A DNA stretch of 63,895 nucleotides, filler included, from Mitosporidium daphniae (Eukaryota), in assembly GCF_000760515.2 (NCBI RefSeq). It is 4 parts of 4 records of this genome, joined end to end, with 100 filler letters (N's around TTAATTAATTAA, not from the genome) between each part and the next. Parts side by side here need not be neighbours in the genome. Positions count along the whole stretch, not along the records: positions 16,964 to 33,771 come from NW_013546728.1; 3 more parts are not named here. One strand, given 5' to 3'. The position numbers and the translations under genes are program-made. Positions 1 through 63,895 of this stretch are shown piece after piece. The notes under the pieces are model-generated. The model searched no databases and had not been told where the DNA came from. It worked only from the letters and a program-made list of their open reading frames with translations. Each line of letters starts with the position of its first letter. Position 1 is the stretch's first letter.

Positions 1-1212
1 CATTTCTTTTTGCCAGCGCACATGTCGATCTGGAGTGGATGACAATACACGTTCTTTTGCTGTAGCCAAAATAATGTCAGCTTCAGGCATCGTCATCCAG
101 CTCAGTGGATTGGCATTTGGGCTGGAAGATGTATAGGTCATCCATAAAAGCTCGACATGCTTGCAAAAAGAAATGGGGTCTAATAAGGAAAGTGCACTAC
201 GAAAACTTATACTCAAAGCTTACAATAAAAGGGACCGTAAAACTTTCATTTCAGAAAGCAATTGTTGCGTTCGTGCAGTAGACAGAAAAGTGGACGAGAA
301 GACATGAAATTTGGACATATTTAGGTTGAGGTAGAATTCGATTGCATCGACCGCATTGATGGCTGGCTCACTCCCAACAGGAACCACATTGGGGTCTGGA
401 AAGAATTCTTCCGCCAAATCAGGCACAATCCTCTTCAGCTCCATAAAGCAACCATCAAGACAAGCAAGGATACAAATTTGGATTCGTTTGGCCTTTGGTG
501 TCATTGGATACGAGTGATCAGACATATACAGCCCCGGCAAAACATCCAGCTCGTTTTTAACTAGCTCATGGAATCTTGGTAGCAAAAAAACGTCATCAAG
601 GCAGAATATTTCCTTTAAAAGAGATATGCCTCTCAACACCATGGATGAATCATCCGAAAAGCATTTCAAGAACGGAGAGTCCTAGTGGTGATAAATAAAA
701 GATTTTCAACTTTACCTTGCCTTTTTCCAGGACCAGCTTGATGGCAAAATGTTCTGGAGAATGTCGAAGTATAGCAGTGGCATCTGGAATAATTAGACCG
801 GTCACCAGTGAAAACGGAAAGTTGTCTTTTAGCAAATCAGTGACTAGACGCTGTGCCGAAATGTGGATAACACCACCATGTCTGTATATTTGGGACCTAA
901 ATTTTCAGAGGTCAATTTATACCGTTGCGAGGAACTCATCGAAGATGGCACCTTTTTTAGAGTGCCCGTTGGAAGTAGGCCCTCAATTGCCTCAATGATC
1001 GGGTTAGAGGGGCTAATAAGAAATACCAATGATGAGCTATGGGAGAGACCGACAACGAAGCACGAGATGATTCTTTCCAAGGCCTGTCCTCTTCCGCAAA
1101 CGTACAAATATCTGCCGGTGTATAGATTCTGATCCAAAGAACCCGGCACCGAAGCCGATTCAATGAAATCCTTCATTGATGGCGGAATAGCCCAATTTAC
1201 ATTAAATGACAT
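1..1212 (-). CDS. RAD1: XPF/Rad1/Rad16 (ERCC4) excision-repair endonuclease, 5' part (helicase-like region); runs off the left edge; several short introns
   Basis: Spliced exons give ..GGVIHISAQRLVTDLLKDNFPFSLVTGLII..EHFAIKL..LKCFSD..VFLLPRFHELV, which matches the XPF N-terminal pattern ITSRILVVD..TG..EAFILRL..KAFSD..LWPRFH. ATG at 1212. Confidence 0.75.
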
Positions 1213-1333
1213 GAAAAATTTCGCCAAACAAAAGCGTAGAAGGCATTTAATCCATCGAGTGGAGTATCATGGCAAGTAGTGGTTTGGTGTATCAAAAGCG
1301 CCGGTTTATTATGGTAGATGGCTTATATCAGGC

Positions 1334-2804
1334 CTATGAAGAGGCCTTCATAAAGAAAGAAATGCTAGCAAGGATTGAAATAACCACCAAAAGTGACATA
1401 AAATGCTCCTTACACGTGAAGACCTTTTTTCGACTGCCTTCGTATATTTCAAGCAATCTGGAAATGCTGGCCTCAATCTTGAAGTTTGATTTAGCAAACT
1501 GGCACGCAGTTTCTTTTACATTTTTAGCCGCTGCACTATCTGCGCGTGTGATAGCCATTTCGAGTCCTAATTTAAAGTCAGCGAGCTCTTCGGTGGAAAG
1601 CGTATTGAGAAACGAGTCCTGAGTATTCTTTTGGTGATCTGGGATCAAATATCCGGTTTTTTTGTGCTGAATATATTCTGCTGGGCCGCCAGAAGCCATT
1701 GCAAAGACAAAAGCCCCTCCAAGCGACATTGCCTCTAATGGAATGATTCCAAAGTGTTCATTTGATGGCGTATAAAAAAGAAGCTTGGCAGAGTCTAAAA
1801 GCTCAAACTTAAGAGACGCCGATACTCCCTTAAGGAAAACAATGTCTATAGCTGGGCTCAGACGTGAATCTTCCAAGCCCTCCGCCCAAGATAGGTCTAG
1901 CTGTCTTGCTAGCGCTTGTAGTTGCGCCAACACGAGACAATTTTCCGAATTTTTGGGATCAAACCCCCCAGCAATGATAAAATACGGCTTATTGGCAAAG
2001 TTGAGTGTCTTCATAAACTGGCATAAATATATAGCGCGTTCAAGATTTTTTTTGGCATCAAACCTATTGAGAGAAAGTATGTAGTTCGTTTTAATGAAGC
2101 CTGGAATGGAGGATGAAACCTGCTTTTCTATCTCAACAATGCTAGGATAAATAACATGCAGATTGTCCTGGGGATATGCTTTCGATAGGACCGGAAATGC
2201 CCTCGAATATTGCGAACGGGTAAACTTGGAATTAAAAATAACTTGATCGGGAAACCACATGTAAAACTGCTCCAAAAGATCAAAAGGAATTCTAAACATC
2301 GCATGCAAAACCGACTTTGGCTTGGCCAGAAACTTGTCTGGAAAATGGCAATAAAAAATGATGAGCGGATATTTTCTTTCAGAGCCCTTAAAGCTGAACA
2401 AAAAGTCGTAAATTTTCAAGAGCGTAAAATATGCCTTGAGAAGCACAGCAGAAATTGCGATGATATCGATGAATATTACATCGTATGATAAGATGGAAGA
2501 TTGCGAACCAAACCCTGAAAAAATCAAATAAACAGCCAAAAGAAGGTTATTGAGCGAGGCAGAGACAATTTGGCTCAGTCGATCAAAAAGCCTGACCCAG
2601 CCGTAGGATCGGATATTTAGATTTTTGCACTCATCAAAACAGTACTTTGGGTCAAATTCGTTCGTCGCTACATGTACCGTATGCTCTTTGCACGAATTCA
2701 ATCCAGAGGCAAAATTTACAACCAAGCGCTCAGCGCCCCCTAAAATTCAACACCCAACAAGCCATACCAACGCCTAGAATAGGATGGATAAAAAGAAACT
2801 TCAT
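1334..2804 (-). CDS. ALG2: Alpha-1,3/1,6-mannosyltransferase (GT4)
   Basis: Removing a 28-nt intron (2740-2767) gives MKFLFIHPILGVGGAERLVV. Also FYCHFPD, LSLNRFDAKKNL and YTPSNEHFGIIPLEAM, plus a C-terminal TM segment. Confidence 0.93.
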
Positions 2805-3086
2805 CCAATGAGAAGCTACAAATAATGAGATTGGCAATCGATTGATTTTAAACTCGTCAACTACAATTGCAGTCCCGTTTGCACTTGGTAAATTCTTTAT
2901 GACAACACGCTTTAACGCGATTATTTTGCAAAATTTACGGCTAACAGACATCCATAACATGCTGGACGTCTTGATGTGTTTGCGATCCGTCGTTTATGCA
3001 ATTAGGGAGTCATAAAGGTTGATTTAAAATCAATCATTTGTCCCGTCAAAGTTTCTCCCTTGTGGTTACTGGGGTCCACAAATCTC

Positions 3087-3496
3087 TTACCAATCAAATC
3101 GAATCAAAAAACTAGGCGGTTTCCCAAAGCTATAAGGTGCCAGTGCTCCTATTTGTTTCAACTGACCATGTGAACATAATTTAAACGTACAAATAGATTT
3201 AGTCTTAAAAATACGATACTTTTGTTCTATGATGGCGTTAATCATTGATTCTTGGAATCCTTTCAACATTTGCTCTAATGGATGGTAGCAACTGTAATGA
3301 AAGTACCTAAGATGAAATGCAAATTCTTTGTCGACACATTCTTGGGAGGACCATTTATCCCAGACCTTCATGTCAACAGCAGGCCTTTCGATACCTTACT
3401 TTTAAACATGATATCCTCTTTACCATCGTCACTTTCTTCATCATAACTGTCATCATTTCCAAACAATTCTATCAACTTTTCATATCTCTCCTCCAT
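3087..3496 (-). CDS. Small hypothetical protein, acidic N-terminus, at least one intron; 3' end uncertain
   Basis: ATG at 3496 (MEERYEKLIELFGNDDSYDEESDD), then a GT..AG segment leading into ORF 3087..3371. No family recognised. Confidence 0.4.
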
Positions 3497-3644
3497 TGGC
3501 TAGCCGTGATATGTTTAAATAAATTAATTTTCTGGCTGCTTGCCAATTAAAATCTCGAATTTCGGAAAATTAATTCCCATTCGTCCATATGTTGCTTTTG
3601 GTAGCGCATAGGCCATGCAAAATTATCTCTGCATTCATTGAACC

Positions 3645-5234
3645 ATGGATTTGCGTCTCTTGGTGCTGCTTACGTGTGTAGTGCTTATATTTGTTAGTAT
3701 GTGCTCATCCATCGATTTAAAACCGGATATTTTATCGTCTCTCGAATCATCTTCATGTATGCTGACTGAGGAGGAGCTTTTGCTGTTCTTCACTGGATTT
3801 TCTCCAGAAAAAGAAATGGATGATTATTATCTCAAAGTTTGCTATCTATTGGATTTGAGGATTTCTGCTAAAAAAGAGTATCAAAGCAAAGTTTTTAACA
3901 TAAAGAAAGAAAAGACCCACCTACTTGGTCATTTTTTAAACATGGCCCAGCCTAAAAGTATTTTTGATGATGAAGGTGCGTCTATGATTCTAAAAGAAGC
4001 CATTCCATCATTTGTAATTGATTCGATACCCGGCAGTTATCTGAAAGATATCTCATTGTCTCATCAAATTTCTTTGGCATTTATTGCGAAGACGCTACCA
4101 ACTTTTGTTCGCTCTCCCACTGCGGAAAAGGCGTACTTTTCGCTCAAGGATCTTTTTTTTCTGGAAAGAGATCCTTATATCCCCGCGACAACAAAAGAAT
4201 TTCTAAAGGACGAGGGACTCGCCGCCCTCCTGGCCGGATTGGCTCATCCTGCTGCTTACCATTCGATCAAGTTGGAGCATTTCGATCTTCTTTTTCCTGC
4301 CATGGCCAATTATACTGAAGCGCTTATTTTTGATACACTGTTTATTTTCTTTCGGCATCACATTTCGCTTGGCAAAAACAATGCAAATGACATGATTTCA
4401 AATCTAGTGCTGGAAAAATCGCTTGCATACGAATCGACGATAATCCCGGATTTTTCAATTTCCTTCAAAAAAGGAGACTCCGATGCTGTTATGTCATTTC
4501 TAATCTACCTCATACATGAGGCGAGAAGAGAGGAGGGACAACCTTCGGAAGATTATATCGATATTGCGTATCCTGGAAACAAAGTTCTCTTCAAGCGCTT
4601 GCAATATCTGCGTAGATGTTCCAAAGCTGCGTTTATAGGGCCGCTTATTGTTCTGGTGCTGAAAAAACTTTCTCGGTTTGATATCGTCGAAAATGAGAAT
4701 ACTATAGGAACGTTAACCGAAAATAAAGACTCCATTCTCAACCTCACTGCTTTTGAGACGCTATTTTCGGAGCAAATTCCTCCAGCTGATCCTTATTTAT
4801 CAGCGCTATCCAAAAGAGAGGCTTTGGTTGAGTTTCTCTGTCTAAACTTGGCCTCGTTTATCCCATTTTCAGAAAAATCTGCCTCCTTCGCTTTGCTCGA
4901 ATATATGGTCCATTTTGAGACACCGGAGGAGATATCTAGAATTTTGTCGACCTATTTTCTAGTTCAGCAGTCCGATTCGGAAGTGATGGAGTCAATGGTG
5001 AAAGAAATTTCTCGGCTCTTTATCTTCATCATTTATAAGTATGAGCGTAACTTGCGATCCGAAGTGTCTCTAGTAATTGAAAATTGGCTATCAAAATTTG
5101 CGCCTACTTTTCTTCCTTCATGTGCTCCCGTTTTCTTGAAGAGCACAAATACCACATCTGCAAGCGTTTCTCAGTACTCTGCGTTTGCCATTACCGCATC
5201 TACATTGATTGGTATTCTTTTTTGCATTTATTGA
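3645..5234 (+). CDS. Orphan secreted/GPI-anchored or tail-anchored surface protein, 529 aa
   Basis: Long intronless ORF with an N-terminal signal peptide, a Ser/Thr spacer and a hydrophobic C-terminus. Confidence 0.7.
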   Translation: MDLRLLVLLTCVVLIFVSMCSSIDLKPDILSSLESSSCMLTEEELLLFFTGFSPEKEMDDYYLKVCYLLDLRISAKKEYQSKVFNIKKEKTHLLGHFLNMAQPKSIFDDEGASMILKEAIPSFVIDSIPGSYLKDISLSHQISLAFIAKTLPTFVRSPTAEKAYFSLKDLFFLERDPYIPATTKEFLKDEGLAALLAGLAHPAAYHSIKLEHFDLLFPAMANYTEALIFDTLFIFFRHHISLGKNNANDMISNLVLEKSLAYESTIIPDFSISFKKGDSDAVMSFLIYLIHEARREEGQPSEDYIDIAYPGNKVLFKRLQYLRRCSKAAFIGPLIVLVLKKLSRFDIVENENTIGTLTENKDSILNLTAFETLFSEQIPPADPYLSALSKREALVEFLCLNLASFIPFSEKSASFALLEYMVHFETPEEISRILSTYFLVQQSDSEVMESMVKEISRLFIFIIYKYERNLRSEVSLVIENWLSKFAPTFLPSCAPVFLKSTNTTSASVSQYSAFAITASTLIGILFCIY

Positions 5235-5587
5235 TTGACCCTTCCCCCTCCATCCCCTATTAACGATAAAAGATTCAGATTTCTAAGGAGGTTTCTATCA
5301 ATCCACCTTTCTTTTCGCTCATGTACATAGAGTGGGACCAATTATATCAGTGCGATTATCCATGGCCACTCTCGACTATCATGGCGGCAATTTGACAGTC
5401 CATCTTTTCGGAGTAAACTTTATGTTTTCCAAGGCTCATTAGTCACCAATACCTACCCCTAGCACCAATAAAGCAAGTAATTTACGAAGGACCATGTACA
5501 GATATCACATAGGTATGCTCACAACTAGGCTTTGGCTAATTTAAACTTTCTTTATTGCATTTAGATATTATTTACTACTCAAAAGAG

Positions 5588-6574
5588 TTAGGGAGACAGG
5601 ATTCCGATTTTTCTGGCAAAGACAAAGGTATGCAAAAGGGCGGCAAATGATCCGCCAAGCAAGTCTCCGACCCAGTAGACCCAGTGTGACGAAAAGTTGC
5701 CAGAAATTACAGAAGCGCCAAACACACGGGCAGGATTAAAAGCACCCCCAGAAGAGGAGCCTCCAAGGTAGCACAGGAAGCCAAGAGTGAGACCAATAGC
5801 AATTGGAGCAAAATGGTTCTTCGATGGTGATGGAGTGGCGTAAACACGAGCGGTTAAAGCTCCGCCTATAACGGATTTAGACACAGAATAAGGCCGTCTA
5901 CTGGTAGAGCCTGATTCCATCATGTCAGCGGTAGAAGAGGCTACTGAATTTGAAGATTGTATCGTCACTTCATGCTCATTTACAGCATTGGTGCTTTCTT
6001 CCTCTTCAAGAGTGATGACATTTTTACCGCCTGCAGCCCCACCATCAGATACCTTGAGGCGACGAAGAGCGGGCGGAGCAGGGATATCTACCGCAGTTGC
6101 AAATATCACATAAACAAGCAGAAAAGTCAAATAAAATTCCATCATCAAAACAGTGGCAAGGGGTGAGGATTTTGGCGGCACTGCGGGAATCACCTGGGCG
6201 ATCTTTGGCCAGCCGGCAACATTGTTCGGGAAAATGAGGAACATAAACGCAGCGGCGGCAATTGAAGCACTTAGCTGCGCTAGTATATATGCAACGCCCT
6301 TGACTGGATGCATCTTGCCAGAAATGATGAATCCCATGGTCACTGCTGGGTTGAAATGGGCCCCAGAAACATCTGCAAAGGAATATATGATGGCGGTTGC
6401 AACCATCGAAACGACCAATCCTGGGATCACTGTGCCAGCAATGACGGGATCCGTGGCACGACTGGTGTTGATAAGCATTGCATAAACGACTGACAGAAAG
6501 ATAAATGTAACCAAGAATTCGCCGACCACACAACGGAGAGCAAGAAAAACTTTCGAGCTAGATGAGGACGACAT
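5588..6574 (-). CDS. Aquaporin (MIP family)
   Basis: SGAHFNPAVT and GGAFNPAR NPA motifs, six TM helices, HWVYWVG. Confidence 0.95.
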   Translation of the reverse strand: MSSSSSSKVFLALRCVVGEFLVTFIFLSVVYAMLINTSRATDPVIAGTVIPGLVVSMVATAIIYSFADVSGAHFNPAVTMGFIISGKMHPVKGVAYILAQLSASIAAAAFMFLIFPNNVAGWPKIAQVIPAVPPKSSPLATVLMMEFYLTFLLVYVIFATAVDIPAPPALRRLKVSDGGAAGGKNVITLEEEESTNAVNEHEVTIQSSNSVASSTADMMESGSTSRRPYSVSKSVIGGALTARVYATPSPSKNHFAPIAIGLTLGFLCYLGGSSSGGAFNPARVFGASVISGNFSSHWVYWVGDLLGGSFAALLHTFVFARKIGILSP

Positions 6575-6784
6575 ACGCACTTGAAAATCACTAAGATTCT
6601 AATTTATCCACCCATTATGATGCACAAGTGTCATCTTGAGACAGCATGAACCAGTGATGGGTCTTCATTTAAAACAGAATATTCAAGTTTACAGATTTTA
6701 AACATGTGCTTTGTAAATTTTAAATATCTGCTTGTAAATTTTAAATATCTGGTTTGTAGATTTTGGAGTTTACAATTTTTTTTA

Positions 6785-8902
6785 ATGCTCTCAACAGAGG
6801 GCAGTTGTTCTCGGTTTTCGCCAACTAACTATCCGCAACTTCAAAATTTACTTAGAAAAGATCCATCCAGCTATTATGAAGAATTTCTACAACAAGAGAG
6901 GCACTTCCACATGCTCTTTGATCTTTACTTTAAAGATATAGCATTCTATTCCTCCTTCAATGTATCTTCCTCCTCTTCTACGCTTACTTCCCTTGTTACT
7001 TTCCTTGCACACACAGCTGGTTGTTATCAGGGCAAAGGACTGCATCTCTCTTCATTTATTCGCCAATTGATAGAAATTATAAGGATAAGCATTGAGCGGA
7101 ACGACACCCCAGCTTTGGCCAAGACGCTGCTTCCTTCTCTTATAATCGCCCGTCATAAGTGCATGGACGAAGAAAGCAAGCGTTTGATCGTTGATTTCTT
7201 GTTTGAAATTTTATCTAAAATCCCAGATCTTGTGTATGGATATTTGGTCCAAGAGGCCAAAACGTCCCCCAATGACAAGTCTTTTAAAAGAAGAATTACC
7301 TCTACGCTCTCAAAAAAGTCTGAAGATCCACAAAACCAACAGCATGCCGTTCTGGCATTGCGGATTGGAGTCGAAATGTTTACCCGGTTTAAATCATGGC
7401 AGGAAACCGAGGTGATTCGAGTTATTTCTGAGTGCGCTCTTTCGAATTGTGTCAAAGTTTCTCTGTTTGCGATCAATTTTTTTCTTGGAGGGATAACCAC
7501 TTGTCCCACCAACGATTCGGGAGATGCTAACCATCAGGAGGTTCTTTTTGCTCTTCGCCACTCGCTCCATACATCCGGAAAGAGCAGAGCAAAGCTTAGA
7601 AAAGAAAAAACCGCCATAAAAAAGTTGAACGAAAATGCAACGGAAAAAGAAGATCAGGTGCCCTCAGGAAATGTAAATCTTATTGCCTTGAATCTTCTCC
7701 CGGATCCTGATGACTTCTGCGAGCGCCTTGGAAGCATTATAAACGAGAAACAGGGCACCGCCCCACGTTCCTACGAGCACCGGTTGCTAATTATCCGCCT
7801 CCAATCTTGCCTGATTTCAAATTTCAAGCTAATTCTTCCCTCTTTTTACGAGAGAATTTTAAGATACCTCAAGCCGACGCAAAAGGACTGCACCAAGATA
7901 TTGGCTTACATTGCCAACGCAATGCACGAATCGCTCAATGATATGCCTGAAAATGGGGATGCCCAGGAGGAGGCATCTGAAAGTGACACGCTCCTTCATC
8001 TCTTACACTCCGTGACGCTGACAATATCGCGCAATTTTGTTGCAGAACATTGCCGCCCAGAGGTCATAACGGTGGGTCTAAATGCGCTTCGTGAAATTGC
8101 ATCCAGACTTCCACAGGCAATTTCTAAAGAGGTTTTGGTGGATGTCTTGACTCTTTCTTCGGATGCAAATGCTTCTAAAGCAATGACACGAAATAAGGGA
8201 GTCAAGATGGCTGCAAAGTCCCTGCTTTCTCTTTACAGAACAAAGGCTCCGGAACATCTTCTTGCTCGCCTTAGGGGACGTCCACCCCGATCGGGCAAAA
8301 AACTGTCTGAAGCGGAGCCTGATGAATTCAATGAAGCGATTCAGGACGATTTTGATGTGCATATTTCTGGCGGTGAATCTGATGAAGATTTTGAAGATGA
8401 ATCGGACCTTGAAGAAGACGAAGATTTGGAATCTTTAGCATCTGGCTACGATTCAGAAGCCGAATCTGAAGAGAAGCTGCAAGGCATATCAGAATGTGAA
8501 TCAAAAAGTGAAGTTTCCCCCGATCAGTCGAAAACAGACCTAAGATCTGAAATGACCTCGAGGTTTCTTTCTCCAGAGGAGCTACAGCTCCTCAAAGAGA
8601 ACGATTCAGAAGATCAGGAAAATAGTGAGGGAGAGGTTTCTTTGGGTCAAATACAAAAGGGCGCAAATGCTGGAGGAAAACCCTCGAAAGAGGAGCGATT
8701 GCTTGTAGTAAAAGCTGGCCGAGAAGGGCGCACATACGGAAAAAAACATCACTCCTCGCAAACAACGAAAAGAAAGAAAACAAAGTCATTTATGATGCTG
8801 GTACATAAGCGCGGGGGCCCACTCTCCAAGTCCCATCAAAAGGCTGGAGTAGGCTCAGCATCAGCACCGGGCTCCTGCAAGCGGCAAAAGCGCCGTCGAT
8901 GA
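6785..8902 (+). CDS. SDA1: 60S biogenesis protein Sda1
   Basis: NYPQLQNLLRKDPSSYYEEFLQQ, YLKPTQKDCTKIL, EVITVGLNALREI, KGVKMAAKSLLSLYR; acidic then basic C-terminus. Confidence 0.92.
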   Translation: MLSTEGSCSRFSPTNYPQLQNLLRKDPSSYYEEFLQQERHFHMLFDLYFKDIAFYSSFNVSSSSSTLTSLVTFLAHTAGCYQGKGLHLSSFIRQLIEIIRISIERNDTPALAKTLLPSLIIARHKCMDEESKRLIVDFLFEILSKIPDLVYGYLVQEAKTSPNDKSFKRRITSTLSKKSEDPQNQQHAVLALRIGVEMFTRFKSWQETEVIRVISECALSNCVKVSLFAINFFLGGITTCPTNDSGDANHQEVLFALRHSLHTSGKSRAKLRKEKTAIKKLNENATEKEDQVPSGNVNLIALNLLPDPDDFCERLGSIINEKQGTAPRSYEHRLLIIRLQSCLISNFKLILPSFYERILRYLKPTQKDCTKILAYIANAMHESLNDMPENGDAQEEASESDTLLHLLHSVTLTISRNFVAEHCRPEVITVGLNALREIASRLPQAISKEVLVDVLTLSSDANASKAMTRNKGVKMAAKSLLSLYRTKAPEHLLARLRGRPPRSGKKLSEAEPDEFNEAIQDDFDVHISGGESDEDFEDESDLEEDEDLESLASGYDSEAESEEKLQGISECESKSEVSPDQSKTDLRSEMTSRFLSPEELQLLKENDSEDQENSEGEVSLGQIQKGANAGGKPSKEERLLVVKAGREGRTYGKKHHSSQTTKRKKTKSFMMLVHKRGGPLSKSHQKAGVGSASAPGSCKRQKRRR

Positions 8903-9110
8903 TATCCAATAAAGAGCTCGTGAAAAGTCACCCATGCTAACCGAACATTAAGGTCAAAATCGATCTTGGTGCTTCGATATTGCAACCAAGCACAATACCT
9001 AGGTGCCGAGTAAATCTGGCTGCACTTGTACCACGATGGGCAATGCACACCGAGTGGCGTAGTGTAAAATGAGCGGACATGGTAACGTGAAAGTTGTAGG
9101 TGATGTGTAT

Positions 9111-9379
9111 TTATTTGGTGAGTTCCTTCCTAAAAGATAAAGATCTTTTAAACGAACCGTAAGTTGGCCGAAAAATCGTCCTCAACATCTTCGTCGTCCC
9201 AGTCCTTCTGCCAAAACGTCTCTTCGCTTGGGGCCGCCATGGAAGTGGCTGGATTCCATTCTACCATAAATGTTGGCATTCTTACCGTCTGCAGTGAATT
9301 CTTCAAAACTATCTTCATCGGCCGCAAGTAGCGGGTCCGAAGCGACAGCTGTAGCGTTATTTATAGCAGATGCGGACAT
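9111..9379 (-). CDS. SEM1: Sem1/DSS1 proteasome lid and TREX-2 subunit (2 introns)
   Basis: Removing introns 9261-9285 and 9130-9157 gives DEDSFEEFTADEW..FWQKDWDDEDVEDDFSANLRKELTK*. Confidence 0.9.
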
Positions 9380-9515
9380 GGCGGGTGAATCGAGCTGTAA
9401 TCAAACCAAGTAAAATGTTTGAAAATTGGGGCTATTTTAAAATTAATCGGAATATTAATTTTGAAATCGAGTCGTTCTAATTTCACCATTGGGCTTTTGA
9501 TTTAACATTTGCGGG

Positions 9516-11200
9516 ATGCCAGCTGCTCGCCCATTTTCCGTGACACTCACCTTGCCACCACCTCCATTGAGCGTTATCGGTGGCGGCGGGCCAGAGTCGC
9601 TGCTAGAGACCGTTGTCTCGTTAACCTCCAGAAAGCGTCGCGTAATAACGAATGCCTCGGCTATTTTAAATGATGAGAGCAAAATTTCAACCGCCTGCTC
9701 TTCCAAGGCAAATCATCATCCACGTGCAACCGGCATTGCGTTTGAAGAGCAAATTGTGGTCCGGTTTCTTTCAGAGACGCTTGCAAATGCAGTTAGAGCC
9801 TCCTTAAATGCCGGCACTCTCGATACCGACCTTCAAATTGATTTTGACAAATCAACATTTACAAATGGGTATTTTGGCGGCCCGGCGGCTCCTCCTAGCG
9901 CAACAGTGATATTTTGTGGACAGAGATTCAAGGGCTGGCTTGTGGATCTACCATCGCTCGTCGAGTCGCTGATCTCCTCAAACAAAAAGCAATATTACAA
10001 AGTGGCGGACATTTCACAGGTACCTGCAGCTTTGCCCCTATTTTGCTAGATGCTCGTCGTGGGCGATAAAAAGGAGGAGAAGGAAGACAAAAACGGCCAT
10101 ACAGACGATTTCATTCCCACACGAGAGTGGCCACATGGCCTTACCCCGCCACTTGCCTTTGTCAGGGCACGCCGCTTCCGTCGGCAAGCTGCACGAGAAT
10201 CGCTTGTAGAAATGAGCTCTGTTGTGCGGCGCCTGCTTGAAGCAGATAGGAAGGCACTTTCCATTGAGCTAGAGCTAATTGACACACCGGCATCATCACT
10301 TGAAGATCGTAACTTTCCAGAGTTGGAAGATGACGAGGAGGATGCCTCTTCCGTCGCCAGCGGGCCTCTCGCCTCCACTATCGGCGAGATTTCAGACGAT
10401 GAGGTATCTGAGCTTGCCGCCGAGATCACTTACGATGAAGAAGAAGAGTATGATGAAGACGAAGATGAAGAGGAAGGAGAGGAGGGAGAGGAAGAGGAGG
10501 GAGAAGAAGAAGAAGAAGAGATTGCATCTGAAGGTAAAGCCGGGGATCCTCCATCTTCCGATATTCTTAGCTCGACAGGGCACAACTTTTCGTTGTTGCA
10601 ATCTCGGATCTATTCTCGGTTAGCGTCTGCCTCAACGGCAGGCTTGAACAAGGATTCCGATTCCTTCAACCGCATGGTATGTTTCGGTGGCGAATAACCG
10701 TTTAGAATCGATTCAGCGATGCCATTCGGATCCTCTCGCAGCAGTCATCCTCTGTGACTCCAGAGAGCAATCCTCTCCTTGTGGAAGACTATGAGGTCTA
10801 TCACGGGCAGGAGATTGATGAAGAAGAAGAAACCATTGATGATGCGGACAAAGGCTCCGTGGAATATGTACATGGCCACATGACATACCCGCCCAATGTA
10901 GCACAAAGTTCTATAAATTATGCCTGTGAGCCAATCGACTATGAGTATGGATCCGGAAGCTATGCTCAAAGCCAAGATTCCACTGTTGCGGATGATTCTC
11001 ATTCGGAAGACGGGGGTCTCTCAATGGATTACGAGCAAGGCCTCCATGATGGCGGTCCTCTGACGGCTACTAGCAATCGAGCTCAAGGCGACCACCCTAT
11101 GGATATAAACTCGGATGTCCCTGAAGATTTGATAGACTCGTATGCCAGATGGCTCTATGATGCTTCAAACAGTGGCGGCACCGGCGGTGGTAATCGTTGA
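9516..11200 (+). CDS. TAF7: TFIID subunit TAF7 with long acidic C-terminus (2 introns)
   Basis: EEQIVVRF..LVDLPSLVES..YYKVADISQ|MLVV..WPHGLTPPL..VRARRFR. Introns at 10020-10049 and about 10677-10705 join three ORFs in frame. Confidence 0.88.
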
Positions 11201-11286
11201 TTTATTGTAAATTAAATTTTTTGGCATTTATTGCGTCCCAATGGACAGGCCGTTAATGTGGACATGCCGTTAATGTAGACAAGCCG

Positions 11287-11781
11287 TTAATCTGGCGAGA
11301 GCTTATTGGCTGATGTCGGCAGAGAAATCGAAATCTCAACCACCTTTAGCGTGGTAATGTGTGGTCGAGAAAAGATTTTCTTCCTGCGACCTTTGCGCTG
11401 TCGGCCTCGCTTTGCAGGGACCTCTTTACCAAAAGAATGCGAATGCACGCGTGCCCGAACGACGAAATACTCTGGATTGATAAACTGTGTGTATTTGGAC
11501 CCAGGGATACCGGTGCCAGTTGCCCGGAGCGTGCAAGATGGCGATCCGATTTCTCTTATTTGCGTTAGTCGAAGAACATCGCCTATCAGAGGCCCTTTGA
11601 TACGATGGGTGGTAAGCGTGTCGCCAACTTGGACAGATTGAAACTGCCTGCCGCACAGAGTGACCTTTGCATAATAGTTCGGGCCGTCTGCATGCATAAG
11701 ACGAAGTGCCATCTCTTCATTCTTGCCAAAAAAATTGGTGGAGAACCTGCGTATGCAGGCAGAGATAGAGCCTAGCAGCAT
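11287..11781 (-). CDS. Mitochondrial ribosomal protein bL21m
   Basis: Presequence-like N-terminus, then YAKVTLCGRQF..VQVGD, IREIGS, and RPHITTLKVVEI (L21 signature). Confidence 0.8.
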   Translation of the reverse strand: MLLGSISACIRRFSTNFFGKNEEMALRLMHADGPNYYAKVTLCGRQFQSVQVGDTLTTHRIKGPLIGDVLRLTQIREIGSPSCTLRATGTGIPGSKYTQFINPEYFVVRARVHSHSFGKEVPAKRGRQRKGRRKKIFSRPHITTLKVVEISISLPTSANKLSPD

Positions 11782-11849
11782 GGATTTACAACCCCAAAAG
11801 ATGGAAAAATTTCAAACCACACGAAAATTCAAATTTTATTTGAGCACAA

Positions 11850-13834
11850 ACGAAAACAACTCCAACTAACCCTAAATCGGGACAAGCTTGTATTCAAATG
11901 TTACTCCTTTAAAGACTAAAAATGTAAAAACCCTCTGCAGGATTTACGAGATTGGTTATTTCTATTTCTTCGGAAATAAAGGCCATACTGTGCGATCTGC
12001 TCAAAAGACGCGAAGCCTCACATGCCAAGCATATGTAAGAGTACGGCAAGCCAGTTGGGTAATTTTTCTGATCCGATTTCTGTAGCGCCACTTCTTTCTA
12101 CACGTAAGGAGTAGTAGTTATCAGGAGACGCTTTTTTAGCCTCGCATCTAAATAGCTAAAAGCAGTCATAAACGCAATAGAAAAAGGATTATCGGTACTA
12201 ATGGCGATTGAAAGCAATTTCATATCAACTGCCAATGATGTCTTTTTGAACTTCCGGATAAATTTGATTGCATTCAGTATGGCCACTAGTAGCCGCCATT
12301 TTGACATTGGTTTCGCTCTCTTTATCGGTAGTATATTCCAGAGTCATCTTCTTAGAGATGCCTATAAGAGAAAAAACGCACAAATGGTAGCAAGAACTAT
12401 GAAAGACGAAACCAAAGGCTTCTAAAAGGTCATTAAAGTATGCCATTTGACGAACATGAAAGGCAGCTTTCTAAAAGTTCACCTACAACTTTGCATCCAA
12501 TGAAAGCCTCGGATTGAGGGATTAAAACTCTGCCAATTAAATTCGCTACAACAGACTCCTCGTCAAATAGAAGCGGTTCTCAAAATAGACACCTATAATC
12601 GCAAAAATGATCCCACTTAACAGCCATGATATGACGACCAGTATCGCCATCATGCCCCAATGCCCACTAACGCGGATGAGTTTTTAGCCCGTACCAATAG
12701 TTATTAAGCCATGTTATAGATCAATAGAAACAGGTTTATTAAAGTTCAGCATCGCTTTTATGCAATAAGAAATTACATCAAGAGCGTTAGAACGTCGATG
12801 GGAATGGGGAGTGGGATGGACCATAAGCGTTTCGGCATCAAAAAGCCTTTGAAATTCACCAGGTTGCTTCATATTCAAATCTGGTCTAATTGCAACATGC
12901 AACAAAACATTACACGAGCTCTTGCCTCTTAAGCTGCATCATTAGGCATATATCGGCTCAAAATTACCTCTTAACGGGATACCAATTTACTAGCAATTGA
13001 GGATACACCTTCATCGCATGTTGCAAAGACACAATCCATTGAAAATGCTCAAGTTTAGAGCTTTCAGAGGGTTTGTTATCAAAGCAAAAATATACACAAT
13101 CGCTTGGTGCTGTTTGTCTGCATCGTTGATATGCAGCTGGCTTTTCTTTGAAAACTAAAAAGCCTTTTTATAGAAAAGCTTCAACTCTGCTTATGGACTC
13201 GAATCGTTGCATCTGCTCAAATCGGTGTTTTAATCCATCATTGAGAAATAGAAACTTTTCGAAAATTGCGGCCACGATATAATGGGCTCTGCAAAAAATA
13301 AATACGCTCGGGTTCTTTTAAGGCATAAAAGCGGCTAAAATATTAGGCACTTCAAGCTCCTGCGTACGAATCGCATCAAGATCGGTTTTCTTTACACAAC
13401 ATCATCTAACTATGTGCTAGCATTTTGAAATGCATCTTTGCTATCATTATTAGCTGGAAAAAGGGCGTTCATCAAAGCAATTGTCTGCTTCATAAGGCTG
13501 CATAACTTGTGACAACATCCTGCAAACTGATCATCGGTTAGGCTTTGGTCTCTTTTAGGTGGCCTTTCACTTGAAAGAGTATGTTCAAACGGGAAAGCGG
13601 AATATCTTTCGCTCTCAAAGCCGAAAAGTATTTGCCGAGTAAAAGTCTGCAATGCTTTTTCCACCGATTTCAAATAGATTTTTGATATGCAACTTTTATA
13701 TCTTCGAAGAGTAAAGCAAAGGTATGCATCAAATAGACGGTGGGGCTTCCTGATAAAAAAGCCTAACGGCAAGCTGGGGTGTATCCAGTAGTCACCTAGG
13801 GAGGTCCAGACAAGAAGCCTTCAAAGCATTTCAT
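11850..13834 (-). CDS. Intron-rich hypothetical gene(s); boundaries approximate
   Basis: Series of minus-strand ORF fragments (13410-13772, 12714-12905, 12098-12307, 11909-12091) separated by short GT/GC..AG segments. No family recognised and no complete model built. Confidence 0.35.
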
Positions 13835-13951
13835 TAAAATGAAAATGAAATTTGTTGGGACAACCAAATGATAAATGACAGAGCGTCATGGCAACCGTAA
13901 ATCACAATTAGCTTAAGATGGTAGAGGAGCTTGTGTCCTTTGCAAAAAAAG

Positions 13952-14716
13952 ATGATGATACTCTCCACCCTCCTTTCTTTCCTTGCATTCTTCACTGCGA
14001 TCAACTGCGATTTTAGCCATTTATATATCAAGGAACCAAATCAAGGAATATCGTGGAGACCGGGGTCAAATGTGGCCATCAAGTGGACAAATATTGGTGG
14101 GGAGCTTCATCCCAACGCATTAATCTCCATTGACATCATGGACGGAGATGCACAGAGTGCCGATCTAATCGCTCATGTTGGAAGTAACATTCCAGCAAGC
14201 GCCAACGAGTACAACTGGATTGTCCCGGTAAACATGGAACAGCGATCGGACTATTTCGTCAGAATGTCATCCACCGATCCATCTGGTGTTTCGTATTTCT
14301 ATTCCGGACGGTATTCTGTTGCTGGAGAAGCTATGGGAGCTACATTGGTTTCACAGCCATGGGAGCATGAAATTAGTTCCACTGCCAAGCCAAAACCCAC
14401 AAATGTGGTAGTTCCAACAACCGCCCATGATGCAAGTACTGCGCACGTAACTGAGACTGTAGAAGATAAGACCACCTCATTGATGCCCACAAGGACCTCA
14501 AACGTTATTTCTACTGCAGCTAGTTCGATTATTTCCGAAAAAGAGACGATGGCCACTTCATCTGTCAAGCCTCAATCCAGTACTCAAAGGTCAGAATCGA
14601 CGACTAGCAGTGAAGAGGACAAATCATCTGCCAATTTACCTGTTCTTTCATCGTGGGTGCTTATTTCTAGCGCCACCATTTTTTTGAGCGTGTTTCTTAT
14701 TGGAGTAGCTGTGTGA
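13952..14716 (+). CDS. Kre9/Knh1-like N-terminal domain, Ser/Thr-rich GPI-anchored cell-surface protein
   Basis: Signal peptide; P..G..W..G..V.I.W; YNWIVP..DYFVR..YSGRYSV; S/T stalk; hydrophobic GPI-type tail. Confidence 0.75.
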   Translation: MMILSTLLSFLAFFTAINCDFSHLYIKEPNQGISWRPGSNVAIKWTNIGGELHPNALISIDIMDGDAQSADLIAHVGSNIPASANEYNWIVPVNMEQRSDYFVRMSSTDPSGVSYFYSGRYSVAGEAMGATLVSQPWEHEISSTAKPKPTNVVVPTTAHDASTAHVTETVEDKTTSLMPTRTSNVISTAASSIISEKETMATSSVKPQSSTQRSESTTSSEEDKSSANLPVLSSWVLISSATIFLSVFLIGVAV

Positions 14717-14881
14717 AATATTGATGCTAATAAACTTGCCATAGAGAATAGTTTACAATGGCACGCGATATTTAAAATTTTGGCCATCTTTAATAGGAGG
14801 AGGGAGGGCGAGGGAGGGGGTTTGTAAAATTTAAATGCAGCTGCGTGTATTTTTTAGTTGCCTTATTTTTATCTTTTAAAC

Positions 14882-15824
14882 ATGCAGCATGACACTGTCA
14901 TTTGGCAAGTGATCGGCAAGAATTTTTGTTCCTTCAAAGTCAGAACACCTGATGATAAGAAACATTTTTGCAAAAACGAATACAATCTTACCGGGCTTTG
15001 TAATCGGCAAGATTGCCCGCTAGCCAACTCCAGGTATGCAACTGTGAGGAACGTAAAAGGAAAATGTGTGCTAATGATGAAAACCATTGAACGTTCCCAT
15101 ATGCCATTGAATCTTTGGGAGAAGATTTCTCTTTCCGACAATGCGGAAGAGGCCGATCGAGAGGTTCGTTATAACAAGGTTTATTATTTTGTAGATCGAT
15201 GCAAAGCTTCTCTATTGGCCCAATGCTCTTATTGAAAAGTGCAAGAAAAGGTATGCTCGGCTCAGGCAAGTTATCAAGCAGATGCGCAGGATCGCTTCAA
15301 AAAAGCCCGAGCAGAAAGCCATTATCACCATTCACTCTCAAAAGATCGAACGTAGAGAAAAACGGCGAGAAGTAAAAGCAGAAGCTGCTGCACGCCTCGA
15401 AAAATCAATTGAAAAGGAACTTCTTGACAGATTAGAGATTGGCGTTTATGGCGACATGTACAATATTGTGCCGTCTGTCTTTGAAAAAGTGATAGAAAAT
15501 ACGGTTGCAGATGCAGACCAAATGCAAGAAGATGAGGAAATCGAGTATGAGGAAGACGAAGAAGAAGAACAGGAAGAAGAAGAGGAAGAGACGTTTGAAA
15601 GGGATGATGAGCTCCTTCAATATAGCGATGACAATCTCAACATGGAGTGTGAGGATCAAGAGATTGAAGAGTCTGATTTGACTGTGCTTTTTCCAAGGAA
15701 ACAACAAAAGTTGGCTGCACCGGTTGTTCATATCGAGTATGAGAGACATGAGGACCTGGAGCAAGATGAGAAAAATAGGGAAAAAATACCGCTATCTTCG
15801 GGAAAATCCAAAAATAAATCCTAA
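14882..15824 (+). CDS. MAK16: 60S biogenesis protein Mak16 (intron 15164-15194)
   Basis: MQHDTVIWQVIGKNFCSFK..FCKNEYNLTGLCNRQDCPLANSRYATV; IEKELLDRL..GVYGDMYN; acidic tail. Confidence 0.95.
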
Positions 15825-15871
15825 TTTAAGAAAGGAAATTAATTTTTTTATTTTCCAGGCCATCCATACAC

Positions 15872-16405
15872 ATGTCCTCTGCTAGAAATGCCAAGGTAGC
15901 TGCTGCATTTTTTATGCGCTAGACTGCCCTCGCATATGCGCGTCTTTGGCATCATGTAGATTGCACTGGGAGGATTTTGGGTAGATTGGCTACCCAAATT
16001 TCGCATGTCTTGCAAGGAAAACACAAGCCCATTTACCATCCCGCTGTTGACTGCGGCGACTATGTAGTTGTCACCAATGCCCGTTCTGTTGCTCTTACAG
16101 GCGAAAAGAGCATAAATAACTCATATGTTTACTATACTGGATTTCCCGGCGGCCAAAAGTTCATGCCAATCAAGCGATTGAGGGATCTCAATCCTCAGGA
16201 AGTTATTCGGCATGCTGTATATGGTATGTTGCCCAGGAACAAAACACGGCATGAGCGGATGAGGCGGCTAAAGATATTTCCAGGCCCCATTCACCCATAC
16301 GAGTCAAATATCTTTAAATCATACCTCTCTGCCCCTATTCCACCAGTCGCGTCGATCAGGCCAAAAGGACTAATAGACGAAGATAATGGCGAAAAGAAGA
16401 AGTGA
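15872..16405 (+). CDS. Mitochondrial ribosomal protein uL13m (one 5' intron)
   Basis: Spliced TALAYARLWHHVD..ILGRLATQIS..LQGKHKPIYHPAVDCGDYVVVTNA..YTGFPGG..AVYGMLPRN. Confidence 0.92.
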
Positions 16406-16493
16406 CATTAATAAACGTAGATTTCTACTTTTATGGAAAAAACGAGTGGATTTCTACTTTTATGCTGAAGATATATTTTTGCTTTTACGGGGG

Positions 16494-16863
16494 CTAGTCA
16501 GCATGCTTCATATTTTCTATCAAGGGAGCCACCTTATCACCGAGTTTTTGCTTTTTTGCCACTGTGAGATATANATCTTCACTCAGCGGAGCTATGGTAT
16601 CACTCAAGTGACAACTAGTGCAATCCTCTGGGCGCCACTGGTCCATCCAATTGGCACAATCATATTGGGGCTTCCCAAGCTTTTCATTGACCAAATTATG
16701 TATTTCACAAAGCCAAGCCCCAAATTTTTCCATAGACTCAGTCTAAATATTAGTATTGTCGTCAAAACGTAGGTAAAAATATAGCCATGGCAAAGGAATA
16801 TGGAAATAAACAAATAAACAAAGCAGTAATCGGTGTGAAAGCGGAAATGGAAAGGTACCTCTG
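16494..16863 (-). CDS. Erv1/ALR/Erv2 FAD sulfhydryl oxidase, 3' part (5' end lost in gap)
   Basis: WLCEIHNLVNEKLGKPQYDC..W matches the Erv1/Alr C-terminal signature. 116-nt intron at 16743-16858. Confidence 0.85.
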
Positions 16864-16963
16864 NNNNNNNNNNNNNNNNNNNNNNNNNNNNNNNNNNNNN
16901 NNNNNNNTTAATTAATTAANNNNNNNNNNNNNNNNNNNNNNNNNNNNNNNNNNNNNNNNNNNN
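16864..16963. other. Assembly gap with artificial TTAATTAATTAA six-frame-stop linker
   Basis: 100-nt N run with a central TTAATTAATTAA, same design as the other two gaps. Confidence 0.97.
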
Positions 16964-18042
16964 CTACGCCATCCTCCCCATCGAGTTCTACTGAACAGAT
17001 TCCTTTGCCATCTACTTCGATTCCTTTGCCATCTACTTCGATTCCTTTACCATCTACTTCGATTCCCTTACCATCTACTTTGATTCCTTTGAATTCCGAG
17101 TTAGAAGTGAGGCTTTTTTTTGACTTGTATGCCGATACTTATGCTCTTCATCGTTTTGTAAAAAGTGAAGCTATCACATGCTCGTCTTTAGTCGATTTTC
17201 CCACATTTTCATTCACACCGACGCCAGCATTGCCATCATCAGCATCTATTTCTAGTCCGATCTCATCGCCACCTTCGCACCATGTTTTCCCAAAAGGACC
17301 AGTGCCAGGACGCAAAGCTTCACTTCCAATCACTCTTTCTTCATTTAATTTTGGGTATGAGCCCGTTACTGCTAAGGCTGCTCACGCTGCACACTATAAG
17401 CTCGCTGCCCCAGTGCCATCGAGAAAGCTTTCATTGTCATTGAGCACCAATTATGGGCTGTTTAATTCCAGCCGGTATCCATTCAAATATATGGAGTTGA
17501 AGCCTCGTGTTGTTAGCCCACCGCTTTCGACAAGATTGGCAGAGGGAAGCCCCCTGATGAATTCAAATGATAATGCTACATCAAAAAATCCGTTTCCCTC
17601 TTCATATCCCACAGGTACAGCATATAATCCGCCATGTCCGGATCCCTCTGGAAATATATTCAACTCAAATATGAATGCCCATCAAGACGGCACTAGTTGT
17701 AAAGTAAATTGCCCTTCAGAGGATGTTGACCTTGAGCCGTCCTCAATTGAGAATACTGCGAATCCTTTCACTCCAGCACCAGTCTCCACGCCTCAACCTG
17801 ATTCGATTTCCCTGGAAAATCCAACACAAAATATAAATGGTCCTATTGACATAGGACCATTTTCGACCAGCGAAACCCCTGTAAATTGCGGTACAGATAG
17901 TATCGATGAAAATTCATCCGAGTTGCATAAAACGCCCCGTATTGCAAGTGATGATTGCCTACAAAAGGTTATAGACGTCGCACAAGGCTCCAACTCGCAT
18001 GATACATGCCAACGTTTTCCCGCTGATTCGATAAATAATTGA
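16964..18042 (+). CDS. Ser/Pro-rich disordered hypothetical protein (5' end probably in gap)
   Basis: Reading frame of more than 345 codons, open from the gap edge; low complexity. Confidence 0.6.
16999..17091 (+). repeat. 21-nt coding tandem repeat, about 4.4 copies (IPLPSTS)
   Basis: Unit attcctttgccatctacttcg starting at 16999, 17020, 17041 and 17062, plus a partial copy. Confidence 0.95.
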
Positions 18043-18225
18043 TCCAGCGCCAATACCGAAATGCTTGGTCAATCGGCTATTTGCTATCCGTGGAAGCTTG
18101 TCCGCGCGCAATGAGCGAGCATTGTTGTTGAACTTTATTAATACAATCAAATTGCAGGATCATCACAACTACTATTGTCATCATTATTAACATCATCATC
18201 ATCATCGTCATTATCATTGTCGAAA

Positions 18226-19311
18226 TCATGGGGATGAAAGGTGGGCATTTTGTTTTCCCCATCGATCCAGGGCTCCCCGGCACTCAGTAATCTGGGCCGC
18301 TAATGTAGTTGCTTTTGCATGCATCTGCTGCAGTTCGAACAAGAGAAAATGCCGTTCTTGCATGGAGACATAATACTGGGCCAGCAGTCGCTTGTCGAGG
18401 TCGTTAATATCTTCACTGTTATAACTTACTTGCAATAAACTCAAATTTCTGCCATTACTAGCACAATCACCATCTTTTTCGTCAAACTGGCCCTCGGCCG
18501 TTTCATGATTAGCCCTTACAGTAAAAAGAGGCATGCCATCAAAAACAGATTCCAACCAAGTGCCAATTTCCTGGAGTTTCTGTGGTGATAGTTCTGATGG
18601 AATACTTGATGATGGCGCCTCAAATGAAATAGAGGATACAGCATCGTTACTTGCAGGATAAGATACTGAGATAGGGTCCATTGGGGCTAGCGGCGATGAC
18701 GAGGCGGGTGCTTTTGAAGAGCTATCGGCGAAATTTTTTTTTGTTGCCGATTTTTTTGAACCAGATTTGGATGTCGATGTTGAGGGTAAAGGCAAAGGTT
18801 GTTGGTGGTGGTGGTTTCTTATGTGCTTTTGCATCGCATCTGCCCTGGGAAATCTTTTAGGACATTTCGGACAAGAAAATGGCTTTTCCCCTGTGTGTCC
18901 ACGCATATGGCTGATCAGGGCATTTCTGGAAGAATGTGGAATGCTTTTCCTAGGACATCCCTCCCATTCGCATGCCCAGGGAGTTACATCTGCTTTTGCA
19001 CCGGTGCTTCTTTGGACATGATCCTCAGAAATATGGGTCACCAATTCCTTCAAATCTGAGAGCTGGATGCCGCACAAGTTCCATTGGCATACGGGGACAG
19101 GATCTGTTTCGAGATCATCTTCTTTGCTTATCTCTGTATTAATGATGGATTGGCGGTGGGATTCCGAAAGGGTTGCTAACTCACCCAGCGCGTCGAGTTC
19201 ATCCCATTCATAATCTTCCTCCCCAGAGAGGGGCCCGTCCGACGAATTGAGGCCCTGAAATTCTTCTTTCAGGCGAGTGGATATAAACGATGCCGGCGAC
19301 GATGATGCCAT
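18226..19311 (-). CDS. GLI-Kruppel C2H2 zinc-finger protein, Iec1 (INO80 subunit)-like
   Basis: CQWNLC..HISEDH, CEWEGCPR..SRNALISHMRGHTGEKPFSC..C.KRFPRADAMQKH; C-terminal coiled coil. Confidence 0.75.
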   Translation of the reverse strand: MASSSPASFISTRLKEEFQGLNSSDGPLSGEEDYEWDELDALGELATLSESHRQSIINTEISKEDDLETDPVPVCQWNLCGIQLSDLKELVTHISEDHVQRSTGAKADVTPWACEWEGCPRKSIPHSSRNALISHMRGHTGEKPFSCPKCPKRFPRADAMQKHIRNHHHQQPLPLPSTSTSKSGSKKSATKKNFADSSSKAPASSSPLAPMDPISVSYPASNDAVSSISFEAPSSSIPSELSPQKLQEIGTWLESVFDGMPLFTVRANHETAEGQFDEKDGDCASNGRNLSLLQVSYNSEDINDLDKRLLAQYYVSMQERHFLLFELQQMHAKATTLAAQITECRGALDRWGKQNAHLSSP

Positions 19312-19412
19312 ATCAGGGAAAGAAGAAAACGAGGAATGCAAAAAGTTGTGTTTAAATGTTGTGACCAAATTTTATTAATTTTCCTTGACTTTGATAGAGA
19401 AACTGGGGGGCC

Positions 19413-19763
19413 ATGAATGAAGGAGATATTTTTGAAGAAGCGCTCCTCGCAGATTCCATGGCCATCTCCGATGCATATAAGGATGGCTATTCTGCGGGAC
19501 ACCAGGAAAAGAGCCAGGATTTGTTTAGGCAAGGATTTGATGCTGGATTTCAAATGTCCACGCAGCTGGCCAATTTGGCGAGCGACATTCTAAATTGCCC
19601 CAACGACGCCAAGTTACGGGGGAACGCACTGTCCATTGCTATGCTACTTTCAAAATTGGAGCTTGAAAATTCGGATGAAAGCGCCCTTCTTCTTGAGAAA
19701 ATTCTGGTGAAATACAAGCTATTCAAGGCCAACAGCAGGAGCAAAGGCCTATTTAATTTATAA
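19413..19763 (+). CDS. Yae1/Lto1-family Fe-S adaptor (GX3 repeat)
   Basis: AYKDGYSAGHQE..RQGFDAGF repeat in a 116-aa protein. Confidence 0.7.
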   Translation: MNEGDIFEEALLADSMAISDAYKDGYSAGHQEKSQDLFRQGFDAGFQMSTQLANLASDILNCPNDAKLRGNALSIAMLLSKLELENSDESALLLEKILVKYKLFKANSRSKGLFNL

Positions 19764-19871
19764 ATTTAGAAAATAAAAATTATTTCGTCACCACTAGGGT
19801 TGGGGCTTGCAAAGATACTGATACTCAAGTTTAACCCACAAGATCATCGACATAAATTTTAATTCTATACC

Positions 19872-22800
19872 ATGAACAGCATTGAAAGGAAACAACATGT
19901 GCTATGCTACAAAATCGCCTTTTTGGTTTTGGGAATTGGAATCATATTCCACTTGATATTGTACAATTCGATCTCTGACATTTATTGCAACGAATCTCCG
20001 ATTGCCTCAAGCATTTCCACTATCCCAAGGTGGAATATACCTGCACCCTCCACCCGTGTTGTGATTTTCTTAGTGGATTGCCTTAGGGCTGAACAGCTTT
20101 TCTCATTTACAGGAGAAAATGGAACCTTTTTGGCACCTTTTATAGCGGAGCAGTCGCTTCGGGAAGGCACGTGGGGGCTCGTATCCAGGCCTATGAACAA
20201 GTTTGATGACACGAACACCATGTTTACGGGCATTCAACCCACTGGAGAAATAAAGGGCACCATTCCGGTGGATTCTGTATTCAATCAAAGTTCCAGGTCA
20301 TGGGTTTTTGGCTCGCCCCCAAAACCGCTTGATTTTGTAAAGGATCGGGCCAAAATCTTTTCAGCGTCTTTTGAAATGAATCGAGAGGCCTTGCAGAACG
20401 GTATCTATATTTTTGATATTAAATCATACACGTAGATGGACGGCTACTTGATGAGTGGATATTTCACCGCTTTGAACGGTATATTACCCAGGAAATGGGA
20501 AGTGATCAATTGAAACAGAATTTTGGCGCCGGGGAAATTTTCGTGTTCCACCTTTCAGGTCTTAAAATGACCAGCCGTCTTCATGGGGAAGATTCAAAAG
20601 AGTTTGTGTGCACCATTTTTACTTTAGACTTTTCGAGAACATTGCGTATTTGGACACGCAACTTCGGAAAGTTACGCTGAAATTTGCCAAACTATTTGCA
20701 AATGATAATCGATCAACGTTCATACTCACCTCTGCTGGAAATGGGGCCTATAAAGCGTCAGATGACCCTCAAATCCCATTTGTTGCATGGGGAGATGGAA
20801 TTAACAAACCAGTTCTTCTTCCTAATCTATCTGCTACCGGTAGTAACAAGGGCATGGATGTGTTGCTCAAGTCTGTTCAAAAGCAAGATATTGACCAGGT
20901 TGATGTTGCCTCTTTAGTCTCCTTTCTGTTGGGCATACCGATTCCAGTAAATTCAATCGGCCGTCTTCCAGTAAAATTTATCAACTTCAAGAAGCCAGCA
21001 GATAAGTTGCAGGCCCTTTTCATTAATGCCAAGCAGTTGTTTAATCAATTTTCACAATTGGAGCAAATTGTGTCTGCGAATCATGTCTTTTTCAAACCAT
21101 ATTCCTTTTCGGCAATCAATGGATCAAAAATCGCAAATATCTCCGAATTTTGTGGAAAAAGCGTCTATGATTCATTAAATGGCCAGGATGAGTTTACGGA
21201 GGATGAGATGCAATCTTTATTTGCACAGCTTCTTGACGGCTTAAAATATTTGTACACTTACGAATGGCAGCACTTGAGGATTGTGATTTTCCTTGGATAT
21301 TTGGGATGGATTTTCTTTTCTCTGATACACATTATGTGGCTTTCAAGCACCTATTCCAATGAAAAGACACGACTCGAGCACCCTTCATATAGAAACTGTG
21401 CAAAGCCTTTGATGGCTTGCATGGGAATCACCATCATTTATTTCCTATTGAAGCGTTTCCCGGTCTCGTATTACTTTTATTACTTTTTTGCACTTGGATT
21501 TTGGATTTTTAACTTTTCAAATTACAAATATGCCATGGCATCGATTTCTCCATTTGTTAATTACGACAACATGCTTAAGCTGTTTTTAGTTTTGCTCTTT
21601 CAATTGGGAATTGTACTGGCATATTATGAGCGATGGGTTCTTTCCGTCATGTTGGTTGGATTGACGTTTTTATACTCGAATCCGTTTTATTTCATGCAAA
21701 TAGATCCAATATACCACACGCCTTCCGATTTTGACGCCAAATATCTTATCAATCGGTCAAATATTTCAAGCAAGCGCATCAGGCTGATTTTTCTTTCCAA
21801 GTTTTGGATTGTATGCTCAATTCTATTTTCGATCTTCCCGATCTTACAGGTTGATGCCCAAATCAACTTTTTCTTGTATTATTCGGGATTATTATCGGTG
21901 CTTATTATTTCTGTCTGTCTTATTTTGTACATATCTTCCAGAAACAGATCGATTGCTTGGAGCAGATATGCAAATCGGTTTTTCCTTTTTATGGTATGTT
22001 TATTAAAAGCTTTATGGTGTAAGATTGGGCTTGTCATGTGCGTGGGCTGGCTAGTGAAGTCAGATAATGACCAGTATGCCAGCCATGGCTGGTATCCAAG
22101 CGGCGGCACATACTTTGACGTTGACAAATATTTTACCATGCCCAAACTGACGGGGATCAATCGATTTTTAGGCTGGGCTCTTTTCAGTACTCAATTTCAA
22201 TTTAATGGCTGTAGTAATACCCCCCATATCTGCCATCATCTTTGTTGCGGCCATGAAGAATAATGTGGTCAAAAGGAGCCCTTTTCGGCTACGAGCGGCA
22301 TCCAATTTCTATTCTAGCTCTCGATTTATCCCCACTTCTTTTAAGAGCTCTTTCTTGTCGCTGTCTTCAAACTTGCTCCTGATGGTGCTTGTGCTGTTTG
22401 TGGGCCTATTTTTTCCATTTGCCGTTTTGTCTTTGGGGTATTTTTGCGCTTTCATCTTGTAGGGCCGAAGTGCTGTTTTATATAGTTTTAGCGGCGACGC
22501 TGTTTTTGTGGATCTTTATCGAAGGAGTAATACGCAGCTTGGAGGACATGCAAAGCACATCGCCCTCAGAGGTTCTCGGATGGAATGACCTTCGACTGGC
22601 ATGCATGTACATATTTTTTCAGCACCTCGCCATTTTCGGCGTCGATAGCATTTCCAATCTATCCTCGTTTTCACTTCCTGCCTCTTATCGCCTCGCCACG
22701 GGTAGCGATTCGTTATTTGTGACAAGATTTCTTTTCCTCGTCAAGGAAGCTATTCCTGTGATCTTGGTATCGATTGCACTTATTGCATTGGAACGCGCTA

Positions 22801-23093
22801 CCAAGCGACGCTCGTTTCTGATTTTAATAGTTTCAGGAATGGTGACCGACTTTGTCAATATGGTCTTCTTTTTCATGGCCATGAGTGCAGACTCTTGGCT
22901 TACTCCCGTCGCAGGAATATACCGCCACTCATTCAGCGTTGGATCGGCCATTGTCTCTGTGTTTTTCTATTTGCTTTTTTGGCTCCTCTATGAAGAGTCC
23001 GAGATTGTGAAAGGCTCTACCGCTTCAATCATAGATAATGGCCGGCTCAGAAGGGAAAAATATCAGATGCCCTCTGAAGAGTTTGAATTCTAG
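19872..23093 (+). CDS. MCD4: MCD4/PIG-N family GPI ethanolamine-phosphate transferase-like protein with degenerate active site (about 5 introns)
   Basis: SISDIY..SPI, APSTRVVIFLVDCLRAE, LAPFI, VDSVFNQS, PFVAWGDGI, DIDQVDVASL..LLGIPIPVNSIG.LP, GLKYLYTYEW; multi-TM C-terminus. Confidence 0.82.
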
Positions 23094-23301
23094 CCTTTAA
23101 CCAATCTTTGGGTGCCTGTTGGATGAGATGAGATGCCGGTTCAAGCAGGGAGAGAACCATGTCTTTCCTTCAGCCATTATAGAGATTCTGCCCTATCGTC
23201 TGACATTTAAGAGCCTTTTAACAAGCTCTACATGGGGGCTCGGCTTTTATTGTTGCCATTAAATTGGATTTTGTTAACCGCTATGTATGTACCCCGTAAA
23301 T

Positions 23302-26674
<3,373 letters not shown>

Positions 26675-26831
26675 TCTGATTGGAGATACTAACCGTTTGA
26701 AGGTTGTAAAATTTATGGCCAAATTTAATGAGCACCATTGGCCCAATGGAGGGAGGCTGTGGATTTACACTNAACACTGGAGATTTGCATAACATCACGG
26801 GAATCAACCAAACCTCGCCCCAAATTTTGTA

Positions 26832-28139
26832 ATGGAGGAGATCGCCGCCGTCGCTAGTAGGCGCCCGCTCGCCACAGATGCCTCCGGATTCCCCAATCGC
26901 AGGTATAAATCTGAAGGGATTTACAAGTCGGATGAGGATCAACTAGACGAGCAGGTTTCGAGTGACGAGCAATCAGAAGAAAAGGAAAATGGAAATCGCG
27001 AGTATGGACAATATGATGGAGAATGGGGCACGTCGTCTTCACCTCCTTCGTCTTCTTCACCATCTTCCGCTTCCTCTACGATCTCTGGACAATCTGCAAT
27101 TAGGATTATCAAGTTCAAAATCCCTGGTCACGAGGAAAGCGATATACCAACCTATGGCGATGTCGATGTAAATGTCGATATTATTTCTGAGGTATCTTCT
27201 GAGCCCGATGGCATGGGCGCCGCTTCTTCCATCAAAAGGCCTAAACGGAAAGCCCCGCCGCCTCCACTTTTGACGGCACGAAAGGCACAGCATTTGAGTG
27301 CCTCTTCGAAACCATCTATCATGAAGGGTCGTCAAATTACGGCTAAGGTGACTTCTCCTGCTTCTACCATTAAGCCGTCAATGGGGACCAAGGTAGCTTC
27401 TATGATCCCCTCAACCATCAAGGCAGTTTCCACAGCATCCAGGACGACTACACAATCGAATTCAAAAACATCCACACCTGCCTCAAAGCCATCTGCAGCC
27501 GGGTCAAAAGGTGCCCCGCGTATCCAGGATTTGCCCGGTTATATTTCAGACATGCGAGCATTCGTGCAGGAGATGCGATCAATTCGCCTGCGGCCTTGGC
27601 TTAGAGCCCAGGCTGATCTCCATGGAATTGGATCTGATCCTACGGCAGAAATTTCGATCGGAACAGTGCCTGTATCTTCGGCATCGATTTCCGTCCCTGT
27701 ATGGATACGATGCGACGGCGGCACATCATCTGCTCGTAGGCGACAAAATCGCCGTCAAAGTACAATTGTGGCTCCGCAAATCAATGGTACGACAGCCGCT
27801 GAGGGTGATGCGGTGATTAAGCTTCTCTCATCGTTATTAAAGCGGATTCCGGCCGCTGCAGATGAAGGGTACCTCTGCGAGGTGCCTCGCTGCGCAAAGG
27901 TATTTCATGAAAAGGAAAAGTATCGAAGGCACCTACATAACCACGTCCGAACCATCAAGCACCAACAGGCACGGAATTCTGCCCCAGCATCATCCCATGC
28001 CTTTTCTGCTGAACATGAGGAGGAGGACGATGATGATGAGGACAACATTCCTCTGATTTCCCCGCCGTCAGTCGACAGCCGTACGGCATGGGCTGTCCGG
28101 CTATATCCATTGCAAGTCGAAGCGACTCGTCACAGCTAA
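26832..28139 (+). CDS. Largely disordered nuclear protein with a single C-terminal C2H2 zinc finger
   Basis: 435-aa ORF; YLCEVPRCAKVFHEKEKYRRHLHNH; acidic, Ser-rich and basic tracts. Confidence 0.7.
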   Translation: MEEIAAVASRRPLATDASGFPNRRYKSEGIYKSDEDQLDEQVSSDEQSEEKENGNREYGQYDGEWGTSSSPPSSSSPSSASSTISGQSAIRIIKFKIPGHEESDIPTYGDVDVNVDIISEVSSEPDGMGAASSIKRPKRKAPPPPLLTARKAQHLSASSKPSIMKGRQITAKVTSPASTIKPSMGTKVASMIPSTIKAVSTASRTTTQSNSKTSTPASKPSAAGSKGAPRIQDLPGYISDMRAFVQEMRSIRLRPWLRAQADLHGIGSDPTAEISIGTVPVSSASISVPVWIRCDGGTSSARRRQNRRQSTIVAPQINGTTAAEGDAVIKLLSSLLKRIPAAADEGYLCEVPRCAKVFHEKEKYRRHLHNHVRTIKHQQARNSAPASSHAFSAEHEEEDDDDEDNIPLISPPSVDSRTAWAVRLYPLQVEATRHS

Positions 28140-28228
28140 TAAATCTAAGAGCCGAACAGGTTCCAGTGCTAATTACCGGGTTTTGGTGGAAAAACTTGAA
28201 TGTGCCAAATTTAGTTTTTAATTCGACC

Positions 28229-30631
28229 ATGTCTGCGGCCAGCCTAACTGTCATGCCGCTCGGAGCGGGGAATGAGGTGGGACGCTCTGCCATCTTGCTC
28301 TCGTTCCGGGGCAAAAATGTGCTGCTGGACTGCGGCATTCATCCCGCCCATTCAGGCATAGCATCGTTGCCCTTTTTTGATGCCATCGACCCCACTTCCA
28401 TCGACCTCATCCTGATTACACAGTAGCCTTTGATGATGGTAATTCTAGTTTCCACTTGGACCATATTGCGTCGTTGCCGTACTTTATGCAACGCACATCT
28501 TTCCGTGGCAAGGTCTACATGACACACCCGACAAAGGCAATCTACAAATGGCTGTTGCTGGACTTGATACGTCTAGCAGCAACTCCTGCAGAGTTGCTTT
28601 TTGACGAGCGTGATCTACAAGCATCTTACGAGCGTATTATCGCCGTTGACTATCACCAGGAGATTGATGTTTGCGGGGACGGCTCCATCCGCTTTACACC
28701 ATACCATGCGGGCCACGTGCTGGGCGCAGCTATGTTCGTAATCGAAATTACAGGTATCACAACTTCCTAATTACCGATAGGTAGGAAAAATGGTTTTATT
28801 TCTTAGGTGAGACAACACATTTTAGTTTACACATCCAGGGCTACGAATTCTGTACACAGGTGACTACTCGCGGGAGCAAGATCGGCATTTGCGGGCCGCT
28901 GAGCGGCCACCGGGTCCCGCACCGGACGTCATGATTTGCGAGGCAACTTATGGTGTGCAAGCGCACGAGCCACAGGCAGAACGCGAGCGGCGCTTTACCA
29001 GCCGGGTACATGAGATCGTGCAGCGTGGCGGTCGCTGTCTCTTACCAGTCTTTGCACTAGGCAAGGCGCATGAGCTGCTACTGATTTTGGACGAGTACTG
29101 GGAAAAACACCCAGAACTTCGCTCAGTTCCCATCTACTATGCCTCTTCACTCACCAAGAAATGCCTGACAATATACTCCACTTATCTTCACATGATGGGC
29201 ACAGGCTCAGACGGTGCATCTGCATCAATCACCTCTTCAAATATATTTCGCCACGTGACAAGCCTACGAGGAGCTGCTGCAGGACAGGCTGCCTCACTTC
29301 CAGGACCGTGCGTGGTGATGGCCTCTCCAGGAATGTTGCAAAGCGGGCTTTCGCGCGATTTATTAGAGGCATGGTGCGGCGACGCCCGAAACGGGCTTAT
29401 CTTGACAGGGTATTCTGNGGAGGGCACGCTCGCAAAATCTCTGCTTCAAGGTGAACCAACCGAGATTTCCTCCCTTTCCACTAAAAGGGCGTTGCCCTTC
29501 CGAATGGCTGTAGAGAGTATCTCATTCAGCGCGCACGTAGATTTCATCCAAAACGCACACTTTATTGAGGAGCTGTCTCCAAGGCATCTAGTGCTTGTGC
29601 ATGGCGAATATAATGAAATGATGCGGCTTAGAAATGCCTTACAGCACAAGTATGATGCCGAAGCTGAGCACAAAAGTGGCGACATAGCGGCTTCCGCCGC
29701 TACTACGGTGCACACACCGAGAAACTGTGAGGCATTAGAAATTGCCTTTGGTGAGCGGCGCGTAGCTCGCGTTGCAGGCTCCCTTGCGGCGGCCCTGCAT
29801 GCCGCTGGCGTTGCAGATGTTGCCAGCAACGGGGAGGATATTGCAAATGCAACGCCTACATCCCCTAAACCAATGTCTCTTCCGTCCGTCGATGCCGTGG
29901 CCTTGCTGGATCGCGGATGGGAATTGACGATTGCAGCACCGGAGGATCTTGCGGCGCATAGCTCTGGAATGCTGCGACAGGGCTCTGCTAGTGGCGCGGT
30001 AAGAGTCACATCTTCAGCACCTTGGGCGTTAGTTCACGAGCAGGTACTCGTTAACTTTTCCTTTTTGCAGGTAGTTCAGCTGGTGGGTGCCGCCAATGTC
30101 CGGTCTTCTACGGTCGATGGGATGCTTTCTTTGCTTCAGGGCGAAATTACTCTTGTCGCAGAGGACGGTGGGCTTTCGCTTCTCGTGAGCTGGCGCTCTT
30201 CTTCACCACTTGTTGAAATGATGGCCGATGCTCTTGTTGCAATGCTCACAGCTGTGGAGGGCACTCCAGCGTCAATTTCTACTTGTTGCAGCGCCACTAA
30301 AAAGGATCACATTCACGGCTCCGAAAAGGGCCATACTGACCATGATCATGGCCCAGATGCAGGTTGCTACCGCACTTCTGATGCCATTGGAGAGCTACTC
30401 GCAAACTATTATGAAGAAGTGCAGCGAGTCTCTGATGGCTGGGAAATCATTGTCGCAGAGAAGCAGGAGAAGGCGCCGTACCACCTGCGAATCACATCTG
30501 GCACTCAGTCCCCCATAGTGGTAGGCTTTATCTTCCAATCAGCATAGGAAATCGACGGACCCGACTCTCGCACTGTGTCGCAAATTCGGCGCATCGTCGC
30601 ATTACATCTGCTTGCCGTACCAAATCCTTGA
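28229..30631 (+). CDS. YSH1: CPSF73/Ysh1 pre-mRNA 3' endonuclease (MBL/beta-CASP)
   Basis: PLGAGNEVGRS, LLDCGIHP, FHLDH, AGHVLGAAMF, LYTGDYSRE, PVFALG, MASPGMLQSG, SFSAHVD, LVHGE. Confidence 0.96.
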
Positions 30632-30778
30632 CAATACCTACGTGAAAGGCCGTTGCTGCAATAAACTTTCACCCCTATTTAACGGCAAACCATAAGCCAT
30701 TGACTTTGATAGTTTATGGGAACATGAAGCATCGCATATATGTTCAAATATTTAAATGCTCATATCCATGTCTACATA

Positions 30779-31499
30779 TCAGAAACGACGAGCGAGCGCA
30801 ATAGCTGCAGAGACGCCCGCGGCAATCAACGGAAATGCCACTTTGTAGATCGGCGAACTACGCGCGCCATGCTCCAAAGCCGCATCCAAATGTTCCAGCT
30901 CTTCATCACGACACTTTGCAATGGAAGTAGCAAGTTTATGAGTCTCCGCCGCACCAAGAACGGAGTGCTCTTTTCTGTAGCCATTATATTCTGAATTGGA
31001 TGCTGACCCGATGTCTGTTTGGGTGGATGAAAGTTTTTGACAGTCTAAATTGGAATACTGATCCTGGAGGTCGGTTTGTGAGGCATCATGATTAGTCGTA
31101 CCATGTTCTTTGCGAAGACCATCAAGAAGCTCGCGTAGTTGCATGCTATAATGATTTCCGACGACCGTCTCCACGGCTTCAGTGCATGCCATGGCTGTGG
31201 AGCGGCCTGCGAATGCTGTAGCGGCGCCTAGCAGCCAGCCGCCTGCATTGCAGAGTGGCTGTAAAATCGTGGGTCGCGCCCCATATCCTTTAACAAGGTC
31301 TTCAAACAGCACAAAGTGGCCTTGCTCTTGTTCATACATTTTCTATCGTTGGGAAAGCCAAAGTTACCTGGACGAGAGGGACCGTCTCAGGATCGAGTAC
31401 CCGTAAAACAGCTAGTTGTCCTTCATATATGCGTCGCGCTGTCAGCTCGCCCGCGTGGTTTACACGCAACATTGACCGCGCAACTGCGAGTGTCGTCAT
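30779..31499 (-). CDS. COQ7: 5-demethoxyubiquinone hydroxylase Coq7/Clk-1 (1 intron)
   Basis: MLRVNHAGE..IYEGQLAVL, MYEQEQGH, AMACTEAVETVVGNHY, RDEELEHLD; acidic insertion of about 50 aa. Confidence 0.93.
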
Positions 31500-31588
31500 T
31501 GGAAGGCTCTCAAGCTGCAAATTATAACTCCAATAGGCTTCAACATTCCACTAACCCTAGTGTGGATCTAAATTAATTCTAAATCCTT

Positions 31589-32333
31589 ATGTCAGAGGAC
31601 GACCCGGCTGCGCCCGTGGTTTTTCAGTGTGGCGCGTGTAGGCGCGTGTTGGGCGACACACTCTCTTTTGTAGCTTCTGACGAGTCTGCAGGAATAGTTA
31701 CTCTTGCAAGTAAACCCATCTTTTCACGCTAGGACGGTCACCCCATGTTGCCATCGGATCCGAAATCTTGACGCAATTTGACACTGCAGCTTTTGACTAC
31801 AGAAGGTAGGCAGGACCCAAATTTGATTTTAGGTAAAATACGGCCACATTCAGTTTTAGGTAACGGTGAGATTTCCACATCGATTATAGGTAATTCTAAA
31901 ACTCCCTTATTGCCAGGTACTAAATATCGGTTTCTATCTTGCAGCACCTACTCGCTATTGAACTGCAGTTGCGGGGCAGCTTTAGGGCGGCTGTACCATT
32001 CCACGCCTAGAAGTTTTGACCATCTTCGGGATTGCTTTTCACTGTCCGTTAGTGCCCTTTCTGCGTACTTTAAAACCCCTTCGTAATAATAGATACCAAC
32101 TAGGATCTGGGCCGGATTCCCCATCAGCCGATTTTGACCCGTTCTTTACTGTGCCTTCTGCGCTCTTTTTATTGAGCGAGCTACGGAAGGTTGGCGATTT
32201 ATATCTTTCCTAGGTGCAAAAACATATTGTCGAGATGGAGATGCGCTTTGCGGCAACCGATGGGCCCGCTCCTCTGCGGCCGGCCACCAAGCGGGCGCCA
32301 AAAGCTGAACATAACCTTTTCAAACACACATAG
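31589..32333 (+). CDS. MIS18: Mis18 (Yippee-like zinc domain) centromere-licensing protein
   Basis: Spliced product PVVFQCGACRRVLGDT..DYRSTYSLLNCSCGAALGRLYHSTPRSFDHLRDCFSL..YQLGS plus a C-terminal helix. Introns at 31710-31732, 31806-31944 (compound) and two more downstream. Confidence 0.85.
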
Positions 32334-32462
32334 CAAGCAAAACGGAAATAAATTATCCATCCTCCGATATGAATGCAATTTATTATTCGTAAACGTTTTG
32401 ATTTGAAGGCCATCCAAAGGGTAACGTCTAGACGTTATACAAAGCATTCCAGGGTATGCTCT

Positions 32463-33672
32463 TTATGCGGCGGAAATGCAAACTGCGGTGATGCGGTATG
32501 GGATAGTTATATGGGCGAGGGGAACTGCGGCATTTTGATCATTGAGAGCCCAAAGCTGAATTATCCCATCCGTGGTTGTTGTCAAGAAGAGGGCAGAACC
32601 AGGTATCCGTTCAATAGCATTTATTCTGCTACCAGCAGTAGAAGAGTTTCTATGCCATTAGCAAAGCTACTTACCTCGGTACATCGGTAAGTGATGCCGT
32701 CTTTGCGGGGCGATCTTCGGCCAACGAATAGATGGAGACCAAATTTGGGTGTTCTGCAATCGCAATAGATTCTTCCGAGATGAACTCCATGGCTGTGATT
32801 TTTCGTCCAGACGATATGCTAACCGCGCCAAAAGGGCTCTTTTCAGAAATTTTGGATGCGTTGGGATCCGCGTCAGCTTTAGCTTTCTCACTGGATATGT
32901 TCGCATTTGTAGCATCCTCGGATTTTGGCAACTCATTGCGCGAGAAATTTGGATCGGATATCGAACTAGATGTTGGCTCGGAATCTGAGCCAACTCCATT
33001 GGAGGCCGGAAAGAGCTCGTGGATGTTCACGCGACATTCGAGACCCTTCTGAGCGAGGATAGCGTATTTGGTGCCGAGAGGTGAAAACCTGATTGAGTCT
33101 GGATGCATCGGAAGCTTGGTTTTGACAACCCTCTGGCCTTTGATTAAATCAAAGAGGGCGGCTGTGGCTTTTTTACGGCACACAGCCATTAAAATCTTGC
33201 CTGAAGGGTGAATAGCAAAGTCTGTGACCGATGCTTTGCCTTTCCCAACTGAGAGCTTTTTTATGAGCTCCGAATCAGCGATAGAGAGCACAGAGATAGT
33301 GCCATCCTCGAATGCAACGAACAAAAATTTTTCTTCATGGAGAATGCTCTTGGTCAGCGATACTAGGAAAAACATTGTCTTTGTACCTTCTTGCGCCTGC
33401 AAGAGTATGCCAGATTCTTGATATCGCTCCATATTTGTGAGCTTGAGCTCGTCAGCTGTCCCAGAGACCAACATAGATTTTGATGCTGAGAGGGTCAGAA
33501 TAGGGCCCTCATGTATTTTGAATCCAGCTGCTTTTTTAATGGTATACTAGGATAGAGTATAAATATTTCACCTCACCTCATTGGGTTCTGCTCCTTCTGG
33601 CGTTTTGAGAATGTCAAAGACAAATATCAACCGCTCATATGTGCCAACAATTAGCTTTGTCACATGTAGCAT
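32463..33672 (-). CDS. MAK11: WD40 60S biogenesis factor Mak11/PAK1IP1 (2 introns)
   Basis: N-terminal LIVGTYER, HEGPILTL, VTDFAIHPSGKI, LFDLIKG, IRFSPLGTKY, TTTDGIIQLW. Confidence 0.75.
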
Positions 33673-33707
33673 TAAAAATGAAATTAAAAAGATAATGAAA
33701 CAAAAAA

Positions 33708-33771
33708 TGCGACCTGTGTGGATTGAACACACGGCCTTAAGATCTTCAGTCTCACGCTCTCCCAGCTGAGC
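33708..33771 (-). tRNA. tRNA-Phe(GAA), 5' end truncated by gap
   Basis: GCTCAGCTGGGAGAGC D-arm, TGAGA-CTGAAGA-TCTTA anticodon arm, GTTCAATC T-loop, followed by T6 terminator. Confidence 0.93.
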
Positions 33772-33871
33772 NNNNNNNNNNNNNNNNNNNNNNNNNNNNN
33801 NNNNNNNNNNNNNNNTTAATTAATTAANNNNNNNNNNNNNNNNNNNNNNNNNNNNNNNNNNNNNNNNNNNN
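33772..33871. other. Assembly gap with artificial linker
   Basis: N run with TTAATTAATTAA. Confidence 0.97.
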
Positions 33872-34223
33872 CTCAGCGTCAGAACTACCGCACATGTCTT
33901 TTTCGTCAGACTCGCTTGTTGATAAATATCTGGCTGAGTATTCTTCCGAAAGAGGCGATTCTTTCCCATATAAAGATGGTGAAGTTGAGGATATCTTTGG
34001 CTCACCCACATCTCATTCTCTTAATGACATTGCCGGTGATTTTGACGCTGAGGACTGGGGCTCACAGGTGAGAAGTCATGCCTTTTAATATTAGTACACT
34101 CCGATTGAACCTAGCATGTATCCGAGTTTTCCAGGAAAATTTTCACCGCGGCTCCAGCCCCAGCCAGAGGGGCAGAACGAACATTTTTATGACATAGACA
34201 TTGACAACTCAAAGGATGACTAG
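33872..34223 (+). CDS. Acidic hypothetical protein, 3' fragment (one intron)
   Basis: Open frame from the gap, intron gtgaga..attag near 34068-34094, ends ..DIDNSKDD*. Confidence 0.45.
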
Positions 34224-34298
34224 TTTGTATTTCCCCGCCACACATGTTTATGTTATAAATTTAGTCAATTTTACGAATTTATTAAATTTCTTCACCAA

Positions 34299-37200
34299 AT
34301 GGCATCCTCATTTTTAATTAAACGATGTTTAAGCAAGGGTACGACGTTTAGATCGCTACTTCCCGATAAAAATTCAATAAATAAACTGGTGGGTTCATGA
34401 TCATCTAATTTCAGGCGATAGAGGAGAAAATTCTCAAGCTTTGGGATAAAGCGACGGAAGAAGAGCCTGCCCCCAAGGCTCCAGATAAAGTCTTTTTATT
34501 GCCGCCACCAAACATCACGGGAAGCCTGCATATTGGGCATGCACTAACTGCATTTATTCAAGTATCTTGAAGCTTTTCCTTTAGGATGCAATTACTCGAG
34601 CATGGAAAATGAACGGGAAAACGGTCCTCTGGATTCCTGGCCTTGATCATGCCGGAATATCAACCCAAGTTATCCTGGAGAAAAGGCTATTTTACGAACT
34701 TAATGTAAGACCAGCGTGGTGATTTTTTTGTAGAAAAAACGCTGGCAAGTTCCCCGAGCCGAATGGGATTCGTTTGCTAAAAGGTGGGTAGAATCAACTG
34801 CCCATTACATCACGACCCAGTTGAAAAGACTGGGCGTATCGCTTGATTGGAAAATGAAATATTATACGCTTGATACGTTCAGATCTGAATTTGTTTCCGA
34901 GAGCTTTATAAAACTATACAATCACGGTCTCATATATCGCTCGTCAAAGCTGGTTAATTGGTGCCCGGAGCTCAGATCGACAATTTCTGACATTGAGGTA
35001 CTTATTTGGAAGCTGATTGCTTAAATAATAGATCGATACCATTCAGGTTCAACCTTTTGGTGTTATTTCTCTGCCTGATAATCGACAGATAAAGGCCGGC
35101 ATAATGTATAAGATCAAATTTCCCTTTTATGAATCTTGCCATGAAGGAGTTATCATTGGGACAAGTCGTCCAGAGACTTTATTTGGCGATATTGCAGTGG
35201 CAATTGGATCTGGTTATCATATAGGAGAGGCGGGCTCTCTTCAAAGGCCAAAATCTATTTTTCATCCAATTTTACGAAAAGAAATTCCTTTGATTCTAGA
35301 TGATGAAATGATCACCCCAGGTATGGGAACAGGGGCTGTGAAGGTATTTTTGAACCCCCCATTATAGATCACACCAGGACATGATAAGGCCGACTATGCG
35401 TTTGCACAAAAACACTTTGGAGTCGAATCTTTACCCCTGTTCATTGACATCTTTGATGACTCTGGCATTATAAAGAGCGGCATAGTAAATGGGACTGCGT
35501 TTTGTCATTTTTCTGGCCTTGATAGATGGCAACTCAGAGAAGCGGTACTTTCATATTTGAGAAGCGAAGATCTTTTAGTTGGGGAAGACGGAATTATACA
35601 AAATATCCCAATTTGCAGAAAGACTGGTGATGTGATCGAGCCTCGGCTTCTGCCTCAATGGTAAAACAAGTATTATATTTTCAGGTTTCTTAAGACAAAG
35701 CCACTTGCAGCTGTTGTTTTGGATGCAATCAAGGGGGAAAAGAACACGTTTAAGATTTTCCCTTCGTCATCTTTTGCGATTCTTACCAACTGGCTAAACA
35801 ACATTGAGGATTGGTGCATCTCTCGCCAACTGTGGTGGGGACACAAAATTCCTCTGTTCTACCCCACTGATGGGGGAGTCCCTCCAATTGCTGCTAAAAG
35901 TCTTGAAGAGGCAAAAAAGATTCATCCAGGAGAACTAATAGAGGAGTCCGATGTTTTGGATACTTGGTTTTCTTCTTGTCTTCTTCCTCTGAGCGCTTCA
36001 AGTGGCTATTATCCTATCAGTCTTCTTGAGACAGGAGCAGATATACTATTTTTTTGGGTTGCTCGAATGATGCTCCTTTGTACCTTTTTGAGTGGGAAGC
36101 TTCCTTTTAATGCAGTTTTGCTACATGGCATGGTGCGTTTTTTGTAGCCTTTATTTAGGTGAGAGACTCTTTTGGCAAAAAAATGTCCAAAACTCTTGGA
36201 AATACCGTCGATCCGATGACCATAATCAATGGAGACTCAGATCGAATCGATAGCTATTCCATAAGACCCATCTCTTCATCCAATCCAACGGGAAGCAATT
36301 CGACAGATATTGATCCGATTTCCTGGGGATCGGATTCTCTTAGAATGGCATTGTTGAGCTGCAATTTTATGGTTCGATGTTATCGCTTTTGATTTGGGTA
36401 GTCTACTGATATTGTGTTCTCCAAAAAATACCTCAATGCTGCTAGAGCGCTTGAAGTTAAAGTTGTCAATTCACTCAAATGGATACTAACTCAAAAAGAG
36501 AAGCAGCTAACCTTGGACATTTCTGCTGATAAGATGAACTTGGTAGAAGAATTTGTTTATTTTCGCCTTGGGGCGGCAATGGAAGTCAGCAATCATGCTC
36601 TGGCCAATTCATTTAACCTGGAAAAGGGACTTTCAGCGCTAACGGGGTTTTTTATGGACACATTTTGTGGGGCTTTTATAGAAATTGCAAAAGGTCGCCT
36701 TTACGATGGAAATTTGTTCCATATTTTGAACATCTTCGCTATTTTTCTCAAGTCCTTTCATCCATATTGCCCGCTATTAACTGAGGCATGTATTCGTTTC
36801 TTATTCTAGTTTTGTTGGCAAGTTTTGAAAGAGTGTTATGGAAGTACTCCAATGTTGGAGATTTTCAAAGCCGATGCATTATCAAAGACGACTATTCTCG
36901 AAACTGAGATACAGCTTCTCAAAAAACCCGCACCAATGGTGGATGAGGAATTTTCCAGCCTGCTAAATCTTGTTTCTGCAATTAGGATCACAATCGGAAA
37001 TTTGAGTCCCCTAAAAGCATCCAAAATATGGATTCTTTCGACCGAAAGTCTTGACCTTGGAATCATTAGGTCGATGCTTAATATGGGTGACATTTTTGTG
37101 CAAAGCCATATTGATAATGAGAAATTATTAGCAAGGTGTTTTTCGCAATGTGTCCTTTTATCGAAGAAATGTTCCCCATATGCAACGATTGAATTTTACA

Positions 37201-37418
37201 TAGAAACTATGCAAACCGGAAAGCATAAGCCAGATTTTAAGGCAATTCTTAAAAAGCAGGAAAATGAACTGTCTCGTTGTGCTAAGCAGCTGGAATCGTT
37301 TAATGGCAAGCAAACAGGGACATCTGATTTGACTCTCCTTAGGGAAAAATTCGACTTTTTAGTGAGGGAGCTGGAAGAGAAGATTAAACGAACAAAAAGA
37401 AACATGGATTTATTATGA
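34299..37418 (+). CDS. Valyl-tRNA synthetase, probably mitochondrial (about 10 short introns)
   Basis: LPPPNITGSLHIGHAL, GLDHAGISTQ, TSRPETLFGD, GTGAVK|ITPGHD, DWCISRQLWWGH, DVLDTWFSS, LETGADILFFWVARM, KMSKT; basic/Ser presequence-like N-terminus. Confidence 0.93.
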
Positions 37419-37423
37419 AAGCC

Positions 37424-37654
37424 CTATTTACTTTTCGAAAGGAAAGCTGAGAACAAATCACTCTCATCTCTAACCCTAATCACAGACATATTACTTACTT
37501 GTCCTCCATTGGACTTTGGAACAAATCTTCAATGATTTTTTTCGGAATTATTATATCTAATGTTTATAAAAAGCACGATACTTTTGAGAATTTCTGGAGA
37601 TCTTTTCATGAGCAGCCCTCTCGCGGAATCCAGGGAGAACACATTTGCATCCAT
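37424..37654 (-). CDS. Candidate 60-aa microprotein with two introns (not in ORF track)
   Basis: Removing introns gtatcg..attag and gtaagt..attag gives MDANVFSLDSARGLLMKRSPEILKNIIIPKKIIEDLFQSPMEDKVRDESDLFSAFLSKSK*. Confidence 0.5.
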
Positions 37655-37940
37655 GGAGAGAGCGACCCACAAGTGATAAAATTTAATGTTGTGTTTAAAG
37701 TTAAAACGATAATTTGTTCTTCAACGCTTAATTTTAAACTTTCGCAAAGCACCAGTCTTCAATGTCCCATGCGAAGAAAGGTCGTCAAAGAAAGTGAGAA
37801 TAAGGTTTTAGACCTTCATTTGAACTGGGTGCGTTGTCTGGAAATATCGTGCCAGTGCATCGCAAAGTCAGATGGGACAGCTATTTAATAATATTTTAAT
37901 GTCAAGTAGGCGGGATTGTAGCCGCAATTTTTATTTATTG

Positions 37941-38298
37941 ATGCTTTTTTGTCCGAGTTGCGGAAATTTACTGTTGCTCGATAAGGGTTCAACCACGCTG
38001 GTTTTTGATTGCAAAACATGCCCATATGTGTATCCAATATTGAAGACGGTTTGCACGATGCATACCATTTATTTTGTAGTTCACCAATAAAATGGAGCTG
38101 GAAAGCAAAAGAGTCGATGACATATTGGGCGGTGCGGAGGCCTGGAAAAATGTCGATTCCACAGATATTGTTTGCCGAAAATGCGAACATGGCCGCGCAT
38201 ATTTCATGCAAATACAAATCCGGTCAGCAGACGAGCCAAGCTCGATCTTTTACAAGTGCTGTAATCCATCGTGCTCCTACCAATGGAGAGAGGGCTAA
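37941..38298 (+). CDS. RPC11: RNA polymerase III subunit C11 (intron 38049-38079)
   Basis: MLFCPSCGNLL..CKTCPY; VDDILGGAEAW; C..C..AYFMQIQIRSADEP..FYKC. Confidence 0.95.
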
Positions 38299-38434
38299 TT
38301 CCTATTTATTTTTGTATTAAATTTTTTACTGATGCCATTCCCATCTGCGTGCTTGAGCATGCGCGCATTTTGGCGGTGCTATCGATTATCAATATGCTAT
38401 CGTACTATCAGGTCTTTGCTTTGGTAGGGGTGAT

Positions 38435-41400
38435 TTAATGAGCTTTTGATTTACTGGTGTTTTTGGATGATGAAGAGCGGGAAGATGATTTGCAGGATGA
38501 AGAGGAAAGTAGGTCAATGACCCACAAAAATCTATTCCTAAATGAAGAGGGCTGCTGCTTGAAGAATTCCTTCAAAGCAGACCCCAATTCGGGCTCCATT
38601 GCAATTGCAGCTGCCAATTGCTCCTTCGGAAGCTGGATGACAATCTGCAACGAAACAGGAATCATTTTCTAAGAAATTATACGTGCCATAGCTACTTTGC
38701 AAAGCGTGACAAAGTTTTCCCACAATTCAGGCTTGCCCTGCCAAACTTTTCTTGACACAAGACGTACCATGAACGATACGGCAAAATTGGCCACCTGCCT
38801 TTGGTTAAAGCTAGCGCCTGTTGATAAAGAAAGGCCAAGCTATGGCGATATTAAAGGAACAAAACCATACCATATCTAAAACCGTAGAGGGGGGAAGTGT
38901 AATTGAGTCGATCAATGACTGAAGCGAAGACAAGACGACTTCTTGTTTGAAAGACTCTTTGAGCTCAAAGAGACACGTTCTTATTGCTAAAATGTAAAGG
39001 CAAATGGCACACGTACCCGATACAATAAGCTTGGTGTCGATGGTTGAGTAAAGGTTGTGCAATGTAGTTAGCAATTCCATCGGTGTGACGGATCCTACCG
39101 AAAGTGGGTTGAGGATTGCAAGAAGGATGTTCTTGAGCGTTGGGATGCTCTGAATTCCCTCCAGTTCGCTCTCTGCATCCGTAAATTCCTTTCTCCGCAA
39201 TCTTTCGACGTCCACAATCAAAAGAGGTAGAAATTCCAAAACCAGGTCCTAACAAACGATTACAAGTGAAACGATGGCGAGACACATAGAAAGACAATCA
39301 AAAGGGCATAGTACCTTTTCTAAGCCCCCAAGCAACGGCACCATGAACATAGTTCCAAGTTGGTGAGTCTTGATTACCTCCATGATTGCCATGATCAATC
39401 GCTTATCAAGTCTGTGTGATATGTTCTGTTTATCTGTGTCAAAAGAAAGGCTATTAACAAGGTAGCCCAAAAAGGGTTCTCCCCCCCTACGATAAACCCT
39501 AAGCACATTATTAACCAACTCAATTCTGTTTTGTGAATTGTAAATGTTTAAAATTGTCTGTCTCAAGGGAGACATTTTCCTTCGATGAGTTGAAGCATCC
39601 CCCTCAACTTGGTCAACTTGAATTCCCGCATCTTCCCCCTGCCCCTCCCCATCCCTCTCTGCCTTTCCCTCCACACCTCCTTCCTCAATCACATCTTCAG
39701 CGAAATAAACACGCCAATTGTCGTAGAAATAGCACAGAAACGACGGATATCGCATACAGAGAGCAAAAAAGAGATCAGACTTGGCCTCAATGGCGCTCCT
39801 GGCACATTGGCGGGCAGAAGAATCTTGTTCTTTTTTGACCTCCTCGCCAGGGGCGTGTCCATAATACTTTTCCATTATCGTGGAGTCCAGAGATAGCTCC
39901 CGTAGCTGGTTTAAAGCAAAGTCTTTCAAGAGTAACAGGAAGAATTCATTTTTATCCTCCAGTGAAGGCATCAGCTTTTCCAAAATAATGTGAATAGAAA
40001 AGTGTCGATACCCTTTATGTCTGTGCGTCAGGAATTGAAGCAAAACAGGCACCAAAAAGGACCTGACCTTTGGTCTCAGTTTACATAGCTTACAAGTTAC
40101 TCCGAGAACATAGCACAGGCGCCGCAATGACAATTCTTCAGCTCCAAGTTGAAAGGTTCCGTCAAATTGCGGGGAAGTCTCGTGGTGGCTGGTTATGGCC
40201 GATGAAAGAACCGAGTACAGATTGCTTTGAAGGATATTGGCCGTCGCGATTGGAGAAAGGGCCAAAAAATATGAAAGGTTTAGCAGATTTGCATCTCTAG
40301 ATTCAAGCAAAAGGGCAACCGTGTCCTTTATCACTTGACTCTCCAGTGTTGAGTTTTCAAACTGATCTTCTAAATTTGTGTAGCTATTGTCGGCGACAAG
40401 GGAGCATTTCACCTCATCACAGAACGATGAAATTATAAAATTAAAGATCTTTTCAAGACGCTTGTCACATCGAGTGAACCTTTTATAGTACCATTCGTGA
40501 TGAAGCCAGAGCAAGGCAAGGGTTACGCGTTCCGAATTCAGGGAGCCAGGAAAAGACAAAAATTTCAAAAGCGACTCTGAAATGTATCCGAAAACCTTGC
40601 CAAAAGAAGCATCCTCGCCCGCGTCCTTCTTTGCAATGGAGTCAACAACCGTTGAGAGGCGCGTTACTATTTGCATCCAAAATAAATATTCCTTCGGACA
40701 TTCAGAAAGACATCTCAATTGAGATTGCGTGCATTGGACAATATTATCCGAAAGAGAAGACAAAATAGAGACCTTGATCTGCTCTGGAGACTGCTGCTCC
40801 AATTGGTCATTCACTTGCGCAGAAAGATCCTCAGACTGCAGGTTTTCGGAAACAGGCTTTGAAGGCTTCGTGGCTTCAGAGAGCTGAAAAAGTTTTTCTC
40901 TCAAAGAATCCTCTGTGATGATATTTGAGAATATCTACAAAAACAAAAAACAAAAAATGGCCAAACCTCAAACGAATCAACCAGATCCTGCTGGGTGCAC
41001 GAAAGGAATGTGTTCATCAGCATTTCGATGACAATAAAAACGGGAAGCTTCGAAATATCAATCGGTAGAAGCCGCATTTTGTTTGTATTTATTCTGACAC
41101 ACTTGGTTAAAAGAAACTCTGTTTTTTGGATTATCGTTGAATCGAGAAAGGATGAAGAGGTGGCGGGTTCCAAGCCAATTGCGCCTGCAGCTTCCGTAGA
41201 CGTGTCTCGTTGCTTGGCTTTTTTGGAGATTTGGAGCGCATTTTCTGAGCTGTTGAGCTTTACAGATTTCAATTTGGTAACCAGCTCGTAAATCGAATGT
41301 TGTATGATGGAAGAATATGAATTGTTGAACCTAAAGGAAATCCAACGAAGAATACCTTGCCAGCAAGGATAAAGCGCATTTGAGAGAAAGATTTATCGAT

Positions 41401-42418
41401 CGCTGATTAAATGCCAATTTGAGGCCAATTGGAAATTCCACAAAAGTCAATATGAACGAAGTTATCATGGGAATACAGTCCGTGTGTTTGTGGATTCCGG
41501 CAAACCGAATGTAGGACGATAGAAGGTAAATAAATGCAATGACATTTCCATGCTCCCTAAATAATGAGCGTTGAAGGTTACATTTTTCGGGGCGTTCTGA
41601 AGGACTCTATCACGTAATCGATCAGAAAGGTGTCTGTTAAATAATCTTGCACGATGCTCGAATTGTTGAGCTTTGAGAGGACATTTTTAACATAAGGCCA
41701 CAGTACAGCCATCCTTACAACAAACCGTAACGACAGGTTGATAGTTTGCTCAACGTAAAAGGTATACTCTTCGTAAAAGGGATCCCCCCTTATGTATCCC
41801 AGTATCGACTTGGTAATTACAGAAAGTTTCCCTAAAAGAGCGGATGCTTCAGAGAGACTCAGCTTGGATGTGAACAAAATGTCCATGTCTTCGTTCTCTG
41901 AATTGCTGATGTCTTCGACAATCTTTTTAAGTATTGGCTCATAAATGGAAGATAAAAAGCGGACTGAAAGGTAATACAAAGGAGACGCAAGATTTTGGCT
42001 TGGAAACCGAAAATTGGTCATGTGCAGGATAAGCTCCAAGGAAAGGTCAGAGTCTACAAAATTAGTTTGGGCCCAAAATACCTTCGTAAGATATCAAAGA
42101 AAGTCTATGGGCGAAATGCAAAAGGGCACCCAAAGATGCGAGGAATAAATAAATATTTGATGCAGGACTTTGAAATACTTTTTCCATACAAGTAGATTCG
42201 AAAATACTTGCCATTGATTTCCGAATGACATGAAAACAAGGCGAGAGTGGGATAAGCGGATTGGCATTGATTTCGATCTGCAATTTTTCTACAAAATCAT
42301 CGACAAGATTGGATAAGGCTTTGAAAAGGTCGTTCAACCCATCACAACTTGGCTCGCTTTGACGGCATGACAATTGGTCCCATAATTCGGATCTTGTGAA
42401 TTCTTCAACATAATCCAT
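38435..42418 (-). CDS. PTA1: Symplekin/Pta1 (multi-intron)
   Basis: C-terminal TPMELLTTLH, FKQEVVLSSLQSL..LPP, RLVSRKVWQ..LWENFVTLC, IQLPKEQL; central LALLWLHHEWY; HEAT-like N-terminus. Confidence 0.8.
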
Positions 42419-42466
42419 TCAAATTTAAATTAAATTTGAAATTGGCTTTATTTACAAATGGAAACC

Positions 42467-42775
42467 TCACCGCTCCTTCATGCTTGGGGGGCGAAGTAGC
42501 AAGAAATTGCGCCATACTCCATACTCCTGGATCGGAAATTCAGAGTTAAATCGGAAGGCGCTCTCTTGGTGCGGTTTTTCGCCGTCATTCTTCAATTCCT
42601 GCGATCGGTAGAACGTAAGCTCGCCATTCAGGGCAGAGATTTTCTTTTCGTTCTCTTTATTCTTTTTGATTGCCTTGTAATATTTATCAACTATTTTTTC
42701 ATACTCTTTTTCAAATTCCGATGGCTCCGGGTTTTGTTGCACAAGCGAGGCCAATTCATTACTCGAGAGGGACAT
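42467..42775 (-). CDS. Small coiled-coil hypothetical protein
   Basis: ATG-initiated charged helical ORF, divergent from ELP4; 3' end may be spliced. Confidence 0.45.
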   Translation of the reverse strand: MSLSSNELASLVQQNPEPSEFEKEYEKIVDKYYKAIKKNKENEKKISALNGELTFYRSQELKNDGEKPHQESAFRFNSEFPIQEYGVWRNFLLLRPPSMKER

Positions 42776-42806
42776 GAAATTTAAATTTTAAAATTTAATA
42801 AATTTC

Positions 42807-44018
42807 ATGTCTGGTCCGTTAAACCTGAAGCCGTTGGGCCATGTGGCTCCACTGCGTACCATCGGCACCTCTAATGCCAAGCAGCATGCCACCAGATCCG
42901 GGTGTTTCCCGCCTTCTAAATCATATATTCGGCCATCTCCATTCGCCCCAAATGTACAGATAATGAATTTCGGTCTGGCTGATATAAACAATTATGTTCT
43001 TCCGGGGGGGATCCCTGTTGGCTCGATCTTTGGGATTTTCTCTCCCAATCCATGGTTAGATCTGCCTCCTTCACATGAATTAAAACCAATCAATGAGGTG
43101 GATACCAGTGCATTTCATATTTCGAATCTTATCGCAATTGCTTTCGCTGCCCGTGGGGTTCTAATTGAAAACTCAGCCCTACTAGTTATAACGGGTCTCC
43201 ATTCGCCAAAAGGAGCTCAGGCATCTTCGATCTCAACATGCTTTTCATTATGGCCGTCGCTTTGCTCACAGAAAGTGATTGAAGAAACAATAATTGAAGA
43301 AAAATCGATTCCCATGAAAATAGCCTGGAGATATAACACCTTTAGGTCTGGTAATCAAACGCCCACTCATACACATTTGTCTTCTGGCGATTTAAACAAA
43401 GAAGCTGGCCCCTCTTTGGATTGGACCTCCTCTATAAATTGCGACAAGCATCTCCTCCAAAAGGTGAAGGACACGATGCACGTGATTTCGCTGGCAAAAT
43501 CTGAAACCCTTAATGAAGTGAGGCTATTAATTGATAATTTCTTCACATTGCTTTCAGAACATCCTTTTAAAACAGCGCGCATTATAATAGAAGATCCGTT
43601 TAGCATTTATTCGAAATTCTCAACCCCAGAACAATTTGCTCCAACATTAAGCCACATAAAAGGCTATAAAGGAATTCCCATGTCCACGACTTTCATTTCT
43701 CCAAAGCAATACGAGACTAATGAATATCTTACTCGAGCGCTTGATGGCTATGTAGAACTCACAAGCTGTCCCAAAGAGCTTCTTCCAAAAAAATCAATTC
43801 CCTCTTCGGCCAACGCTCTTATGAGATGGAAGAAGCCGTTAAAGCTCCCCAATTCCACATATTGGTCACCGCCAATATCCATAGGTGGCGTGTGGCAAGT
43901 CTCATTAAGTAGGAGAAAAGCGATCGCATTGGTTCCAGTTTCGCTGCCCGTTGCTGATGAGGATGACGGTAATAGTGAGCATTCCTTGTCCTGTTCTTCA
44001 AGTACAACAAATTGGTAG
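42807..44018 (+). CDS. ELP4: Elongator subunit Elp4
   Basis: IRPSP..FGLADIN..GGIPVGS and the MKIAWRY motif; short Cys/Ser tail. Confidence 0.8.
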   Translation: MSGPLNLKPLGHVAPLRTIGTSNAKQHATRSGCFPPSKSYIRPSPFAPNVQIMNFGLADINNYVLPGGIPVGSIFGIFSPNPWLDLPPSHELKPINEVDTSAFHISNLIAIAFAARGVLIENSALLVITGLHSPKGAQASSISTCFSLWPSLCSQKVIEETIIEEKSIPMKIAWRYNTFRSGNQTPTHTHLSSGDLNKEAGPSLDWTSSINCDKHLLQKVKDTMHVISLAKSETLNEVRLLIDNFFTLLSEHPFKTARIIIEDPFSIYSKFSTPEQFAPTLSHIKGYKGIPMSTTFISPKQYETNEYLTRALDGYVELTSCPKELLPKKSIPSSANALMRWKKPLKLPNSTYWSPPISIGGVWQVSLSRRKAIALVPVSLPVADEDDGNSEHSLSCSSSTTNW

Positions 44019-44088
44019 CTATTAAATTTAATTAATTTAATTGATTCGTTAAACGTTTAAAAGATTTTAAAACGATTTTTTTTAGCCA

Positions 44089-45255
44089 ATGAAGTCTTTC
44101 ACATTTGTCATTTCCTTCTTCCTGGTTCTAATCTTGGTTCTCTGTAATGGTGGCCTATCTTTCCCTATGAATTTATTCCATAAAAGCCCAACAGAAGCAG
44201 ATAGACATACTTTCTTACCTAAATGGCTGTTTTCGGGCTTCTTGCCCGCCCCCATTGTGTCCTTTATTGATAGCACATTTGGATACCTGGTTTGGATGTT
44301 GTCGCTGCCTATTTTATTTTGCTATGAACTGTCGGACCAAGTGGTTGGCCTAGCTGTTACTTTTATAAGTGCTCTTTTCATCTTTTTAGGCTGTATGCTG
44401 ATCTGGAGCATCCCCGTCAATATATTCTGCTCCATTCTGCTCAATAGCGAATGGCGATCTAGGAAATTTTTCTTCTTATTTGTAGAGGTTATCTTTTCAC
44501 TCACTATGACCCTTTGGTATCTTCAAGAAAAGGTTTCTTTATTTGTTGTCTTTTTTCCAATATCCTTGCCCTTTAAAGGTTTATTGGATCGGATAAAGCA
44601 CAACAACTCTCCATTGTATGACTCCATTAATCACCGATGGATCTCTTTTTTGGATATTTGGTTATCTTTATACTCCAAACTTAGGCTATGCGTATCTCTC
44701 AAGCTTTTTTGCCTCTTTTCTTACAATATCATTGTATTCTTCAAATACAAGTTTTCTTCAACACGCAATATGCTTGAGAAGATTTTTGGAAGGAGAGTTA
44801 CCGACTTTCTCTATTCCATTCGCGACTCTTTTCTATTACTACTTAGAACACAACCTCCTGCAGTGATATCTGCGAAAGAAACCAAGCTTCTCAAGATAAA
44901 GGCGGGTGCTTTATCATCCCAGTCAAGTTCCATCGATCAAATTCCTTCTTCTGGTTTAGTAGAATTGGTCAATGACACCACGGTACCTATCGAAGATCTA
45001 CAAAGCTCAAATGCCGACACCAAACTTCCCCCCATGGTAATAGATTCGGCACCCGTCGAATCTTTACCCATAAACCCTTCCAAGTCAGAATGCCGGTCAA
45101 ATATCAACTTACAGTGCGTATCGGATTTAGATATAGCGCCAACATCTTTACAGGAGCCTCGACCTGTGCCCCAGACAGAGTCCTCTTCCTTTTCCACCTC
45201 CCTGGCTGAGACTACTTTAATGAGCATCCTTTTTGTAGCATATTTAGTGCTCTAG
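44089..45255 (+). CDS. Orphan multi-pass membrane protein with signal peptide and S/P-rich tail
   Basis: 388-aa ORF with several hydrophobic segments and a hydrophobic C-terminus. Confidence 0.6.
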   Translation: MKSFTFVISFFLVLILVLCNGGLSFPMNLFHKSPTEADRHTFLPKWLFSGFLPAPIVSFIDSTFGYLVWMLSLPILFCYELSDQVVGLAVTFISALFIFLGCMLIWSIPVNIFCSILLNSEWRSRKFFFLFVEVIFSLTMTLWYLQEKVSLFVVFFPISLPFKGLLDRIKHNNSPLYDSINHRWISFLDIWLSLYSKLRLCVSLKLFCLFSYNIIVFFKYKFSSTRNMLEKIFGRRVTDFLYSIRDSFLLLLRTQPPAVISAKETKLLKIKAGALSSQSSSIDQIPSSGLVELVNDTTVPIEDLQSSNADTKLPPMVIDSAPVESLPINPSKSECRSNINLQCVSDLDIAPTSLQEPRPVPQTESSSFSTSLAETTLMSILFVAYLVL

Positions 45256-45483
45256 TCATGGTCTTGCTCTATTTGTATTAATTTCCCACATAGACTTGCT
45301 TGCATCGATCGGCTAATATTACTTTTCTGGCCGAACCTTGCTGTCGGCTCCATCTTCATAGGAGAAAGGACTCCAATATTCAATTTGTTTAAAATTTATT
45401 AAATTTTGTGGTTTAATGGGACACTTAATTTTATGACAATTAATACACTAAATCGAGGAGACAACGCTACAAAGCCCCACTCG

Positions 45484-48400
45484 TTATGGCTTGGAAAACC
45501 TGATTATAGGTGGAGGTAACGGTGAAGATCCATCCATAAATGTCATTGAGGGGGCAATGCCACCCTCTGTGGCCTTCAATGAGAGCGATGGCGATCCATG
45601 CATGGTGGGTTCAACTTCATGATAAGCATTTTTTGGCTGCCTACTACCGGTCATTTGCTGCAAGCTATCAAGAGGCATCATATTATGATCATCATCTTGG
45701 GTTTGGTTGTCTTTTTTGGTAGCAGAGGATGTGCTCGCGCCATTAGTGCTTTGTTGGCCGTCTTTCATCTGAGAAAAGGCATCAGAAGAACGACTGCCAA
45801 CCGGCGCATTAAGAGGTACAAATGGGGTTAGGTCAACCTCTTCATCGTCATTAAAATTTTCCTTGTCGTCTTCGACCATTTTATCGTGTCCATCATCGCC
45901 ATCATCTTGTTGATCATCCGCAGCCTTAACGTCGGATGATGCTCCCCCCATAGACACGATTTGAATGATCTTAAAAAAGGTGCGAGGAAGATAGAGTGAA
46001 TTGAGTTTTTTGAAGAGAGTCGGGTTTCTATAAGGATTGCTCATGTACCATTCAACGGTTTCTCTCAAATCCCGATCAATCGAGGAAGAGCCTCCGGATA
46101 GCGCAAAAGAGACCGAGGGTCGACTCGATGATCCCATCGCGGATTCAGAGCCTGCCAAGGTGGAGGATTTAGAACTCAGCTTTCCATTTTCAGATGATAC
46201 CGTGCTCTCTGGCAGTGAAACTACCTCTGAAGAGCAAGTTGGCCGAAGCAGTTCACAGCCGCTAGAAGTGGCAGAGGAGGAGCCACTGCTACTTGATTCA
46301 GCTCCAAGTTCATCGCACGGCCCCACTTCGACTTCTGCCAAAAAGCTCTTTTGTCGGGAAATAAGAACAGCAACCAAATCAAGCGTTGATCTGCCGCCAA
46401 GCATCGCTCCAAGAGAAAGGGCGTCCCGTGCATGTAGACGTGGGATCGATCGCTTGTACTCCGGATATCGTGCAGCCGGTGCCAGGTCAGGCCGCGCGCC
46501 AGCAGGTACATATGAAGAGGCCGTCCGCGTGATACGACGGATCAAACGCCATATGATTATTGTAAAGACCAATGTTGGCATCACTGCAAGCGCCTGCAGC
46601 TTTGCGCCCTGGAACGACAGCTGAATTGCTGTCATAACCTGAAAAGTGGCCATCCCCAAACACAGAAAGCCAGCAACATCAAAAAGAAAAGAGCCACCAG
46701 ATTCCCACGTGCTTCTGGCAGTATACAAAAAGCGATAGCGATAGACTAAATATGCAATTCCATAATAGATGGTTCCAATGCCGAGCATCAGTGGAGAGAT
46801 CACAGCATATGTGAGAATAAGTGGCACAGAGAAGAGAAGTAACGGAATCACAATGCCATAGTTGAGCCTCTCTGGAGAACGGCCCTCTTGACGTTCACGT
46901 GGTGTCTTGAGCGATGTGGTGGAATGGCCACTTCCACCACCACTTAATGCGCCCAGCGATATAAAGAAGAAGAGACCCACCGGATTTGCAAGAGTTAGAA
47001 AGAGATCGTTGGCCACTTTGATTGCGATCAGATTGAAGAAAAAAGAAGACTTGGGAACCAGCATTTGGCGGATCTCCTCAACGATCTTGGAAAAGTTGCC
47101 GTCCTCAATGAACGGCACTATAGCCGCGAGAATGGAGCCTGAAAGGAAGGAAACAAAGAAAGTCTGTAAGTACAGAAAAGCCAGATACTTTCTCATCAGC
47201 GAGCGCTGCAATGCTGTCTTTGTAGGAACACCTTCATAGCGCGAAATCGCATCCAGAGCATAAGGAACAATCACAAGCAACCCATTGAGTAACAGTGGCG
47301 CGAGTAAGCCCTCAATCAGTGTTTGTATGGGGCGCGGTAGGTGAAGCACCCAATTGAGTCCGGGAACCACTTGTGCGATTCTGTTGATTTGATTAAGCGA
47401 GTTGACGAAGGTTACAGGAAAAAACCACGTCAAGTTTAACAAAATAATGGCAGCATAGCCACTCCAGGAGCGGATGCCACGCAGAAATGCGGGAAGCCCG
47501 ATATTGCCCCACATGATCTCATTTGGACGGGGTGCTAGCTCTGTGCGACAAGAAAAAGGGGTCCCATCAATAAGCACTTGGGAGATGATTGAAGCCGCAG
47601 TAGCCTCACGAAAAGTCACAAAAGCTGATCGCGTTTGCTTTGGCATCGCAAGTCTGGCATCATTGAGAACTTCCCCAAATAGCTTTTTTGAGAAAAAGGT
47701 AGCCCTCTCATCTGCCAACCCAGGTGCCCGTTTATGATGTTCCATAGCGGCAGAAATTGACGGAGGGGTTGCCTCCTCTTCTTGGCACTTGGAATTTTTG
47801 AGATCTTGCCTATCGCTTTCATCTGATGTAGCCACGCAAGACTGTGGTGGCGTAGAAGAGGATGCTTGCACCAACAACAACCGCGTGTCGTTGACGAGCA
47901 TTCCTTTTGGCAATTGAAGTGCCTCTGCTTGGAGGTCTTTTTGTGCAGTCTCCAAAGAGCTTTCAGAAAGTAGAGCTCTTGACTCGGAAAATATGGAAAG
48001 CCGCTCTGCCTCAATCAAATGATCTATGGCTGCAAGCTTGGCACCAAGAGATGAAATCAAATCTCGTGTACTTGAACCTCTAGAGGATGATCCGGATCCT
48101 CTTTCAAGGTCTGATTCTTGAGAACCAAGATTTTTCTCTTTGCCTTTGAAGCCAATTTTTTCGGCGAGCTTGGCCCACAAAGATTTTCCTATCAGTGGCC
48201 TGAGTTCAGAAAGGAAGTTTGCATCAAAGGATACTTCAAGCAACGCTCGCTTGCGAGCTGGGGTTAATGGAGGTAATGACAAAGCGAGTGATGATCCCAG
48301 AAGCTTGTCATTGTCTTTTCCCTCTTCGATTGTGATCAATTGATGGATCAATTTTAGCACTTCTTTTTGCTTCAAGGCTTCAGGAACAGGCTCATTGGAA

Positions 48401-49338
48401 GAGGGTGCTTGTGGGGCGTCAGAAATGGCAATCTGACGGCGCGCTGCATGCAGAATGGCATGCATCCAAAGAACACATGCAGACTCAAGCTTCCGAAGGA
48501 CTATGTTGCGCTCACGAATCAGGTGGCGTAGCCGTGGATGGTCTTTGATGAAGGCTGACTCTATGACCAAGCCGACAGAACACTGGTCGAAGAATGCGGT
48601 CACCGATTCTTCAGAAGTAAAGCGGCGAGAATCCAACCCTTGTACTAGTACTGTTCGCGAGGGAATGTCTAGCAATCCATAAGTTTGCTCAAGGCTTCCC
48701 GTTACCCGATAAAACGCAATCAAATCCAGGACAGAAGTCAGCGAGGCCGGCGAGGCAATGTATGCCTGACGTAAATGTACATATGCCGAATAAAAGAGGA
48801 TCAGAGCATATCCAAAGATTAGCGAAAACAGCCACACCGCCAACGTGGGCATCCACAGCCAAGGCGACCCCGACTCTAGATGTGCAATCGATAGACGCGA
48901 ATAAATTTGCGTCGAAGTGGTGGTCACCTGGGCCCCATATGTGCCATGCATATATACCGGCAGTAATATTATGCTAGCAATGATGGACAACAGTAAAAAT
49001 GTCCAGAAGAGCATTTTCAATATCATGATCAGAATGAAGGCATCCATCCCGACAAGAGTCAGAAGACGGGCATCGGGGAGGAAGAACGTATGCCTGATCC
49101 ATGCCCAGGAAGCAAGGCCGGATTTTGCCTCTGGAAGCAATGGGTGATATCTGCCAAAAGTTGCCGTATTGGGGCGATAAACCCACTTGAGTTTGCGTCT
49201 GAAAAATAAAAAAACAACAAGGAAAATCAAGGAAAGGGCTATTGCATAGAATGCATTATATACAATGGTTGCATCCAAATTGTCTGGAATCACTGGGGCG
49301 CTGTCATGCTCGCCGCCCTTTTCGGAGGAGGATGACAT
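45484..49338 (-). CDS. OSCA/TMEM63 (CSC1/RSN1) mechanosensitive channel
   Basis: VYRP, LVGMDAF, ILLPVY, SRTVLVQG, SAFVTF, APRPNEIMWGN, TYAVISPL, YRYRFLY..WESGG; long low-complexity insertions. Confidence 0.93.
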   Translation of the reverse strand: MSSSSEKGGEHDSAPVIPDNLDATIVYNAFYAIALSLIFLVVFLFFRRKLKWVYRPNTATFGRYHPLLPEAKSGLASWAWIRHTFFLPDARLLTLVGMDAFILIMILKMLFWTFLLLSIIASIILLPVYMHGTYGAQVTTTSTQIYSRLSIAHLESGSPWLWMPTLAVWLFSLIFGYALILFYSAYVHLRQAYIASPASLTSVLDLIAFYRVTGSLEQTYGLLDIPSRTVLVQGLDSRRFTSEESVTAFFDQCSVGLVIESAFIKDHPRLRHLIRERNIVLRKLESACVLWMHAILHAARRQIAISDAPQAPSSNEPVPEALKQKEVLKLIHQLITIEEGKDNDKLLGSSLALSLPPLTPARKRALLEVSFDANFLSELRPLIGKSLWAKLAEKIGFKGKEKNLGSQESDLERGSGSSSRGSSTRDLISSLGAKLAAIDHLIEAERLSIFSESRALLSESSLETAQKDLQAEALQLPKGMLVNDTRLLLVQASSSTPPQSCVATSDESDRQDLKNSKCQEEEATPPSISAAMEHHKRAPGLADERATFFSKKLFGEVLNDARLAMPKQTRSAFVTFREATAASIISQVLIDGTPFSCRTELAPRPNEIMWGNIGLPAFLRGIRSWSGYAAIILLNLTWFFPVTFVNSLNQINRIAQVVPGLNWVLHLPRPIQTLIEGLLAPLLLNGLLVIVPYALDAISRYEGVPTKTALQRSLMRKYLAFLYLQTFFVSFLSGSILAAIVPFIEDGNFSKIVEEIRQMLVPKSSFFFNLIAIKVANDLFLTLANPVGLFFFISLGALSGGGSGHSTTSLKTPRERQEGRSPERLNYGIVIPLLLFSVPLILTYAVISPLMLGIGTIYYGIAYLVYRYRFLYTARSTWESGGSFLFDVAGFLCLGMATFQVMTAIQLSFQGAKLQALAVMPTLVFTIIIWRLIRRITRTASSYVPAGARPDLAPAARYPEYKRSIPRLHARDALSLGAMLGGRSTLDLVAVLISRQKSFLAEVEVGPCDELGAESSSSGSSSATSSGCELLRPTCSSEVVSLPESTVSSENGKLSSKSSTLAGSESAMGSSSRPSVSFALSGGSSSIDRDLRETVEWYMSNPYRNPTLFKKLNSLYLPRTFFKIIQIVSMGGASSDVKAADDQQDDGDDGHDKMVEDDKENFNDDEEVDLTPFVPLNAPVGSRSSDAFSQMKDGQQSTNGASTSSATKKDNQTQDDDHNMMPLDSLQQMTGSRQPKNAYHEVEPTMHGSPSLSLKATEGGIAPSMTFMDGSSPLPPPIIRFSKP

Positions 49339-49598
49339 TGATTGCGGGTAAGACGAAATAGCGTGCTGTACCAACAAGTTGTTGAATTAACCTTGAACAA
49401 ATTTTGATTGGGCAATGCTGGTTTTATGGCGACAAATTGCAACAATTTTAAAGTCTGCCCATTTGGAAAATATTTTCCAAATGGGAGATTTATTTTCATT
49501 CCGCATCAAGCTAGATATCATCATCGGAATGTTCGGCTCTTCATAACAAAGCCTTATAAATTGCAGCTCTTCATCTTGCTCTTCCCATATTCCTGGTG

Positions 49599-50043
49599 AT
49601 GCGCAACATTCCTGTTTTCTGCCTTTTCACACTTGCCTCTCTTTCGCTTGCATTTGGCGTGCTCATAGATAGTCCTATCGTTTTCAACACCACAGATAAC
49701 AAGCCGATAGAATACCTTTACTTTTACGGCATCAACAAATTGAATATCTCGATGGCCAGAGATAGGTGCCATTTATTTGGTGGAATACTTGCCAATGTTT
49801 ATTCGCAGAATGTCCTCAGCACGATTGGAAAGTATATGCATACCGGCGACCCTGCATATATCAATTCTTGGCAAGGAAACACTTACAAAGGAACTTGCAT
49901 TGCTATATTGAAAGGCCCAAGTGGCGTAAAGCCTGGGGACAATAATATCGCCATATTTGGTACTCAGCGTGAAACATCTAACTTTTAGTTCCCCCCGATC
50001 CGTGCCACTCTGCCCGTTCGTTTATTTGCGAAAGGATGTTTAG
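49599..50043 (+). CDS. Secreted C-type lectin-fold protein (intron 49960-49988)
   Basis: Signal peptide; ARDRC..FGGILA; YINSW..C; after splicing ..PCHSARSFICE, which completes the four-Cys CTLD pattern. Confidence 0.7.
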
Positions 50044-50206
50044 AACGAATCCTTGCTCTTAGAATTTTGAATAAATCTTTCCTTAGCCAATTTGCTTCGT
50101 GTAGCGGTTTCAATTCAAATCAAATATAGCGGTTCAAAATACGAATGTCGCTGATAATGGGGCTTCAAGGTGTCTCGTCTCATCAAGTTAGGACAAGTAA
50201 AAGGAA

Positions 50207-50303
50207 CATCGTGGAACCACTTATCGGATCATCGTGGAACCACTTATCGGATCATCGTGGCACCACTTATCGGATCATCGTGGCACCACTTATCGAATCA
50301 TCG
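50207..50303. repeat. 23-nt tandem repeat, about 4.2 copies
   Basis: catcgtgg(a/c)accacttatcggat at 50207, 50230, 50253 and 50276; no unique spacers. Confidence 0.95.
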
Positions 50304-50332
50304 GGCCCTTCGTGGTATGTATAATTTATTTT

Positions 50333-50667
50333 TCAGCTGAATGTTGCGGGCTTAACATAAAGATGCAGGATGTTAGCCTCCGTTGCAGCATGGCAATATT
50401 TCGCTATCTGTGCGTCTAGGTCTTTAGTATCTTTACATATCGATCTATAAGGTAAATAATGACGCCAAAGTTACTTGAGAAATGGAATGATGTCAGAATA
50501 TTTCCACGGGTTCATTATTGTAAATAAAATCTGGCAGCGCTCTTTAAATGCCGATGGAAGAGAATACTCGGGAAAATATTTCAAATACACCTGATCATTG
50601 CCGGTATTGTGATTTTTGTGCACCTCCCTTAAACATAATCCCTTATGGTGTGACAAAAATCCGGTAC
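50333..50667 (-). CDS. DCC1: Dcc1 (Ctf18-RFC subunit), 3' fragment
   Basis: YFPEYSLPSAFKERCQILF..WKYSDIIPFL|KSIC..LDAQIAKYC resembles the Dcc1 C-terminal pattern LP....RF..LF....W....I.P.I..LLKY. Confidence 0.6.
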
Positions 50668-50767
50668 NNNNNNNNNNNNNNNNNNNNNNNNNNNNNNNNN
50701 NNNNNNNNNNNTTAATTAATTAANNNNNNNNNNNNNNNNNNNNNNNNNNNNNNNNNNNNNNNNNNNN
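50668..50767. other. Assembly gap with artificial linker
   Basis: N run with TTAATTAATTAA. Confidence 0.97.
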
Positions 50768-52608
50768 AATATCATCTACCACTGAAAAAGGTACAATTAG
50801 CTAGAATATTCTGTGATTTAAGCTGTAAAAGGGGCCATCACCGTTAAGAGTCAGGTAATCACAGCGTGAATCTAGTCTAGTCTGGCACATGTAATGTTTA
50901 ACTAGCCCTAAATAAATTACCCAATCAGCAGCATGTAATTACTTTGCGATGTCTACTTTGGTTAAATAATCAGACCAGATCAGGTCAGATTTTACCCATA
51001 ATGGATGCTCTTCTGGGTGCTTGTAGATGTCTCTTAAAGCGTATTAAGTGGCAGAGGTTAACTCCCTTTCAAACTCTTGCAGAAATGTTAATATTTTGGT
51101 AGATTTTTTGATGCCAGGGCTATAGGGATGTTTTTATGTTGGGATGGGGTGTTTTTTTAATTTAGGGCTAGACATGACCTATACTGTATGTGCAAAGGAT
51201 CCCAAAATGCCCTTGGCTTTCGATATGGATATGTTCAATTTGCATTCGCTATCTGATGGTGAAAAACCTTGCAAGTGGATCAAAATTTAGAATAGCTAAA
51301 AGGCCTGCGAGGTTCAGAAAGTCAGACTCGTCCTTTCTCCACAAAGCAATTTTTGTGTTTGAACCTTTTCTCTTTCGGGTCGTGACCTCTCTCTTCTATT
51401 TCACTATCACAGCGTATTTATCAAGTTGCCATTAAGAACTTTCTGTTCCTATTTGCCCATCATTCCTAGGCTTGGATTTACCTTACTTTCACACTCTCAT
51501 TTTCAGCCATCTACTGCTTGTGGATCCTGAATAAAAGAAAGGCTCGGGTCAATCAAAGGCCATTTTTTGCATGGTGATGCTCCGGAAATGATAAAGGATA
51601 TTGGAAAAAATACGACTAAAAGCGGGCTTTCATCTAAGGGTCATGGCAATTTAGCTTCTTTTTGTGACGCTGGTCAGATTTGGAATGGTTTAGCTGCAAT
51701 CCCCTTTCTTTTCCTGGCAATGGTATGATGAATGCAAATTAAATATTGATTTCGTTAAACGATTTAGACGCTTACAAATTTCCAATAAACCCCCTTTTTC
51801 AGGCAAAAACCCCACAACAGCAATCAGTATTGAACGAATAAAGACATATTTTGGTAACCCTAACCCTGAATTTAGACTTTCGGGTTTGAGGGAGATCGAA
51901 AATTCCGACCACATCGGCCATATTATAGTTCAGTTGAGTCATTTACAAGTTTATTTTGACCACACGCCGGTTTATTTGTAAAAATAGCAAGAATTTTATT
52001 TATCACTTAATCAGCAGAAAAGAAATTTTATATTTGCCCTCTTAAGATTGGTGATGGTTCTCATATATACTTTCAAAGGCTCGCTATTGGTGTTTTCAAA
52101 TGGTCTCTAATTTATAAAACGAAAAAAGCTTCGGCATTGACGGCGTACAATTCTCCACGAAACTTGAGGGAATCAAGGGATTCTCCACACAATCCAAAAG
52201 CCTCAGGTACAGCTGGATGTCCGCTTAGACACCTATCATGATATTTGGCGTTTGGTTCTAATTTATTGACAACAAAGGATCCTTATTGCGAGTAATTTTA
52301 AGAACAATCAAGTGGTACTCCAATGTCTTCTCATGCAGTTGAATGATCGAGCACCGAGACATTTTAAAGATGGATTACGTCGATGCAAACCGGCCATTTA
52401 TCAACGCAACAAAATCAAATAGAAATATCAATTCAAATTCAGAGGTTTGCTTACTGATATCAAATTTTAACAACAAAGGAGTTTCCAAAAGACGATGCAT
52501 ATCATAGTCAGCGTCATGGCGAATGAAGTTTAAAATAACATCAAAGTCTCTGTTGGCATTCCTTTCTACATCTTCAAGACACGACCCATATCAAGTATTT
52601 AAGCTTGT

Positions 52609-52676
52609 TTTGCGTGTACTCGACTGCTCGCTTTGCGTGTACTCGACTGCTCGCTTTGCATGTACTAGACTGCTCG
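52609..52676. repeat. 23-nt tandem repeat, 3 copies
   Basis: tttgcgtgtactcgactgctcgc twice, plus one diverged copy. Confidence 0.9.
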
Positions 52677-52817
52677 TTTTCAAAAGTTCTTAGCAACCCA
52701 CGAGGATAATAGCTGATCATCAAATGTGGCCAGCAATTAGCAAAGGTTTGAATGTGTGGATAATACATTTCAATTTGAGTAAATTTGGCACATTAAACTT
52801 TAATGGACATCTGATGG

Positions 52818-53323
52818 GTGGTAACCCAACCGGCCTTGGAGACAACCTTTTTTCTCTTTTCAAACGGGAATATACGATTGATGACTCAATTGTCTTGCAA
52901 GAAAGAAACCAAGTATACCATTTCAGATGAATATGCAAATGGATTTTGCCAACAAGCTGAGGAGAAAGAGCCTCTTCTAGCTTTTGCCATCCAATCTGTA
53001 GATCTAGAAGGCCAACTGATTGAGCGGGATCTTGCAATTAGGAATGTCCAGGCATCTTTGTTCCAAGTGGGGGATATTTATAGGGATCTTGGAGCACTAG
53101 TTGGTTCTCAACAAACCTGCATCGGTAATATGTGAATTTTCATACCATAGATAACATCGAGTCAAACGTAGAAGCAGCCACTGAGTTTACAACGCTTGCC
53201 AGAAAGCACCTAAACGGAGCTTCAGCTAGACCAAGAAGGTCTGCCGCTAGCTGCTGTGGAATGGTCCCTGTTCTGATTCTTGTTATTATTGTCTTGCTGA
53301 TAATTATAATCCTTTTGGCGTAA
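52818..53323 (+). CDS. Qa-SNARE (syntaxin 7/Pep12-like) SNARE motif and TM anchor; 5' end uncertain
   Basis: IERDLAIRNVQ..VGDIYRDLGALVGSQQTCI|DNIESNVE (intron 53125-53150); C-terminal TM helix. Confidence 0.8.
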
Positions 53324-53365
53324 AAATATCTTTATTCAACTCAAAATCACCAGTCCAGTCTCTTT

Positions 53366-56300
53366 CTATTGAAGGTAAAATGTTAGCGTTGAAAGTAAAT
53401 GGTCGTGTATATTGCTTGATTTAAAATCGCATTCCAGTTGCAGCGTTTGGATTGGTTTACAGCAAGAGAGGCATATGAATTCAAAAGTAATCTGCAGCTC
53501 ATTTTCAAGCCCGTTGGTTTGTATCAATGTGGTCTTTCTTGAGGTAAGGCCTGATATAATAAATTCATCGGGATTTTTTGCAAGGAGCGATACTTGCAAC
53601 ATGTAATCCTGTAGCTTGCTATCAACTTGTACCGCTATCTTTAATTGGGTAATTTCCTCAACAACGACGTATACAGGCCTTATCGTATCAACAAGTATGA
53701 CATTATTGCAGTAAAATAAAATCTTTCCGTTGGCCATCGTTTGCAAAAGATTTTTTGGCATCTATGAGATTATTAAAACTGGCCATACGAATAAAGAAAA
53801 TCGGTTTGAGCCGATATTAAGCACAAGGTGTGAAGCTATGTATTCCGTCAAGAATTGTTCAATCGAAACAAATGGAATGATCAAATATATAAAAGAACGT
53901 GCATTAGAATGTGGTTTCGATTGCCATGTTTTCTGCAGCAGTATAGAATTAAAAGAGAACGAATGATCGTCCGTGTTAAGCCAAAGCTTTGTATCAAATT
54001 CAATGGAAACCAAAAAATGAGTTTCCCTATTTACATAACAAGGCGGAGAGTATATCGTCACAAAGTGTTGGGAAGCCGATACCTCGCATAAGTATAGGTC
54101 CAAAGCGGTAATCTCTTTGATAATGAATCTTCCGTCAACTATGAAATCACAAACCAATTCGGCCTTTTCATCGGTCGCTTCACAAGAGATTAACAGCGAT
54201 ATTCTATATCTACAAATAAAGTGGCTCATAAATGTGGAAATACTTGTAATCTGCCAAAAATAGCCTATTATCGTCCAATAATTTCGATGGCGACAACGTT
54301 AATAGCGAAATGATATCAGAAGACGAAATTTCATTTTTATCTAAAACAAGAGCCTCCCTTTCGGAAGTACAAGAACCATCTGGAGATACAATGCAAAGAT
54401 AAGCGAATAGCTTAAAAAGACAAAGCTGCAGCCTTTTGATTATTGAGATTCGCAACAAGATAGCTAAGGAACTGGCGTCATCGTGGGAAATGAGAGGTGG
54501 CTCGATGGCACTTGTATTTGAGCTTCTCGCCTGCGAAAAATGGGAAGCAAATTTGTCGTTCAAATACAACGAGGCCTCCGCGTTAAACGAAGAAATAGTC
54601 AGTTTTTGACTTATCGCTTCAATTAACTCAATGTGCTCCCCTTTGGTGGTTGTCAAGCTAAGGAGGATAAACCCAATTTTGTTACCCGGAAAAGGGACTG
54701 CAATACCACTTGAAGGTAAATCCGAACAAATCGAGTTTGATTCCGTGTATAAATAGCGGATTGTTTTGAGACAAAATAGAAGCCTTTATCCGTAAAAGAT
54801 AATTTTTCGTTTCCTTTGGAATTGGCGGCACAGGTTCGGAATGTTCATATGACAAAATGTCACCGGTAGTACTAAGCAAATAAATCAAAGCTAACACTAC
54901 ATTGGAAAGATATTTTCCACCAAAATGTCAATAGAAAGGGGATTATCGACGTTAACATTGATATAAAACCACTCGTCGCCAGATGAAAGTTTGTTCTAAA
55001 AAGTAAGATGCAAAGCTAACAATAAGCATCAGATATCTCCTGTTAATGTCAAATGGGTTGTATAGGAAAACATCGTCCGATCTTTCGATGTTGGAGGCAT
55101 AAAACTCCTCATCAAAGGACTACGAATTATAAAACAGGGTTACCAAAGAATTAACTCTGATCACACATAGCTTTTCAGAAACCTCAGGGCTTACAGAAAT
55201 ACACGGACATGATGGCAGCTTCAAGATGGATATTATTTTTTCCTGCTCTGGCCCGCTTAGCAAGTTGCACCATCTTTTTAGAAAAAGACATAATTCTTGT
55301 CGATCGATCTTTGTGAGATCCTGTGACAAGAATATTTTGACGTACGAATTGTTTAAACATTCCCAGCCCGCTTCTGCCAATTAATAAAACCACGCCGTAC
55401 TTTGATTTGACTTTAAATCGTCCAAAGGAGGATGTGACAAAAGCTTGAGGCTACAAATCGACGCCAATCTTTTGCACTCGTATGACCGAGCCAAATCAAG
55501 AAGAAAACTGGCCAATTCCTATCGAATAGAACACTGCTTTTTTACCTTATGAGATTTGGTATTGGACTCAAAATCTTGTGATTTGCAATTGCCAATCTCT
55601 GTTTGGGTCCTTTGAGGAACCGCTGAATGATTGAAATCCAAAATCGTAAGCTCTTTGGTTGGACAACAAAGCAGAAAAACAGCTCCTTCCAAGTGATTCA
55701 TAAAATAGTCCTGGTAGTTCATAAACGAGGAAATAAACTCAATTTTCATTGTAAGCGCCATCCAATGTTCAATTGCTTTCAGATTTATGTACTTTTTAGC
55801 AATTTCTTGAAAAGAAGCCATGCTCGACTTTAGTAGCGATTCCTTTTCATAGTAGGCGTTAACATCCTCAAAAAACAGCTATACGTCAATGAGACAATAT
55901 CCTACATGTGCATAAATATTAGCCAACAAAATACTCTCTTCAGAAATCACTTTAAGAAGAGCATCTTCTGACGTCGGATACTTTATAAGATCTATTTTTC
56001 CAATGGCCTTTTCGTAATTTTCTAATGAAGAAGAGGGCGAACCAACCAAAAAAAACAGCGAGGCAATTTTGTAATAAATTGTTGCCAATTGGATATTATC
56101 GTTTCTTTGAGCCAAAGAGGGAACAAACCCCAAATTGAAAGTAGAGAGTTCAGAAGAGGCTATGGGCTTTGTTTCAACCTTCTTTTTTAGCTGATGGAGC
56201 TCATTTATGAGCTTATAACAATAATAGAGGGTCTCCGAACCCAGCACCGATAAAATCTCAAAAGACGCGTCAAAAATAACGAACGGAATTCCTTCGTAAA

Positions 56301-56844
56301 GTTCGAGGTGTTGAATAAATTCCGCAGTGTGTCGAAGTTCCTCTGGGCAAAACAAGATGCACTTTTTGACCGGAATAAAGGAGATCTTCAATTCAGCAAT
56401 GGGAGGGGTTACCTTTTCGACAATTTCCAAGTATTTACTTGCAATCAAATCAATAGAGGATTCATGGAGGCAGTGGAAAACCACCACAATCTTAATGTAA
56501 AATAAAATAAGATCAATACACCAAACGCATGGTTGTGGAGTCTGCAACTTGTGTTTTGGGGGAGCGCCGAAAGATCACTGATGCTTAAAAGATCAAATAA
56601 AAGAGCAGTATCTTTTTTCAGCGATGGTTCTGGGTTTAATAAAGAAGAATTTACTGTATACAAAAGCATCGGATTCCGATTCTAAATGCTGCAATGCCGA
56701 AAATGGCACAACATAGGGCGATTTAAATTTCAGTTCAAGTAGTTCGTCGCTTTCTTTATCAGGATAATAAAAAAATACTTTGAGCCTAGCTGAAGTCGAC
56801 AGAGGCGAAGAAATAAACCGATGGGACAAGTCTTCAAACTCCAT
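53366..56844 (-). CDS. TRAPPII subunit Trs120/TRAPPC9-like (multi-intron, divergent)
   Basis: About 1000-aa spliced gene; N-terminal SARLKVFF, TPR-like YYKIASLFFLVGSPSSSLENYEKAI, beta-rich C-terminal domains. Confidence 0.5.
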
Positions 56845-56902
56845 ACACAGGAATTTCCCAAATTAGTCAAAAAGCTAACCCTAAAGAAACTTTTATTTGC
56901 CA

Positions 56903-58563
56903 ATGCAATCCTTCTACGATGAATTCCAGGCATTGTTAATCGAGTTTTCGAATGCACTAAGATGTTCAATATGGTTGGTTTTCTCTTTAAATTTTAGTAA
57001 CCAGCTATATACTCGCCCAACTACGGTGACCGAATGTGGCCATAGATTTTGTGGCGATTGCATCAAGGAGAATTTAGGGGTCAATTGCTTGTGCCCTTAT
57101 TGTGGCCAACCTGCTCGCGGTAAAAACCTACGAATTTCTCCCCTTCATTCGAATCTAGTTAATTGGACTAGAGCCATGTTAACTAGCTTGGAAAAATTTG
57201 CATCTTCCAACGACATTTCTTTTCCAAGGCCTGCGCCTGAAACTCCCGTACTGAGCTACTCTCAAGCGGCTAGTATTGATGGCGTAAATGATTCTTTTGA
57301 TTCAAACACAAGCTTTGAGACGGAAAAGGCTCCGTTTGACTCTGATTCAAAGTCGCCAATTAAAAGCCGCAGTTTTAAAAGGGTCAGTTTTCCAAATACC
57401 TCCAACATAAAATCCCATCGAGGCGGTTCTGTGATTTCTCCAAAAGCATCTGACAAGATAAAAGCTGCCAACTTATCAGCGGGAAGTAAATCGGAAACTT
57501 TTTCGTTGATGGATCTTATCTCTAGTGGGACTGTTCCCATTGGGTCGGTAGCATATTGCTTTGATTGCACGGCAAAGATAACGTCAAGTGGAAGTCTCAT
57601 TGACGAAATTGATTTACAAGAGTACTTTGATCCCTCAGATTGGGCAACATACGTTGTTCGGTGTGTAGAAAACCGACGCTTGTCGCGTCAAGATGGCCTA
57701 AAGGCCATTAAAGTGGGCGGAAAGACATTGGAGGAGTTGTATTCTTCGGTTTTTGTACAGCAAAGCACAACTAGAAACGATCCTGTTCTCAAACAAGATA
57801 CGAATGTTTTTAGCTTGGCAGAACAAAGTCCACAAAGGATTGTCAAGCTTTCCACGTCAAGCCTATCTCGTGATCAGTCAAAATTTTTGGAATTACATTC
57901 AAGAAATCACCTTCAATATTCGCTCAATTTATCACCAGATCCTGATATCTCGGGAAGTACATATCTCGTGGTTGATACGGACTCGAATCAACGATGCCGT
58001 CGGACTCTAAAATATCTATTTGCTTGCATGCTAAAGATTCCCGTGGTATCCTTTCAATGTATGATTGCCTCAATTAATCACTAGGGATCTTGACTTCAGT
58101 TAATGAAAGGCGGTGGAAAGATATAACCAATTATCGTGTCACACAAGACTTTCAAGGCCGTACGTTCAATGTAAATTGCCGTGACATGCTTTTTTCTGGT
58201 TTAACGGTCGCCTTTGGTGATAATACCTCAAAGCCAGAATGCAGTCTCATTTCTAATGAGATAACGACAAAGTTTGTAAAGTACGGGGGTGGAAAGATTT
58301 TCAGCGAAGAACCGCGAAAGTTCATCTCGCTGGGTCGTATCGATCCATCTTTTTTGTTTGATGCAATCGTTCCGGATGCGTTACTATTGGTGATTGATAC
58401 CAGCCCAAAGTTTACTTTCTCAAGCATTAAAGTTCCAAAAGTCGATTTTCAAGCGTCTAAATTCAAGGGATACACGATTAGATCTTCGGCCTGGTTTCTT
58501 GACTGCATCTCTCAAAATACATTGGCACACGTTGACCCTTTCAGCTTAACGAAAAATTCATAA
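56903..58563 (+). CDS. BRCA1/BARD1-like protein: RING, RAMA-like domain, tandem BRCT
   Basis: Removing intron 56974-56997 restores CSICNQL..CGHRFCGDC..CPYC. BRCT1 YLVVD..CRRTLKYL..VVSFQW (intron 58059-58084); BRCT2 LFSGL..GGGKI..AWFLDCIS. Confidence 0.8.
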
Positions 58564-58613
58564 TCATTGGGAAGTGAAAATTTTATTGGAGCCCATTTTG
58601 ATCGGGGATACTT

Positions 58614-58823
58614 TCAAGATGATGCTGATGACAATGGCATGCCGAAACCGTACAGGTAAAACAAGACGGCTACTATTGATACAAATATTGCCACAACTAG
58701 GGGAATCACATATTTTTTGCTGGCCTCCCAGGCCTCTTGATTACTTTTCAATCTCCTCCGCCTTTCTTCTCTTGATTCTGATGGCTCGTTTTTCTGTGTA
58801 GCATTTATACGCTTTCTTGACAT
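58614..58823 (-). CDS. SMCO4-like small coiled-coil single-pass membrane protein
   Basis: Basic helix ESREERRRR..QEA..YVIP plus one TM helix; same size and layout as SMCO4/DUF4519. Confidence 0.6.
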   Translation of the reverse strand: MSRKRINATQKNEPSESREERRRRLKSNQEAWEASKKYVIPLVVAIFVSIVAVLFYLYGFGMPLSSASS

Positions 58824-58983
58824 AAATGAATTAAATAAAACGGGGTATTGTTTACTTTTTAGTGTTTAAATGGTTGATTAAAATCAAATTTAGGAACGGG
58901 TGTGTACACGGCCGTGCTAATTTAAGTATATAAGCAATCTTTTTTCAGAGTCCGTTATCATAGCATAGACTATGAATCCTTAC

Positions 58984-59055
58984 AATGAAAGTGATGATAA
59001 AACAGACCTGTACTGAATCCACCAAATATTGATGTATAGAGCTATCTGATTCATT
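58984..59055 (+). ncRNA. Box C/D snoRNA, snR56/SNORD25-like
   Basis: Terminal stem AATGAA/TTCATT; C box GTGATGA 58991; D' CTGA 59013; D CTGA 59046. Guide ACAGACCTGT is complementary to the conserved 18S sequence ACAGGUCUGU. Confidence 0.85.
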
Positions 59056-59247
59056 AGAACAGCCAATACTGTAAATTAGATAAAACTATACATTAACAAA
59101 GTACTTAAAATGGCGTAAAGCGTCCACCCTTAATGGCGTAAAGTAGGTCGCACCCGTGTAGAGAAAATCAGCGCCGTCACATAGGACGGCGTAACACATT
59201 TCAATACAGACTTTGAGCGCTAGCACATAAGAGTATATATTTATTGC

Positions 59248-59644
59248 TTAAGAGGAGATATTGCGCTTTAAATGCTTCTCAATTTTGGATTTAATCCATT
59301 CCTTATCCTTGGGGCTGTACGAGCTGGACGGACCATTATAGCTAGGAGAAATGTACAAAAGATTGGCTTACACTAAAGCACACATATCCGGTAGCACATC
59401 AATGTAGTTTTTCAGATCGTCAAGATTGTAGGTGATGTTCAATACGCTTGGATTCAATTCCTTCAGTCTTCTCTCATACATTCGAATGATTTCTACAGCT
59501 AAGCTACACATCCTACCTTCTATTGCATCTGGGATGCTTTCAAAATCAGAATATGACCTCGATGACTTGTCTTTGGACTTTTGGAATAAAATTATGGTAT
59601 GCTGATTCTATAAATTATGGGTAGCAATAGAGCATGTGTACCAT
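59248..59644 (-). CDS. ERH: Enhancer of rudimentary homolog (3 introns; absent from ORF track)
   Basis: Spliced: MNQHTIILFQKSKDKSSRSYSDFESIPDAIEEIIRMYERRLKELNPSVLNITYNLDDLKNYIDVLPDMCALVYNGPSSSYSPKDKEWIKSKIEKHLKRNISS*. Confidence 0.92.
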
Positions 59645-59689
59645 TGAATTAAAAAAGCCGAATTTAACCCTAAAATTTATTTTCACCAA

Positions 59690-60554
59690 TTATCGGGCGC
59701 CAATGGACGAATTAGATGCTTGTGGCCTTTCCAGTACAAACCTTGCCGGAACGATTCTCCATGGAATCTGACCGTCGATTTCGTCATTCTCAAATTGCAA
59801 TTGATATTCAAAAATTTTCTTCTTTTTGGACGGCACGGCGACCACAGTACCATTATAAAGACAGGTTGTATTTGGGAACAAGCCAATTACTTGATCTCCA
59901 ATCTGGAACATTTTCTTTTTCATTGCAGAATCATCGTCGTGGCATATCATCAGCAGTTGGAATGGTTTTGCCGGGTATTTTAACCGCTTCGAAAGATCGC
60001 CAGAATGGTCGTCATCCTCCGATACGTCTTCAATAATATATCTAAGGCTATATGCAAGGGACATACGTATTTGATGCTGGATCGTAGGACAATACGTTTG
60101 CAAGCATCCACTCTTTATCTGCAACTTCTGGCCTAGAAAATGCAACCTGTGCAAAGAAAGACGGAAAAAAGTTACCAATGACCTAATCTGAATAGCTGAT
60201 GTCGGTGCGGACTCATTAATTGCCACCGTCTGTTTGGCAATTGGTACGCCAAGCGGCGGAATACTTGACGGCTCGTTAAGATGGAGCGTGTTTGGAGGAG
60301 ATTTCGATATCGCACTAATGCAGTTTTGAATCAGCCTACAATTAAAAACATCAGCTACATTAGCTCTTTTTCGGCCAAAGCGATGCAGTTGGAAATGGCC
60401 TCCGGAGACGGCGAATTACCTCCTAAAAATAAAACAACACAGACATATTACTCATAGAATAAACGTAATCTGCATGTGAGCTTGTAAGTTCGTTATTGTG
60501 GAGGGCAAAGATATTCTTGAGGCTAGAATAAATTTGCTCTGCATCTTTGGACAT
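59690..60554 (-). CDS. SGF29: SAGA subunit Sgf29 (tandem Tudor; multi-intron)
   Basis: FQIGDQVIGLFPNTTCLYNGTV..YQLQFENDE..VPARFVL; upstream VAFSRP..EWMLA. Confidence 0.88.
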
Positions 60555-60565
60555 ATCTAAAAAAA

Positions 60566-60637
60566 TTCCGTATCGGGGAATCGAACCCCGGCCGTCACGG
60601 TGAGAGCGTGAAATCCTAGCCACTAGACCAATACGGA
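60566..60637 (-). tRNA. tRNA-Glu(CTC)
   Basis: Complete cloverleaf TCCGTAT..TCACG-CTCTCAC-CGTGA..GGTTCGATTCC..ATACGGA-A, followed by T7. Confidence 0.96.
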
Positions 60638-61143
60638 TTACGTGATCAGCTACATAGATTAAACTATAATAATTATTAAAAATTGAAAATGGGCACATGC
60701 AGCAATTCAAAAAGGTAGCCCCCAAGTGCTAAATTGTGAAGAAACGAGCGAGGTCAAGCCTTAGTACAACTTCACCTTCACTTTTGAGTTTATGTTTTAC
60801 AGTAACCCAAATCACAAATCCTTTAACATATGTTAAACTACAGATCCTGTATCCCATGCATAAATTACATAGTGTGACAATTGTTATGGTACTTGATATA
60901 TATATCAGCCTGATCGCTCTATTATGATGTGAATACGTTAAATATTATCGCCATTTCCAGTTCCATTCGACCCCCATCCGCTACGTATTTAACTAGTTTG
61001 AATTGTTGTTAAAAATCTAGGCCCGGTATCTGTCAGTTTAAGCTAAACTTTACTTCACTGTCACCTGCAGGCCATAAAAAATGTTGCAACGAGTGCCTCA
61101 AAATTTAAATTCTAATGTGCACAATTAGTAAATCTTTATTTTG

Positions 61144-63895
61144 ATGATGTCTACTCAATATAATGATCCTCCTATGGTAAGATTGCCCAGTTCTTTTTCT
61201 AGTATGATAACTTTCAGTCCCCATATGGATATCATGATCCTAGCAAGGCACCGGCATCAAACCAAGCCAGCCCTCCGAATATAACTCCACCTAATTCAAA
61301 TATAGCTTCCTTTCCGGCTCAAAACTATCACCAAGCTGCTTATCAACAGCCTACGTCTGTTGCCTATTTTACGCCAAACCAACAGCAAACTTACAAACAG
61401 CAGTCTTATCAACAGCAGCCTTACCAACCGAATTCATATCAACCGCAGCCTTCTCAACAAAATGACTCACATTTACATTCAGCTCCACATGTTACTCCAT
61501 CGGGATCTGAGATGAATTACCCACAACAGCAAACACAAAAGCTTGACCAGAGGCAGATTCCAAATCCTGTATCTGTTCGTTCGCAAGACCAGGAATTATT
61601 CTATTCAACTGGATATTTTACCTCTAGCACCCAACCAATCCCACTTTCCTCCACAGACTGTGTCTATATTGACGATTGCGGTATATTGTGATTTTTATTT
61701 CAAGGAATTTCAACCCCATCTTTTATCAGACCAACAATTAAAGATATACCTACATCTGAGGATATATTAAAAAGCTCTTCGCTCTCTATTGGCCTTGTGA
61801 TTCAACCCTTTTCCCTATTGAGCAAAAACGAAGTATTTGCCACCTTTAATTCAATTATTAGGCTGCGGTTCCATTGATAGAGTCTGGTCCCAAAGGCCCC
61901 ATAAGATGTGATGGCTGCAGGGCTTATATGAACCCATTCATGAAATTTATTGACCATGGTCGCAAATTCAAATGCAATCTTTGCCAGTTTGATAGCATTG
62001 TTCCGGATGAGTATTTCTGTAATCTTGATGCAACGGGGAAGCGCTGTGATATTTCCTCCAGGCCTGAGCTTCATTTAGGCACCATAGATATGACCGTCAC
62101 TCAAGTGACTGATGTTTTTGATTTTTTAGGACTATTGCAATCGAACGCTATCAAGACCCAAGATACTATTTCTCATTGATGTCAGTCTTTCATCAATTCA
62201 ATGTGGTCTCGCTCAGACTGCTATAAATTCTATTTCCTATTACATCCAATGCATTTTGAGTATGGATGGCTCATTTACCAGGAGTCCAATTGGAATCATG
62301 GCTTATGACAAGGACATCCATTTTTATATTTGCAAGGTATTTTTGGCGCACTTGCATATAGGATACTGAATCTGGTGCAAAATCTATCGAGCTGATCTCT
62401 CTATCTGATTTGGAAGACCCATTTTTGCCTGTTAATTCAGAATCTATTTTCTCTTTTGATTCAAATGACGACTTGAAACTGTATCCGACCAAACGCTTAA
62501 TCCTATAGACTTTTAGATATGATGTCGGGGCTCATCAATAATCATTCTCAGCAGCCTTTCCAATATAGTGCCTTTGGAACGGCCCTTTTTGTCGCCAACA
62601 TGGCCATGGTATTATTATTGCTGCTCTTTCTGTAGGAATCAACTGGAGGAAGGATATTTGCCTTTCAAAACAATCAACCTAATCATGGCCCTGGCCAAAT
62701 CGGGGTTCGCGCAGACCAAACCCACTCCATGTCGCCAACAGACAAAGAAAAGGCGTTATTTATGCCTCAAAATAATTTTTACCAAACGCTTGCAGATAAA
62801 ATGTCATCATCTGGAATATCTGTTGACCTGATAATCTGCCCAACCCTGCCTTTTATTGATTTGGTGACGATCGGTAAGAATTTCAATTGATCAGATCTCA
62901 GGATCCATTTCTTCTATTACGGGAGGAAAAATTTACTCCTTCTTCAACTTTTCTCCAGAACGGGATTCCTACAATATCACGAGAATGTTGCAGTGGTCCC
63001 TCTATGCTCCTTGGATGTTTGATGTAGTTACAAGGGTCAGAGTTGGAAACGGTACATCGCTTTGTTTTTTAACGATCACAGGGCTTACCCTCTCTGACTT
63101 TTATGGAAATTTTAACATGAAAAATGCAACGGATATTGAGATTTCTAGAGCCGATCACAATTCCTCCCTTTTGGTGACTTTAAAATATGAGGGCAAGCTC
63201 AAAGAAAATGAAACAATTTATATTCAAGTTGCAACGCTATACACAACCCAATGTGGAGATCGACGGATTCGCTTGATCAACTACTGCCTTAGTACGACCT
63301 CAAAGGTTCCCCAGATATTTAAAAATGCTGATCTGGATGCTTATATTGCATTGTTTATGAGGATTGGTACGATGGCCCATTTTATGGCATCTTAGGGTTA
63401 AGACAAGTTTCGCTTTCTGGCTTTTCGCAACTTCGACACAACTTCCTTGAACATTTGGCCTCAATACTTGCGGCATATAGAAAATTGTGTTCTAGCCAAG
63501 CTGCCATGGGCCAGGTGCGGCCCGAATTTTTAATCTATCTTTAGCTGATCCTTCCTGAGGGATTAAAGCTGCTGCCAATCTATGCTTTGAGTATTCTAAA
63601 GAGCAAAGTCTTTAGAGATAGTTCGGATGTTCTAGTTGACCAGCGGGCTTTTCACATCAGAGGGTGTAATAGAATGAGCTGCGTTGAGCTGATTTCTTTT
63701 CTGTATCCAAATATGTATCACCTTAATATTTCTGAAAATAACGTACCCGTTGTTTCCTAAAACTTGGCTAGGTTTCGATTGTGCCGCAACCATTGTCCTA
63801 TATGAATTTGGATCTTTGCTCCGTATACCTGCTTGGTATGGCACTTTATTCTTACTGTTAGACAATGGATTCGAAATCATTTGCTGGATACAGAA
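61144..63895 (+). CDS. SEC24: COPII cargo adaptor Sec24 (SEC24C/D, Sfb3-like); runs off the right edge; many introns
   Basis: Q/P-rich N-terminus; GPIRCDGCRAYMNPF..FKCNLC..RPELHLGT; FLIDVS; TGGRIF; RVRVGNG; IQVATLYTT..RRIRL; QLILPE.LKLLP. Confidence 0.93.

Follow-up and report, generated by a model that had tools for sequence, protein, structure and literature searches.

A compound intron of three abutting minimal units in the CPSF73/YSH1 gene of Mitosporidium daphniae, probably removed by zero-exon recursive splicing

Recursive splicing is usually explained as the handling of very long introns. In Drosophila and vertebrates, ratchet-point recursive splicing is described as typical of introns longer than 10 kb (PMC13149111). 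Among fungi, zero-nucleotide-exon recursive splicing of units of 210 and 165 nt is reported for Cryptococcus neoformans BOT1, where it was shown by junctions and branches (10.1101/224170), and a zero-length exon, with its conservation shown, is described in the 336-nt intron of the snoRNA host gene SPNCRNA.445 of S. pombe (10.1101/226894). "Abutting U2 introns" also appear as a named class beside stwintrons (PMC6616335). None of three papers on tiny introns (PMC13644364, PMC10245619, PMC12862383) mentions recursive splicing, as judged by term look-ups. The process is on record for animals, S. pombe and Cryptococcus, and the literature searched contained no chain of minimal-size units; the search returned no paper on minimal-intron chains in Mitosporidium or Rozella, which does not establish their absence from print.

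Mitosporidium daphniae is an early-branching microsporidian that parasitises water fleas. The window, i.e. the whole stretch of DNA analysed here, comprises 63,895 nt in four joined parts of its genome (RefSeq assembly GCF_000760515.2). The N runs at ~16864-16963 and ~33772-33872, with their TTAATTAATTAA linker, are artificial contig joins, and the sequences flanking them may not be adjacent. Within a zinc-finger gene of low complexity, the window differs from sequencing runs at 27035 and 28029: one 18-nt repeat copy found in 4/4 runs is missing from it, and it carries 3 nt that 3/4 lack. The gene considered here passes as CPSF73/YSH1 by its metallo-beta-lactamase and beta-CASP domains and by orthology to YSH1, and its features, including those shared with the NCBI-annotated M. 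daphniae YSH1 protein (P0122), are as follows.

28229..28422 (+): exon 1, to which P0122 maps; weak Lactamase_B match
28423..28448 (+): intron 1, ordinary, 26 nt, in the gene model and P0122; P0125, a fragment from a relative, stops here too
28449..28753 (+): exon 2, ending in AG; Lactamase_B_6 match (E 4e-12); P0122
28754-28838 (+): compound intron, 85 nt, three abutting GT..AG units with zero exon between them
28754-28780 (+): unit 1, 27 nt, GTATCA..GATAG; CTAAT branch-like motif at -14; in-frame TAA
28781-28806 (+): unit 2, 26 nt, GTAGGA..CTTAG; T-rich 3' end
28807-28838 (+): unit 3, 32 nt, GTGAGA..TCCAG; internal AG at +19; weak
28839..30547 (+): downstream coding region as annotated; Beta-Casp match (E 5e-25); P0122
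30044-30070 and 30521-30547 (+): two extra 27-nt intron-like segments, removed by the gene model and retained in the NCBI protein

At the first of these 27-nt segments the relative's protein P0002 diverges and stops, which suggests that 30044-30070 is a real intron and that the CPSF73 C-terminus is longer, reaching 30631. Similarity is lost three codons downstream of the chain junction (28846-28847, + strand) in 20 of 42 scorable homolog fragments, a pattern which suggests that a phase-0 intron is widespread at this point, 8 nt away from the chain position, and absent in M. daphniae.

The division into three units had been proposed in an earlier note on this DNA, and on re-reading the sequence its coordinates, lengths and ends are all exact. 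The 85-nt excision which the note considered necessary for the conserved junction gives VIEITG-LRIL, with a spacing that agrees with homologs and with the NCBI annotation. Among 120 homologs, 111 had both flanking motifs (the nine without a motif match were left out), and in every one of the 111 exactly 10 residues separate the motifs, the spacing obtained after excision of 85 nt; P0122, mapped to the window, has 28754-28838 removed as one intron. Judged by this homology and by the annotation, no relay-site base would be left in the mature mRNA. The three units are inserted in phase 1, within a glycine codon, and translation of every state gave a premature stop in 7/7 unit-retention states. 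As the note had anticipated, retaining unit 1 or unit 2 introduces a stop (at codon 172 and codon 175, respectively), and retaining unit 3 shifts the frame, with a premature stop at codon 209. At 28780/1 and 28806/7 a 3' splice site directly abuts a 5' splice site in the form YAG|GTR, an arrangement found at four more junctions in MIS18.

The background against which the units can be read is a catalogue of 72 predicted single introns in the window, which are 23-35 nt long (mean 27) and feature GTA donors in 57 cases and TAG acceptors in 64. The catalogue was curated from gene-finder predictions: in recognisable genes, a first run with a flat length prior gave introns clustering at 23-35 nt, and a second run took these short introns as its prior, so that the length range and the AG rule described below are partly circular. 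The first run was rejected as a gene model, as it bridged intergenic DNA and mis-parsed the CPSF73 junction, and a 178-nt PIGN intron of the second run was rejected for one of 28 nt. An outside check was provided by the NCBI annotation, where eight of nine proteins (all except P0145) could be mapped to the window, implying 33 introns, of which 27 measure 36 nt or less and the other six 41, 63, 65, 83, 85 and 139 nt. Three of the longer ones, at 34339-34421 (83 nt), 35632-35694 (63 nt) and 58059-58099 (41 nt), all on the + strand, lie in ValRS and a RING/BRCT gene. Each of them encloses a frame-keeping intron of 24-26 nt, which the gene model uses instead, and the three are likely annotation errors.

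Within the 72 introns an AG at least 23 nt from the donor is skipped at none of 232 positions, compared with about nine expected from the rate of 0.04 at positions 4-15, and an AG at position 22 is skipped in two cases. The CPSF73 units, at 26-32 nt, fall within the range of the predicted introns, and a walk from 28754 to the first AG at a distance of at least 23 nt reaches three AGs, the first two with a GT directly after them and the third closing the walk at 28838; 8/8 units of the CPSF73 and MIS18 chains obey this rule. As regards sequence signals, the scores of units 1 and 2 are in line with those of catalogue introns, unlike that of unit 3. Unit 2 is the best of the three at 6.7 bits (99.6th percentile of background, 76th of catalogue introns), followed by unit 1 at 1.8 bits (96th and 19th percentile), while unit 3, at -3.3 bits, lies at the 75th percentile of background and under all 72 catalogue introns; branch motifs are weak throughout the genome, being present in 36% of the 72. 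The three-unit chain is the top parse (4.5 bits) of 20 open-frame short-intron parses of the junction. It was also picked unprompted by the second gene-finder run, in which chains were cost-free and which called no further chain among the genes it printed, MIS18 being below the print threshold. The interruption of CPSF73 is a real, non-random compound intron.

The second case claimed within 3 kb is borne out, as a chain in MIS18 starts 2,968 nt downstream of the CPSF73 chain.

31806..31944 (+): MIS18 chain of five units, all GTA..YAG, annotated as one 139-nt intron (P0121)
31806-31832 (27 nt), 31833-31859 (27 nt), 31860-31889 (30 nt), 31890-31916 (27 nt) and 31917-31944 (28 nt) (+): the five MIS18 units

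The first-AG walk crosses this intron in five steps of 27, 27, 30, 27 and 28 nt. The 139 nt are non-coding, since Pfam Yippee-Mis18 positions 1-30 and 55-96 leave space just for the middle exon of ~25 residues; the homolog search gave the M. daphniae protein itself as its sole match. Translation ends at codon 66 or 67 in each of the 31 retention states. Four of the units have lengths that are multiples of 3 and start with GTAG or GTAA, which gives an immediate stop after the AG of the exon. Elsewhere in the window, a possible two-unit chain (31 + 32 nt) was noted at 3337-3275 (- strand), in a gene without assigned identity and with an open frame running through it.

Longer introns without a chain bear on the question of what limits intron length, the best characterised being that of symplekin.

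39249..39314 (-): probable symplekin intron, 66 nt, with no internal AG and no chain

In a relative, the fragments P0243 and P0244 are interrupted at both boundaries of this intron: the match ends at the same donor, 20 unrelated residues lead to a stop, and similarity resumes at the same exon. This implies that the relative would carry an intron of ~63 nt at the site, and its 20-residue tail shows no glycine or glutamine-valine pattern marking a mid-point AG|GT. The representative search for symplekin yielded three Mitosporidium-like fragments only, and neither Pfam nor PDB comparisons placed the junction. The annotated last intron of PEX1 (23550-23486, - strand, 65 nt) contains CTAAT and CTGAC motifs and no AG past position 5; it is known from the annotation alone and lies near a poorly conserved C-terminus. 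Given the probable 66-nt and the annotated 65-nt intron, a strict length limit on introns is unlikely, and both cases fit a first-AG rule by which long introns are either chained or free of AG.

Relatives of the CPSF73 locus were recovered as protein fragments and metagenome loci. P0154, which is 93% identical to exon 2, diverges directly after the junction glycine and reaches a stop five codons on, and P0002 (83%) starts three unrelated residues ahead of the same glycine; from these divergences at the outer junctions, both outer splice sites appear to be shared. P0154 ends in proline followed by a stop, reminiscent of the CCTAAT of unit 1, which is a weak hint. The 39 metagenome loci have 45-62% identity, none being close, and none carries an insertion at the chain junction (six of them missed the upstream motif and were judged by eye). 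A 30-nt insertion is present in three of the 39 a few codons downstream of the junction. No related locus was found in genome_contigs or viral_contigs.

The chains were also compared with several null models. A partition of the CPSF73 85 nt into three units of 23-35 nt arose in 10 of 200,000 mononucleotide shuffles with strict ends and in 136 with loose criteria, while among 100,000 simulated introns the figures were 0 and 11; the five-unit partition of MIS18 occurred in no null test. Two chains of at least three units are observed window-wide, and any such chain was present in one of 300 dinucleotide shuffles, with a unit floor of -4 bits chosen after the score of unit 3 had been seen; under a stricter floor (10th-percentile score) the CPSF73 chain is lost and MIS18 is split into two doublets. 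Two-unit chains (4, against a shuffle mean of 1.0 and maximum of 5) are not significantly enriched, and loose GT..AG chains are no more numerous than in shuffles (165 vs 181 for two units, 10 vs 9.4 for three). The loose scan also counted in the CPSF73 chain an exonic pseudo-unit at 28717-28753, which codes for the conserved HVLGAAMF motif and was rejected on that ground. The unit scores exceed those of background GT..first-AG segments (p 1e-5) and as a group lie somewhat under those of catalogue introns (p 0.09).

Units within a chain resemble each other as by chance, the best of 13 pairs reaching 55%, the 96th percentile of catalogue pairs, and neither chain features the unit similarity of a recent tandem intron duplication or an introner family. 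Despite this, the internal junctions are YAG|GTR in 6/6 cases across both chains, and such intact junctions between dissimilar interiors suggest selection. In contigs from 5/5 runs (two studies; one may be where the window came from) the locus is covered throughout and the 85 nt are unchanged, which makes an assembly artefact unlikely; these contigs show no joints, which carries no information on splicing. As regards an intron-hosted snoRNA or other structured RNA, the Rfam search found no match in the units, its matches in the window being two tRNAs elsewhere, and folding of the chain did not exceed shuffles (z -0.56 and 0.15).

60566-60637 and 33716-33771 (-): two tRNA matches (Rfam)

A small hairpin is predicted over the junction of units 1 and 2.

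On this evidence we consider it probable that the 85 nt are removed in three ordinary steps, by zero-exon recursive splicing governed by first-AG choice. The spliceosome would pair a donor with the first AG past a minimal distance, and by such pairing unit 1 would be cut as a 27-nt intron; the terminal AG of the exon would then meet the next GT, rebuilding an AG|GT donor context, and the cycle would run twice more. The upstream exon ends in AG in both CPSF73 and MIS18, and every chain donor would thus see AG|GT before and after each step. The order of removal would be immaterial, the mRNA being the same, and intermediates would yield no enzyme, since every incomplete state has a premature stop. 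The probable AG-free intron of 66 nt points to 3' splice-site choice, not a hard length cap, as the driver. The chains may have originated from an old whole-intron tandem duplication or from repeated insertion at one AG|GT site. From the reading in the earlier note, the compound anatomy and the second case are retained, with stepwise removal as the best interpretation, while its "general architecture" is too strong a term for two chains against 72 single short introns and a symplekin intron of 66 nt without internal AG.

The main rival explanation, which we judge unlikely, is that the 85-nt intron is mostly removed in a single step, the internal AG|GT sites being left over from whole-intron duplications or rarely used. 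It accords with the one intron of the annotation and with the weakness of unit 3, and the probable unchained introns of 65-66 nt speak for longer introns being removable at once; in addition, derived microsporidia are reported to splice a 76-nt intron better than those of ~25 nt (PMC6349667), and human introns below 1,000 nt with recursive sites are described as favouring conventional lariats (PMC10156609). However, one-step excision would have to skip five internal AGs, whereas in catalogue introns no AG from 23 nt onwards is passed over and the unchained long introns have no AG past position 5, and relics should decay like the dissimilar unit interiors, yet all six junctions are intact. The poison-exon alternative raised in the earlier note, with unit 2 as a regulated 26-nt cassette tuning CPSF73 via nonsense-mediated decay, can draw on the valid acceptor and donor that flank this unit and on the stop caused by its inclusion. 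It is not favoured, and seems distinctly improbable, because unit 2 is the most intron-like of the three by score, with a GTA start and T-rich TAG end which are not required of a cassette exon, and because the five-unit MIS18 chain is not covered by the idea.

A conventional micro-exon is harder still to credit. Introns at 28754-28784 (31 nt) and 28793-28825 (33 nt) with an 8-nt exon between them would form the sole parse with GT donors, in-range lengths, a real exon and both flanking motifs kept, but this parse adds seven residues where none of the 111 scorable homologs has an insertion, scores -1.6 bits against 4.5 for the chain, and disagrees with the NCBI annotation. Moreover, P0002 has unrelated residues at the extra positions despite an 83% identical exon, and the edges of P0002 and P0154 indicate that the bases which the micro-exon makes coding are not conserved. 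Chance, an assembly artefact or an intron-hosted structured RNA is largely refuted and barely tenable: the finding was picked after looking, and AT-rich introns have weak signals, but the partition nulls, the window shuffles and the unchanged DNA in 5/5 runs all argue against chance and artefact, as do the Rfam and folding results against a structured RNA.

Three to five minimal introns chained together in the compact genome of a parasite would represent the opposite regime to that of very long introns, with relays forced by 3' splice-site choice, and they offer a simple, countable test both of how splice sites pair and of in-place intron multiplication. Annotated "long" introns in the lineage may hide several introns, which would affect intron counts and estimates of intron gain near the origin of microsporidia. 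More tentatively, and with some doubt on our part, the first AG past ~23 nt may be a near-fixed rule in parasites from Rozella to Mitosporidium; introns would then grow in whole-intron quanta, longer introns containing AG would be ratchets of minimal introns, and multi-step recursive splicing of 26-32-nt units would be obligatory lineage-wide at the root of the microsporidia, would operate even on the essential CPSF73 and MIS18, and would provide a natural test of the minimal spliceosome footprint and of the zero-length exon.

Like BOT1 as described, CPSF73 is an essential fungal protein-coding gene whose annotated intron would consist of introns joined by a zero-nucleotide exon; unlike the two RNA-demonstrated units of 210 and 165 nt in BOT1, the chains here have three and five predicted units of 26-32 nt, the standard intron size of the organism. 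With SPNCRNA.445 they share the arrangement, within a short fungal intron, of a 3' splice site with a 5' splice site directly after it, whereas the host genes are coding, the units have no Rfam match, and they are more numerous and far smaller than in that 336-nt intron of a snoRNA host. Fungal stwintrons (PMC6616335) are likewise complex intervening sequences that need consecutive U2 splicing reactions; in these, however, the inner intron lies within a splice signal of the outer intron and so imposes an order, while the present units lie complete side by side with no forced order, each with its GT and AG uninterrupted in the primary sequence, and are thus not stwintrons. The CPSF73 intron resembles the long conserved introns of derived microsporidia (PMC6349667) in being about three times the ~25-nt norm, and differs in that each of the latter is one intron, conserved in sequence and with a hyperextended branch point, as opposed to a chain with weak branch signals. 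Finally, as at the ratchet points of animals, AG|GT relay sites occur several in series and the mRNA would be left without inserted bases, and a whole chain spans 85-139 nt in place of introns longer than 10 kb.

Follow-up and report, generated by a model that had tools for sequence, protein, structure and literature searches.

How does a genome whose introns are commonly about 27 nt long come to hold, within a gene, an intervening sequence of 139 nt, and how would its splicing machinery remove it? The question is raised by the MIS18 gene of Mitosporidium daphniae, described as living parasitically inside crustacean cells and assigned a place between Rozella and the canonical microsporidia (PMC13393502). 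The stretch of DNA analysed here, 63,895 nucleotides in all and named the window in what follows, belongs to a compact eukaryotic genome that uses the standard code. We consider it probable that the MIS18 gap consists of five complete mini-introns, stemming from an old duplication, each of which is likely to be spliced singly, as an intron defined by its length, in several rounds. The gene is organized as follows.

31589..31709, plus strand: MIS18 exon 1, with the first CxxC (Pfam Yippee-Mis18 positions 1-30, E 7e-6)
31710-31732, plus strand: intron after exon 1, 23 nt
31733..31805, plus strand: MIS18 exon 2, ending in AG right before the chain, phase 2; aligns to 13 homologs
31806..31832, plus strand: chain unit 1, 27 nt, GTAG..TTAG; 12.6 bits, at the 64th percentile of the held-out single introns
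31833..31859, plus strand: chain unit 2, 27 nt, GTAA..TTAG; 9.8 bits, 26th percentile of held-out single introns
31860..31889, plus strand: chain unit 3, 30 nt, GTAA..ATAG; 8.6 bits, 10th percentile of held-out single introns
31890..31916, plus strand: chain unit 4, 27 nt, GTAA..CCAG; 11.2 bits
31917..31944, plus strand: chain unit 5, 28 nt, GTAC..GCAG; 12.1 bits
31945..32064, plus strand: MIS18 exon 3, with the second zinc-binding motif (Pfam Yippee-Mis18 positions 55-93, E 9e-10)
32093-32189, plus strand: MIS18 exon 4, preceded by an ordinary 28-nt intron
32214-32334, plus strand: MIS18 exon 5, preceded by an ordinary 24-nt intron

As a preliminary description of this DNA had it, to the very base, the interval 31806-31944 divides into five GT..YAG units (27, 27, 30, 27 and 28 nt) with zero bases between them. 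The acceptors read, in order, TAG, TAG, TAG, CAG and CAG, the donors GTAG, GTAA, GTAA, GTAA and GTAC, and unit 3 also contains an alternative inner donor, GTGAG, at 31866. Genes were modelled across the window, and 73 single introns were accepted by hand as a reference set, leaving out poor models (the regions at about 11.9-13.7 kb and 49.4-52.8 kb, together with a number of small ORFs) as well as single doubtful introns in otherwise good genes. All 73 measure 23-35 nt, with a median of 27, a range that may be too clean because the gene finder penalised lengths outside 21-36 nt and the poor regions were excluded; 59 of them start with GTA and 65 end with TAG. On a splice-site matrix, held-out singles score 6.5-17.5 bits (median 11.8), against a median of 1.1 for 4,425 decoy GT..AG stretches. 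The MIS18 units score 8.6-12.6 bits, and the eight units of the two chains considered here (26-32 nt, 6.1-16.7 bits) all lie within or at the edge of the range of the singles, in keeping, for MIS18, with the earlier view that each unit has an ordinary intron's size and ends.

That the whole of the 139 nt has to be removed to make Mis18, also proposed at the outset, is borne out by protein homology. With all of it out, the five-exon model encodes 176 aa, is letter-for-letter identical to protein P0121, that is KAM0683257.1 (Mitosporidium daphniae, NCBI), and reaches 107.9 bits against a profile built on 13 homologs, for at most 103.5 in all 17 alternatives. Exon 2 provides 24 codons, which fill Pfam Yippee-Mis18 positions 31-54, left over between the stretches matched by exons 1 and 3; exon 3 also matches S. 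pombe Mis18, whose structure is solved, as well as a protein chain that bears the name Mis18-alpha; and the spacing from the first cysteine to TY is 52, for 47-52 in the 13 homologs. A 6-nt micro-exon drawn from unit 2 was discarded: it needs a 21-nt intron at 0.6 bits, and the profile score falls to 103.5. Nor is the chain an assembly error, because contigs of five runs cross it unchanged: in 5/5 listed runs (2 studies), contigs of 16.7-41.9 kb carry it through without substitution, indel or joint, these being genomic-type contigs that are uninformative on splicing and that may include the source sample.

A second chain lies in the same window.

28754..28838, plus strand: CPSF73/YSH1 chain of three abutting units (27, 26 and 32 nt), phase 1, upstream exon ending in AG

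Its units score 11.7, 16.7 and 6.1 bits, the third below every held-out single intron. The GHVLG..YTGD motif, present in 117/120 CPSF73 homologs, has a 23-residue spacing in 117/117, which the protein of the window reaches only with all 85 nt removed; the NCBI model agrees. The best named match is from Paramicrosporidium (46%), and the CPSF73 cluster includes KAM0683255.1 (M. daphniae). In a relative at 83% identity (P0002), the naive CPSF73 ORF begins three residues before the chain junction, with those residues unrelated, a start that fits a putative intron ending at the same position. A micro-exon model suggested by the gene finder was rejected, as it adds 6 residues absent from every homolog. 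In both genes, therefore, protein homology and the identical NCBI proteins indicate that the whole chain is absent from the product, with no internal exon; exons lost between units are ruled out, as the spacing in homologs leaves no missing residues (117/117 for CPSF73; 52 for 47-52 in Mis18). These models should not be taken as proof of an RNA junction, because the NCBI model of CPSF73, KAM0683255.1, reads through two probable 27-nt introns that we judge real, at 30044-30070 and 30521-30547 (plus strand); the relative P0002 stops just inside the first of these. The chains are two of about 76 modelled intervening sequences in the window. Both follow an exon ending in AG, as do 18/73 singles. 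CAG ends (31916, 31944 and 28838) are seen in three of the eight chain units and in 6/73 singles (Fisher p=0.04, post hoc), and CAG closes the final unit in either chain.

Could such a layout be produced by chance? In a window-wide scan, chains of at least three units were found at 2 independent places, against 0.06 +/- 0.33 in 200 Markov shuffles of the window (a third listed row, a sub-chain of MIS18, being left uncounted), so that periodic AG|GT chains do recur beyond shuffles, as had been anticipated. Five-unit chains appeared in 0/200 shuffles. Of 100,000 introns simulated at 139 nt, 0 tiled exactly; at 85 nt, 9/100,000 did so under loose rules and 0/100,000 under strict ones. With a stricter score six junctions pass, five of them within the two chains, while 60 shuffles give 0.48 +/- 0.67; and YAG|GT junctions inside intervening sequences, four in MIS18 and two in CPSF73, are far above shuffles. 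The chain layout is real, recurrent and far beyond chance. Motif-level pairs of two units are not clearly above chance in the window (14 rows, for a null of 6.5 +/- 2.6 chains of at least two units, maximum 14), and we therefore make claims for the longer chains only. Several of these pairs, in COQ7 and SEC24, were set aside as an exon end followed by one ordinary intron. At 3275-3337, on the minus strand, a small gene has two abutting intron-like units of 31 and 32 nt, which pass the score and may likewise be an exon end and one intron.

Both chains resemble recursive splicing at zero-length exons and would probably work like it, as putative members of that class. The preliminary description placed recursive sites in long animal introns and stwintrons in fungi, a framing that is incomplete, since single zero-length exons are described in two fungi. 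In the BOT1 gene of C. neoformans, a 375-nt intron made of 210 + 165 nt is removed in two steps via a zero-length exon (10.1101/224170), and SPNCRNA.445 of S. pombe has one zero-length exon in a 336-nt intron (10.1101/226894), both shown on RNA. As there, a 3' splice site is followed directly by a 5' splice site inside one annotated intron; unlike there, where one site is involved, in rare cases with RNA proof, the chains of M. daphniae have four and two putative sites of this kind, and their segments of 26-32 nt are of normal intron size and cover the whole sequence. With the ratchet points of Drosophila and mammals, which typically belong to introns over 10 kb and are described as ordered 5' to 3' (PMC13149111, PMC10156609), the chains share several AG|GU relay points per intervening sequence; they differ in measuring 139 and 85 nt, instead of having very long host introns, and in that each segment is a minimal intron in its own right. 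Stwintrons and complex intervening sequences, reported from Aspergillus, Hypoxylaceae and Lipomyces, contain several U2 introns excised by consecutive reactions under intron definition and are, like the present chains, short fungal sequences of several introns for which duplication has been proposed as origin; however, they are nested, the inner intron interrupting the donor, branch site or acceptor of the outer one and so imposing an order (PMC7138796). The units of M. daphniae abut, and before any splicing each already possesses an intact GT and YAG. Within the same clade, the microsporidian Poly-A and S23 introns likewise exceed the usual length in a tiny-intron lineage, but these are described as single introns whose branch point is extended and which have a conserved stem-loop (PMC6349667), while the MIS18 chain has no CTRAC-type motif, a fold z of +0.5 and no Rfam match. 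A literature search in which coverage of subscription papers was thin brought up no case of minimal introns chained together in a genome of tiny introns.

How, then, would such units be recognized? The window itself offers some indications. A CTRAC-type motif is the branch consensus, and GTAAGT that of the donor. Only 12/73 singles match GTAAGT at 5/6 or better, and a CTRAY-type branch motif is found in 6/73. Length probably carries much of the recognition, because the introns measure 23-35 nt, their donors are weak and the branch motif is rare: the spliceosome would pair each GT with an AG about 27 nt away. Excising any unit would recreate an AG|GT junction, and the order of removal would therefore be free, not strictly 5' to 3'.

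Length does not seem to be an absolute limit, because longer unchained introns appear to exist. At 23486-23550 (minus strand), near the end of PEX1, there is a candidate 65-nt intron with a GTTAGT donor and a CTGAC branch motif, the only stretch above 36 nt in the window that has both a strong donor and CTRAC; a 50-nt version also keeps the frame, and a homolog check of the PEX1 end brought 105 candidates, none of which scored. The RPS23 intron of M. daphniae is reported to be 152 nt long (PMC6349667). These introns favour an account in which the 139 nt would be removed mainly in one step, the internal AG|GT being relics of duplication, rarely or never used, and so does the NCBI annotation, which has one single intervening sequence at the MIS18 chain; the preference for one-step splicing in human short introns with recursive lariats (PMC10156609) goes in the same direction. 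We nevertheless find this account unlikely. The chain seems ill suited to being removed in a single step, because the CTRAC-type motif is absent from all five MIS18 units and the outer donor matches GTAAGT at 4/6, while the PEX1 candidate has a strong donor and a branch motif. Unused sites should decay, yet 6/6 internal junctions and 8/8 lengths are intact in units whose interiors are near background. The persistence of every end and length despite divergence argues that each internal site is still in use, and the contrast with PEX1 suggests that an intervening sequence can be long either by having strong signals or by forming a chain.

Stepwise removal might also have been kept as a regulation, in the form of an AND-gate, a delay or a limit on the dosage of Mis18 and CPSF73 via nonsense-mediated decay. 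Instant stops in the MIS18 intermediates, announced in the preliminary description, are indeed general, since translation ends within two codons whichever units are retained, in 31/31 possible combinations; five steps would moreover multiply any inefficiency, and MIS18 and CPSF73 are both probably essential. The AND-gate idea is nonetheless unsupported, because the immediate stops follow from the phase-2 position and the GTAA/GTAG donors: 32/73 singles would do likewise if placed in phase 2. Retention products of CPSF73, in phase 1, do not stop at once but continue over several to about 40 residues; the MIS18 chain has no unusual fold (z +0.5); no Rfam match, hence no sign of an intronic RNA gene, was obtained in 28000-33000 at E up to 1; and the two genes share no pathway. 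A limiter specific to a cell-cycle gene is likewise unsupported, the other chain sitting in the gene of CPSF73, a 3'-processing nuclease. A regulatory function is thus quite improbable, and no such role is needed to explain the chain.

A further feature of MIS18, absent from the preliminary description, deserves attention. Read in the frame of exon 3, which lies downstream, the chain contains no stop and places a glycine at every junction (31790-31960, plus strand); freedom from stops is seen in 836/66,828 length-matched random five-intron joins (p about 0.013). One could then read the stretch as partly coding, a weak 43-nt intron (31747-31789) shifting the frame and the units acting as modules of 9-10 residues, kept or skipped; that units 1-4 are all multiples of three agrees with this, as does the open frame over the whole chain. 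We hold this to be barely credible. The 43-nt intron that it requires has a GTTGCC donor and falls outside the range of 23-35 nt; the 16 models of this type all reach 93.6-99.4 bits, for 107.9 with the chain fully removed, and drop the aligned residues of exon 2; the CPSF73 chain has no open frame; and there is no ATG in the exon 3 frame of the MIS18 chain. We treat the open frame as probably due to chance, because it is reachable only through that weak intron, with models 8.5-14 bits lower.

There remains the origin of the five abutting mini-introns. Recent tandem duplication is ruled out by the lack of similarity between units, which are no more alike than random pairs of introns (set mean 3.9, for 4.2; p=0.57). 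This agrees with what was first noticed, with one refinement: MIS18 units 1-3 still resemble one another weakly (p=0.025, post hoc), no pair being significant on alignment score. In the scheme that we propose, an old tandem duplication would have copied an entire intron, with the final AG of the upstream exon and the intron's own final AG as its two boundaries; the interiors would then have diverged, selection keeping the ends and the length of each unit. This old duplication of whole introns is a likely, if weakly supported, source of the chain, and the likeliest one, because units 1-3 are faintly alike and both chains follow an exon-final AG. That the interiors diverged while every GT, AG and length was kept points to selection on the splice sites of each unit. 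Introns may also be gained by duplication of an exonic AGGT. This model is not favoured here, the downstream exons beginning with CA and GG, not GT. No clear sequence family, of the kind formed by introner-like copies, was found among the 8 units and the 73 singles of the window. A scan of metagenomes for relatives gave 17 loci of other eukaryotes, at 32-53% identity, none close and several redundant: in 0/17 is there an intron at the position of the CPSF73 chain, 11 being intronless between the two CPSF73 motifs and six having a 30-nt intron at another position, and no MIS18 or COQ7 match and no chain of at least three units was seen among them.

We may extend this picture, tentatively and as something possible rather than probable, to the whole clade that comprises Rozella and the microsporidia: introns would grow there as polymers of the minimal intron, because, short of a strong donor and branch site, the spliceosome would read nothing but units of about 27 nt, to be taken out over several rounds in no set order; this trait would be ancestral to Rozella and Mitosporidium. 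If so, recursive splicing would be routine and genome-wide at its smallest scale, accompanied by the multiplication of introns at single sites, and, for want of a strong donor and branch site, longer intervening sequences would be assembled and maintained in chain form. The usual explanation of recursive splicing is that it helps to deal with giant introns; with units of 26-32 nt, the chains would illustrate the opposite extreme, driven by the way in which a reduced spliceosome measures tiny introns. They offer a visible route for the multiplication of introns at one site, which standard annotation hides by calling each chain a single intron, and, at 85-139 nt, a substrate small enough for complete testing. 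Does an exon of zero length require exon definition, is the order of removal free, and can two spliceosomes sit on adjacent introns of 27 nt?

Other features of the window may be recorded here. Identical 100-nt spacers, each a 12-nt palindrome flanked on either side by 44 N, at 16864-16963, 33772-33871 and 50668-50767 are joins. Short tandem repeats with units of about 22-23 nt occur at 50211-50303 and 52609-52680, in poorly modelled regions. The public runs differ from the window at 27035, 18803 and 28029, the differences being an 18-nt insertion and 3-nt deletions within coding repeats of low complexity. Finally, tRNA-like genes were noticed by eye at 33700-33771 and about 60567-60640, the first of which has further copies in the runs and interrupts the contigs.
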